Positions 1 through 44,825 of a stretch of DNA of 44,825 bases are shown here, in pieces. A program made the position numbers and the translations under genes. The stretch is taken from contig JAIXUT010000105.1 of NCBI GenBank assembly GCA_027483385.1, forward strand, positions 1 to 44,825. The letters run 5' to 3'. Positions within the stretch are counted from its first letter, which is position 1. Each line of letters opens with the position of its first letter. Source of the DNA: Alphaproteobacteria bacterium. Lineage in GTDB: Bacteria; Pseudomonadota; Alphaproteobacteria; UBA2136; UBA6156. The notes below the pieces were generated by a model. That model saw nothing but the letters and a program-made list of their open reading frames with translations. It was not told the DNA's origin and searched no databases.

Positions 1-159
<159 letters not shown>

Positions 160-287
160 TTTATTTTAAACACACCAGGCTGCTAAAAAAAGAGGCAGTT
201 CATCACACAAATTCAAAGTATTAACGGAAGCAGCTATACTTAGCAGACCTTGCAGTCAAGTGCCAAACCTTACAGATTTAAATTAGC

Positions 288-378
288 ACGCCGGTGGTGA
301 AACCGGTAAACACAGCGAACTGTTAATTCGCCATGGCTGACTAGGCCTTTGCGGGTTCAAATCCCGTCCGGCGCGCCA
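288..378 (+). tRNA. Atypical class II-like tRNA with Asn anticodon GTT, 19-nt variable region, encoded CCA
   Basis: Acceptor ACGCCGG/CCGGCGC (A1:C72 mismatch), D arm GTG-AAACCGGTAAA-CAC, anticodon arm GCGAA-CTGTTAA-TTCGC (anticodon 322-324), variable region 332-350, T arm GCGGG-TTCAAAT-CCCGT, discriminator G375, CCA 376-378. Confidence 0.88.
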
Positions 379-575
379 CTCTGATTTTTCAGAGCCGACA
401 TTTTGTCGTTAAATGCAATTTATGATTTTAAGAAAATTCGTCAATTAGTTTTTTTACTTTTAAAATCATAGAGAGTTATTTTTAAGAAAATGATTTTATT
501 GAATTTGTATATAAATGAACATAATTCATTATGCATATAATTTTTGCATTTGCTAAATTTGGGGTGTGACTTTTA

Positions 576-649
576 TGGAGCGGGATACGGGAATCGAACC
601 CGTGTCTAAAGCTTGGGAAGCTTTCGTGCTACCATTGAACCAATCCCGC
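576..649 (-). tRNA. tRNA-Gly(CCC)
   Basis: Reverse complement GCGGGATTGGTTCAATGGTAGCACGAAAGCTTCCCAAGCTTTAGACACGGGTTCGATTCCCGTATCCCGCTCCA: canonical 74-nt cloverleaf, anticodon CCC, U73, CCA. Confidence 0.97.
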
Positions 650-659
650 TCATGGTCTT

Positions 660-688
660 CTTCTAGCAAGGGTTCACGGGCTGGGCAA
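660..688 (-). promoter_or_regulatory. Sigma70-type promoter of tRNA-Gly
   Basis: Minus strand TTGCCC-17 nt-TAGAAG ending 10 nt before the tRNA 5' end. Confidence 0.6.
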
Positions 689-780
689 GAGGGAATCGAA
701 GCGCAGCGTAGAACGGCGCCCACAGGGTGCCAATTGAACACGGTCTGAAGCTTGGGACCCGCACGGCGGCCGCAGGCCAA

Positions 781-964
781 CCGCGCAGCGGTCATCCTTA
801 GCCTCTTGTTGGTACCGAAGTTCAAAAGCTTGGACGCGAAGGACCCAAGCGGGGTGTGGCCGATGGCAGCAAATGGCTTCGGTTAATTTGCGCACTGGAT
901 CCTTCGCCGAGGCCCGCACCGACTTCGGCCCCATGGGTGCGCTCAGGATGACCGCTTGCGGCGG
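781..964. repeat. Branched palindromic (REP/REPIN-like) element
   Basis: GCGGTCATCCTTAGC (788-802) pairs with GCTCAGGATGACCGC (941-955); inner GCGAAGGACCCA (836-847) pairs with TGGATCCTTCGC (896-907); side hairpin GCACC..GGTGC (916-940). Confidence 0.7.
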
Positions 965-979
965 CAGTGCGCGGTACCC

Positions 980-2824
980 CTATTTCAGCTTCACCGCAAT
1001 GCTGAGTTCGCGCAGTTGCTTGTCATCCACCACGCTGGGGGCGCCCATCAGCAGGTCTTCGCCGCGTTGGGTCATCGGGAAGGCCACCACCTCGCGCACC
1101 ATAGTGCTTTCGGCCAGCAGCATCACCACGCGTTCCAGCCCCGCCGCGCAGCCGCCGTGGGGTGGGGCGCCCAAGTGAAACGCCTTCCACATGCCGCGGA
1201 ATTTATCCTTCACCATGTCGGCAGGCAGGCCCGCAATTTCGAACGCCTTCAGCATCGCTTCGGGCAGGTGGTTGCGTATGCCGCCGCTAATCAGCTCGTA
1301 GCCGTTACAGACCAAATCGTACTGCGTGGCTTTAATGGTGAGGGGGTCTTGGGTATTCAGCGCTTCCAACCCTCCCTGCGGCATGGAAAACGGGTTGTGC
1401 GAAAAATCGTAACCCTTGCCATCGTCGCGGGGCTCGAACATCGGGAAATCCACAATCCAGGCGAACTTGTAAATATTCTGTTCGTTCAGGCCGCAGTCGG
1501 CACCCAAGCGCACGCGCAGGGGGTTGAGAATTTTGTGAATCGCGGGTTCTTTGCCTGCCACCATAAACACCACGTCGCCTTCAGCACATCCACAACGTCC
1601 GAATAATTCAAATGGTTGAGCGCCATCTAAAAATTTATATAGCGGGCCTATAAATTTGCCATCTTTACGTGTGATGTAGCCAGGAGCTGCAGGCGCACCA
1701 AGTGATTCCTGGGCCCATTTTCCTATCGTATCAAACCAGCTGCGAGGCATGTTTCCTGCCCCCTTCACCCCAATCGCCCGCACTACACCGCCGCTGGCGA
1801 CAATATTTTTGAACACCTGAAACTCGGTATTGGCCCAGATGTCGCTCACATCCACAATCTCCAGCGGGCAGCGCAGGTCGGGTTTGTCGGAAGAATACTT
1901 CAGCAGCGCGTCATCGTAGGCAATGCGCACCCACGGCGCAGGGGTAATGGCCTGCGGCGCGGCCTTGCGCCCGTTGCCGTTCCAGTTGGCAAACTCCTCA
2001 AACACGCCGCCCAGTACGCTTTCGGCGACACGGAAAACATCATCCTGCTCGACAAAGCTCATTTCTAAGTCCAGCTGGTAAAAGTCGGTCGGGCAGCGGT
2101 CGGCGCGGGCGTCTTCATCGCGGAAACAGGGGGCGATTTGGAAGTATTTATCGAACCCGCTGACCATGAACAGCTGCTTGAACTGTTGCGGTGCCTGCGG
2201 CAGCGCGTAAAACTTGCCCGGGTGCAGGCGGCTGGGCACCAAAAAGTCGCGCGCGCCTTCGGGGCTGCTGGCCGTGAGAATGGGCGTTTGGTATTCCCGG
2301 AACCCTAACCCCCACATGCGCTTACGGATGCTGGCAATCACGTCGCTGCGGAGCTGAATGGTGCTGGCCACATCGTCGCGGCGCAAATCCAGAAAGCGGT
2401 AGGCCAGCCGCAGGTCTTCGGGCACGCTGTCGTCTTCCAGCGCGTAGGGCAGGGGTTGCGCCAACCCCAAAACTTCAAAGCGCTGCACTTCAATTTCAAT
2501 CGCGCCCGTGGCCAGTTTGGGGTTGGTCAGGCCTTCGCCGCGGGCCAGCACGGTGCCTTTTACCTGAATCACGCTTTCAAGCCCCGTATGCGTAATGGCA
2601 TCGATGCCCGCAGTGCCAAGCAAGGTGGGCTTGAACACAATCTGCACCAGCCCGCTGGCGTCGCGGAGGTCGATAAACACCACCCCGCCGTGGTCGCGCC
2701 GCCGAAACACCCAGCCCGCCAGCTTGACGGGCTGGCCCACGTCGGCCACGCGTAAATCGGCGCAGCGGTGGCTGCGGTAGCGCGGGTTCAGCGTTGTGGA
2801 GGTGGGCAGGGGGGCCACAGACAT
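980..2824 (-). CDS. aspS: Aspartate--tRNA ligase, probably non-discriminating (Asp/Asn)
   Basis: RRDHGGVVFIDLRD, SSPEGARDF, YALPQAPQQFKQ, QIAPCFRDED, GAPPHGG motifs; start moved to ATG 2824 behind an AAGGA RBS. Confidence 0.97.
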   Translation of the reverse strand: MSVAPLPTSTTLNPRYRSHRCADLRVADVGQPVKLAGWVFRRRDHGGVVFIDLRDASGLVQIVFKPTLLGTAGIDAITHTGLESVIQVKGTVLARGEGLTNPKLATGAIEIEVQRFEVLGLAQPLPYALEDDSVPEDLRLAYRFLDLRRDDVASTIQLRSDVIASIRKRMWGLGFREYQTPILTASSPEGARDFLVPSRLHPGKFYALPQAPQQFKQLFMVSGFDKYFQIAPCFRDEDARADRCPTDFYQLDLEMSFVEQDDVFRVAESVLGGVFEEFANWNGNGRKAAPQAITPAPWVRIAYDDALLKYSSDKPDLRCPLEIVDVSDIWANTEFQVFKNIVASGGVVRAIGVKGAGNMPRSWFDTIGKWAQESLGAPAAPGYITRKDGKFIGPLYKFLDGAQPFELFGRCGCAEGDVVFMVAGKEPAIHKILNPLRVRLGADCGLNEQNIYKFAWIVDFPMFEPRDDGKGYDFSHNPFSMPQGGLEALNTQDPLTIKATQYDLVCNGYELISGGIRNHLPEAMLKAFEIAGLPADMVKDKFRGMWKAFHLGAPPHGGCAAGLERVVMLLAESTMVREVVAFPMTQRGEDLLMGAPSVVDDKQLRELSIAVKLK

Positions 2825-2906
2825 CGGGTAATTCCTTATGTTTACCGCAGCTTTTTGCGGGAAGGGGCTTGACCTGTCAAGGCAAAGGCGGCTTTTTACC
2901 TGTATC

Positions 2907-4022
2907 ATGGCACTCTTTGCACGGAATCAAAACATGGCAACCCGCGTGGGGATGGCGCTGGTGGTGCTGGCGCTGGCACTTGGGGTGTATGCCGCAACCA
3001 AGTATTTTGGCGCGTTGGGGCAAACGCCTTACGGCACCATCACGCCCCAGATGACCCTGGCCGACCTGCCCTTTACCCCCGCCCCAAGTATTAGCCCCAC
3101 CGGCCCCAAAAACCACCGCACCCAGTTGGCACCGCCACCGCCCTTGCCGATTGAAGGCCGCCCGGATGGCATTGCGCCCAACACCTTTAATCCGTTATCG
3201 GAAGCCGAAATTGCCGAACTTGGCAGAACTGGCAGCCCCACCGTGGCCGACCCAACCGGCGTGCGCCAACGCCAATTTTTAGCCCAAATTGGCTTTAGCT
3301 TTACCACCGAAGGCTTCTTTGCCGCCGCCCGGCAGGGCAATATGCGGGCCATCAATGCTTTTTTAAACACTGGGATGCCTGTCGGTACCCGCAACAGCTT
3401 TGGCAGTACGGCCTTGCATGCGGCGGTGGAAAGCGGGCAGCTGGCAGCCGCGCAATTGTTGCTGCGGCGTGGTGCCGAGCTTGACGCCACCGCCAGCACC
3501 TTGCAAACGCCATTGCACCGCGCCGCCGCCGCCAACAATTTGCCCATGGTGCAGATGCTGCTGCAAGCTGGCGCCCAAGCCAATGCGGCCACGCTGGAAG
3601 GCTGGACGCCCCTGTTTGCTGCCGCTGAAAACAATAACCGCGCGATGACCGAAACACTGCTGAACAATGGCGCCTTGGTGAATGTGCAAGACCGGTTTGG
3701 CAACAGCGCACTTACTATGGCGGTACGGAGCAATTTCCTACCGCTGGCGCGGCTGCTGCTGCAAAACAATGCCAATCCGAATTTGCGCGATATTGCTGGC
3801 CGCACCGTAATGCATAGTGCGGCTTCTGGCAGTTTTTACGACATGACCAAGTTGCTGCTGGAAAACGGCGGCCAGGCCGATGTGCGCGACCGCCAGGGGC
3901 TGCTGCCGATGGATATTGCCTTGGCGAAAAACGACCTGGCCATCGCCAACCTGTTGCTGGCCTACGGCGCCAAACGTAAGCCCCTGATGGGTACGGGCGA
4001 GCGCGGTATCGGCCCGCGCTAA
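2907..4022 (+). CDS. Membrane-anchored/exported ankyrin repeat protein (start 2907 or 2934)
   Basis: N-terminal hydrophobic helix, Pro-rich linker, about 7 ankyrin repeats (GSTALHAAV, QTPLHRAA, GWTPLFAAA, GNSALTMAV, GRTVMHSAA). Confidence 0.9.
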   Translation: MALFARNQNMATRVGMALVVLALALGVYAATKYFGALGQTPYGTITPQMTLADLPFTPAPSISPTGPKNHRTQLAPPPPLPIEGRPDGIAPNTFNPLSEAEIAELGRTGSPTVADPTGVRQRQFLAQIGFSFTTEGFFAAARQGNMRAINAFLNTGMPVGTRNSFGSTALHAAVESGQLAAAQLLLRRGAELDATASTLQTPLHRAAAANNLPMVQMLLQAGAQANAATLEGWTPLFAAAENNNRAMTETLLNNGALVNVQDRFGNSALTMAVRSNFLPLARLLLQNNANPNLRDIAGRTVMHSAASGSFYDMTKLLLENGGQADVRDRQGLLPMDIALAKNDLAIANLLLAYGAKRKPLMGTGERGIGPR

Positions 4023-4064
4023 CCAAGCTGAATGGTTTAACCGCCTCTCGTGCAGGCGCTGGCG

Positions 4065-4093
4065 TTGCCGTTGGCCCGTTTATTTGCGATAGT
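4065..4093 (+). promoter_or_regulatory. Candidate sigma70 promoter, probably leaderless transcript
   Basis: TTGCCG-17 nt-GATAGT followed 7 nt later by ATG 4101; no SD. Confidence 0.45.
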
Positions 4094-4100
4094 GCCAAGT

Positions 4101-5447
4101 ATGTTGCTTGCTGTTGGTCTTGTCACCCCGCCACCCAAGGTAAACGCCGCTGTGCCAACCGTGGCAGCAGCAGTGGCCACCCTGAATGCCCAGCCCTATG
4201 GCCTGCTTCTTACCACGCCCGACCTGTTGCCCGAGCTTTTAAGTGCGATGAAAGCCAATCGGCACAGCGTGGCGGTGGCCGTGGTGGGGCCTGCAGAGCC
4301 AGCCGTGGGGGCCAAATGCATTCGGCTCGGCGCGGTGGAATATTTAACTGAACCTGCCGCCCCACGCCTGATTGAGGCCCTCACCAAAAAATTCGTACCC
4401 CAAGTAGCCAAGCAGGGCCCAATTGTCGGCGACCCCCTGATGCTTACATTGCTAAATGAAGCCCATACCTACGCACAAAGTAACGCCACTGTATTGCTGC
4501 GGGGCGAAAGCGGCGCGGGCAAGGAAGTGCTGGCTCGGTTTATTCATGAACACTCCCCCCGCAAAAGCGGCCCATTTGTGGCGGTAAATTGCGCGGCGAT
4601 TCCGGAAAATTTGCTCGAAAGCGAACTGTTTGGCCATGCCAAAGGTGCCTTTACGGGTGCGTTAAGCGAACGCAAGGGCAAGTTTGCCCAGGCCGATGGC
4701 GGCACGTTGCTGCTCGATGAAATTTCGGAAATGGATTTGGCCCTGCAGGCAAAATTGCTGCGGGCCATTCAGGAACGCGTGATTGACCCTGTGGGTGCCG
4801 ATAAGCCCGTGCATGTGGATATCCGCCTCATCGCCACCACCAACCGCGCGCTGGAAGATTACGTGGCGCAGGGCAAGTTTCGGGAAGACCTGTATTTCAG
4901 GTTAAGCGTGGTGATGCTGCCACTGCCGCCGTTGCGCGAACGCACGGGCGATATTGCGCCATTGGCGGCGCATTTTCTGGCACAGCATGCGGCCAGCAAC
5001 GGTTTTAAAACCACGCCCAGCCTGCACCCTGAAGCCTTAGAAAAACTGCAAGGCTGTTACTGGAAGGGCAACGTGCGCGAACTGGAAAACACCCTGCACC
5101 GCGCGTTGCTGCTGGCGGGGCCCAAAGCTACCGAAATTACCGAAGGCCAATTAATTCTCTCGCCCATGAGCCTGGCGCACATGAGCCCCGCCGACAACAA
5201 CGCCAATGCCCAGGCCAGCATTGCCCCAGCTGCCTCGCCCTACGCGGCGGTGGCGGCCGCCTACGGCAGCGCAGGCGCAATTGCCAGTAGCAACCCGTTC
5301 ATTCCCAAGCGGCTGGCTGAACTAGAAAAAGAAGCCTTGCTGCAAACGCTGGCCTACACGGGCGGCAACCAGCAGTATGCGGCCGATGTGCTGGGGATTT
5401 CAGTGACGATTTTAACGGAAAAACTGCACGCCGCCGGCCTGGCTTAA
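4101..5447 (+). CDS. flbD: Sigma54-dependent enhancer-binding protein, FlbD-like, with degenerate receiver domain
   Basis: GESGAGKE Walker A, ESELFGHAKGAFTGA, LLLDEISEM, FREDLYFRL, WKGNVRELEN, C-terminal Fis-type HTH; flagellar sigma54 promoters in the window. Symbol is by resemblance. Confidence 0.8.
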   Translation: MLLAVGLVTPPPKVNAAVPTVAAAVATLNAQPYGLLLTTPDLLPELLSAMKANRHSVAVAVVGPAEPAVGAKCIRLGAVEYLTEPAAPRLIEALTKKFVPQVAKQGPIVGDPLMLTLLNEAHTYAQSNATVLLRGESGAGKEVLARFIHEHSPRKSGPFVAVNCAAIPENLLESELFGHAKGAFTGALSERKGKFAQADGGTLLLDEISEMDLALQAKLLRAIQERVIDPVGADKPVHVDIRLIATTNRALEDYVAQGKFREDLYFRLSVVMLPLPPLRERTGDIAPLAAHFLAQHAASNGFKTTPSLHPEALEKLQGCYWKGNVRELENTLHRALLLAGPKATEITEGQLILSPMSLAHMSPADNNANAQASIAPAASPYAAVAAAYGSAGAIASSNPFIPKRLAELEKEALLQTLAYTGGNQQYAADVLGISVTILTEKLHAAGLA

Positions 5448-5451
5448 GGCC

Positions 5452-5484
5452 AAAAAAAGCCCCCAGTGTTGGGGGGCTTTTTTT
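5452..5484. terminator. Bidirectional intrinsic terminator
   Basis: A7-GCCCCC..GGGGGC-T7 between convergent genes. Confidence 0.9.
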
Positions 5485-5494
5485 AGTGTAAGCG

Positions 5495-7591
5495 TTACTG
5501 CTTAACGCCCATTTCACTTAACACACCTTGTACCTGCCCCTTCATTTCACTGAAGGCGGTTTGCACTTCGGTTGCCGCGCCATTCACTTGGTCGGCGGCC
5601 ACGCCGGTATCGTTGGCGGCTTGCTCGATACCGTTCATGTTCTCATCCACCATCTGCACCCGGTTGGCGGCGTCACGCACGTTGTTGGCAATAGTTTTGG
5701 CCACACCGCTTTGTTCTTCCACCGCCGCACTCACGGTGGTGGCGTTATCGCGGATGCGGTGAATCGCTTCCACCACCGCCTGCAGAGCCACCACGCTTTG
5801 CTCACTCACGTCCTGAATGCCGCGAATCTGCTCCCGAATTTCAACCGTCGCGTTGCTGGTGTTGCTGGCCAACTTCTTCACTTCATCGGCCACCACCGCA
5901 AAACCGCGGCCTGCATCACCGGCCCGCGCTGCTTCAATTGCCGCATTCAGGGCCAACAGGTTGGTTTGCTCGGCCAGGTCGTTAATCAGGCCTACCACTT
6001 CGGTAATCTTCTTGCTGGCAGCGCCCAAGCCTCGCACCACATCGTCGGTACGCTGGGCCTTGGCCACGGCGTCATCAATCAGAATATTCGTTTCGCCAAT
6101 GCTGCGCGAAATATCGTTGATACTCACGTTTAGTTCATCAATTGCACTGGAAACGCTGGTCACGTAACCACTGGCTTCGGCGCTGTTTTTACGCACCACC
6201 ACACTTTGCGCGCTGGTTTCTTCGCTGGCGGCAATCATCCCGCTGACGGCTTCCCCAACCTGCCCCGTGCTACGGGCAACTTTTTCGGCACTTACATTAA
6301 AGTTTTGCGCCAAAGTTTGGACCGGCTTGGTGAGAACATTTGCCAACCACCACCCAATTGTTGTGGTGGCAAAAGCCGTGAATGCTAATAAAGCTAAGCC
6401 AATATAAATTTGGTGTAAAATTTCCTGCAAAAACTCAGCACGCTCGATGCGAACATTAATCACCCATGGCAATGTTTCAGCGGCGTTTAGCTTGCCGAGG
6501 TCTTGCCCATGTGTACTTTCACGCGCCACCAAAACCTGTTTTAATGAACCAAATGTAACTCCACCTGATGAGCCAACATATTCCACAATTTTTGATTCAC
6601 GATTTTTAATAACCTCGCCAATCATCGGAATTAATTCAGCAGCGACTGGCTCACCAATATTTTTATTAATCACAAATGGTTTGGTCAGGAATACGCCTTG
6701 GTCATTGGTCAGATACGCGTCGGCGGTATCACTGAATTCGGTGATGCTGGTCATGAGATTGGAAATCTTATTGAGCGGGATTTGAAATGCCAGGGCACCA
6801 ATGGTTTGCCCACCTACCACAATTGGCGCAGCCACAAAGGCCGCAGGGTCGTTATAGCTTGGCAAATAATTATTAAAATCCGACATATAAGAAACTTCAG
6901 GATTATTCGTAGCCAAAGCCTTGCGCACGATTTCACTAAAGTTGGTGTTGGCCAATGGGCCCGTTTTTACGTTACTGGCAAAATCAATTTCCTTGAAGTT
7001 GGTGTAAACAACGTCGCCAGTGGCGGCATCAATAATAAAGACATCGTAAAAGCCAAATTCATCCACGAAATCCCGAAAAAAGGGCTGAAATTCGGCATGT
7101 ACCCGACTGTAGGCTGAGCCGTCAGTCGCGGCATCCAGCAGCTGCTTGCTGCCCACCGGGTTGGGGTTGGTGGCAATATAAAGGCTTTGCAATGCTAAAG
7201 CTTTGGCATTGGTCGGCATCCAACTACTTTCCTGACCTGCCGAAGTTCCAGCTGTTTTTTCTTGCTGCAATTTATAACGAGCATTCATGGCAGTGGTATC
7301 GATACTGACTGTGCTTGGGTCAAAATCGTTGTAGGCAATAATAAATTTTTGCGCAGCTTGAATCACTGTCGGGTTAATCGCCATCGTGCGGGTTTGGCGG
7401 TGCACGATTTGGAAATATTCTTGCACGCTATCAACCATTGAAGACTTTATGCTCGTCATTGAATTTTCAATTTGAGCTTGGGAAGCTAAATACGTTTTGT
7501 AGTAACTGATACCTGCGGTGATGACTGATGGAATCATCCCCATAAACACCAGGCTAAAAATAATTTTTTGGCGAAAGTTAAGAGTCAGCAT
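5495..7591 (-). CDS. Methyl-accepting chemotaxis protein with large Cache-type periplasmic sensor (start 7591 or 7627)
   Basis: Two TM helices, [25 protein letters not shown] sensor motif, [34 protein letters not shown] tip. Confidence 0.95.
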
Positions 7592-7758
7592 AATTAAGGC
7601 CTTTTGGCTGTTATTTTGTCGAATCATAGCAAGTTTATGGTTGCTGCCAAGCCATACGCTTATTGCCTGTGCAGAGATATGTAAAGCAACTTGGCTGGGT
7701 GTGCTATAGGCGCCACAAAGGCCAGAGATTTAGTCCCAACAACTTGGGAAAAAAAGTT

Positions 7759-8622
7759 TTAACGCCGACCGCCACGCTGGCGGGCTTTTTTGGCCTGTTC
7801 GGGGCTGTAGTCGCGTGGAATCGTAAGTTCCATCGCGGGCTTCAGGCGGTTGGGGTTTTTGCCAATGGTGCTGCGGTTGGCGCTGTAAATCAGCGGCCAG
7901 AGAGCGGCTTCGTTGTAAATCTCGGGCTTGGCGGCAATCCCGCCCAGGGTATCGCCGCGTTGTACATTATAACGGGTGGACTGGTTACTGTCGGTCGGCA
8001 AGTTTGGGCTGCCTTCAGGGCTCACCACCACGGGGACGCTGAATTTGGGCGTGGTTTCAACCAGTGTTTCCCCGCCAGCGGCCAGCGGTTCGGCACGGTC
8101 GCGCGGGGCTTCGTAGTTGTAGTCGCCGGGGCGGCTGGTCAGGCGTGGTTGGCCAGTTCCGCGCCAGTCGTTGGTGGGTTCTCCCACTTGGGTGCTGCGG
8201 CCAAGGTTGCCGTTGTCGGTCATGAACTCGCCCGGTTCGCCAATCAAAATATTGCTGTCGCGCGCGTCCCGAATATTTTCCAGCGCCCGATTGCCCATCA
8301 TCCCGGCGTCGGCCATCATGCCGCTGCCCGCAGGCCGCATCACTTTGCTGGCGCTGCCAATCATGTAATCCTGGGCCGCCAGGTTGGGGTTGCTGTAAAA
8401 ATTGCTCCATTGCGCATGGTCGGCTTCACCGTAAGCGGGTTGCACCACATAGGCGGGGCGGCTGGCACGGGCGCCACCACTGGGGTTAGGCCGCTGGTCT
8501 TCGCGAAAGGTAAAGATACGGTCCATCCAGCCAATGGTTTGCGCCTGGGGAACTTGCGGCGCAGCCACCAGCGCTGCCAACAGCAGCACTGAAGGGGCAA
8601 GAAGGGCTTGGCGCAGCAACAT
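7759..8622 (-). CDS. Exported LysM peptidoglycan-binding protein
   Basis: Signal peptide; C-terminal YNVQRGDTLGGIA..IY...LWPLIYSANR..NPNRLKPAMELTIP. Confidence 0.88.
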   Translation of the reverse strand: MLLRQALLAPSVLLLAALVAAPQVPQAQTIGWMDRIFTFREDQRPNPSGGARASRPAYVVQPAYGEADHAQWSNFYSNPNLAAQDYMIGSASKVMRPAGSGMMADAGMMGNRALENIRDARDSNILIGEPGEFMTDNGNLGRSTQVGEPTNDWRGTGQPRLTSRPGDYNYEAPRDRAEPLAAGGETLVETTPKFSVPVVVSPEGSPNLPTDSNQSTRYNVQRGDTLGGIAAKPEIYNEAALWPLIYSANRSTIGKNPNRLKPAMELTIPRDYSPEQAKKARQRGGRR

Positions 8623-8646
8623 CGTGGGCCTAAGCTAACGGCCAGA

Positions 8647-10179
8647 ATGACTTTCCGCCACTGCCGCGCCCGTTTCTTCAGCATTTGCCTTGGGGGGGCC
8701 GTGGCACTTTGCGCACAACTGGCCCCCGTGTTTGCCGAAACCAACACAATGCGTAACGTTCTCCTCATTGGCATCAACAGTGCCCCCAAAACTCTAAACC
8801 CCCTGCTGGTGGCCGATGCAGGCGGCGCCCGCCTGTTGCAGCTTACCCATCCCGCACTGTTACAGTGGGATGCCAATTTTGCCCCCGTCGGGCTGGTGGC
8901 AATAGGCTGCACTGAGCAAACCCCCACGGTATACCAGTGCACTCTGCCAGCGGCTCAGCGCTTTACCAGTGGTGCAGCGCTTACAGCCCAAGCTGTAACT
9001 ACCTGGCTGCAAACCCTTCAGGCCACTCCGCGCAGCCCATTGGCAGGGAGTTGGCGGGATATCAGTATGACTGCTGTAAGCCCGACCGCGCTTAAATTTA
9101 CCCTCCCAGCCCCCAGCAACCGTTTTTTGAGTACGTTGGTGGAAACCCCGCTGGCCGACCCTGCCGCCCCCAACCATGGCATGGGCCCGTATGTGGCCAG
9201 CCAAGATGCAGCCACAGGTGTGGTGCAGCTCATCCCTTCGCCCAGTACCGCGCTGCCCAGCCTGCAATTCATCCCGTTGGCCGATGCCACGACGCGCATT
9301 TTAAAATTGCAAAAATCTGAACTGGATGTAGTGCTGCACGACTTACCCCCCAGTGTGCTGAACTACGTGCAGCAAGAGGCGCCAACCCGCGGCTGGCAAT
9401 TGCTGGCGGTACCGAGCAGCAGCTACAGTTATTTGGCGCTGAATTTCCGTAATCCGCTGCTGGCCACAAGCAGTGTGCGGGAAGCGCTTTCGCTGGCACT
9501 GAATCGGCCACTGCTGCGCAAGGCACTGCTGCAAAACCTCGCCACCCCTGCCACCAGCCTGCTGCCGCCAGGCCACCCCGCGCACTGGCCCGCACCCGAA
9601 GACGTGCACGACCCCTTCACCGCCGAAGGGTTGCTGGAAGAGACCACGCTGCCCGATGGCCGCACCCTGCTGCTGGGCCCCGAAAACACCCGCTTCAGCC
9701 TGAATTTGCTGACCAGCACTGAAGCCTTTTCCCAGCGCTTGGGCCAGGCGTTACAGGCCGAATGGGCCAAAATTGGCGTTACAGTGAACCTAGAAAGCGC
9801 CGAGTGGGCCAGCTTTCATAGCCGGGTGCAGAAGGGGCAATTCGATATGGCGCTCCTCACTTGGACAGGCCTGCAGCAGCCGGAATTTTACCACAAGCTT
9901 TTTCACAGCAGCCAAACCCCGCCCAACGGCTTTAACCGTGGTGCGGTGAATGATCGGCAGCTGGATGACTTAACCCAGCAAATGGTAACAGCAGCTACCC
10001 CGAGCGATACCCTTAAATTGGCCCAAGCCGTGCAGCAACGGGTGGCCGAGGTACGCCCCTATTTGCCGCTGTGGCGCCGCCACCATGTGCTGGTGATGGG
10101 GCAGGGCGTGCGCGGCTGTACGCTGGGACTTGCAGGGGATTATAAAGGATTGACACAGTGCCGAAAAATAACGCATTAG
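8647..10179 (+). CDS. ABC transporter solute-binding protein, family 5 (peptide/nickel type)
   Basis: Signal peptide, PKTLNPLL, YLALNFRNPLL..VREALSLALNR, GFNRG, PYLPLW. Confidence 0.88.
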   Translation: MTFRHCRARFFSICLGGAVALCAQLAPVFAETNTMRNVLLIGINSAPKTLNPLLVADAGGARLLQLTHPALLQWDANFAPVGLVAIGCTEQTPTVYQCTLPAAQRFTSGAALTAQAVTTWLQTLQATPRSPLAGSWRDISMTAVSPTALKFTLPAPSNRFLSTLVETPLADPAAPNHGMGPYVASQDAATGVVQLIPSPSTALPSLQFIPLADATTRILKLQKSELDVVLHDLPPSVLNYVQQEAPTRGWQLLAVPSSSYSYLALNFRNPLLATSSVREALSLALNRPLLRKALLQNLATPATSLLPPGHPAHWPAPEDVHDPFTAEGLLEETTLPDGRTLLLGPENTRFSLNLLTSTEAFSQRLGQALQAEWAKIGVTVNLESAEWASFHSRVQKGQFDMALLTWTGLQQPEFYHKLFHSSQTPPNGFNRGAVNDRQLDDLTQQMVTAATPSDTLKLAQAVQQRVAEVRPYLPLWRRHHVLVMGQGVRGCTLGLAGDYKGLTQCRKITH

Positions 10180-10185
10180 TTGTTT

Positions 10186-10875
10186 ATGCGTGAGGTCATC
10201 TTCGATACCGAAACCACCGGCTTCGGCGCCGAAGACCACCGCGTGATCGAGCTCGGCGCCGTCGAGCTGATAAACCGCCTGCCCACCGGCAAAACCTTTC
10301 ATGCCTACTTAAACCCCGAACGGCCCATCGACCCAGGTGCGATGCGGGTGCATGGCATCACTGATGAACAGGTGAAGGACGCCCCCAAGTTTAAAGATGT
10401 TGCCCATGCCTGGCTGGAATTTGTGGGCGATGCCACCCTGGTAGCCCACAACGCAGAATTTGACATGACTTTCATGGCCAAGGAACTGGCCCGCATCGGC
10501 CTGCCGCCCCATGATAACCCGGTGATTGATACTCTGGCCCTGGCCAAGCAAAAGTTACCGGGGCAACGCCATAAGCTGGATGCGCTGTGCAGCCATTTTG
10601 GCGTGGATAACAGTGCCCGGGTGTTTCATGGTGCTTTGCTCGATGCCCAGCTTCTGGCCGAAGTATACGTGGAATTAACGGGCGGCCTGCAGGCCAGTTT
10701 TGGCCTGGAAACAGTGGGGCCAAGCGCTACCCCCGCCGCGCAAAGCACTGTGGTGCTGGCGGCTGTAAGTTCTGCATCGGCGGTGGTGGTTCAGGCCAGT
10801 GCCGCCGAGCAGGCTGCACATGCCGAATGGCTGGCGAAATGTATTCCTAACGCTTTGTGGAATAAAGATATATAA
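10186..10875 (+). CDS. dnaQ: DNA polymerase III epsilon subunit
   Basis: FDTETTG, VAHNAEFD, HGALLDAQLLAEVY (DEDDh), ELTGGLQASF. Confidence 0.96.
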   Translation: MREVIFDTETTGFGAEDHRVIELGAVELINRLPTGKTFHAYLNPERPIDPGAMRVHGITDEQVKDAPKFKDVAHAWLEFVGDATLVAHNAEFDMTFMAKELARIGLPPHDNPVIDTLALAKQKLPGQRHKLDALCSHFGVDNSARVFHGALLDAQLLAEVYVELTGGLQASFGLETVGPSATPAAQSTVVLAAVSSASAVVVQASAAEQAAHAEWLAKCIPNALWNKDI

Positions 10876-10881
10876 TTTTTA

Positions 10882-10908
10882 TTATCACTTGCTTGACTTG
10901 AGTGATAA
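10882..10908. promoter_or_regulatory. Variant CIRCE operator (HrcA site)
   Basis: TTATCACTT-N9-GAGTGATAA versus consensus TTAGCACTC-N9-GAGTGCTAA, immediately upstream of hrcA. Confidence 0.8.
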
Positions 10909-10921
10909 CAGGCGTTAGGGT
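10893..10921 (+). promoter_or_regulatory. Sigma70 promoter of the hrcA operon, probably leaderless
   Basis: TTGACT-17 nt-TAGGGT, 6 nt before ATG 10928; the -35 lies in the CIRCE spacer. Confidence 0.7.
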
Positions 10922-10927
10922 TGCGCC

Positions 10928-12028
10928 ATGTCCGATAAATCCACCAACCAAAAACCCACGCCAGCCGCGCTGCCCGAGCTTTCCACCCGTGCCGCCCAGG
11001 TGCTGAACGATGTGGTAGAAAACTATGCCCATACCGGTGAAGCGGTGGGCAGCAAGGCGTTGGTGGAAAGTGGGAACTACCAGCTTTCGGGTGCCAGCAT
11101 TCGCAACGTGATGCAAGACTTGGAAGCCGCAGGCCTACTCATGCACCCGCACACCAGCGCGGGGCGCATCCCCACTGCCCAAGGTTACCGCTTTTACACC
11201 CAGCGGCTGGTCCAGGCGGCCACCCCCGAAGTTGCGGTGCAAGAGGCGCTGGCGGCACAAATTAGTCCCACCAAAAGCCTCCGCCAGATTACCCAAGATA
11301 TCAGCAGTGTGCTCAGTCAGGTGACCAATTGCGCAGCGATTGTTACGGCACCGCAAGCCGCGCACGACCCACTGCAAACGATGGAATTTATCCGCCTGAG
11401 TGCCGAGCGAGTGTTGGTGGTGATGGTGACCAAGAATGGTGAAATTGAAAACCGTGTGATTGAAGTCCCTGCCTTCATTGGCGTGGAGGATTTGGAAGCC
11501 GCCGCCCGCACCTTAAAGCCCATGATTGTGGGCCAGACGCTCGAGCAAGCCCGCACTGCGCTCATCGCCACGCTGGCCGAGCAAAAAGGCCAAGTGAATG
11601 CGATGATCGATAACATGATGGCCGCCGCCCACCAGTGGGGCCAGCCGATTACCGCCGATGGCGCGATGGTGGTGGCGGGCAGCACCAATCTGTTTCAATA
11701 CCCCGAACTGGTGCGCGACCGCCTGCAAAGCCTCATCAAACTCTTCGAGGAAAAACGCCTGCTGATGGCGTTGGTGGAAGAAGTAAAAAGCAGCAGTGGC
11801 GTGAAAATTTTCGTCGGCGCTGATGTACCCGTGCATGGCGCCGAAGACCTGACCCACGACGTGGCGGTGGTGGGCAGCAGCTTTAGTGATACCAGCCGCA
11901 AACTGATTGGCAGTCTGGGCGTCATCGGCCCCCTGCGAATGGATTACAAGCGCACTTTGGGCGTGGTGGATTACACCGCCAAATTGCTCAATCAGGCCAT
12001 GCAAGAACGGACGGAAGAAAGGATTTAA
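10928..12028 (+). CDS. hrcA: Heat-inducible transcription repressor
   Basis: GEAVGSK, LSGASIRNVMQDLE, HPHTSAGRIPT..GYRFY, LGVIGPLRMDY. Confidence 0.97.
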   Translation: MSDKSTNQKPTPAALPELSTRAAQVLNDVVENYAHTGEAVGSKALVESGNYQLSGASIRNVMQDLEAAGLLMHPHTSAGRIPTAQGYRFYTQRLVQAATPEVAVQEALAAQISPTKSLRQITQDISSVLSQVTNCAAIVTAPQAAHDPLQTMEFIRLSAERVLVVMVTKNGEIENRVIEVPAFIGVEDLEAAARTLKPMIVGQTLEQARTALIATLAEQKGQVNAMIDNMMAAAHQWGQPITADGAMVVAGSTNLFQYPELVRDRLQSLIKLFEEKRLLMALVEEVKSSSGVKIFVGADVPVHGAEDLTHDVAVVGSSFSDTSRKLIGSLGVIGPLRMDYKRTLGVVDYTAKLLNQAMQERTEERI

Positions 12029-12031
12029 TCC

Positions 12032-12559
12032 ATGAGCGAGACTGAAAAAGTTTTAGAACCAATGGCCGCCGAAACGCCACTGCCAGCCGCTGATGGTGCT
12101 GGTGAAGATGCCGTCACCGAAGCCCTGCAGGCCGCAGTTTACAGCTGGCAAGAAAAGGCCTACCGCGCCGCCGCCGAGCTGGAAAACTACCGCAAGCGCA
12201 CCCAGGCCGAGGTGGCCGAGGCACGGCTCTATGCCGCGCAAAGTTTTGCCAAGGATGTGTTGGCTGTGGCCGATAATTTAAGCCGTGCACTCACAGCACC
12301 TGAAGCAGATTCAGCCGCCCTGCGTAAGGGTGTGGAGCTGACCGCCAGCCAGTTCACCACCATTCTGGCCCGCCACGGCATTACCAAAACCGAGGTAAAG
12401 GCAGGCGAGCCAATGAACCCCGAATTGCATCAGGCCATGACCGAAGTTGCAAGCCCGCACTCCAGCGGCTGTGTGGTGGCCGAACTGCAAGCGGGCTACA
12501 CCCTGCACGGACGCTTACTGCGCCCAGCTTTGGTGAGTGTAAGTAAGGGGGGTGCCTAA
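12032..12559 (+). CDS. grpE: Nucleotide exchange factor GrpE
   Basis: RAAAELENYRKR, DVLAVADNLSRAL, NPELHQAM, LQAGYTLHGRLLRPALVSV. Confidence 0.96.
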   Translation: MSETEKVLEPMAAETPLPAADGAGEDAVTEALQAAVYSWQEKAYRAAAELENYRKRTQAEVAEARLYAAQSFAKDVLAVADNLSRALTAPEADSAALRKGVELTASQFTTILARHGITKTEVKAGEPMNPELHQAMTEVASPHSSGCVVAELQAGYTLHGRLLRPALVSVSKGGA

Positions 12560-13179
12560 TGCCACTCGAAATTGAAGCAAAATTTTTGGTCGCAGATTTC
12601 GGCACGGTCCGCACGACTTTGCAGCAGCAAGATTTTATCTGCAGTAAACCCCGCACGCTAATGCAACGACGCACTTTTACACTCAAGGAAAAAGTTGGTT
12701 CAACGATACATGAATGGGCTCGCGTTCGTGATGAGGGTAACAAAATAACGATGACCTATAAGCACACCTACAACACACAAAGCGCAATGGGAACAGAAGA
12801 GATTGATTTAACTGTAAGTAATTTTAACGATGCGGTTTCTTTTATGAATTCTCTTGGGTTTGAAGATATGCTGACCCAAGAAAATTACCGCGAAGCATGG
12901 GAAAAATCGGGTGTTCAAGTAACATTAGATGAATGGCCAGTGATTGGTAAAATTGTTGAAATTGAGGGGTCAACTGAAGTAGAGATTCAAGCAACAAGTC
13001 GTGCTTTAGGGTTTGATTATGCCCAAGCAGTTTTTGGTGGCGTTGGCAGCCTTTATTTCGCGAAGTATCGCAAGGATATGGGTTTGGTAAAAGAGTTGAC
13101 CTTTGCCAATGAAGCTGTAGTTCAAAAGTTTTTAAATCAAACCAACGAGATCCCTGCCTACGCAGGGATGACAAAATAA
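12559..13179 (+). CDS. CYTH domain protein (class IV adenylate cyclase/triphosphatase-like)
   Basis: N-terminal EIEAK (ExExK), [33 protein letters not shown]; visibly AT-richer than neighbours; TAATG overlap with grpE. Confidence 0.88.
13147..13172. repeat. Half of a GTCAT..GATGAC-type palindromic repeat inside the CYTH 3' end
   Basis: GAG-ATCCCTGC-CTAC-GCAGGGAT-GAC hairpin, translated as EIPAYAGMT. Confidence 0.65.
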
Positions 13180-13192
13180 AGGAGAAAAAACC

Positions 13193-15124
13193 ATGAGCAA
13201 AGTAATCGGCATTGACCTCGGCACCACCAACAGCTGCGTGGCTGTAATGGACGGCAAGGAAACCCGCGTGATTGAAAACAACGAAGGCGCGCGCACCACC
13301 CCCAGCATCGTGGCGTTTGCGAAAGGTGACGCCAACGGCGAACGCCTGGTCGGCCAGACCGCCAAACGCCAAGGGATTACCAACCCCGAAGGCACGCTGT
13401 TTGCCTTTAAGCGCCTGATTGGCCGCCGCTTCGATGATAAAATGGTGGCAAAAGCCAAAGAACATTCGCCCTTTAAAATTGTGAAGGGCCCCAACGGCGA
13501 CGCTTGGATGGAAGTGGGAGGCAAGCCGCTTTCTCCCGCCGAAATTTCGGCCATGGTGCTGCAGAAAATGAAGGATACCGCCGAAGCGTTTTTGGGTGAA
13601 AAAGTTAGCCAGGCCGTCATTACCGTACCTGCGTACTTCAATGATGCCCAACGCCAGGCCACCAAAGATGCCGGAAAAATTGCCGGATTAGAAGTTCTGC
13701 GCTTGGTGAATGAACCCACCGCCGCCGCGCTGGCCTATGGCTTGGGTGAAGACATTAAAGGCCATAAAACGGTGGCGGTGTACGATTTGGGCGGCGGCAC
13801 CTTTGACGTCAGCATTCTTGAAATCGGTGACGGTGTGGTGGAAGTGAAGGCCACCAATGGCGATACCTTCTTGGGCGGCGAAGACTTTGACAGCCGCGTG
13901 CTGCAGTGGTTGGCCGATGAATTTAAAAAATCCGACGGCATCGACCTCACCAAGGATAAACTGGCGCTGCAACGCCTGAAAGATGAAGCTGAAAAGGCCA
14001 AGAAAGAACTTTCTTCCGCCACCAGCATCGATATTAATCTGCCCTTCATTACGGCCGATAGTTCGGGGCCCAAGCACCTGCAAATTACCCTGACCCGCGC
14101 CAAGCTGGAAGCTCTGGTGGAAGACTTGGTGGCCAAGACGCTGGAACCCTGTAAGGCAGCCTTGAAGGATGCAGGCCTGAAGGCGAATCAGATTGACGAA
14201 GTGGTGCTGGTGGGTGGGATGACCCGCATGCCCAAAGTGCAGGAACTGGTAAAAAACTTTTTTGGCAAAGAACCCCACAAGGGCGTGAACCCCGATGAAG
14301 TGGTCGCCATTGGCGCGGCCATTCAGGGCGGGATTCTGCGCGGGGACGTCAAGGACGTGCTGCTGCTCGATGTGACCCCACTTTCCTTGGGCATCGAAAC
14401 TCTGGGCGGCGTGTTTACGGCTCTGATTGACCGCAACACCACCATCCCGACCAAAAAGAGCCAAGTATTCAGCACCGCTGCCGACAACCAACCCGCCGTC
14501 ACCATCAGCGTGTTTCAAGGCGAAAGACCGATGGCGAGCGATAACAAACTGCTGGGCCAGTTTAACCTGGAAGGCATCCCGCCTGCCCCGCGTGGCGTGC
14601 CGCAAATCGAAGTGACGTTCGATATCGACGCCAACGGGATTGTGAACGTGAGCGCCAAGGATAAGGGCACGGGCAAGGCCAGCAACGTGGTAATAAAATC
14701 CGATGGCGGCCTTTCCGATGAGCAAATCCAGCAAATGGTGAAGGATGCCGAAGCCAACGCCAGCGCCGACAAGGAACGCAAGGAGGCTGTGGAAGCCCGC
14801 AACGCGGCGGAATCGCTGGTGCACAGCACTGAAAAGAGCCTGAAAGAGCACGGCGATAAGGTGAGCACGGAGGTACAGGAAAAAATCGAGGCAGAAGTAA
14901 AAACCGTGAAGGATTTACTGGCCCGTGCCGATGTCAGCACGGAAGCGTTGGTTCAGCACACCGAAAAACTCGGCGACGCCGCCATGGAACTGGGCAAAGC
15001 CATTTACGAAGCCCAGAACAAGGCCGAAGCCGCACCCGCCGATGCTTCAACCCATGAAGATGGCACCATGGATGCCGACTACGAAGCCGAAGGCGGCAAA
15101 AAGAACCGAGAAGATGCGGCCTAA
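13193..15124 (+). CDS. dnaK: Chaperone DnaK
   Basis: [33 protein letters not shown]; AAGGAG RBS. Confidence 0.99.
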
Positions 15125-15163
15125 GCGCTTGCCGAAAGACCGAAAAGCGCCTAATGGCCCCTT

Positions 15164-15637
15164 ATGAAGCAATTGTTTGCCCTGCTCGTCGCGCTCGTGC
15201 CTTTGATGGCGGGTGTAGCGGTGGGGCAAAACAATTTGCTCAGTAACTACGGCGGCGGGTCGGGCAATCGCATCCTTTCGGCCTACGGCGGCAGCGGCGG
15301 CGGTGGCGACTACCGCAACGCCCTACGCAACTACGGCGGCGGTGGCAGTTCCTACCCCGATGTGGGCAATGGCTACACCGGCGCCTACGCGGCCAAACGC
15401 AGCCACACCCAAGGTGGCGGCGGCAACGCCCACAGTGGCTTTAGCGGGCGCTTTACCGGTAGTTTTAACGCCCAGTGGCTTGGGCTTGGCTGGAACAATG
15501 CCCTTGGCAGTGGTGGCAGCCGCTGGCAGCAGGCCAGCAGCACGCCGCCCTGTGGCAATTTCCAGCGCGCCGGAGCCCGTTGCCGCGCTACCACCACGGC
15601 GTGGGACCCAACCTTCTCTTCTCAGCGGGGTTGGTAA
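15164..15637 (+). CDS. Hypothetical secreted Gly/Asn/Tyr/Ser-rich protein
   Basis: Signal-peptide-like MKQLFALLVALVPLMAGVAVG; fills the dnaK-dnaJ gap; its stop overlaps the dnaJ start (TAATG). Confidence 0.7.
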   Translation: MKQLFALLVALVPLMAGVAVGQNNLLSNYGGGSGNRILSAYGGSGGGGDYRNALRNYGGGGSSYPDVGNGYTGAYAAKRSHTQGGGGNAHSGFSGRFTGSFNAQWLGLGWNNALGSGGSRWQQASSTPPCGNFQRAGARCRATTTAWDPTFSSQRGW

Positions 15638-16809
15638 TGGCCAAAGATTTTTATAAAACATTGGGGGTGGATAAAGGCGCCGATGACGCCGCCCTCAAGG
15701 CCGCCTATCGCAAACAGGCGATGGCCTACCATCCCGACCGTAACCCCGGCAATGCCACTGCCGAAGCCAAGTTTAAAGAAATTAATGAAGCCTACGACGT
15801 GCTGCGCGACCCCCAAAAACGCGCCGCCTACGACCGCTTCGGCCCCACCGCCTTCGAAAATGGTGGCCGTGGCCCCACGCCAGGCGCCAACCCGTTTGCG
15901 GGCGGCTTTGGGCAAAATCAGGGCCAACAGCAGGGCTTTGAAGGCAATTTTGAGGAACTGTTCGAAGACCTGATGGGCGGCCTGTTTGGTCAAGGCTTTA
16001 GTGGCCAAGGCCCCCAAACCAAACGCAGCCGCGCCGCGCGCGGGGCCGACCTCCGCTACAACCTGGAAGTAACCTTGGCGCAGGTCATGGGTGGTACCAA
16101 GGCCAAAATTACCTACCCCAGTACCCAAAGCTGCGGCACGTGTAATGGCAGTGGTGCCAAAAAAGGGACCAAGCCCGTCACGTGCGGCACCTGCAACGGG
16201 CAGGGGACGGTGTTCATGCGCCAAGGCTTTTTCCAGATGAGCCGCAGCTGCCCCGACTGCCAAGGCACGGGCCAAATAATTAAAGAAAAATGCCCCGATT
16301 GCGCCGGTGCAGGCCGCACCCGCACCACCCGAAACCTCGATGTCACCATTCCCGTCGGCGTAGATGATGGCACCCGCCTGCGGTTGGCGGGCGAAGGAGA
16401 GGCGGGCACGGGCGGTGCCCCCAATGGCGACCTGTTTGTGTTCATTACCGTGGCCACGCACCCACTGTTCAAGCGCGACGGCCTGAACTTGGAAGTGACG
16501 GTGCCAGTCAGCATGCTCGATGCCGCGCTGGGTACCGAAGTAGAATTGCCGCTGCCGAACGGCGAAAAAACCACCCTTAAAATTCCTGCTGGTACTCAAC
16601 CCAGCGAAGCCGTGAAGCTGCACGGCCTGGGCCTGCCAGCCTTGGGCCGGCCGCGTGACTGCGGCGACCTGGTGGCCCGCGTGCAGGTGGAAATCCCAAC
16701 TGGCCTGAGTAAGGCGCAAAAAGAGCAACTGCAGGCCCTGAAGGCCGATTTCAAGCCAGGCCGGGCCCAGGAAGGTTTTGCCAGCCGCCTGCGCAAGCTG
16801 TTTGGCTAG
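15637..16809 (+). CDS. dnaJ: Chaperone DnaJ
   Basis: MAKDFYKTLGV J domain with HPD, G/F region, four CxxCxGxG repeats. Confidence 0.98.
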   Translation: MAKDFYKTLGVDKGADDAALKAAYRKQAMAYHPDRNPGNATAEAKFKEINEAYDVLRDPQKRAAYDRFGPTAFENGGRGPTPGANPFAGGFGQNQGQQQGFEGNFEELFEDLMGGLFGQGFSGQGPQTKRSRAARGADLRYNLEVTLAQVMGGTKAKITYPSTQSCGTCNGSGAKKGTKPVTCGTCNGQGTVFMRQGFFQMSRSCPDCQGTGQIIKEKCPDCAGAGRTRTTRNLDVTIPVGVDDGTRLRLAGEGEAGTGGAPNGDLFVFITVATHPLFKRDGLNLEVTVPVSMLDAALGTEVELPLPNGEKTTLKIPAGTQPSEAVKLHGLGLPALGRPRDCGDLVARVQVEIPTGLSKAQKEQLQALKADFKPGRAQEGFASRLRKLFG

Positions 16810-16822
16810 CAGCTGAAAATCT

Positions 16823-16851
16823 TTGCCGTGGCCCTGTTGTGGCTGTACATT
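16823..16851 (+). promoter_or_regulatory. Sigma70 promoter of the rhomboid gene
   Basis: TTGCCG-17 nt-TACATT. Confidence 0.55.
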
Positions 16852-16869
16852 TTCGCCTAACCTTGAGTC

Positions 16870-17562
16870 ATGATTCCCCTCACCGATAACCACCCGACCC
16901 ACCATCGGCCCTACCTTACCTATGCGTTCATGGCTGCCTGTATCGGGTTTTTTGGCTTACAGGTCATCAGCCCCCTGGGTTTTGAGACCATTGTAGAAAT
17001 GTACGGCCTGATTCCAGGCTACACCGTAGGCGATGCCGTTGACCCCGATGCGCTTAATGCGGGCTGGTGGGGGGTGCTTAGCAGTATGTTTCTGCACGGC
17101 AGTGTGACGCACTTGGCAGGAAACATGCTGTTTTTATTTGTCTTTGGCGATAACATTGAAAACGCGCTGGTACGCAGTGCCGAACCGTTGGGTGGCCGCC
17201 TGCGTTACTTGCTATTTTACGGGCTGGGTGGTGCGGTGGCGGCATTGGGGCATGCATGGCTGGAACCTGCCAGCCTCATCCCGATGATTGGCGCCAGTGG
17301 GGCGATTTCCGCCGTACTGGGGGGCTACTTGGTGCTCTATCCACGCCAGCCCATTACGGTGGCGTTGCCCTATGTGGGGATTACCGAATTGCCTGCATAC
17401 GTGGTGCTGGGCAGCTGGTTTGGTTATCAGTTGCTGTATGGCATCGCCACCGATCCTGCCGACGCAGGCGTGGCCTTTTGGGCGCATATTTTTGGCTTTG
17501 TGGCCGGGGTAATACTAATTCTACCGCTGGGTGGCCGCAAGCGGCCAGCTTTATGGCGTTAA
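16870..17562 (+). CDS. Rhomboid family intramembrane serine protease
   Basis: SMFLHG..HLAGNM..FGDNIE, GASG catalytic Ser, AFWAHIFG catalytic His. Confidence 0.95.
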   Translation: MIPLTDNHPTHHRPYLTYAFMAACIGFFGLQVISPLGFETIVEMYGLIPGYTVGDAVDPDALNAGWWGVLSSMFLHGSVTHLAGNMLFLFVFGDNIENALVRSAEPLGGRLRYLLFYGLGGAVAALGHAWLEPASLIPMIGASGAISAVLGGYLVLYPRQPITVALPYVGITELPAYVVLGSWFGYQLLYGIATDPADAGVAFWAHIFGFVAGVILILPLGGRKRPALWR

Positions 17563-17566
17563 TGAG

Positions 17567-18205
17567 TTAACGCGGACGAGCGATTGCCGAAGTGGGGGCT
17601 GATGAGGCTGGCCCCGCGCAAAAACTTTCAACGTAGCCAAGGGCTTGGCGTAGTTCAGCGCGGTTGGCGGTAAACAGTGGTAGGCCTTCCGCGCGCAGCG
17701 GGGCCAGATTGGGCCACACCCCTTGCGCGGCCTGCACCTGCGCCAATGCCGCCGCCAGCGTGAGCGGCACCAGGTTTTGCGTATTCCGCTGCGCCATACT
17801 TACTGCGGCAATATCGTTCACCATGCTCAGGGCCCGCACACAAATGGCCGCCTGAGTGGCGGGCATGCCGTTGCCTGGTGGATTGGCTGGTGGCACTTGG
17901 GCTGGCGGCGAGGGTGGAGCGCTTGGGCTTGGCACCGCCGCGGGTAGGGTAATTTGCAGTGGAAAGCTGCTATCGCTCACGGCAGTGAGGAGTGGCGGCA
18001 TGGCAGCCCGGGTGGGGGAAACCGATAGAATGGTGGGGGAAGTTAGCGCCACTGCGGGTATCCCCCGCGGCCCGGCGGGGGCTTGACTAGGAGTCAGGAT
18101 AATTTCACTGCTCCCTTGCTGAAAGCGCACGGGTGCGAGCAACAATGGGGCTACCAGCAAGGCCCAAAGCCAGTGACGCGTCGGGCAGTGGCGCATCGGG
18201 GCCAC
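17567..18205 (-). CDS. Hypothetical exported Pro-rich protein, co-oriented behind ihfB
   Basis: Starts 3 nt after the ihfB stop; N-terminal hydrophobic stretch, Pro/Ser linker, helical C-terminal part with two Cys. Confidence 0.6.
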   Translation of the reverse strand: MAPMRHCPTRHWLWALLVAPLLLAPVRFQQGSSEIILTPSQAPAGPRGIPAVALTSPTILSVSPTRAAMPPLLTAVSDSSFPLQITLPAAVPSPSAPPSPPAQVPPANPPGNGMPATQAAICVRALSMVNDIAAVSMAQRNTQNLVPLTLAAALAQVQAAQGVWPNLAPLRAEGLPLFTANRAELRQALGYVESFCAGPASSAPTSAIARPR

Positions 18206-18208
18206 GAA

Positions 18209-18487
18209 CTACTTATTAACGCGAACGCGCAGTTCCTTGCCCGATTTAAAAAACGGCACCCGCTTGCTAGGCACATTGACTGCTGCACCAGTGCGGGGGT
18301 TGCGGCCCTTACGGGCGGCGCGGGCGCGTACACTAAAGGCGCCAAAACCGCGCAGTTCAATCCGCCCACCTTCTACCAGGGTGGTCGTAATCTCTTCAAA
18401 TACAGTATTCACCAACTTTTCCAGGTCGTCGGCGCGCAGGTCGGGGTGCTGATTGGCAAGTTTGGCCACGAGTTCCGATTTGGTCAT
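18209..18487 (-). CDS. ihfB: Integration host factor beta subunit
   Basis: [35 protein letters not shown]; GGGGGA RBS. Confidence 0.95.
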
Positions 18488-18511
18488 GATTATTCCCCCG
18501 TTATCTCTGTT

Positions 18512-18540
18512 CTTATAGCTGCCAAGTGCCCGAAATGCAA
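18512..18540 (-). promoter_or_regulatory. Sigma70 promoter of ihfB
   Basis: Minus strand TTGCAT-17 nt-TATAAG. Confidence 0.6.
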
Positions 18541-18799
18541 GGCCTTGGCAAGCCCTCCCGCGGTTTTTTGTTTAACCTTTAGTATTTATCGGGGCAAATT
18601 ATCTTCCTTGGCTTCACGTCCGATCAAGGTTGGCCAAAAAACCGCACCCCTCGGGTCAAGATGCAGCTTAAGTGTCGGGAATCGGCGCGAAGTGCTTGGC
18701 GACGGGCCAAGGCTGGGTTAGGTTTGGGCAACCTGTCAGGCGGGATTTGCGGCTATGCCCACAAGAAGCCATGACTAACAACAAGGCAAAGAACACGCG

Positions 18800-19183
18800 A
18801 TGGTTGACAAAAATATGCGAATCCTGGTGGTCGACGACGCCCTCACCATGCGGCGAATCGTCATCAACCTCTTGCGCCAGCTGGGCTTTACCAACATGAA
18901 TGAGGCCGATGACGGCACCACAGCTTGGGAAAAGTTACAAAGTGAAACCTTCGATTTAATCATTTCCGATTGGAATATGCCCAAAATGACCGGCATCGAT
19001 TTGCTGCGCAAAGTGCGGGCCGATGCCAAATATGGCCGCACACCTTTCATTATGGTCACGGCCGAGGGCAAGCGCGAGAACGTAATTACCGCAGTGCAGG
19101 CCGGGGTAAGCAATTATATTGTCAAGCCCTTTAACGCCGCGACCTTGAAGGAAAAGCTGGTGAAGGTTGTTGGTGATTTTTAG
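18800..19183 (+). CDS. cheY: Chemotaxis response regulator CheY
   Basis: ILVVDD, ISDWNMP, MVTAE, YIVKPF. Confidence 0.96.
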   Translation: MVDKNMRILVVDDALTMRRIVINLLRQLGFTNMNEADDGTTAWEKLQSETFDLIISDWNMPKMTGIDLLRKVRADAKYGRTPFIMVTAEGKRENVITAVQAGVSNYIVKPFNAATLKEKLVKVVGDF

Positions 19184-19222
19184 TTTTCGAAAAATTAAGG
19201 CGAACAGCAGAAAGCGCGCGGC

Positions 19223-19927
19223 ATGACAAATAAAATCAGTTTAATGGAGCGCATCGCGCTGTTGGAACAAACCCAGCAAGGCCAGATGATTCCCGCCGAG
19301 GAAGTCTGGAAGCTTCTTGATAGCGTCAAGGAAATGTTCGGCGAAAAGACCGACGGCGTGCATGGCCACAGCAGCGAGCTATACCGCGAATTGGGTGAGT
19401 TGGCCAAATTTATCAACAGCGCCAAAAAAGAATTGCAGGAAGTCAAGGCCAGCAATATTGCCGACGAGCACTTGCCCAACGCGACCAATCACCTGGACGC
19501 AATTGTTCAGATGACCGAGCAGGCTACGGGCCGAATTATGGATGAATGCGACCAAATCGGTAATTTTCATAACGACGTAAAAGAGCGGTTGTTATCGGCC
19601 GATCCCGCCATCGATCCGAATATTCTCATGGGGGTAGATGATGCGTTAAACCAAGCGCAAACCAGCGTGACCCATATTTTTGAGGCCTGTAACTTTCAAG
19701 ATATTACCGTGCAGCGCGTGCAAAAGGTGGTGAAGGCCTTGCAGGAAATTGAACGCCAGGTGCTGCGGATGGTGGTGGTGTTTGGGCTGGTGGAAAACCA
19801 GAGCAAGCTCGATGAAGCCACCCGCCAGGAACTGACCGAAGATGTGGCCTTGTTGCAAGGCCCGCAGCTGGCAGGTCAAGGCCTCGAGCAGGACGATATC
19901 GACGCTATTCTGGCCAAATTGTTATAG
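19223..19927 (+). CDS. cheZ: CheY-P phosphatase CheZ
   Basis: LDAIVQMTEQATGRIM, catalytic FQDITVQ (DxxxQ), C-terminal LQGPQ..QDDIDAIL. Confidence 0.9.
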   Translation: MTNKISLMERIALLEQTQQGQMIPAEEVWKLLDSVKEMFGEKTDGVHGHSSELYRELGELAKFINSAKKELQEVKASNIADEHLPNATNHLDAIVQMTEQATGRIMDECDQIGNFHNDVKERLLSADPAIDPNILMGVDDALNQAQTSVTHIFEACNFQDITVQRVQKVVKALQEIERQVLRMVVVFGLVENQSKLDEATRQELTEDVALLQGPQLAGQGLEQDDIDAILAKLL

Positions 19928-19936
19928 TTAAAAAAT

Positions 19937-20980
19937 ATGGCGAACCCAATCCGCGTTCTGGTGGTTGATGACAGCACCTTCATGCGCGGTGCGCTGGTGC
20001 GGATGATTGAAAAAGATTCTCGCTTTAAAGTGGTTGATATTGCCGTGAACGGTGAAGAAGGCGTGAAAAAGGCCGCCGAATTAAAGCCTGACGTGATTAC
20101 CATGGATATCGAAATGCCTGTCATGAACGGTATCGATGCCTTGCAGGCCATCATGCGCACCAACAAAACACCGGTGGTGATGGTCAGCACATTAACCGAA
20201 GCAGGCGCCGCAATAACCTTAAAGGCGCTGGAACTTGGCGCGGTGGATTTTATTCCCAAATCGCTCAGCGACAAAGACAAAAACATTTTTAAGGGTGCCG
20301 AGGAAATTCATGCCAAGCTGGCCGCCGCCGCAGGGGTGACCAACGGGCGGGCCGATAAAGTGGCAGCGTTGCCCAAAACTTCTGTACCAAGCATTGCGCC
20401 CAGCACCATCAGCCGCGTGAATGCCCGGGTGGTACTGATTGGATCCTCTACGGGCGGGCCTAAAGCGCTGCAAGTGCTGCTTTCTCAGCTGCCCAACAAT
20501 CTGCCCGTGCCGGTGGTGATTGCTCAGCACATGCCGCCCGATTTTACTCTGGCACTGGCCAAACGGCTGGATGAATCTACGCCCCCTGCGGTGGTGGAAG
20601 CCAAAGCTGGTGACGTGTTGTTGCCAGGGAAAATCTACATTGCCCCCGGCGGTAAGCATTTGCGCCTGACCCCTACCGGAATCACAATTGACGATGACAA
20701 GGGCGAAAGCCCCTACAAGCCGAGCGTGGACGTGTTGGCCGAAAGCGCACGGCTGCTGTTTAACAAGCAAGTGCTGGCCGTAATGCTGACGGGCATGGGC
20801 GCCGATGGCGCCAAGGAATATAAAAAGTTGAAGGATTTAGGCGCCTATATCATCGCCCAAGACCAAACCAGCAGCGTGGTGTACGGCATGCCCAAAGCGG
20901 TGGCGGAACTTGGCGGTGTGAACGAAGTTCTGGCGCTCGATAAAATTGGCCCACGGGTGCGCAGCTTGTTGGGTGTTTAG
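19937..20980 (+). CDS. cheB: Chemotaxis methylesterase CheB
   Basis: Receiver domain plus GSSTGGP, AQHMP, LTGMGADGA, VYGMP. Confidence 0.97.
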   Translation: MANPIRVLVVDDSTFMRGALVRMIEKDSRFKVVDIAVNGEEGVKKAAELKPDVITMDIEMPVMNGIDALQAIMRTNKTPVVMVSTLTEAGAAITLKALELGAVDFIPKSLSDKDKNIFKGAEEIHAKLAAAAGVTNGRADKVAALPKTSVPSIAPSTISRVNARVVLIGSSTGGPKALQVLLSQLPNNLPVPVVIAQHMPPDFTLALAKRLDESTPPAVVEAKAGDVLLPGKIYIAPGGKHLRLTPTGITIDDDKGESPYKPSVDVLAESARLLFNKQVLAVMLTGMGADGAKEYKKLKDLGAYIIAQDQTSSVVYGMPKAVAELGGVNEVLALDKIGPRVRSLLGV

Positions 20981-21128
20981 CCCAAAAACCCAGCCCATTG
21001 GTGCGATGAATGTGGCCAAGGCGGCCCAAGGCTGCGATTATTTTGCAGCCGCGAGAGGCATCGGGCTGACAAATTACTCATATTCACGCTAGAGTTTAAC
21101 AAAACAAACCCACCAAGGGGTAAGCCTG

Positions 21129-23345
21129 ATGAGCGATATGGATATGGCTGGCGATGAAATGCAGGAAATCCTGCAGGAATTCTTTACCGAGGCCGATGAA
21201 AACCTCGATACGCTGGAGCAAGATTTAATTAAGCTGGAAGCCCTGAGCGCCGAAGGCGTGGGTGGTACTGATAAGGAAACTGTCGACCGCATTTTCCGCA
21301 TGCTGCACACGCTAAAGGGCGGTGCGGGGTTTTTGGGGCTGGAAAAAATTGCCAAGCTGGCCCATGCGGGTGAAAATCTGCTCGATGAAGTGCGCAACGG
21401 CAAGGTGCAAATCGATAAACCCGTGATGGACGCCCTGCTGCTGACCATCGATGGCCTCAAGCAGCTGCTGAATTGCCAGAAAAACGGCGAAGACGACAGT
21501 GAGGTCGATTTTACCGAACTGCGCGCGAGCCTGGAAGCCTTGGCCAAAGGCGAGGCGCCTGCCACAGCCCCTGCGGCCGCACCTGCGCCCATCGCCACAG
21601 TGGCGCCAGCTGCCGCCAAGCCAACGGCTGTGGCTGGCCCAATGGTGAATGAAGAACTGCTGGCCAGCGTGCTGAGTGATACCACCCTCGACCCTTCCCG
21701 CGATAAAGAAGCTACCCCGCCAGCAGGGCCCCCAGCAGAGATAATGATTAACGAGGATTTGTTGGCGAGTGTTCTGAATGATGAGACGCTCGACCCCAGC
21801 AAGGATAAAGAAGCTTTACCCGCAGGCCCAATGGTGAATGCCGAGTTGCTGGCCAGTGTGCTGAACGATACTACGCTCGACCCCTCCCGCGATAAAGGCG
21901 AGGAAGGTGCAATTCCAGCCCAAGCGCCAACAATACCTGCACCAACGCTGAAGCAGCCGCCCGCCACCGACCAACGCAAGGCTGGCGAGGATCGCCGGCA
22001 AGCCCCCCGCCGTAACGAGGAAGGCGGTACAGAAACCATTCGGGTGGAAACGGCCCGGCTGGATAAGGTGATGAACCTGGTCGGCGAATTGGTGTTGGCC
22101 CGCAATACCCTGATGCGGCAGCTTAACTTGCCCGAAGCCAAAAAGGCGCTGGAAAAACTTGAAAATGCGCCGATGATTTACGGCACGATCGAGCAATTCA
22201 GCCGCGTGACCCAAGATATCCAGATGAGCGTGTTAAGCACCCGCATGCAGCCCATTAAAAAAGTCTTTGATAAAATTCCCCGCCAAGTGCGCGAGCTGAA
22301 AACCCAGCTGGCCAAGGAAGTGAACCTGATGGTTGAGGGTGAGATGACGGAAGTCGATAAGACGTTAGTCGAAGAACTGGCCGACCCGATGGTGCACATG
22401 ATTCGCAATGCGCTCGACCACGGTTTGGAAGGCCCCGCCGAGCGCGAAGCGGCTGGCAAACACCCGGAAGGTACCCTGATGGTGCGCGCCTTTTACGAAG
22501 GCAATAACGTGGTCATTCAGGTGCAAGAAGATGGCCGTGGTATCGACCCTGAAAAAATCAAAAAAATTGCCCTTAAAAAAGGCGTAATCACCGAAACCGC
22601 CGCCGCCGCGATGACCGATGCCGAAGCAATTCGGCTGATTATGGCGCCGGGCTTTTCCACCGCCGAAACCATTACCGATGTGAGTGGCCGTGGGGTGGGG
22701 ATGGACGTGGTGAACACGAAAATTAACAACCTGCAGGGCAGCATTGAAATCCGTAGCGAGCTGGGCCTTGGTACCTGTTTTAGCATCTATATGCCGCTGA
22801 CCTTGGCGATTGTGAATGCATTAATTGTGGGGAGTAATGCGGAAGGGTTTGCCATCCCGATTGGGGATATTGCCGAAGTGATTAAATACCGCGGTGAGGG
22901 GCTGCACAAGGTAAACGAACAGGATATTATTGAACTGCGCGGCGAGCCGCTGCCGCTTTACTACTTGGCCAAATTAACCCGCGATGGTTACCTCCCCATG
23001 GCGCGGCAACTAAAGACGACCGACCAAAACTTTGCCTTAGCACCTTCAGAAAATCTGTCGCTCGACGACCTCGACCGCGTGACCCGGGTTCACGCACCCG
23101 AAGGGTTAGGCAAGGCCAACCCCGACAGCGCCTTTGTGGTGGTGGTGCGCGACGGCAGCAACGCGTTGGGGTTGGTTGTCGATGAACTGCTCGGTCAGGA
23201 AGAGGTGGTGGTGAAGCCTGTCACCCAGATGTTCGAATTCCATAAGGCCATCAGTGGTGCCACCATCACGGGCGACGGCAAGGTGCACATGATTTTGGAC
23301 GTGCCAACGATGCTGAAAGATTTATCGGGCAGCATCGCCCGCTAG
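21129..23345 (+). CDS. cheA: Chemotaxis histidine kinase CheA
   Basis: HPt FRMLHTLKG, LMNLVGELV-type dimerisation helix, HMIRNALDHG, DGRGID, SGRGVGMDVV, C-terminal CheW domain. Confidence 0.97.
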   Translation: MSDMDMAGDEMQEILQEFFTEADENLDTLEQDLIKLEALSAEGVGGTDKETVDRIFRMLHTLKGGAGFLGLEKIAKLAHAGENLLDEVRNGKVQIDKPVMDALLLTIDGLKQLLNCQKNGEDDSEVDFTELRASLEALAKGEAPATAPAAAPAPIATVAPAAAKPTAVAGPMVNEELLASVLSDTTLDPSRDKEATPPAGPPAEIMINEDLLASVLNDETLDPSKDKEALPAGPMVNAELLASVLNDTTLDPSRDKGEEGAIPAQAPTIPAPTLKQPPATDQRKAGEDRRQAPRRNEEGGTETIRVETARLDKVMNLVGELVLARNTLMRQLNLPEAKKALEKLENAPMIYGTIEQFSRVTQDIQMSVLSTRMQPIKKVFDKIPRQVRELKTQLAKEVNLMVEGEMTEVDKTLVEELADPMVHMIRNALDHGLEGPAEREAAGKHPEGTLMVRAFYEGNNVVIQVQEDGRGIDPEKIKKIALKKGVITETAAAAMTDAEAIRLIMAPGFSTAETITDVSGRGVGMDVVNTKINNLQGSIEIRSELGLGTCFSIYMPLTLAIVNALIVGSNAEGFAIPIGDIAEVIKYRGEGLHKVNEQDIIELRGEPLPLYYLAKLTRDGYLPMARQLKTTDQNFALAPSENLSLDDLDRVTRVHAPEGLGKANPDSAFVVVVRDGSNALGLVVDELLGQEEVVVKPVTQMFEFHKAISGATITGDGKVHMILDVPTMLKDLSGSIAR
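21636..21897 (+). repeat. Three in-frame tandem repeats within cheA
   Basis: MVNEELLASVLSDTTLDPSRDK / MINEDLLASVLNDETLDPSKDK / MVNAELLASVLNDTTLDPSRDK. Confidence 0.95.
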
Positions 23346-23354
23346 GTAAAGGCG

Positions 23355-24008
23355 ATGACCACCACCATGAACCTGCTGTCGGCGCGCTCTCCTGCCCGCG
23401 CCGATGGCCTGCCGATGTTGCTGGTGGCGGTGAACTTGCTGCTGCTCAGTTTTTTTGTGCTGCTGAATGCGATGTCGGCCCAACCAACCAGCAAGGAAGA
23501 AAAGCACGCCGATGACGTGCTGGCCCGCGTGCGCGAGGGCTACGACCAACAGGCCCCAAAACATACCAACCAAGGCAATGCCTTGCCGCAAGCGCCTGTC
23601 ACCAGCTGGGCCGAAGCCATGACCAGCAAAGTACAGGGCGTGATGACCAACCGCGTGCAACTGCAAACCGAAGTTTTGGAAGCCGATGCCTCCAGGGTGG
23701 TGGTGCGGCTGCCCATGGAAGCCTTGTTTGCAGGCCCCGAACTGATTGGCGCTGAGCTGGTGAAATCCCTCATGCTGGCCACGCAAGGCGCAAGGCTGGA
23801 ATGGCAACTGGCGGGGAACACAGTGGCGGCTGTCTCTCAAGGAGCGGCGCTGGGGGCAATCACGGGTGGTATTGCACTGATGGCAGGCCCACCTGAAATG
23901 CGCATCATTCTAACACCTGCACCCACCAGTGCGCCAAGCCTGGGCGGCAGCTTAAGCCCGCTGACGAATGCCCCGGGCGTGCAGGTGCAAGGCCAGTCGC
24001 GCCCATGA
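23355..24008 (+). CDS. MotB-like membrane protein, degenerate (no TM Asp)
   Basis: TM LLVAVNLLLLSFFVLLNAMS resembles the MotB TM/plug; coupled to the next gene by ATGA overlap. Confidence 0.6.
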   Translation: MTTTMNLLSARSPARADGLPMLLVAVNLLLLSFFVLLNAMSAQPTSKEEKHADDVLARVREGYDQQAPKHTNQGNALPQAPVTSWAEAMTSKVQGVMTNRVQLQTEVLEADASRVVVRLPMEALFAGPELIGAELVKSLMLATQGARLEWQLAGNTVAAVSQGAALGAITGGIALMAGPPEMRIILTPAPTSAPSLGGSLSPLTNAPGVQVQGQSRP

Positions 24009-24649
24009 CCCGCGTCCGTTTGCGCACCAGCGCCATGCAGGCCTTGCAGGCCCCACGGCAAAAAATCCCTGAACAAGCCTGGATGCTGACCTTTGCCGAC
24101 CTCACCAGCCTGTTGTTGTGCTTTTTTGTGCTGTTCTATGCCACCCAAACGATTGATAAACCCCGTTGGCAAACCCTGGTGGGCAGCTTTGCCGCCAGCT
24201 TCGCGCCGCGGACCTTGGCAGTAAGTTTAACCCCCAGCGGCCAGGGCAACGCAATGCCAGTGGTCGCCACCCGCCGCAGTGTGGCGTATCTCGATAACAT
24301 TCTGCGCCAGCGCCTGCAAAACGATACCGCCTGGAATGGGCTGGTGGGTTTTGAAGTGCCAGAAGTGCAGGAATACCAGTATGTCTTGCCAAGCAGCCTC
24401 ACCAACCCGGCCGACCCTACCACCCGTGCGGCCTGGCAGCGCTTGGGTGCAGTGGTGTTTAACTGGCGCACCCCCGTGGCCGTGCGGGTGGTGGTGCCAG
24501 TTGGTGGCAATTGGGGCGCCGCCAGCAGCCGTGCGTGGGCGCTTGCCGAATTGGCACGCAAGGGCGGTGGCCGCGTGACAGCCGAAGTGGTGCGTGGCAA
24601 CGTAGGCCAAACAGAACAAACCTTATGGATTATGTACGGCGCCAATTAA
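24005..24649 (+). CDS. motB: MotB-family protein (TM/plug intact, C-terminal domain divergent)
   Basis: WMLTFADLTSLLLCFFVLFYA matches the MotB WxxTFAD motif. Confidence 0.78.
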   Translation: MTRVRLRTSAMQALQAPRQKIPEQAWMLTFADLTSLLLCFFVLFYATQTIDKPRWQTLVGSFAASFAPRTLAVSLTPSGQGNAMPVVATRRSVAYLDNILRQRLQNDTAWNGLVGFEVPEVQEYQYVLPSSLTNPADPTTRAAWQRLGAVVFNWRTPVAVRVVVPVGGNWGAASSRAWALAELARKGGGRVTAEVVRGNVGQTEQTLWIMYGAN

Positions 24650-27351
24650 CTCTGCTGCTGGCCACTTGGCTGGTGGGCACAGGTGCGCTTGGGTGGGCCG
24701 AAGATTTTGCGGTCACGTTCCCAGCAGGGCCCTTGGCAGTATGGTCGGCAGGTAGCAATCGCACGGTGGCGGTAGGCACCAGTCAACCCGAAATTCAGGC
24801 TGCTGCAGGCTGGAAAATCATCCCTTTGACCACAGGCGCGTTGCATGGTGTTGAAATTTTCGGCAAACAACCCGTTCAAGCTACCAAGCAGGGCCAGGGC
24901 TGGCGTATCAGCAACGGCAGCCAACGTGTGCCCCAAGGCCATGCGCTGTTGCTGAACGACGGCTGGCAGCTGGGGGGGCAGCCGCTTCGCCGCGTCAGCC
25001 TCGAGGCCGCGGGAAGCCGTTGGCAAGTCGGGTTAAGTCAGCAGCCGCTACGCCAAGGGCAGGCGTTGGTGGGGGCCGTGCAGCGGCTTGGTCGGGCCAC
25101 CACAGCAATTGCCGAGGTAAGCCAACGGAGCCCAGAACCCGTAAATTTTGCGGCACTGGAACCAGCGGCAGGGTTAAGCCCAACTGCCACGCCACAGGTC
25201 AGCATCGAAAGCTTGCTGGGGAGTATGTTTGCTCCCATTGGTTTGGTGCCCCTCAGTGGCCCCATTGCCAACGCTTACCAACCTGGCACCCGTGTGGCGC
25301 TACCTGCCCTGAAGCTGGAAGCCTTAAGCAATTCCTCTGAAATTCGTCCCTCAGATGATTTAAGCCTAACCACAGTTTCAGCCACCGTGCCTTCCATCGT
25401 AACTCTCACCACTGTGGTCACGGGCACCACTGAACCAGCCACCGCAGCCGTTGCCGTAAGCCCCACTGAACTGGAAGAGGTAGCTGAAGTTTCGCCCACC
25501 TTGCCGCCGCTGACGCGGGAAGCAAACGCCACGATGCGTAGCGAAGAACTGGTGAATGAGGAAGTCGGCGTGCTGATTCCCCCCCGCGGCCGCGATTATG
25601 TGACCGATACCAGCGAAGCCCTGCAAGCCGTGGCCGATGCGCCGGTTGGCAGCAGTGCCGCGCGGGAAGCGCGGCTGGCACTGACAGGGGTGTATCTGGC
25701 GTGGCAACGGCCCGAGGAAGCTTTGGCCGTGCTCGCAACATTTCCCGCCCGAACCGATGGCCTGCCCGCCCAAGCCGTGCCTCGCCTCTTGTTCGGCGTT
25801 GCCCAATTGGCGCGCGGGCAATTGCCCCAGGAAGGGGTGTTCGACCAACGCGGCACCCTGCTAGGCCATGCCCAGCTGTGGGCCGCTGTGGCTGCCAACG
25901 CCCGTGGCGCGCATAGTACCGCTGCGACCGAATGGCCCACGGCCCGCGGCATTATGCCCGAATACCCCGAGTACTTACGCGCACTGGCCCAAGCGGCGCA
26001 AATCAATGCACTGGTGATGACCGGGCAATTTGCGGCAGCGCTTCAAGGGATTGAAACCCTTGCGGCAGGTTACGGCAACGCGGGCTTGCCGCCAGCCCTC
26101 AAGCGGTTGCAAGGCTTGGCCAAGCTGGGGTTAAACCAGAATGTGGAGGGGCTTGAAGATTTAGCCGCCGCTGCTGAAAATACCACCGATGCCACCACCG
26201 CCGCCCAAGCGAAACTAGAATTTATCCGGATTCTGCACCGCCGCAAGGAAATTTCCGACGCCCAACTGCGCGGCTACCTGCGCGATTTGCAGCAAGAATG
26301 GCGCGGCAACGATACCGAACGCCAAACGCTGGCGGCGCTGGCCGAACTTTACGCCCAGGCCCGTGAACCCAGCAATGCCCTGCAAACTTGGCAAACCCTC
26401 ATTCAGGCGTTCCCCAACACCCCCGATATGCCCAACCTCACCAACCGGATGGCGGAGGCGTTTGTCGAGGTCTTCGACCCCGAAGCCGAACGCACCTACG
26501 ACCCTTTAACCTACCTTGGCTTGTACTACGATTTCCGCGAGCTGCTGCCCAACGATGAACGTGGCGACCTGGTACAGGAACGCATGGCCGAAGCGCTGGT
26601 ACGCGCCAACCTGTTTGCGCGTGCGGTGCCAATTTTGGAACAACAGCTGCAATACCGCGCGCTGGAAGCGGTGCCGCAGGGGCGCCTGACCTTATTGCTG
26701 GCGCAAAGCAAACGGAATTTGGGCCAACCCGAAGAGGCGTTAAAACTGCTCGATAATGGCCGTGCCTTGGCCAGTACCCAAACCTTGCGGCGCGGCTGGG
26801 CGCTGGAAGAAGCCCGTACACTCATGTTGCTCAATCGGCCTCAACAGGCGCTGGCGGTCTTGCAGCCCTTGGTGGCCGCCGACCGTCTGGAAGATATTGA
26901 AGCCCAGGCCCTTTACGCCCACGCCGCCTGGCAGGGCCAGGATTGGCCCACCGCCACTGCGGGCTTCAACCGCCTGTTGGCCAAGGTACCCGCCAGTGGG
27001 TTGGTTAGCAGTACGGCGGCCCAGTTGCACGCGTTCCATCTGGCCTACGCGCTGGCGCAGCAAAAGGATGCCAAAGCCCTGGCCGAACTGAAAGCCCGCT
27101 ACCAAGAAGCCTGGCCGCAATTGCCCGAACTGGCCGATGATATCAACGCCGTGGCGGCAAGCGCGGGCGTGACGGGCGTCCCCCCCGATGGCGGCCCGCT
27201 GCAGCAGCTCACCACCGCCCTCAGTGGCATCAACAGCCTCGATGACCAAATTGCCAACCTTAGGCGCGAGCTACGCCGCACCCGCAACGAGCGCGACGAT
27301 TACAACCGCCGCATGCAGTATATGGAACTTTTGCCACCGCCGGCTTTGTGA
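24625..27351 (+). CDS. Large exported TPR-like helical-repeat protein, probably flagellar-motor associated
   Basis: Signal peptide from ATG 24625, Ser/Thr/Pro linker, Ala/Leu helical repeats, WRGNDTE and LYYDFRELLP segments; lies between motB and fliP. Confidence 0.72.
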   Translation: MDYVRRQLTLLLATWLVGTGALGWAEDFAVTFPAGPLAVWSAGSNRTVAVGTSQPEIQAAAGWKIIPLTTGALHGVEIFGKQPVQATKQGQGWRISNGSQRVPQGHALLLNDGWQLGGQPLRRVSLEAAGSRWQVGLSQQPLRQGQALVGAVQRLGRATTAIAEVSQRSPEPVNFAALEPAAGLSPTATPQVSIESLLGSMFAPIGLVPLSGPIANAYQPGTRVALPALKLEALSNSSEIRPSDDLSLTTVSATVPSIVTLTTVVTGTTEPATAAVAVSPTELEEVAEVSPTLPPLTREANATMRSEELVNEEVGVLIPPRGRDYVTDTSEALQAVADAPVGSSAAREARLALTGVYLAWQRPEEALAVLATFPARTDGLPAQAVPRLLFGVAQLARGQLPQEGVFDQRGTLLGHAQLWAAVAANARGAHSTAATEWPTARGIMPEYPEYLRALAQAAQINALVMTGQFAAALQGIETLAAGYGNAGLPPALKRLQGLAKLGLNQNVEGLEDLAAAAENTTDATTAAQAKLEFIRILHRRKEISDAQLRGYLRDLQQEWRGNDTERQTLAALAELYAQAREPSNALQTWQTLIQAFPNTPDMPNLTNRMAEAFVEVFDPEAERTYDPLTYLGLYYDFRELLPNDERGDLVQERMAEALVRANLFARAVPILEQQLQYRALEAVPQGRLTLLLAQSKRNLGQPEEALKLLDNGRALASTQTLRRGWALEEARTLMLLNRPQQALAVLQPLVAADRLEDIEAQALYAHAAWQGQDWPTATAGFNRLLAKVPASGLVSSTAAQLHAFHLAYALAQQKDAKALAELKARYQEAWPQLPELADDINAVAASAGVTGVPPDGGPLQQLTTALSGINSLDDQIANLRRELRRTRNERDDYNRRMQYMELLPPPAL

Positions 27352-27356
27352 CAAAT

Positions 27357-28124
27357 CTATAAAGGCGGGTTAAAGCTCTGTACCAGTGTCCCCACCAGCA
27401 GGTGCCAGCCATCAATTAGTACAAAGAAAATGAGTTTAAACGGCAGAGCAATCGTGGCGGGCGGTAGGGTAATCATCCCCATACTGGTTAAAATACTGGC
27501 AATCGCAAGGTCGATCACCAGAAACGGCAGGAACAGCAAAAAGCCAATTTCAAACGCACGCCGCAGTTCGCTAATCATGAACGCAGGCACCAGTGCTTGT
27601 AACGGCACGCGGATATTTTCGGGCTGCACCTCGGGCCCTGGCAGCACCACGTTGGCGCGGTTGGCAGTGGGCATCAGGCCCAAAAATAATTCCAAGTCTT
27701 CGCTGCGCACATTGGCCAGCATGAAGCGCGCAAAGGGCTGGGTGGTACGCTGATACGCCACCGTTTCGTCAATCTGGTTATTCAGGTACGGCTGCAAGCC
27801 CTGGTTGTAGGCCGCCTGAAACGTCGGCGCCATGATAAAAGCCGTGAGAAACAACGCCAAGCCCACCATCACGCCGTTGGGCGGGCTGCTCTGCAGGCCA
27901 ATCGCGTTGCGCAGAAAACTGAACACCACCACGATGCGCGTGAAGCTCGTCACCATCATCAGAATGGAAGGCGCCAGCGAAAGCACGGTAATCAGTGCCA
28001 CCAGCTGGAACACGCGCTGGCTGCTGAGCACATCGCTACCAATATTCACATTCAGGGGCAAATCCTGCGTCCACCCCAAGCTGGGAGAGAGCAACAAAGC
28101 AAAGAGAGCCAGCAGGCGAAGCAT
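27357..28124 (-). CDS. fliP: Flagellar export pore protein FliP
   Basis: LSLAPSILMMVTSFTRI, PAFMISELRRAFEIGF, ALPFKLIFFVLIDGW. Confidence 0.97.
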   Translation of the reverse strand: MLRLLALFALLLSPSLGWTQDLPLNVNIGSDVLSSQRVFQLVALITVLSLAPSILMMVTSFTRIVVVFSFLRNAIGLQSSPPNGVMVGLALFLTAFIMAPTFQAAYNQGLQPYLNNQIDETVAYQRTTQPFARFMLANVRSEDLELFLGLMPTANRANVVLPGPEVQPENIRVPLQALVPAFMISELRRAFEIGFLLFLPFLVIDLAIASILTSMGMITLPPATIALPFKLIFFVLIDGWHLLVGTLVQSFNPPL

Positions 28125-28174
28125 GGGCTATTAGCGCAAGAATACCTTGGCTGCGCAAGCCCTACTGGCCACAC

Positions 28175-28206
28175 AAAAGGCGGCGGAGAAAATTCTCCAC
28201 CGCCTT
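28175..28206 (-). terminator. Intrinsic terminator after the Nudix-like gene
   Basis: Minus strand AAGGCGGTGGAGAA-TT-TTCTCCGCCGCCTT followed by TTGTG. Confidence 0.7.
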
Positions 28207-28225
28207 CTGGCCGTTCGTAATTCGC

Positions 28226-28879
28226 TCAGCTCTGCGGTTGAATACCGTGAAGCGTCAGCAGTTTATAAACCCCTGCTGCCAAATCAATATCTGGCCAGCC
28301 GTAGGTGTCGGGGTCGGTCAGTGCGGGATGGCCTACATTGAAGGCGTGCAGGTTGCCGATTTCATCATCATCCACCTGCACCTTGGCCCTCATGGCTGCG
28401 GTGAAAGGAATAGCGAAATAGGCTTGCATCTGTCCCTCCGCTTCGTATGTCTGGTTCTTCACTTGCGGGAAGAACTGGACTGTAAACGCCTCGGGAATCT
28501 GTTCGCCGAGTTCAGTGAAGAGGCTGAGGCCTATCTCTTCTTGCCACTGGCGGTCGAGAATCCCATAGATACTCGTATCGGTCTCGTTGGGGTTGCCACC
28601 CACGCCTTTGTACTTGCGAAGCTTCTTGTCCCGCGCAAGCCAGATGGTCTTCAAATTTCCAGCTTCGTCAAACTCCACGAGGTAGCTGGTGACGACCACC
28701 CGGTAGGCCGGGAACTTGTAGAGGCTGGTCACTTTCTGCCCCAGAATTGTACCAGCCGCTTCGCAGGCCAACTGGTAGCGGGGGTCGCGGCGGTCGAACA
28801 GGGCATAAGGTGCAGGCAGCGCCTTCACAATCTGCGGCAGGAATCCACGCAGCATCGCGGCAAGAGATTCGATTGTCAT
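28226..28879 (-). CDS. Hypothetical protein with a degenerate Nudix box
   Basis: GVGGNPNETDTSIYGILDRQWQEEIGL resembles GX5EX7REUXEEXGU; GGGGA RBS before ATG 28879. Confidence 0.65.
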   Translation of the reverse strand: MTIESLAAMLRGFLPQIVKALPAPYALFDRRDPRYQLACEAAGTILGQKVTSLYKFPAYRVVVTSYLVEFDEAGNLKTIWLARDKKLRKYKGVGGNPNETDTSIYGILDRQWQEEIGLSLFTELGEQIPEAFTVQFFPQVKNQTYEAEGQMQAYFAIPFTAAMRAKVQVDDDEIGNLHAFNVGHPALTDPDTYGWPDIDLAAGVYKLLTLHGIQPQS

Positions 28880-28941
28880 TGGTAAGTCCCCCAGCGCACA
28901 CCGCGCCATTGAATGAGAAAAAAGAAGGTGGGTCTGAGGCC

Positions 28942-28970
28942 GTTCTAACGGCCCAATTCGCAAAAGTCAA
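28942..28970 (-). promoter_or_regulatory. Sigma70 promoter of the Nudix-like gene
   Basis: Minus strand TTGACT-17 nt-TAGAAC with an AT-rich upstream tract. Confidence 0.6.
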
Positions 28971-29006
28971 CTTAAAGTATACAAATAGCAGTAAGAATGA
29001 AAAAAA

Positions 29007-29297
29007 CTACTTTGGCCTTGTTTTTTTTGGCCGTTTCAGCACCTCCCGTGCCACCACCACGCTCTGGCCGGGGCCGAGCAGCAGCAGGGTGCGGTGGGTC
29101 GGCTCGGTCACTTCCACCAGCGTGTGCTGGGCATTTAAGGGCAGGCGCTGCGTCACTTTCAAGGTAGGTTCTGCCCGCGTGGCCCCCAACCCCCAGCGGG
29201 TGCCGTAGGTGCGCATCAGCCAGCCAAGGCCGAGGATTAACCCCAATACCAGGGCCAACATGGCAAGGGCGTACAGGCCAGTCCCTAGCGTTAACAT
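29007..29297 (-). CDS. fliO: Flagellar biosynthesis protein FliO
   Basis: ALVLGLILGLGWLMR TM, LKVTQRLPL...LVEV...LLLLG; upstream of fliP. Confidence 0.8.
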   Translation of the reverse strand: MLTLGTGLYALAMLALVLGLILGLGWLMRTYGTRWGLGATRAEPTLKVTQRLPLNAQHTLVEVTEPTHRTLLLLGPGQSVVVAREVLKRPKKTRPK

Positions 29298-29298
29298 G

Positions 29299-29544
29299 CT
29301 ACTTTCCCCCACCATAAGCCAGTTTGGCCTGCAATTTTCCGCGCAAATCGGCCAGTTCGCGGCTGGTCGTGGCCTGTTGCTGCTGCAGGGCAACGGTGGC
29401 GCTATCCAACGCCGCCAGCAGGCTGGTCAGTTCGGCGGTGCTCAGGCCCTCCGGTGCAACGTGGGCAAGCTGCGCCAGCGCAGAGGCAAAGCTGGGGTCA
29501 TCAGGCCTTTTTATAACTTCTAGCAGGGTCAGCAACGGGGTCAT
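29299..29544 (-). CDS. Small helical protein, possibly a FliT/FlgN-like flagellar chaperone
   Basis: Coupled on both sides (ATGA overlap; 1-nt gap), coiled-coil pattern, C-terminal AKLAY. Confidence 0.5.
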   Translation of the reverse strand: MTPLLTLLEVIKRPDDPSFASALAQLAHVAPEGLSTAELTSLLAALDSATVALQQQQATTSRELADLRGKLQAKLAYGGGK

Positions 29545-29840
29545 CGGGCGGCCTTGGCCTGGTTGGTTCGGTAAAGGTAGGCAAAAATTTCCGCCACCAC
29601 GGCGTAAACTTCCAGCGGGATTTCGGTATCGATTTCCACCTTTTCCAGCACTTCCAGCAGATCGGCATCCTTGTGCAACGGAATCCCGTGCGCCTTGGCC
29701 ACTTCCATAATGCGCTCGGCCACCGCGCCCGTACCCTTGGCCGTGAGCTTAGGGGCGGCGCCTTTTTCCTTATCGTACTGCAACGCCGCCGCCTTGGCGG
29801 GTTTGGGGGGGAGTGGGGTCGGTCGGGTTGGCACGCTCAT
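29541..29840 (-). CDS. Stand-alone FlhB C-terminal-like (EscU/YscU family) protein
   Basis: AAALQYD...APKLTAKG.G.VAERI..A...IP...IPLEVYAVVAEIFAYLY. Confidence 0.9.
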   Translation of the reverse strand: MSVPTRPTPLPPKPAKAAALQYDKEKGAAPKLTAKGTGAVAERIMEVAKAHGIPLHKDADLLEVLEKVEIDTEIPLEVYAVVAEIFAYLYRTNQAKAAR

Positions 29841-29844
29841 TGCA
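29828..29844 (+). promoter_or_regulatory. Sigma54 promoter for fliK-flgD
   Basis: TTGGCACGCTCATTGCA with exact GG-N10-GC spacing. Confidence 0.75.
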
Positions 29845-29949
29845 TTATACTTTCCAACGGTGCAGGGCTTGGCTGGCTCTCTCTCCTCACTCTCAGGCCG
29901 GCCCTGCACTGTTATAAATTTATTTTAACGCAACAGAGCATGCTTGCCT

Positions 29950-31656
29950 ATGGCTGAATCCTTTTCTCTTGGTGCACTGCTGGGCAGCTTGGGCCTTGCG
30001 GCCCCAATGGCCGATACATCGGCGCCAGCGCCCGAAGCCGCCACCGCTGGCCCATTGCGCAACCTGTTTGGTAACCTGTTGGCCGAAGGTGCCGCGCCCG
30101 CAGAGGTAGCTAATACAATCAATCCTGTTACAATGAATGCAAATTTAGAAGCATTTCTTGCCAACCCGCTCGCGTCGTTCGGGGTGCAAGTGCAACCCGA
30201 GCTTGCGGGCTTGCCCCTGCAAGTCACGGGCGAAGCCAGTGCGGTACAAATTTTGGCCCAACAGGTCACGATTTTATACCAGCAAATCACGGTGCAGGGT
30301 GGTTTTACTTTTGGTGAAGAAGGCCCGGCGGGAGACCTGGCGGAGGCACTGATAAAGCTTGGCTTGCCAGCCGATGAAGCCCAGGCCCTCGCTGCCAAAG
30401 TTGAGACCATGCTGGAGCTGGTGCGCCAGCAAGCCATGCTGGAAAAGGAAAAGCTCGCCGCCGAAGCAGGTGGAAGTTTGGTGGCGGTGCTGCTGGCAAG
30501 CTTGCTGAACCCCGCGCAGGCCCAAGCCTTGCAGCTGCCGGCCAACCAAACCACCACCATCACCAGCGTGCAGCTACAGGTGGTGCAAACCCAAGTTACC
30601 ATTAGTGCAGGAAGCTGGCAGGCGGTGCAGGCGCGGGCGCAAAATCTGCCAGCCGCGGCCAGCCTGTTGCAAGCCGAAGCGCCGATACAGGCTCCATTCA
30701 CGCCTGCTCCGCAGGCTGCACCCGTTACGCCGCAGGTGGTGGCGCAAATTGTACCCGTGGCCTTGCCCACGGCGGGTACTGCTGAACAAGCAGCAATTGC
30801 GGCGCCTGCCCCTGTTAACGTCTTGGCAATCCCATTGCCGACCGAGGCCTTGGATAAAGCTACGCCACAACCACAGACCCCGCTCCCCACCGTGCAGGCG
30901 GTGGCTGCCCCCAAACCGCTGCAGGGTACGGTGATGTATAAACTGACCGAAGCCCAGGCTGGTGCGCCCGTGTTGCAAGCGCTGGCCGTGATGCCTACCG
31001 CTCCGTCGACCGAAGCCATGCTTACGAGCAGCACCGATGCATTGCCCGAGCCCACCGCCGAAGTTACAAGCGCGCCGCAAATTGCCCCCAGCCTCATTGC
31101 AACGGCTATGGCGCCTAACGCGCCGCAACCAACCCCAACGTCTACCCCCACGCCGCACCAGGCTGCCGCCACGCTGGAGCGCCTGCATTTGGCCCAAGCC
31201 GCACAAGCGGGCCAGCAGCTGCAATTGGCGATTCAGCCCCTGGTGCAGGGCGGTAAGGGCGGTGCGGTGCAACTGATTCTGAACCCCCCCGAACTGGGGC
31301 GGATTGAGGTGCATCTGAAGGTCGAAAACGGGCAAATCAGTGGCGTGATTGCCGCCCAAGAGCCTGCTTTGGTGGAACACCTGGTGCGCGAATTGCCAAG
31401 CCTGCGCCAAAGCTTTTTGGATGCAGGCCTGAAGATTGCCGACCAAGGCCTAAGTTTGATGCTGAGCAACCAGCAACAGAACCCCGACCAGCAAGCACAA
31501 AACCCGTTTGCGGCCATGAACGACGAGCGCCAAGGTCGTACGGGGCCACAATCAGCGGCTTCTGGCACGGTTGGTGCAGATGACTTAACGCAGGCTAACG
31601 CCACCACCACCAGCCGTTGGGTTTCCCCCACCCAGCTGGTTGATGTGGCCGCCTAA
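29950..31656 (+). CDS. fliK: Flagellar hook-length control protein FliK
   Basis: Long Pro/Ala/Thr/Gln-rich region, C-terminal LILNPPELGRIEVHL..LPSLRQSFLDAGL; upstream of flgD. Confidence 0.9.
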   Translation: MAESFSLGALLGSLGLAAPMADTSAPAPEAATAGPLRNLFGNLLAEGAAPAEVANTINPVTMNANLEAFLANPLASFGVQVQPELAGLPLQVTGEASAVQILAQQVTILYQQITVQGGFTFGEEGPAGDLAEALIKLGLPADEAQALAAKVETMLELVRQQAMLEKEKLAAEAGGSLVAVLLASLLNPAQAQALQLPANQTTTITSVQLQVVQTQVTISAGSWQAVQARAQNLPAAASLLQAEAPIQAPFTPAPQAAPVTPQVVAQIVPVALPTAGTAEQAAIAAPAPVNVLAIPLPTEALDKATPQPQTPLPTVQAVAAPKPLQGTVMYKLTEAQAGAPVLQALAVMPTAPSTEAMLTSSTDALPEPTAEVTSAPQIAPSLIATAMAPNAPQPTPTSTPTPHQAAATLERLHLAQAAQAGQQLQLAIQPLVQGGKGGAVQLILNPPELGRIEVHLKVENGQISGVIAAQEPALVEHLVRELPSLRQSFLDAGLKIADQGLSLMLSNQQQNPDQQAQNPFAAMNDERQGRTGPQSAASGTVGADDLTQANATTTSRWVSPTQLVDVAA

Positions 31657-31674
31657 ACAGAAAGCCCAAATACC

Positions 31675-32355
31675 ATGACTACCATCAATGCAACCAACAG
31701 TGCCACCAACGCTTCGGGTGCGTTGACGGGCGTTGCCTCGGGCCAGAACGCAGCGCTCAATAGCGTCAACTTCGATACCTTTTTAAAACTGCTGGTGGCG
31801 CAACTGAAAAATCAAGACCCCTTAAACCCCATGGAGGGCACAGAATTTACCGCCCAGCTGGCGCAGTACAGCAGTGTGGAGCAACAGATTAACAGTAACA
31901 ATTACCTGAAACAAATTGTCGCGCAGCGCGATTTTGGCGAGCAAAACCTGGCCACCAGTTACCTGGGTAAAGATGTATTGGGGCCGGGGAACCTGTTTGC
32001 CAAAACTGGCGCCACCACCCAGCTTGGCTATGAAGTCGGCGCTGGCGCCTCCAAAGTGACGTTGGAAGTGATTGACAACCAGAACGGTAGCGTGATTCGC
32101 ACCATGAACGGCGACCCCAAAGAAGGTATCCGGACCCTGGTATGGGACGGCAAAAACGACGCGGGGCAAGTGGTGGCCGACAATGCCTTTACCCTGCGCG
32201 TACGCGCCACCGATGGCGAAGGCAAAGTAAAGCCCAGCCAAGGCTATGTCTATGGCCGCGTGAATAGCGTTTTAAATGATGGCAACAACGTGAATTTACA
32301 AATGGCTGATGGCCGTAATATCGCCGCCAACAGCGTGATAGGCGTGCGCAATTAA
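31675..32355 (+). CDS. flgD: Flagellar hook capping protein FlgD
   Basis: FLKLLVAQLKNQDPLNPM..FTAQLAQYS.VEQ; WDGKNDAG. Confidence 0.96.
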   Translation: MTTINATNSATNASGALTGVASGQNAALNSVNFDTFLKLLVAQLKNQDPLNPMEGTEFTAQLAQYSSVEQQINSNNYLKQIVAQRDFGEQNLATSYLGKDVLGPGNLFAKTGATTQLGYEVGAGASKVTLEVIDNQNGSVIRTMNGDPKEGIRTLVWDGKNDAGQVVADNAFTLRVRATDGEGKVKPSQGYVYGRVNSVLNDGNNVNLQMADGRNIAANSVIGVRN

Positions 32356-32372
32356 TTGGCACGGCTTATGCA
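32356..32372 (+). promoter_or_regulatory. Sigma54 promoter for flgE
   Basis: TTGGCACGGCTTATGCA with exact GG-N10-GC spacing. Confidence 0.8.
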
Positions 32373-32440
32373 TTTATTGGTTTAAGATTGTTTGAAGCAA
32401 ATTAACACCTAACAAAGCCACGAAATAAAGGATACGTACC

Positions 32441-34105
32441 ATGGGTTTATTCAGCGCAATGACAGCCAGCGTCAGCGGCCTCGGCGCCCAAGGGCAGGCG
32501 ATTTCGGTTATTTCCGATAACCTGGCCAACACCAACACGGTGGGGTATAAATCCTCGCGCAGCCTGTTTAGCCAGCTTGTGACCACCGGCGCTCAGGGCA
32601 CCACCTATAACAGTGGTGGCGTGAACACCAACGTGCTGCGCGACCAAACCGCTCAGGGCAGCTTTATCACCAGCAGCAGCCGCACCGATTTGGCCATTTC
32701 TGGCAACGGCTTCTTCCGTGTGGCTGATAACAAAACCAACACAACCAGTACCGAGTTCTTCTTCACCCGTGCCGGCAGCTTCAGTGAAGACCGCGAAGGA
32801 TTTTTGGTGAACCCAGATGGCTTTTATCTGCAAGGCTGGCGCACCGATTCGGATGGCGATATTCTCAATATTCAAGAGCCTCAGGCCGTGGAATTGCAAA
32901 GTGTGGGCGTCAGTGCCCAGGCGACCAGCCGTCTGTCGCTCGATGCCAACTTAACCAGCACCCGCCAACTTAACACCAACTATACCACCGCAGGCCTTTT
33001 AACCCGCCTGGATACTTTGAACGGCATGGTGGCCGACCCAACCCGCTTCGATTACCTTACCGATATTCGGGTCTATGATGCCCAAGGCGGTGCGCGGGAT
33101 ATGACGGTTGGTTTCAGCAAACGCGCCGCCAATGCCTGGGATTACACCATTTTTACCGATGGCGCGAACCTGCAGGGCGGGGCGGCTGGCACCAACACCA
33201 TGGTGGCCAACGGCGAGCTAAGCTTTACGCAAAATGGCTCGCTTAAGTTTGTGACCCCGAATAACTTTACTGCCACGTGGTCGGGGGGCGTGAGTGTCAG
33301 CACGATTGACTTGGATTTTGGCCAATACGTCGGCGGGATGATCGCCAGCCCCCAACCTGCGGCACCAGATTTTTTTGGCAGTGAAGTCTTGAATGTCTCG
33401 TTGGAAAATAACGCCCTGACCCCTGGGAACGACTACACCCTGGTTAAGGTTGCCGGTACGGGGACTTACGAACTGCGCAACGGGATTGGCGTCGGTGGTG
33501 CCTTGGTCGCCGGTGGGACGGCGGGCGCGCTCACCGCAGCGGGGCGCCAGGAAATTTATTTCCCCACACTCGGTACCCGCATTACGGTATCACCGAACTT
33601 CGATATCACCGTGCCGCTGGCCAACACCGCGATGACCTCGTTCCGTGCTTCCGCGCAGCCCCAGTTGCTCGATGGCCTTGGTAACGACGGCATCACCCAG
33701 CTGGCCGCCAGTTTTAACACCAGCGCGGTGAATCAGAACGGCTTTGGGGCAGGGACACTGAGCGCCATTCAGGTCGATGACAACGGTTTCGTCAACGGCA
33801 CCTTTACCAACGGCGAAACCAAGCGGCTGTACAAAATCGCGATCGCGGTCTTCCAGAACCCCCGTGGCCTGGAAGCCGTCAGTGGCAGTCTGCTGCGCAC
33901 CACCGACGCCAGCGGCCAACCGCTGCTGAAGGAAGCGGGTGTGGGTGGTACAGGCCGAATTGTGAGTGGCGCCTTGGAAGGCTCGACCACCGACATTGCC
34001 GGCGAGTTCAGTAACATGATTGTGGCCCAACGCGCCTTCCAAGCGAGTTCCAAAGTCATCACCACAGTTGACCAAATGCTGAATGAGCTGCTCCAGCTAC
34101 GGTAG
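32441..34105 (+). CDS. flgE: Flagellar hook protein FlgE
   Basis: VSGL..ISDNLANTNTVGYK, DLAISGNGFF, FTRAGSF, LEGSTTDIAGEFSNMIVAQRAFQASSKVITT. Confidence 0.96.
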   Translation: MGLFSAMTASVSGLGAQGQAISVISDNLANTNTVGYKSSRSLFSQLVTTGAQGTTYNSGGVNTNVLRDQTAQGSFITSSSRTDLAISGNGFFRVADNKTNTTSTEFFFTRAGSFSEDREGFLVNPDGFYLQGWRTDSDGDILNIQEPQAVELQSVGVSAQATSRLSLDANLTSTRQLNTNYTTAGLLTRLDTLNGMVADPTRFDYLTDIRVYDAQGGARDMTVGFSKRAANAWDYTIFTDGANLQGGAAGTNTMVANGELSFTQNGSLKFVTPNNFTATWSGGVSVSTIDLDFGQYVGGMIASPQPAAPDFFGSEVLNVSLENNALTPGNDYTLVKVAGTGTYELRNGIGVGGALVAGGTAGALTAAGRQEIYFPTLGTRITVSPNFDITVPLANTAMTSFRASAQPQLLDGLGNDGITQLAASFNTSAVNQNGFGAGTLSAIQVDDNGFVNGTFTNGETKRLYKIAIAVFQNPRGLEAVSGSLLRTTDASGQPLLKEAGVGGTGRIVSGALEGSTTDIAGEFSNMIVAQRAFQASSKVITTVDQMLNELLQLR

Positions 34106-34116
34106 GCGCTAGGTAT

Positions 34117-34144
34117 GAAAATGGCCCCTCGCGGGGCCATTTTC
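34117..34144. terminator. Bidirectional intrinsic terminator
   Basis: GAAAATGGCCCC-TCGC-GGGGCCATTTTC, 12-bp perfect stem between convergent genes. Confidence 0.85.
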
Positions 34145-34160
34145 GTTACGTATGATGGGT

Positions 34161-36005
34161 TTAATCGTGGCCGATAAAGCCCCCGCTCTGGCGGTTCCAG
34201 AGGTCGGCATAGATGCCGCCTCGTGCCAGCAGTTCAGCGTGGGTGCCGTCCTCCACAATCTGCCCTTTGTCCATCACCACCAGTCTATCCATTTGCGCGA
34301 TGGTGGAAAGGCGGTGGGCAATCGCGATGGTGGTTTTACCCGCCATCAAGGCCGTCATTTCTTCCTGAATCGCCGCCTCAACTTCGCTATCTAAGGCACT
34401 GGTGGCCTCATCAAGCAGCAGGATTGGTGCGTTTTCCAGAATCATGCGGGCAATGGCCACCCGTTGCCGTTGACCGCCCGAAAGCTTCACCCCACGCTCA
34501 CCCACCAATGCGGCATAGCCTTGGTTGCCGTACTTATCCTCGCACTTAAGGATAAAGTCGTGCGCATGGGCGCGTTTGGCTGCCGTAATAACTTCTTCAT
34601 CCGTGGCATCGGGTTTGCCAAGACGAATGTTATCAGCCACCGAGCGGTGCATCATATGGGCTTCCTGCGTCACCATGCCGATATGCTGGCGCAGGGAAGC
34701 TTGCGTGACGTGGCTGATATCCTGCACATCGATGGTGATAGAGCCGCTTTCCAAGTCGTAGAAGCGCAGCAGCAGATTCACCAGCGTGCTTTTGCCCGCC
34801 CCGCTCCGCCCCACCAGGCCGACTTTCTGGCCTGCTGGGATGGTGAGATTGAGGTTATGTAGTACACTTTTGCCGTGGGTGGCCTTTTTACCGTAGTGAA
34901 ACGAGACATTACGGAAAGCCACATCCCCGCCACCGGGCTTCACCACCAAGGCTTGGGCGTTAGGGGTGTCGATGACGGTGTAGGGTTTGGCCAAGGCTTC
35001 AATGGCATCTTCGACAGTGGCGATATTTTCCAGAAGGCGCACCGAGGTTTCGGCCACCCACCAGCTGAACGCAATGACTTGTGGCAGCACCGTCATTGCC
35101 ATCAGGGCTTCAGCCTTGCCGAACCATTCCTGCTGCCACCCATAGAACGTGAGCGCCATGATTGGCACGACTAGCAGAAACGTCAGCCCTGCCATCCCCA
35201 CCCACATGAGTTGAAAGTTGTGGTGGTTGCGCTGGCTGGCATCGGCAGCCTCTTGGGCTTTTTCCAGCAGGTAGTCGTCTTCATCCTTATCCCGTCCAAA
35301 GAGCTTGAGCAGCATGATGTTGGCGAAGCTATCCACCACCAACCCCGAGTTGCGGCTGTGCAGGTCGGTGGCGATTTTGCTGGTTGCCCGCTGAATTGGT
35401 ATCATCCACTTCAGAAAGCTGACATAGCCAATAAACCACACCACAAACACCACCAGTAGCACGGGGGCTACGCTGAATAGCAGCACCCCCGCGACCACCA
35501 ACGCCACCGCAAAGCCCCAAAAATGAATAATGGTGGCTTCGCAGATTTCGGTGACGGCATTACCGGTATCCTTCACCTTGCTGGCCAGTCGCCCAGCAAG
35601 GTCATCGGTGAAGAAACTAAGGCTTTGGGCCCGTGTGGCAGTGGCCATCTGGAAGCGAACGCGGTCGCGGAAGTGGACAAAGAACATTGGCCACGCCAGG
35701 TACCGCGCGCTTCTATCCAGCAAAGGTTGGGCGACGTAGAGCGTGAGCACCATTAGGCATAACAGAGTAAAGAGCTGTTCGGTGGTGACAGTTCCCGTTT
35801 GGTTGAAAACCCCCACTGCTTGGGCATAAAACCAAGGGGCAAGTTGCCCAAAGACGACACCTAGGCCGGCCAAGAACATGACAACGGCCATGGGTTTCCA
35901 AGCCTGCCTTGCAAAGTGCCACAGAAATGGCACCAGCTTATTGGGCAGTGGCACCAACCCTTGTGGGTGAGGCGCGACCGAAGTGAGTTTATAGTGCTTC
36001 ATCAT
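34161..36005 (-). CDS. ABC exporter, fused TMD-NBD (multidrug/MdlB-like); start 36005/36002, alternative 36056
   Basis: Multiple TM helices, GRSGAGKS, GERGVKLSGGQRQR, LLLDEATSALD, IAHRLST; GGAG just before ATGATG. Confidence 0.95.
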   Translation of the reverse strand: MMKHYKLTSVAPHPQGLVPLPNKLVPFLWHFARQAWKPMAVVMFLAGLGVVFGQLAPWFYAQAVGVFNQTGTVTTEQLFTLLCLMVLTLYVAQPLLDRSARYLAWPMFFVHFRDRVRFQMATATRAQSLSFFTDDLAGRLASKVKDTGNAVTEICEATIIHFWGFAVALVVAGVLLFSVAPVLLVVFVVWFIGYVSFLKWMIPIQRATSKIATDLHSRNSGLVVDSFANIMLLKLFGRDKDEDDYLLEKAQEAADASQRNHHNFQLMWVGMAGLTFLLVVPIMALTFYGWQQEWFGKAEALMAMTVLPQVIAFSWWVAETSVRLLENIATVEDAIEALAKPYTVIDTPNAQALVVKPGGGDVAFRNVSFHYGKKATHGKSVLHNLNLTIPAGQKVGLVGRSGAGKSTLVNLLLRFYDLESGSITIDVQDISHVTQASLRQHIGMVTQEAHMMHRSVADNIRLGKPDATDEEVITAAKRAHAHDFILKCEDKYGNQGYAALVGERGVKLSGGQRQRVAIARMILENAPILLLDEATSALDSEVEAAIQEEMTALMAGKTTIAIAHRLSTIAQMDRLVVMDKGQIVEDGTHAELLARGGIYADLWNRQSGGFIGHD

Positions 36006-36109
36006 AGGTCTCCAATGTATCAGCCCAGCAGCAGCGGGGCCAGAGTAAGGGTTCATGGGTAAGGAGAAATCTCCAACCGAGTGAAACGGGAGCCCAGCGG
36101 GCCCGTTTG

Positions 36110-36211
36110 CTAATTTAGATTAGCGGGCTCGGTGGGAATGGAACGGCACACGCCAAACAGGCCAACCCATGTGGGGTGGCTGGTGGGTGTGATGGCGATA
36201 TAGTTGCTCAT
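36110..36211 (-). CDS. Candidate leaderless leader peptide (33 aa)
   Basis: MSNYIAITPTSHPTWVGLFGVCRSIPTEPANLN*; ATG 7 nt after a -10 element; 3' end overlaps alternative hairpins. Confidence 0.55.
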   Translation of the reverse strand: MSNYIAITPTSHPTWVGLFGVCRSIPTEPANLN

Positions 36212-36218
36212 GAAAACA

Positions 36219-36247
36219 AGTGTAGAATAGTTTTGTATGCATTGCAA
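36219..36247 (-). promoter_or_regulatory. Sigma70 promoter of leader peptide/ABC exporter
   Basis: Minus strand TTGCAA-17 nt-TACACT. Confidence 0.7.
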
Positions 36248-36309
36248 GAGGCGGCGTAAAAAATATGCGTGGTGGTGGTTGAGAGGGATTTTTCTGTTAG
36301 GCTAGGTCC

Positions 36310-37758
36310 ATGAAAAAATCTTCCACACCTGCTCCGAAAGCCAACCCTCAAACTAAAACGCTAACACGTCAAGAGACCGACAGTATGGGTGCGGTGGCCG
36401 TGCCTGCCGACCGCTACTGGGCCGCGCAAACCCAGCGTAGCAAGGAAAATTTTCTGATTGGTGGCGAAGTCAGATTTAGTTTTACGCCCATGTTTATTGC
36501 GGGCTACGCGGCGCTCAAGCAGGCCTGTGCGTTGGCCAATGCCGATTTAAAATTGCTCGATGCCAAGTTGGCCAAGGCCATTTCTGCGGCGGCCGATGAG
36601 GTGCAGGCGGGTAAACTACAGGGCAACTTCCCGCTCGTGGTTTGGCAAACGGGCAGCGGCACGCAAACGAATATGAACCTGAACGAAGTGCTGGCGGGGC
36701 GCGCCAACGAAATGCTGACGGGCCAGCGCGGTGGCAAAGCCCCCGTGCACCCCAACGACCATGTGAACCGCGGCCAAAGCAGCAACGATACCTTCCCCAC
36801 CGCCATGCATCTGGGTGCGGCATTGGCGCTGCAGACCCAGGTGTTGCCTGCGCTTAAAGTTAGCCGTAAGGCGCTGGAAGCCAAGGCCACCAAGTGGCAG
36901 AAGATTCTGAAAATTGGCCGCACCCATTTGCAAGATGCCACCCCGATTACCTTGGGGCAGGAATTCGGTGCCTTCGCCGCCCAACTGGCCTACGCAGAAG
37001 CCGAAGTTAAGAAGGCTTTAGAAGCCCTGCTGCCCCTGCCACTGGGCGGCACGGCGGTGGGTACGGGCCTTAATACCCACACCAAAATGCCAGCCCTGGC
37101 GGCGAAGTATTTAAGCAAGCGCTTGGGTCTGAAATTCACCATTATGGAGAACAAGTTTTTTGGTTTAAGCGCGCATGAGCCGTTGTTGAATGCGAGCGCG
37201 GCGCTGCGGACAGCGGCGGTGGCAAGCTTGAAAATCGCCAACGATATTCGCCTGCTCGGCAGTGGCCCACGCTGTGGCCTGAATGAATTGAACCTTCCCG
37301 CCAACGAGCCCGGCAGCAGCATCATGCCGGGCAAAGTGAACCCTACGCAATGCGAGGCGCTTTCCATGGTCTGCTGCCAAATTATTGGCAACGATGCCGC
37401 CGTGTGCGCAGGCGCCATGCAGGGGCATTTACAGCTGAATGTGTTCAAGCCGCTCATCATTCATAACGTGCTGCAAAGCGCGCAGCTGTTGGCCGATGCG
37501 TTGGTTAGTTTTACCGAAAACTGCGTAGCCGGCCTGGAACCCAACCTGCCGCAGCTAGAGCGCCACTTGGCCAATTCCCTGATGCTGGTGACGGCATTGA
37601 ACCCGGTGATTGGCTACGACAAAGCCGCCGCCGTGGCCAAAAAAGCCTTGAAGGAAAACCTCACGTTGGAAGAAGCGTGTGTGAAGCTGGGGTACTTGGA
37701 TGCCAAGACTTTCCGCGCCAAGGTGCGGGCGGAAAATATGCTGCATCCTGATAAATAG
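36310..37758 (+). CDS. fumC: Class II fumarate hydratase
   Basis: WQTGSGTQTNMN, HPNDHVN, GRTHLQDATP, GSSIMPGKVNPTQCE. Confidence 0.98.
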   Translation: MKKSSTPAPKANPQTKTLTRQETDSMGAVAVPADRYWAAQTQRSKENFLIGGEVRFSFTPMFIAGYAALKQACALANADLKLLDAKLAKAISAAADEVQAGKLQGNFPLVVWQTGSGTQTNMNLNEVLAGRANEMLTGQRGGKAPVHPNDHVNRGQSSNDTFPTAMHLGAALALQTQVLPALKVSRKALEAKATKWQKILKIGRTHLQDATPITLGQEFGAFAAQLAYAEAEVKKALEALLPLPLGGTAVGTGLNTHTKMPALAAKYLSKRLGLKFTIMENKFFGLSAHEPLLNASAALRTAAVASLKIANDIRLLGSGPRCGLNELNLPANEPGSSIMPGKVNPTQCEALSMVCCQIIGNDAAVCAGAMQGHLQLNVFKPLIIHNVLQSAQLLADALVSFTENCVAGLEPNLPQLERHLANSLMLVTALNPVIGYDKAAAVAKKALKENLTLEEACVKLGYLDAKTFRAKVRAENMLHPDK

Positions 37759-37768
37759 AGTATTCGCC

Positions 37769-38203
37769 ATGGAAGCCTCTTTGTTTGTTATAAGAAGATT
37801 TAATGTTGTAGATTACTTTGCAATTACTAACCTTTATAAAAATGGTAGTTTATATGGTGGTGAATTTGATGAAGCACGCGATAGTCTTGAGATGATTCAA
37901 AAGAGTTTAGAGAGTGATCCTGATTCATTACTAGTGTGTGAGAAAGATGGTATCATTATAGGAACTTGTTCTTTGGTTGATAATGGCCGAGTCGCTTGGT
38001 TATTTAGATTTGCCGTATTAGAGGAATATTTAGATGCTGCAAAAGAATTATATCAATACGCAATTAATATTCTCTCTAAGCGTGGACATAAACAGGTCTT
38101 GGTTTACTCCGATCCAGAGAACCTAGAACTTTCGAAGAGGTATAATTTTTTAGGTATGACGCAAGGAGGCCTATATCGGTGTTTTTGGGTACAACTTAGT
38201 TAA
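37769..38203 (+). CDS. GNAT-family acetyltransferase-like protein, AT-rich
   Basis: LLVCEKDGIIIGT..AWLFRFAV..LSKRGHKQV..YNFLG fold pattern; the Q/RxxGxG acetyl-CoA motif is not evident. Confidence 0.7.
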   Translation: MEASLFVIRRFNVVDYFAITNLYKNGSLYGGEFDEARDSLEMIQKSLESDPDSLLVCEKDGIIIGTCSLVDNGRVAWLFRFAVLEEYLDAAKELYQYAINILSKRGHKQVLVYSDPENLELSKRYNFLGMTQGGLYRCFWVQLS

Positions 38204-38752
38204 ATGAAAACTAATCACCGCTCCAGCCCCAACCGTCGCCCGCGCACAGAGGGCGAGACCATTCGCCTGATTGTGCTGCACGCTACCTATATGGCCGAAG
38301 ATGAAGATGCGTTGCAACGATTGTGTGACCCCGCAACGCAGGTAAGCTGCCACTATTACCTGGCCCGCGATGGCGCCGTGACCCAGTTGGTGCCAGATGC
38401 CGAAGTGGCGTGGCATGCGGGCGTCAGCCGCTGGACTTTCCCTAACGGCGAGACGCTCGAGAACCTAAACCCTTATAGCCTCGGGATTGAAATTGGCAAC
38501 GCAGGGCCGTTTGGCAAACTCTATCCCAAAGGCCCGCCGAAAGAGTTAGAACAGGCCCCCGATTGGACGCAAGCCGAACCGTTTACCGAAGTGCAGTATT
38601 CCGCCTTAGCCACTTTGCTGCAGGGCTTAATGGCGCGCCATAATCTCAAACTGGAAGCCATTGTGGCCCACAGCGCCATCGCTCCTGGCCGCAAGACCGA
38701 CCCCGGCCCGCATTTTGATTGGGTTAAGCTTCACGCTTTGCTTTTGGCTTAG
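38204..38752 (+). CDS. N-acetylmuramoyl-L-alanine amidase (amidase_2, AmpD/AmiD-like)
   Basis: LIVLHAT, VSCHY, AWHAGVS, SLGIE, AHSAIAPGRKTDPG. Confidence 0.93.
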   Translation: MKTNHRSSPNRRPRTEGETIRLIVLHATYMAEDEDALQRLCDPATQVSCHYYLARDGAVTQLVPDAEVAWHAGVSRWTFPNGETLENLNPYSLGIEIGNAGPFGKLYPKGPPKELEQAPDWTQAEPFTEVQYSALATLLQGLMARHNLKLEAIVAHSAIAPGRKTDPGPHFDWVKLHALLLA

Positions 38753-39281
38753 GTAGTTTTTTAGCTTTTTTTGCGACAGGTTTTTTTGTCATCTTCGGCG
38801 TCAGCACCAACGCCTGCGGCCACCAGGGTTGGTCATCCAGCCAATCATAGAAGGTAATCAGGAATTTACTCGTTGTCAGCCACGGTGCAATTTTTAAAAC
38901 AAGCGGCCCCAAGGTGGTATAAAACGGCATCAATAACGTGCCCAGCCAGGTGGTGGCCAACCAACCCAGCAAGCTGTAAATCGCCCCGACCACAACAGCC
39001 GCCAAGGGGGTAAAAATCCCGCCCACCACGAAGGCGAGCAGCAGTGCAATAGCCCCGATAAACGCGCCAATCACGCCGGTTACCAAAGCCACCATCGGCA
39101 GCACCAGCGTGGCCATGAGAAAGCCCATAATTGCCAGAACCAGGCCCCCCAGCAGCGCCAGCCCCACCGCCATACCTTGATGCAAACCAAAGACATCCTT
39201 GCCCAGTAAAAACAGCGCAAGGTTGGTCAGTACCCCGCCGCACAACAGCCATTCCCAATGGGCTTTAAAAAATTTCAACAT
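38724..39281 (-). CDS. Hypothetical integral membrane protein with Lys-rich C-terminal tail
   Basis: Almost continuous hydrophobic sequence; starts 3 nt after the upstream stop with GAGG RBS. Confidence 0.7.
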   Translation of the reverse strand: MLKFFKAHWEWLLCGGVLTNLALFLLGKDVFGLHQGMAVGLALLGGLVLAIMGFLMATLVLPMVALVTGVIGAFIGAIALLLAFVVGGIFTPLAAVVVGAIYSLLGWLATTWLGTLLMPFYTTLGPLVLKIAPWLTTSKFLITFYDWLDDQPWWPQALVLTPKMTKKPVAKKAKKLPKPKAKREA

Positions 39282-39284
39282 GGC

Positions 39285-39695
39285 TTATTCCACCTCGCCC
39301 AACGGCAAATATTTATGCGGCTGACCGTTTAAATTCTCAAGGTCGGGGTGGCCTTCTGGCACATCAAACGTACTTAAGTAATCGCCCGCAGCAAAACCCC
39401 CACGGGCAGCCCGCTTGGTGGCCTGCTCCGCCATTAAAGCGTCGGGGCTGATCCCATTCTGTGCCGCCAGCGCCTGCACCACTTCCAACACATCGGCCAG
39501 TTCCTTCACCAGTTCAGCGGGGTTTGCCAAAGCCTCACGGACTTCGTCAACTTCTTCCACCAGCTTATGAAAAGTGGCTTGGTAAAGCGCATGGTCTTGT
39601 AACTTCTTGGCTTCGCAGCGAAAGCCTTTTGCGTGGGCCTGCGGAATCACCAAATCCCGCACCAATTTATGGCAGGCAAAGCGTGAATATTTCAT
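39285..39695 (-). CDS. MazG-like nucleoside triphosphate pyrophosphohydrolase
   Basis: KLVRD..IP, KLVEEVDE, ELADVLEV, KRAARGGF. Confidence 0.88.
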   Translation of the reverse strand: MKYSRFACHKLVRDLVIPQAHAKGFRCEAKKLQDHALYQATFHKLVEEVDEVREALANPAELVKELADVLEVVQALAAQNGISPDALMAEQATKRAARGGFAAGDYLSTFDVPEGHPDLENLNGQPHKYLPLGEVE

Positions 39696-39724
39696 AGGCT
39701 GCAAGCTAGCACAGGATAACAATC

Positions 39725-39750
39725 AAAAAAAGCGGGGGCCGAAGCCCCCA
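39725..39750 (-). terminator. Intrinsic terminator of rnpB
   Basis: Minus strand GGGGGC-TTCG-GCCCCC-GC-T7. Confidence 0.85.
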
Positions 39751-39760
39751 TAGTCCCCTT

Positions 39761-40150
39761 GCAACGCATCCTGTAAGCCGGGTTCTGTGCTGCCTTACGG
39801 CAGTGATCATCATTCCTCTGGAACACAGGTTGCCCCGTGCCCTCAAGCTGCCGACCCGAACCTGTGCTGGACGCACGCCGCGCCACGAGCAGGTTCCTAT
39901 TTGGCATTGCACCCCTTGGCAGGTCGCCGTACCGCGCGTTGTTGCCAACGGCGTGGTGGGCTCTTACCCCACCGTTTCGCCCTTACCCCGGCCTTCTTGC
40001 GAAGGCTGAGGCGGTTTGTTTTCTGTTGCCCTGATGGTCGGCCCGCAAGGGAAGGGGCCGCCCCGCTGTTCACGGGCCAAGTGGCGTGTGGGTGCCCGGA
40101 CTTTCCTCGATCAATTTTTTCAAATTGACCGCGATGACCCGGATGCCGCC
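39761..40150 (-). ncRNA. rnpB: RNase P RNA, type A (ends approximate)
   Basis: GAGGAAAGTCCGGG, ACAGAAAA, GGGGTAAGGGCGAAACGGTGGGGTAAGAGCCCACC, AGAGGAATGAT, ACAGAACCCGGCTTAC; P1 GCATCC/GGATGC. Confidence 0.97.
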
Positions 40151-40254
40151 TCGTATTAATGCACAATCATAAATAGCGCAATCAAAGCTTAAAATGCATT
40201 GCCCACCTTCCACGGGCTTACCGTGTCTCACCGCGTAAGCATCTTTCCCCAGAG

Positions 40255-40263
40255 TTATCCACA
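40255..40263 (+). promoter_or_regulatory. DnaA box
   Basis: Perfect TTATCCACA about 40 nt upstream of the mraZ -35. Confidence 0.65.
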
Positions 40264-40303
40264 GATAAATATCAGGCAGGGATTAAAAAAAACCAAAATG
40301 GGG

Positions 40304-40346
40304 TTGCATTGTCCCATTGGTTCCCATAGTATCCCAATGTTGCCCA
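40304..40346 (+). promoter_or_regulatory. mraZ promoter overlapped by MraZ-binding repeats
   Basis: TTGCAT-17 nt-TAGTAT (40304-40332); CCCA at 40313, 40323, 40333 and 40343 (TGGG on minus strand, 10-nt period). Confidence 0.8.
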
Positions 40347-40491
40347 AATCCATGCAAGCTGTGGGTTCGTTATGCAACACTGAAATCTTTCAGGGGCTTG
40401 TTGTGCATGAGGCATGGCAAGGAGAGGGGTTCCAGTTCGGGCGCCACGGGCAACGGCGTCTTGTTCAACAGGGGAGCACACACCGGTACCG

Positions 40492-40959
40492 ATGACTGTT
40501 TTCTTGGCCAGCTACCTGAATGGGGTTGACCGCAAGGGGCGGGTTTCGGTGCCGGCGTCGTTTCGCGCCGAGATGGCAGGCCATAGCCGCCAGACAGTCG
40601 TGGTTTACCCAGCACCAACCAACAATAATGAGAGAAAGTATCTCCATGCGTGGGCTTATGATGATTTTGTTAAACTGGCGGAACGGATTAACCGGCTCCC
40701 CGCGCTCTCGCCCGTCCGCCAGCGGCTGGCACGCACGCTTCTTGCCACTGCTCGGCCTCTAAACTTCGACGACACGGGGCGGATTCAAATTCCGGAAGCC
40801 ATGCTACAAACCGCCGGCATTACCGAGCACATGCTGTTTGCCGGTGAAGGGGAATATTTTACGATTTGGGAACCAAGCGCCTTCGATGCCCAAACCGCCG
40901 CCGACGGTGCCTTCACCGAAGCCGACTTGGCCGAGTTGCATAGTTTGTGGCAAAGCTAG
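40492..40959 (+). CDS. mraZ: Division/cell wall cluster regulator MraZ
   Basis: VDRKGRVSVPASFR, FDDTGRIQIP, GEGEYFTIWEP. Confidence 0.93.
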   Translation: MTVFLASYLNGVDRKGRVSVPASFRAEMAGHSRQTVVVYPAPTNNNERKYLHAWAYDDFVKLAERINRLPALSPVRQRLARTLLATARPLNFDDTGRIQIPEAMLQTAGITEHMLFAGEGEYFTIWEPSAFDAQTAADGAFTEADLAELHSLWQS

Positions 40960-40991
40960 GCAGTTTAGTAAAACTTCGCTAAAGAGTGGTC

Positions 40992-41897
40992 ATGTCTGCC
41001 GCTCACATCCCCGTACTGCTGCACGAAGCCATTGCGGCATTGGGCGAGATACATGGTCAGCTCGTGGCCGATGGCACCTTGGGCGGCGGCGGGCACACAC
41101 GGGCGTTGTTGGCGGCGGGGGCGCAGGTGGTGGCCACCGATTGGGACGCGGCAGCCATTGCGGCGGCGCAGGCTTGGGCGCCTACATACGGGGCCCAGCT
41201 TGAACTGTATCACGCGCCCTACAGTGATTTGCCCACAATTTTAGGGGTGCGGCGGCCAATGGGCGTGCTGCTGGATTTAGGCTTTTCATCGGACCAGTTG
41301 GATGACCCCGCCCGTGGCCTGAGTTACCAGTTGGCGGGGCCCTTGGATATGCGTCTCAATAGTACGCAGCGCACGACTGCGGCGGAAATTTTAAATTCAT
41401 GGCGCGAGGAAGCCTTGGCCGACCTGTTTTACTATGGTGCCGAAGAACTCAAAGCCCGCCCGCTGGCCCGGTTGATTGTACAAACCCGCAAAGCCAAGCC
41501 CTACACCCTGACTACTGATTTTCTGGCCACGATTGAAGCCATCTATCCGCCGCGTTTGGGCCTGAAGCGGGCGCACCCGGCGGCCCGGTTATTTCAGGCC
41601 TTGCGGGTGGCAGTGAACGACGAGCTGACGATACTGGAAGCCGCGCTACGCGGCTGCGCGGCCCAGCTGGCGGTGGGCGGCATTTTGGCGGTCATCACCT
41701 TTCAGCCCAACGAAGAACGCTTGGTGAAGAAGGTCTTTCGGGAACTATGCGTGGATACCCTGGACCCAGTGGGGCGCGTGGCGGCTGTGGCCAATTTCAA
41801 GCAGGGCAAAAAGTTAATGGCGGGCAAGGCCGAACTGGCCTTGAACCCGCGCGCGCGCTCGGCCATTCTGCGCACATTACAGCGGACCCATGAATGA
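40992..41897 (+). CDS. rsmH: 16S rRNA m4C1402 methyltransferase
   Basis: HIPVLL, DGTLGGGGH, LLDLGFSS.QLD, PLDMR, FQALRVAVNDEL, NPRARSA. Confidence 0.96.
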   Translation: MSAAHIPVLLHEAIAALGEIHGQLVADGTLGGGGHTRALLAAGAQVVATDWDAAAIAAAQAWAPTYGAQLELYHAPYSDLPTILGVRRPMGVLLDLGFSSDQLDDPARGLSYQLAGPLDMRLNSTQRTTAAEILNSWREEALADLFYYGAEELKARPLARLIVQTRKAKPYTLTTDFLATIEAIYPPRLGLKRAHPAARLFQALRVAVNDELTILEAALRGCAAQLAVGGILAVITFQPNEERLVKKVFRELCVDTLDPVGRVAAVANFKQGKKLMAGKAELALNPRARSAILRTLQRTHE

Positions 41898-42244
41898 AAA
41901 ACGGCCTGATTTTAATTGCTCTGGTTTTAAGCCTGCTGGCCTTTATGGGCATGATGCGGATTAAGACCGAGGTGCAAACCATGGACCGCGAGCGTCTGCG
42001 GCTGGTGAATGTGCGCGCCGAACTGCGCGAAACCAAGCGGGTGCTGGAAGCTGAATGGGCGCTGCTGGCCAGCCCCGAACGGTTGCAGCAAATTGCCGAC
42101 AAGGCCGGCAAGGTGTATTTTAACGGCAGCGCCATGAGCCAGATAAGCTTTGTGCCGCCGCCTGTAAGCCCAACCAATGTAAGCCCCAGCCAGCTGGTCA
42201 GCCCAGCGCCCCGGCAAACCACCAGTCCGACAGGGATTTTCTAG
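41894..42244 (+). CDS. ftsL: Cell division protein FtsL-like
   Basis: N-terminal TM, coiled coil, LEAEWALLASPERL; ATGA overlap with rsmH. Confidence 0.82.
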   Translation: MKNGLILIALVLSLLAFMGMMRIKTEVQTMDRERLRLVNVRAELRETKRVLEAEWALLASPERLQQIADKAGKVYFNGSAMSQISFVPPPVSPTNVSPSQLVSPAPRQTTSPTGIF

Positions 42245-42289
42245 CCCAATCCGTTGACAGTGCGGCCAGTTATCAGGCATAAGCCCGCC

Positions 42290-42829
42290 ATGAGTGTTGC
42301 CACCCGCTATGCCAAAGCTGCTCTGGCAGTTGCCCAGCAGGATAAAGCCAGTTTCCCGCAGTTTGCCAATGCCGTAGCCACTTTGGCCGAGGCTGTAAAG
42401 GCGCCTGATGTGCTGGCGGGCCTGCAAAACCCCCGCCTGACGGCCGCCCAGCGGCAGCAATTGGCCAGCCAAATGCACCAAGCGGTAAAAGCCCCCAAAG
42501 CCTTGGCCAATTTGCTGGGCGTGCTGGCGGGTGCGCGGCGTTTGAACATTTTGCCAGCGGTACTGGCGGCGTTGCAGCAGGAAATGGCCGCGCAAGCGGG
42601 CATTGTAATGGCCACGGTGCAAACCGCTCAGCCCCTGACCGACACGCAAAAGATTACTTTAAAAGTGCAAATTAAAACCCACCAGCAAGCCCGCGATGTA
42701 CAGCTGCTGGAAGTGGTGCGGCCCGATCTGGTGGGTGGCTTTCGGGCATTTTTTGGTGGTCTGGTTTGGGATACCAGCATTTTGGGTGGCTTAAACCGCC
42801 TTAAAGCCAGTTTGAAACAAATCAGTTAA
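42290..42829 (+). CDS. atpH: ATP synthase F1 delta subunit
   Basis: VATRYAKA, LQNP, LANLLGVLA..RRL, VRPDLVGG..DTSI; upstream of atpA. Confidence 0.9.
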   Translation: MSVATRYAKAALAVAQQDKASFPQFANAVATLAEAVKAPDVLAGLQNPRLTAAQRQQLASQMHQAVKAPKALANLLGVLAGARRLNILPAVLAALQQEMAAQAGIVMATVQTAQPLTDTQKITLKVQIKTHQQARDVQLLEVVRPDLVGGFRAFFGGLVWDTSILGGLNRLKASLKQIS

Positions 42830-42847
42830 GCAAAAAGGGAATTCATC

Positions 42848-44530
42848 ATGGCCGAAATCCGCGCGAGTGAAGTAACGAAAATTCTGACCCAGCAAATTGC
42901 CGACTTCGGCGCGGGTGCGACCATGGAAGAAGCTGGCACCGTATTGGCGGTCGGCGATGGCGTGGCCCGGGTGCATGGCCTGAGCGGCGTGCAGGCCGGC
43001 GAGCTGGTAACCTTTGCCAGCGCCAGCGGCGAAGCCTTAAGCGGCATGGCGCTGAACCTTGATGATGACCACGTAGGTTGCGTGATTTTCGGCGATGACC
43101 GTGGCGTGAAGGAAGGCGATGTTGTCAGCCGCACCAAGCAAATTGTAAGCGTGCCAGTGGGCATGGAAATGCTGGGCCGGGTAGTGGATGGCCTCGGGCG
43201 CCCGATTGATGGCTTGGGCCCAATCAAGGCCAAGCAGACCAGCAAAGTTGATGTAATCGCGCCCGGGATTGTGGCGCGCAAAAGCGTGCACGAGCCTTTG
43301 CAAACGGGCCTGAAAGCGATTGACGCCTTGGTGCCAATTGGCCGTGGCCAGCGCGAATTAATTATTGGGGACCGCCAAACGGGTAAAACAGCGGTGGCGA
43401 TTGACGCGATCATCAACCAAGCCAGCACCCACGATGGTAGCAAGAATGCCGTGTACTGCGTGTACGTGGCGATTGGCCAAAAGCGCAGCACGGTGGCGCA
43501 AGTGGTGGAGCGTCTGCGCAATACGGGTGCCTTGAAGTACACGATTGTGGTGAGTGCGACGGCGAGCGACCCCGCCCCGATGCAGTTTGTGGCACCCTAC
43601 AGCGGCTGCGCCATGGCCGAATATTTCCGCGACAACGGCATGCATGCGCTGATTGTTTACGATGACCTGAGCAAGCAAGCCGTGGCCTACCGCCAAATGA
43701 GCCTGCTGCTGCGCCGCCCGCCAGGCCGCGAAGCCTACCCGGGCGACGTCTTTTACCTGCACAGCCGCCTGCTGGAACGCGCCGCCAAACTTAGCGATGA
43801 GATGGGCGCGGGTAGCCTCACGGCCTTGCCGATTATCGAAACCCAGGCTGGTGACGTCAGTGCCTATATTCCAACGAACGTGATTTCAATTACCGATGGC
43901 CAGATTTTCCTGGAATCCGACCTGTTTTACGCGGGCATTCGGCCCGCAATTAACGTGGGGCTTTCGGTTTCGCGCGTTGGTGGCGCCGCGCAAACCAAAG
44001 CGATGAAAAAGCTGGCCGGTACTATGCGTCTCGATTTGGCCCAATACCGCGAAATGGCGGCCTTTAGCCAGTTTGCGGCCGACTTGGATGTAAGCACGCG
44101 TAAACTACTCAGCCGTGGTGAACGCCTGACCGAACTGCTGAAGCAAAAGCAGTACCAGCCCCTGCGCGTTAGCGAACAGTTGGTGGGCGTGTATGCGGGC
44201 ACCAAGGGGTACTTGGATGACCTGGCCCCCAAGCACGTGACGCTGTTTGAAGCACACTTGCTGGAGCTGGCCCGCAGCAGCTACGCCAAGCTGCTCACCG
44301 CCATGGATAAGGGCGTGATAACCGATGAGCTGGAAGCCGAGTTAAAAACCCTGATCGAGCGCGCCAAGGCCACCTTTAATGCCGCCGACCGCACCCTGGC
44401 CGCCGCGCAGCGTGGTAACGAAACCAAGCAGGCGGCCAACACCATGGCAGGCGCTATGGGCGTGGCCAAGGGCGCAACGAAAAAAGATGCCGCAAAGGCC
44501 GCACCTGCCAAAAAGCCCGTGAAGAAATAG
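42848..44530 (+). CDS. atpA: ATP synthase F1 alpha subunit with C-terminal extension
   Basis: [38 protein letters not shown]. Confidence 0.99.
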
Positions 44531-44547
44531 TAAGAGGGTAAGCCCCG

Positions 44548-44825
44548 ATGCCCACCCTTAAAACCCTGCGTCTGCGCATTAAAAGCGTCAAGAACACGCG
44601 CCAGATTACCAAAACCATGAAGATGGTGGCGGCGGCGAAAGTGCGCCGAGCGCGGGCGGCCGTGGAAAGCGCACGGCCCTATGCGGCAAAGTTGGGTGAA
44701 ATTTTAGGGAATATCGCTGGCAACGCCAGTGGCGATGCGCCGCTGCTGCTGCAGGGCCGCGACCGCGTGCAGACGGTGCGCTTGATTGTGTGTGGCAGCG
44801 ACCGTGGCCTGTGCGGTGGCCTGAA
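44548..44825 (+). CDS. atpG: ATP synthase F1 gamma subunit (partial, runs off window)
   Basis: MPTLKTLRLRIKSVKNTRQITKTMKMVAAAK...SDRGLCGGL. Confidence 0.97.
   Translation, partial: MPTLKTLRLRIKSVKNTRQITKTMKMVAAAKVRRARAAVESARPYAAKLGEILGNIAGNASGDAPLLLQGRDRVQTVRLIVCGSDRGLCGGL

Follow-up and report, generated by a model that had tools for sequence, protein, structure and literature searches.

The window, by which we mean the whole 44,825-nucleotide stretch analysed, carries near its start a tRNA gene that combines an asparagine anticodon with a long variable arm. ARAGORN calls this gene, hereafter the window tRNA, as a 91-nt tRNA-Asn(gtt) at positions 288–378 of the forward strand, with the anticodon at position 35 of the molecule, and the Rfam tRNA model (RF00005) covers positions 288–375 with 51.2 bits, the gathering score being 29 (E = 3.3e-8 over the whole window). 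The sequence and the ARAGORN bracket string give a 7/5 cloverleaf. In the acceptor stem (288–294 paired with 368–374), an A1·C72 mismatch, the sole non-standard pair flagged in the Rfam match, is followed by six Watson–Crick pairs, the first of them C2-G71. The bases U8 and G9 lead into the D arm (297–313), in which a 3-bp stem, GUG/CAC (297–299 and 311–313), containing the pair U11-A24, closes an 11-nt loop, AAACCGGUAAA. The anticodon arm (315–331) has a 5-bp stem and the loop CUGUUAA, with GUU at 322–324. The variable region (332–350) is 19 nt long (CAUGGCUGACUAGGCCUUU) and forms a 4-bp GGCU/GGCC stem, one pair of which is U·G, around a 5-nt loop, with three unpaired bases on either side of the stem. 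The T arm (351–367) reads GCGGG UUCAAAU CCCGU with a 5-bp stem, and the discriminator G73 at 375 is followed by an encoded CCA (376–378), as in the resident tRNAs. The bases C-1 and G-2, just upstream of the gene, could pair with G73 and C74.

Apart from 1–72, all stems are intact, and U8, A14, G18G19, A21, U33, A37, the pair G53-C61 and the UUCAAAU T loop are all kept. The D arm has the exact length and layout of that in the four resident class II tRNA-Leu genes, and the core is of the leucine type, with A15:U48, G18G19, a base at 20a and the 3-bp D stem. Minimum-energy folding did not return the cloverleaf (z = −1.33), as is usual for tRNAs, and was left unused. An earlier, sequence-only reading had described a 91-nt cloverleaf with GTT, G73, CCA, a 19-nt arm, a leucine-like D stem and an A1:C72 mismatch, and this description is correct wherever we checked it against ARAGORN, Rfam and the sequence. 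We conclude that the locus holds a real, intact-looking extra tRNA gene.

The sequence itself appears dependable. A 35.9-kb Logan contig from run X1, an independent assembly of what is probably the source sample, reproduces window positions 100–1000 with no differences, and a 237-nt contig from run X3, which belongs to another study, reproduces positions 100–304, also with none. The latter runs from the end of the upstream gene through the spacer into the tRNA, of which it covers the initial 17 nt, A288 included; the contigs of runs X2 and X20 leave the tRNA uncovered. Among the sequencing runs listed, none is catalogued as RNA. An assembly error at position 288 or in the anticodon, which had been named as one way in which the gene might be spurious, is not what these contigs indicate: the upstream junction and A1 (A288) agree in both X1 and X3, and the anticodon and C72 are backed by X1 only.

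Upstream of the tRNA lies the 3′ end of an open frame (1–159, forward strand) that is conserved in relatives and serves as a syntenic anchor; from its peptide we take it to be a thioredoxin-reductase-like gene, trxB. It is followed by a repeated short element at 178–230 (forward strand), of which 29 nt, at 181–209, are identical to contig C168 of the host assembly; the element as a whole, about 50 nt, corresponds to G000:C168:1952–2004 and also occurs on other contigs of runs X1–X3. This element overlaps a promoter-like site, TTCAAA-17 nt-TATACT (212–240, forward strand), which lies about 48 nt upstream of the tRNA and is a consensus match only (9/12); four such sites were found between positions 100 and 1000, with 1.0 expected. 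Immediately 3′ of the CCA, the sequence can be read as a hairpin, CTCTGA-TTTT-TCAGAG (379–394, forward strand), which may mark the end of the transcript; a terminator scan returned no terminator-like sites and left this hairpin unscored. An AT-rich spacer of 16–18% G+C (400–550), flanked by sequence of about 55–65% G+C, separates the 3′ end of the window tRNA from that of a resident tRNA-Gly(CCC) on the reverse strand (576–649; ARAGORN and Rfam), which adjoins the 3′ end of trxB in relatives.

Beyond the tRNA-Gly, which thus sits between the two, is the gene for a bacterial-type AspRS with a GAD domain (980–2908, reverse strand; Pfam, and NCBIfam aspS with 725 bits). The sequence-only reading had called the AspRS adjacent, but since aspS lies elsewhere in relatives this is not a conserved linkage. 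Between the tRNA-Gly and the aspS stop codon, positions 650–980 are G+C-rich and hold no convincing gene; they contain several inverted repeats, for example 787–802 with 941–956, and have no Rfam match, and a permissive Rfam scan of positions 1–1100 gave nothing beyond the known matches. On the other side, aspS adjoins a gene for a 394-aa ankyrin-repeat protein (2838–4022, forward strand), which is followed by genes for a sigma-54 activator and a Cache-domain chemoreceptor. Far downstream, at 39,759–40,150 on the reverse strand, the window encodes a bacterial RNase P RNA of class A (Rfam, 247.7 bits).

The host assembly (233 contigs, 1.94 Mb, 52.5% G+C, 89% complete) contains 41 tRNA genes, among them four tRNA-Ser, a tRNA-Tyr and four class II tRNA-Leu. 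The sequence-only reading had pointed to a canonical tRNA-Asn, asnS and gatCAB as the genes to look for. A canonical 75-nt tRNA-Asn(GUU) with U1-A72 lies on a separate contig (C176), GatB is present, and the asnS model scores over its cut-off in none of the 29 genomes of the order. PF00152 identifies two genes only in the host genome, for AspRS and LysRS, and the AspRS of the window is the sole enzyme of the AspRS/AsnRS type found there. From this gene content we infer that Asn-tRNA is made by a non-discriminating AspRS together with GatCAB and, because the order is without an AsnRS over the cut-off, that any tRNA(GUU) here must be aspartylated first. One genome, the sole such case among the 29, has two tandem AsnRS-like frames of 463 and 445 aa (G007:C3:7112–9721); their scores, 250.8 and 244.8 bits, fall short of the asnS cut-off, which is 342.6.

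The features of the window tRNA can be set beside the determinants described in the available excerpts of three papers. Asparagine and aspartate identity both rest on the anticodon and G73 (PMC9976931), and the window tRNA carries the marks for AspRS, namely G34 U35 U36, G73 and G10. For bacterial GatCAB, U1-A72 promotes amidation, and G1-C72 and an extra base at 20A block it; an alternative reading is that what GatCAB requires is weakness of the 1–72 pair (PMC1635274). In the window tRNA, A1·C72 takes the place of U1-A72, and the D loop, 11 nt long, contains a 20a base. For EF-Tu, G49-U65 with G51-C63 confers strong binding of tRNA-Asp, Asp-tRNA-Asn is rejected owing to the T stem of tRNA-Asn, and the C1-A72 mismatch of the initiator tRNA weakens binding (PMC1904265). 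The T stem of the window tRNA is of the strong type (G49·U65, C50-G64, G51-C63) and, whereas the resident tRNA-Asn has GCUGG/CCAGC, its sequence, GCGGG/CCCGU, is exactly the one found in the resident tRNA-Asp. This identity could be due to chance, since the tRNA-His of the host has the same stem.

Long-armed tRNAs with this anticodon proved to be widespread. We scanned prokaryotic genomes, one per species, for CTGTTAA followed by 22–31 bases and a T-loop motif, a pattern that leaves out other T loops, including that of the host's own canonical tRNA-Asn, and which returned at least 120 stretches. Among the 120 prokaryotic matches listed, ARAGORN called long-armed tRNA(GTT) genes of 84–90 nt at 12 bacterial loci, four archaeal rows being set aside as probable introns. 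Seven of these 12 loci, again among the matches listed, lie in arrays of 11–36 tRNAs (L048, L053, L066, L100, L121, L125 and L142), the array hosts being metagenome-assembled genomes of Thermoguttaceae, Planctomycetota, Acidobacteriota and Saprospiraceae, together with Mycobacterium, Verrucosispora and Micromonospora. The same pattern applied to viral contigs gave at least 99 long-armed tRNA(GTT) genes in the 120 viral loci listed (L226–L345; ARAGORN). Seventeen long-armed copies failed parsing; 71 of the 83 parsed viral copies among the matches listed belong to loci of five or more tRNAs. The premise that long variable arms are confined to tRNAs for Leu, Ser, Tyr and Sec, from which the sequence-only reading had set out, fails for phage and tRNA-array genes, among which tRNA(GUU) with a long arm and tRNA-Leu with a short one are both common; this textbook limit would fall there even if the window tRNA were inert. 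In the accessible text of the papers that a literature search returned, tRNA-array papers included, we found no description of long-armed tRNA(GUU) or short-armed tRNA-Leu in phage clusters or arrays. Two of the viral copies, when compared with cultured phages, matched nothing at E 1e-8; at E 0.01 all matches were to genuine tRNA-Ser(UGA) genes from Bacillus phages and were rejected.

Among the matches listed, the 83 parsed viral copies have U1-A72 with G73 in 52 cases, G1-C72 with G73 in 25 and G1-C72 with U73 in six; the corresponding numbers for the 12 parsed bacterial copies are nine, three and none. T stems were classed as weak where 49–65 lacks U and 51–63 contains it, and as strong where 49–65 contains U and 51–63 lacks it. 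On this definition, the viral copies listed comprise 55 weak, 17 with both features, 11 with neither and none that is strong, and the bacterial copies listed comprise seven weak, one with both, two with neither and two strong. The strong-type stem is confined, among the matches listed, to the chromosomal singletons L056 and L118, which have G1-C72, and to the window tRNA with its A1·C72, a pair seen in none of the 83 viral and none of the 12 bacterial copies.

Several of the individual loci deserve mention. L056 (5615–5700, reverse strand) comes from a Limisphaerales metagenome-assembled genome that also has a canonical tRNA-Asn. A search of 40 relatives did not find this tRNA; over 28 nt, its acceptor stem and T arm are 93–96% identical to the tRNA-Asp(GUC) of three genomes related to its own. 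In Labilibaculum manganireducens, six tRNA(GUU) genes stand in tandem (G468:C19:67145–68118; L211–L216), three with a normal variable loop and three with a 14-nt inserted hairpin. A 2.1-Mb uncultured bacterium carries a long-armed copy with a leucine-like D arm, U1-A72 and G73 (L150; G466:C5:205637–205673); this copy is the only match in that genome to a loose tRNA(GUU) pattern and may be its sole tRNA-Asn. One Saprospiraceae array contains an 88-nt tRNA-Lys.

The body of the window tRNA was compared with profile hidden Markov models built from ARAGORN-called tRNAs, mostly phage and array tRNAs, with anticodons masked and the window tRNA excluded. Members of these profiles score a median of 35–48 bits on their own model and 2–24 bits on others. 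The window tRNA scored highest on the long-armed Asn profile (31.2–33.4 bits) and the class II Leu profile (29.9 bits), followed by the short Leu (about 22 bits), Asp (20 bits), Tyr (18.8 bits), Ser (17.7 bits) and canonical Asn (9.5 bits) profiles. For the long-armed Asn profile, the members' median is 40.8 bits versus 12–18 bits for other class II types. The members' median for the Ser profile is 37.2 bits, and the score of the window tRNA on it is at the level of unrelated class II tRNAs. The best pairwise scores of the window tRNA to long-armed copies are low, and none of the sets contains a close relative of it. In view of the profile scores, we regard its body as a hybrid, with a leucine-type D arm and core, an aspartate-type T arm and no likeness to tRNA-Ser.

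The serine identity rules of E. coli provided the background for the serine comparison. All four resident tRNA-Ser genes have G1-C72, G2-C71, C11-G24 and a 5–6-bp arm flanked at either end by a single unpaired base; none of these marks occurs in the window tRNA, in which the long arm and G73 are the serine-type features present. From tRNA-Leu it has the core (A15:U48, G18G19, the 20a base and the 3-bp D stem) and differs in having G73 for A73, and from tRNA-Sec it lacks the 8/5 branch, the 6-bp D stem and the anticodon UCA. With a canonical tRNA-Asn of the indirect pathway, the route through a non-discriminating AspRS and GatCAB, it shares GUU, A37, A38, G73 and G10, and the same AspRS would be expected to charge it. 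In the host's canonical tRNA-Asn, however, the first pair is U1-A72, the D and variable loops measure 7 and 5 nt, and the T stem reads GCUGG/CCAGC, and the window tRNA differs in all four; a T stem of the weak EF-Tu type and a variable loop of 4–5 nt are replaced by G49·U65 with G51-C63 and by the 19-nt region.

The closest known counterparts are the long-armed tRNA(GUU) genes of phage clusters and of horizontally spread arrays, the class on which the window tRNA has its best profile score. Like it, they form a 7/5 cloverleaf with the CUGUUAA loop, G73 and a variable region of 14–23 nt containing a short hairpin, and their D arm is often Leu-, Tyr- or Ser-like, that of the window tRNA being Leu-like. 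They differ in the first pair, which among the viral matches listed is U1-A72 (52/83) or G1-C72 (31/83) rather than A1·C72, and in being clustered, with T stems of Asn or mixed type (strong in 0/83 of those listed), whereas the window tRNA is a chromosomal singleton with a tRNA-Asp-type T stem. Its only neighbouring tRNA is the resident tRNA-Gly, and the locus has no phage or plasmid match. A foreign tRNA of the long-armed tRNA(GUU) kind is the best-supported assignment. A phage-derived tRNA-Asn variant had been among the suggestions of the sequence-only reading, which stands as to the kind of tRNA. Since none of the viral copies listed has a strong T stem and none an A·C pair, the window tRNA would be an atypical or a mutated member of the class.

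Two other known systems offer partial parallels. Streptomyces tRNAProX/ProA, mistranslating tRNAs derived from tRNA-Pro, reportedly have a class I shape, proline identity and a dedicated synthetase paralogue, and include a form with an Asn anticodon. They too are natural bacterial tRNAs in which body and anticodon indicate different amino acids, but they have their own synthetase paralogue, and no extra synthetase was found in the host genome here. The allo-tRNAs, as described in the main text of Mukai et al. (Nucleic Acids Res 2017, PMC5389517), share with the window tRNA a long arm, G73 and a non-serine anticodon, and are likewise sporadic, tied to mobile DNA and possible missense translators. 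Their acceptor/T branch is by definition 8/4 or 9/3, their D stem is long and capped by a tetraloop, and their anticodon stems are longer (PMC5389517); the window tRNA, in contrast, is 7/5, an eighth pair having to join U8 with U65, and its D stem of 3 bp carries a loop of 11 nt. The string GUU is absent from the main text of that paper, a statement that extends neither to its anticodon figure nor to its supplements.

No counterpart of the window tRNA was found in related organisms. A BLAST search with positions 270–395 found it in none of 60 relatives, the only match being one of 29 nt to the T arm, in G033, and the order's other 28 genomes contain no tRNA with this 3′ half at up to three mismatches. 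The end of trxB and tRNA-Gly(CCC) are near each other in relatives also, about 65 bp to 3.4 kb apart; ARAGORN found tRNA-Gly(CCC) at eight of ten such syntenic loci and a second tRNA at none. Positions 200–600, AT-rich spacer included, gave no blastn match in phage and plasmid collections, and the exact D-arm and extra-arm patterns had no matches in viral contigs. A pattern scan of the phylum matched one of 400 genomes, with a sequence that is not a tRNA, and the 3′-half pattern matched viral contigs once, at an unrelated 74-nt tRNA-like sequence; both were rejected. A metagenome pattern with the T arm of the window tRNA returned one contig, which ends at the anticodon loop and has U73. The search of relatives and phages for conservation, proposed with the sequence-only reading, thus came back empty across 60 relatives, ten syntenic loci and the phage, plasmid and metagenome collections. 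With no counterpart in relatives, at syntenic loci or in the order, we regard the window tRNA as species-specific and its site as variable; with no relatives of the gene, selection on it cannot be shown. The idea of an integration hot spot was dropped, the genes in the gap in relatives being ordinary (a rhodanese-type protein, a GMC oxidoreductase and unnamed open frames); no integrase was seen among the six open frames scanned there. Partial repeats of the 3′ end of tRNA-Gly, 17–21 nt long, are present at the loci of three relatives.

The explanation we prefer, tentatively, is that the window tRNA is a foreign accessory tRNA that AspRS would aspartylate and GatCAB would amidate poorly, making it weakly Asp-inserting or nearly silent. 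A long-armed tRNA(GUU) of the phage and array kind would have landed in a host where only aspartylation was possible. The non-discriminating AspRS would charge it by reading the anticodon and G73, GatCAB would act poorly on the attached aspartate for want of U1-A72 and with a 20a base in the 11-nt D loop, and the Asp-type T stem would let EF-Tu accept the resulting Asp-tRNA(GUU). If expressed, the gene would then supply mainly Asp-tRNA(GUU) and place a little aspartate at AAY codons, an effect that the A1·C72 mismatch and probably low expression would damp, maybe to near silence. The mismatch may be an attenuating mutation, since it is one transition away from the G1-C72 pair of L056 and L118. 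Aspartate left unamidated on this tRNA was one of the suggestions of the sequence-only reading, and it is compatible with asnS in 0/29 genomes, the presence of AspRS and GatB, the marks GUU, G73 and G10, the lack of U1-A72 and the T stem.

Several points weigh against this explanation. The T-stem match to tRNA-Asp extends over only 5 bp and is found in the host tRNA-His as well; tolerance of a 19-nt extra arm by AspRS is implied, by analogy, only by how common such tRNAs are; the A·C mismatch might satisfy GatCAB under the weak-pair reading in the excerpt of PMC1635274; a 1–72 mismatch is a negative EF-Tu element in initiator tRNA (PMC1904265, likewise in excerpt); and the tRNA is atypical of its class, or mutated, no viral copy among the 83 listed having either a strong T stem or A·C. 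Were the tRNA Asp-charged and used, a transamidation-dependent bacterium would possess a natural, gene-encoded source of Asn-to-Asp mistranslation, and the tRNA would show which features, among the first pair, the D loop and the T stem, keep the transamidation pathway safe.

The weak-pair reading leads to a more ordinary outcome, which is possible if rather doubtful: the window tRNA would be an accessory Asn decoder that is aspartylated and then amidated, the weak A1·C72 serving in place of U1-A72, and ribosomes would receive Asn-tRNA alone. The long arm would then be an addition of neutral or protective effect, which is probably also true of the phage copies. The predominance of U1-A72 with G73 among the matches listed (52 of 83 viral and nine of 12 bacterial copies) is consistent with such decoding, as is a compensatory change in the extra stem, U·G to C-G, between the Verrucosispora and Micromonospora copies. 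Against this, U1-A72 and a T stem of the Asn type are both missing from the window tRNA itself, whose D loop, at 11 nt and with a 20a base, resembles the GatCAB anti-determinant described in PMC1635274.

It is also conceivable, and we would give this a similarly modest probability, that the gene is a dead or dying relic of phage or array DNA in which a G1-to-A change broke G1-C72 and which is no longer expressed or charged. Its occurrence in one species only, beside a spacer of 16–18% G+C in a variable intergenic site, fits such a history, as does a first pair that is a single transition from that of the strong-T-stem singletons L056 and L118 and is seen in 0/83 viral and 0/12 bacterial copies among the matches listed. 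A decaying gene is harder to reconcile with the intactness of all other stems and of the conserved tertiary positions, with the retained CCA, with the promoter-like consensus match upstream and with the identical sequence, as far as the X3 contig reaches, in the sample of a second study.

A bolder proposal, which we consider unlikely, is that scattered chromosomal long-armed tRNA(GUU) genes (the window tRNA; L056, plainly founded on the acceptor stem and T arm of a tRNA-Asp; and perhaps L118) are dedicated Asn-to-Asp translators, charged by AspRS through the anticodon, evading GatCAB and accepted by EF-Tu owing to a T stem of the tRNA-Asp type. They would then constitute a gene-encoded means to acidify asparagine positions where Asn-tRNA comes only by the indirect route.

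Very improbable in our estimation is a non-translational role, as a decoy or spare for anticodon nucleases or in some other tRNA-like function, or else weak leucylation through the leucine-type core. Excerpts of PMC12803027 discuss tRNA arrays as putative anti-defence elements, but the first 8.6 kb revealed no gene for defence or for a nuclease next to the window tRNA. Leucylation would accord with the match of D arm and core to the resident tRNA-Leu genes and with the 29.9 bits on the Leu profile, but the discriminator is G73 and not the A73 that E. coli LeuRS requires according to the PMC9976931 excerpt.

Least probable is the proposal of the sequence-only reading that SerRS charges the tRNA through its long arm and G73 so that AAY codons are read as serine, after the manner of allo-tRNAs, which insert serine in E. 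coli with non-serine anticodons (PMC5389517, main text): beyond those two features, the marks common to the four resident tRNA-Ser genes (G1-C72, G2-C71, C11-G24 and the 5–6-bp arm with single flanking bases) are missing, the Ser profile is at background (17.7 bits against a members' median of 37.2) and the core, with A15:U48 and a base at 20a, is of the leucine type.

In the seven arrays that hold long-armed tRNA(GUU) genes, many of the tRNA-Leu genes are short, at 74–78 nt. The host genome itself contains a 76-nt tRNA of class I shape with the Leu anticodon UAA and A73 (G000:C146:3846–3921, reverse strand; L181:1501–1576). BLAST matches to it occur in 27 of 30 relatives, among them 16 of 16 from the family, and ARAGORN gave the same 76-nt call at all five loci of relatives that were checked. 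A D-arm pattern applied to three well-assembled relatives recovered class II tRNA-Leu genes with the anticodons GAG, UAG and CAG only, so the short tRNA(UAA) may be the only UUA reader of the lineage. On the short-Leu profile, built from phage and array tRNAs, it scores 42.6 bits, the next best profile giving 23.
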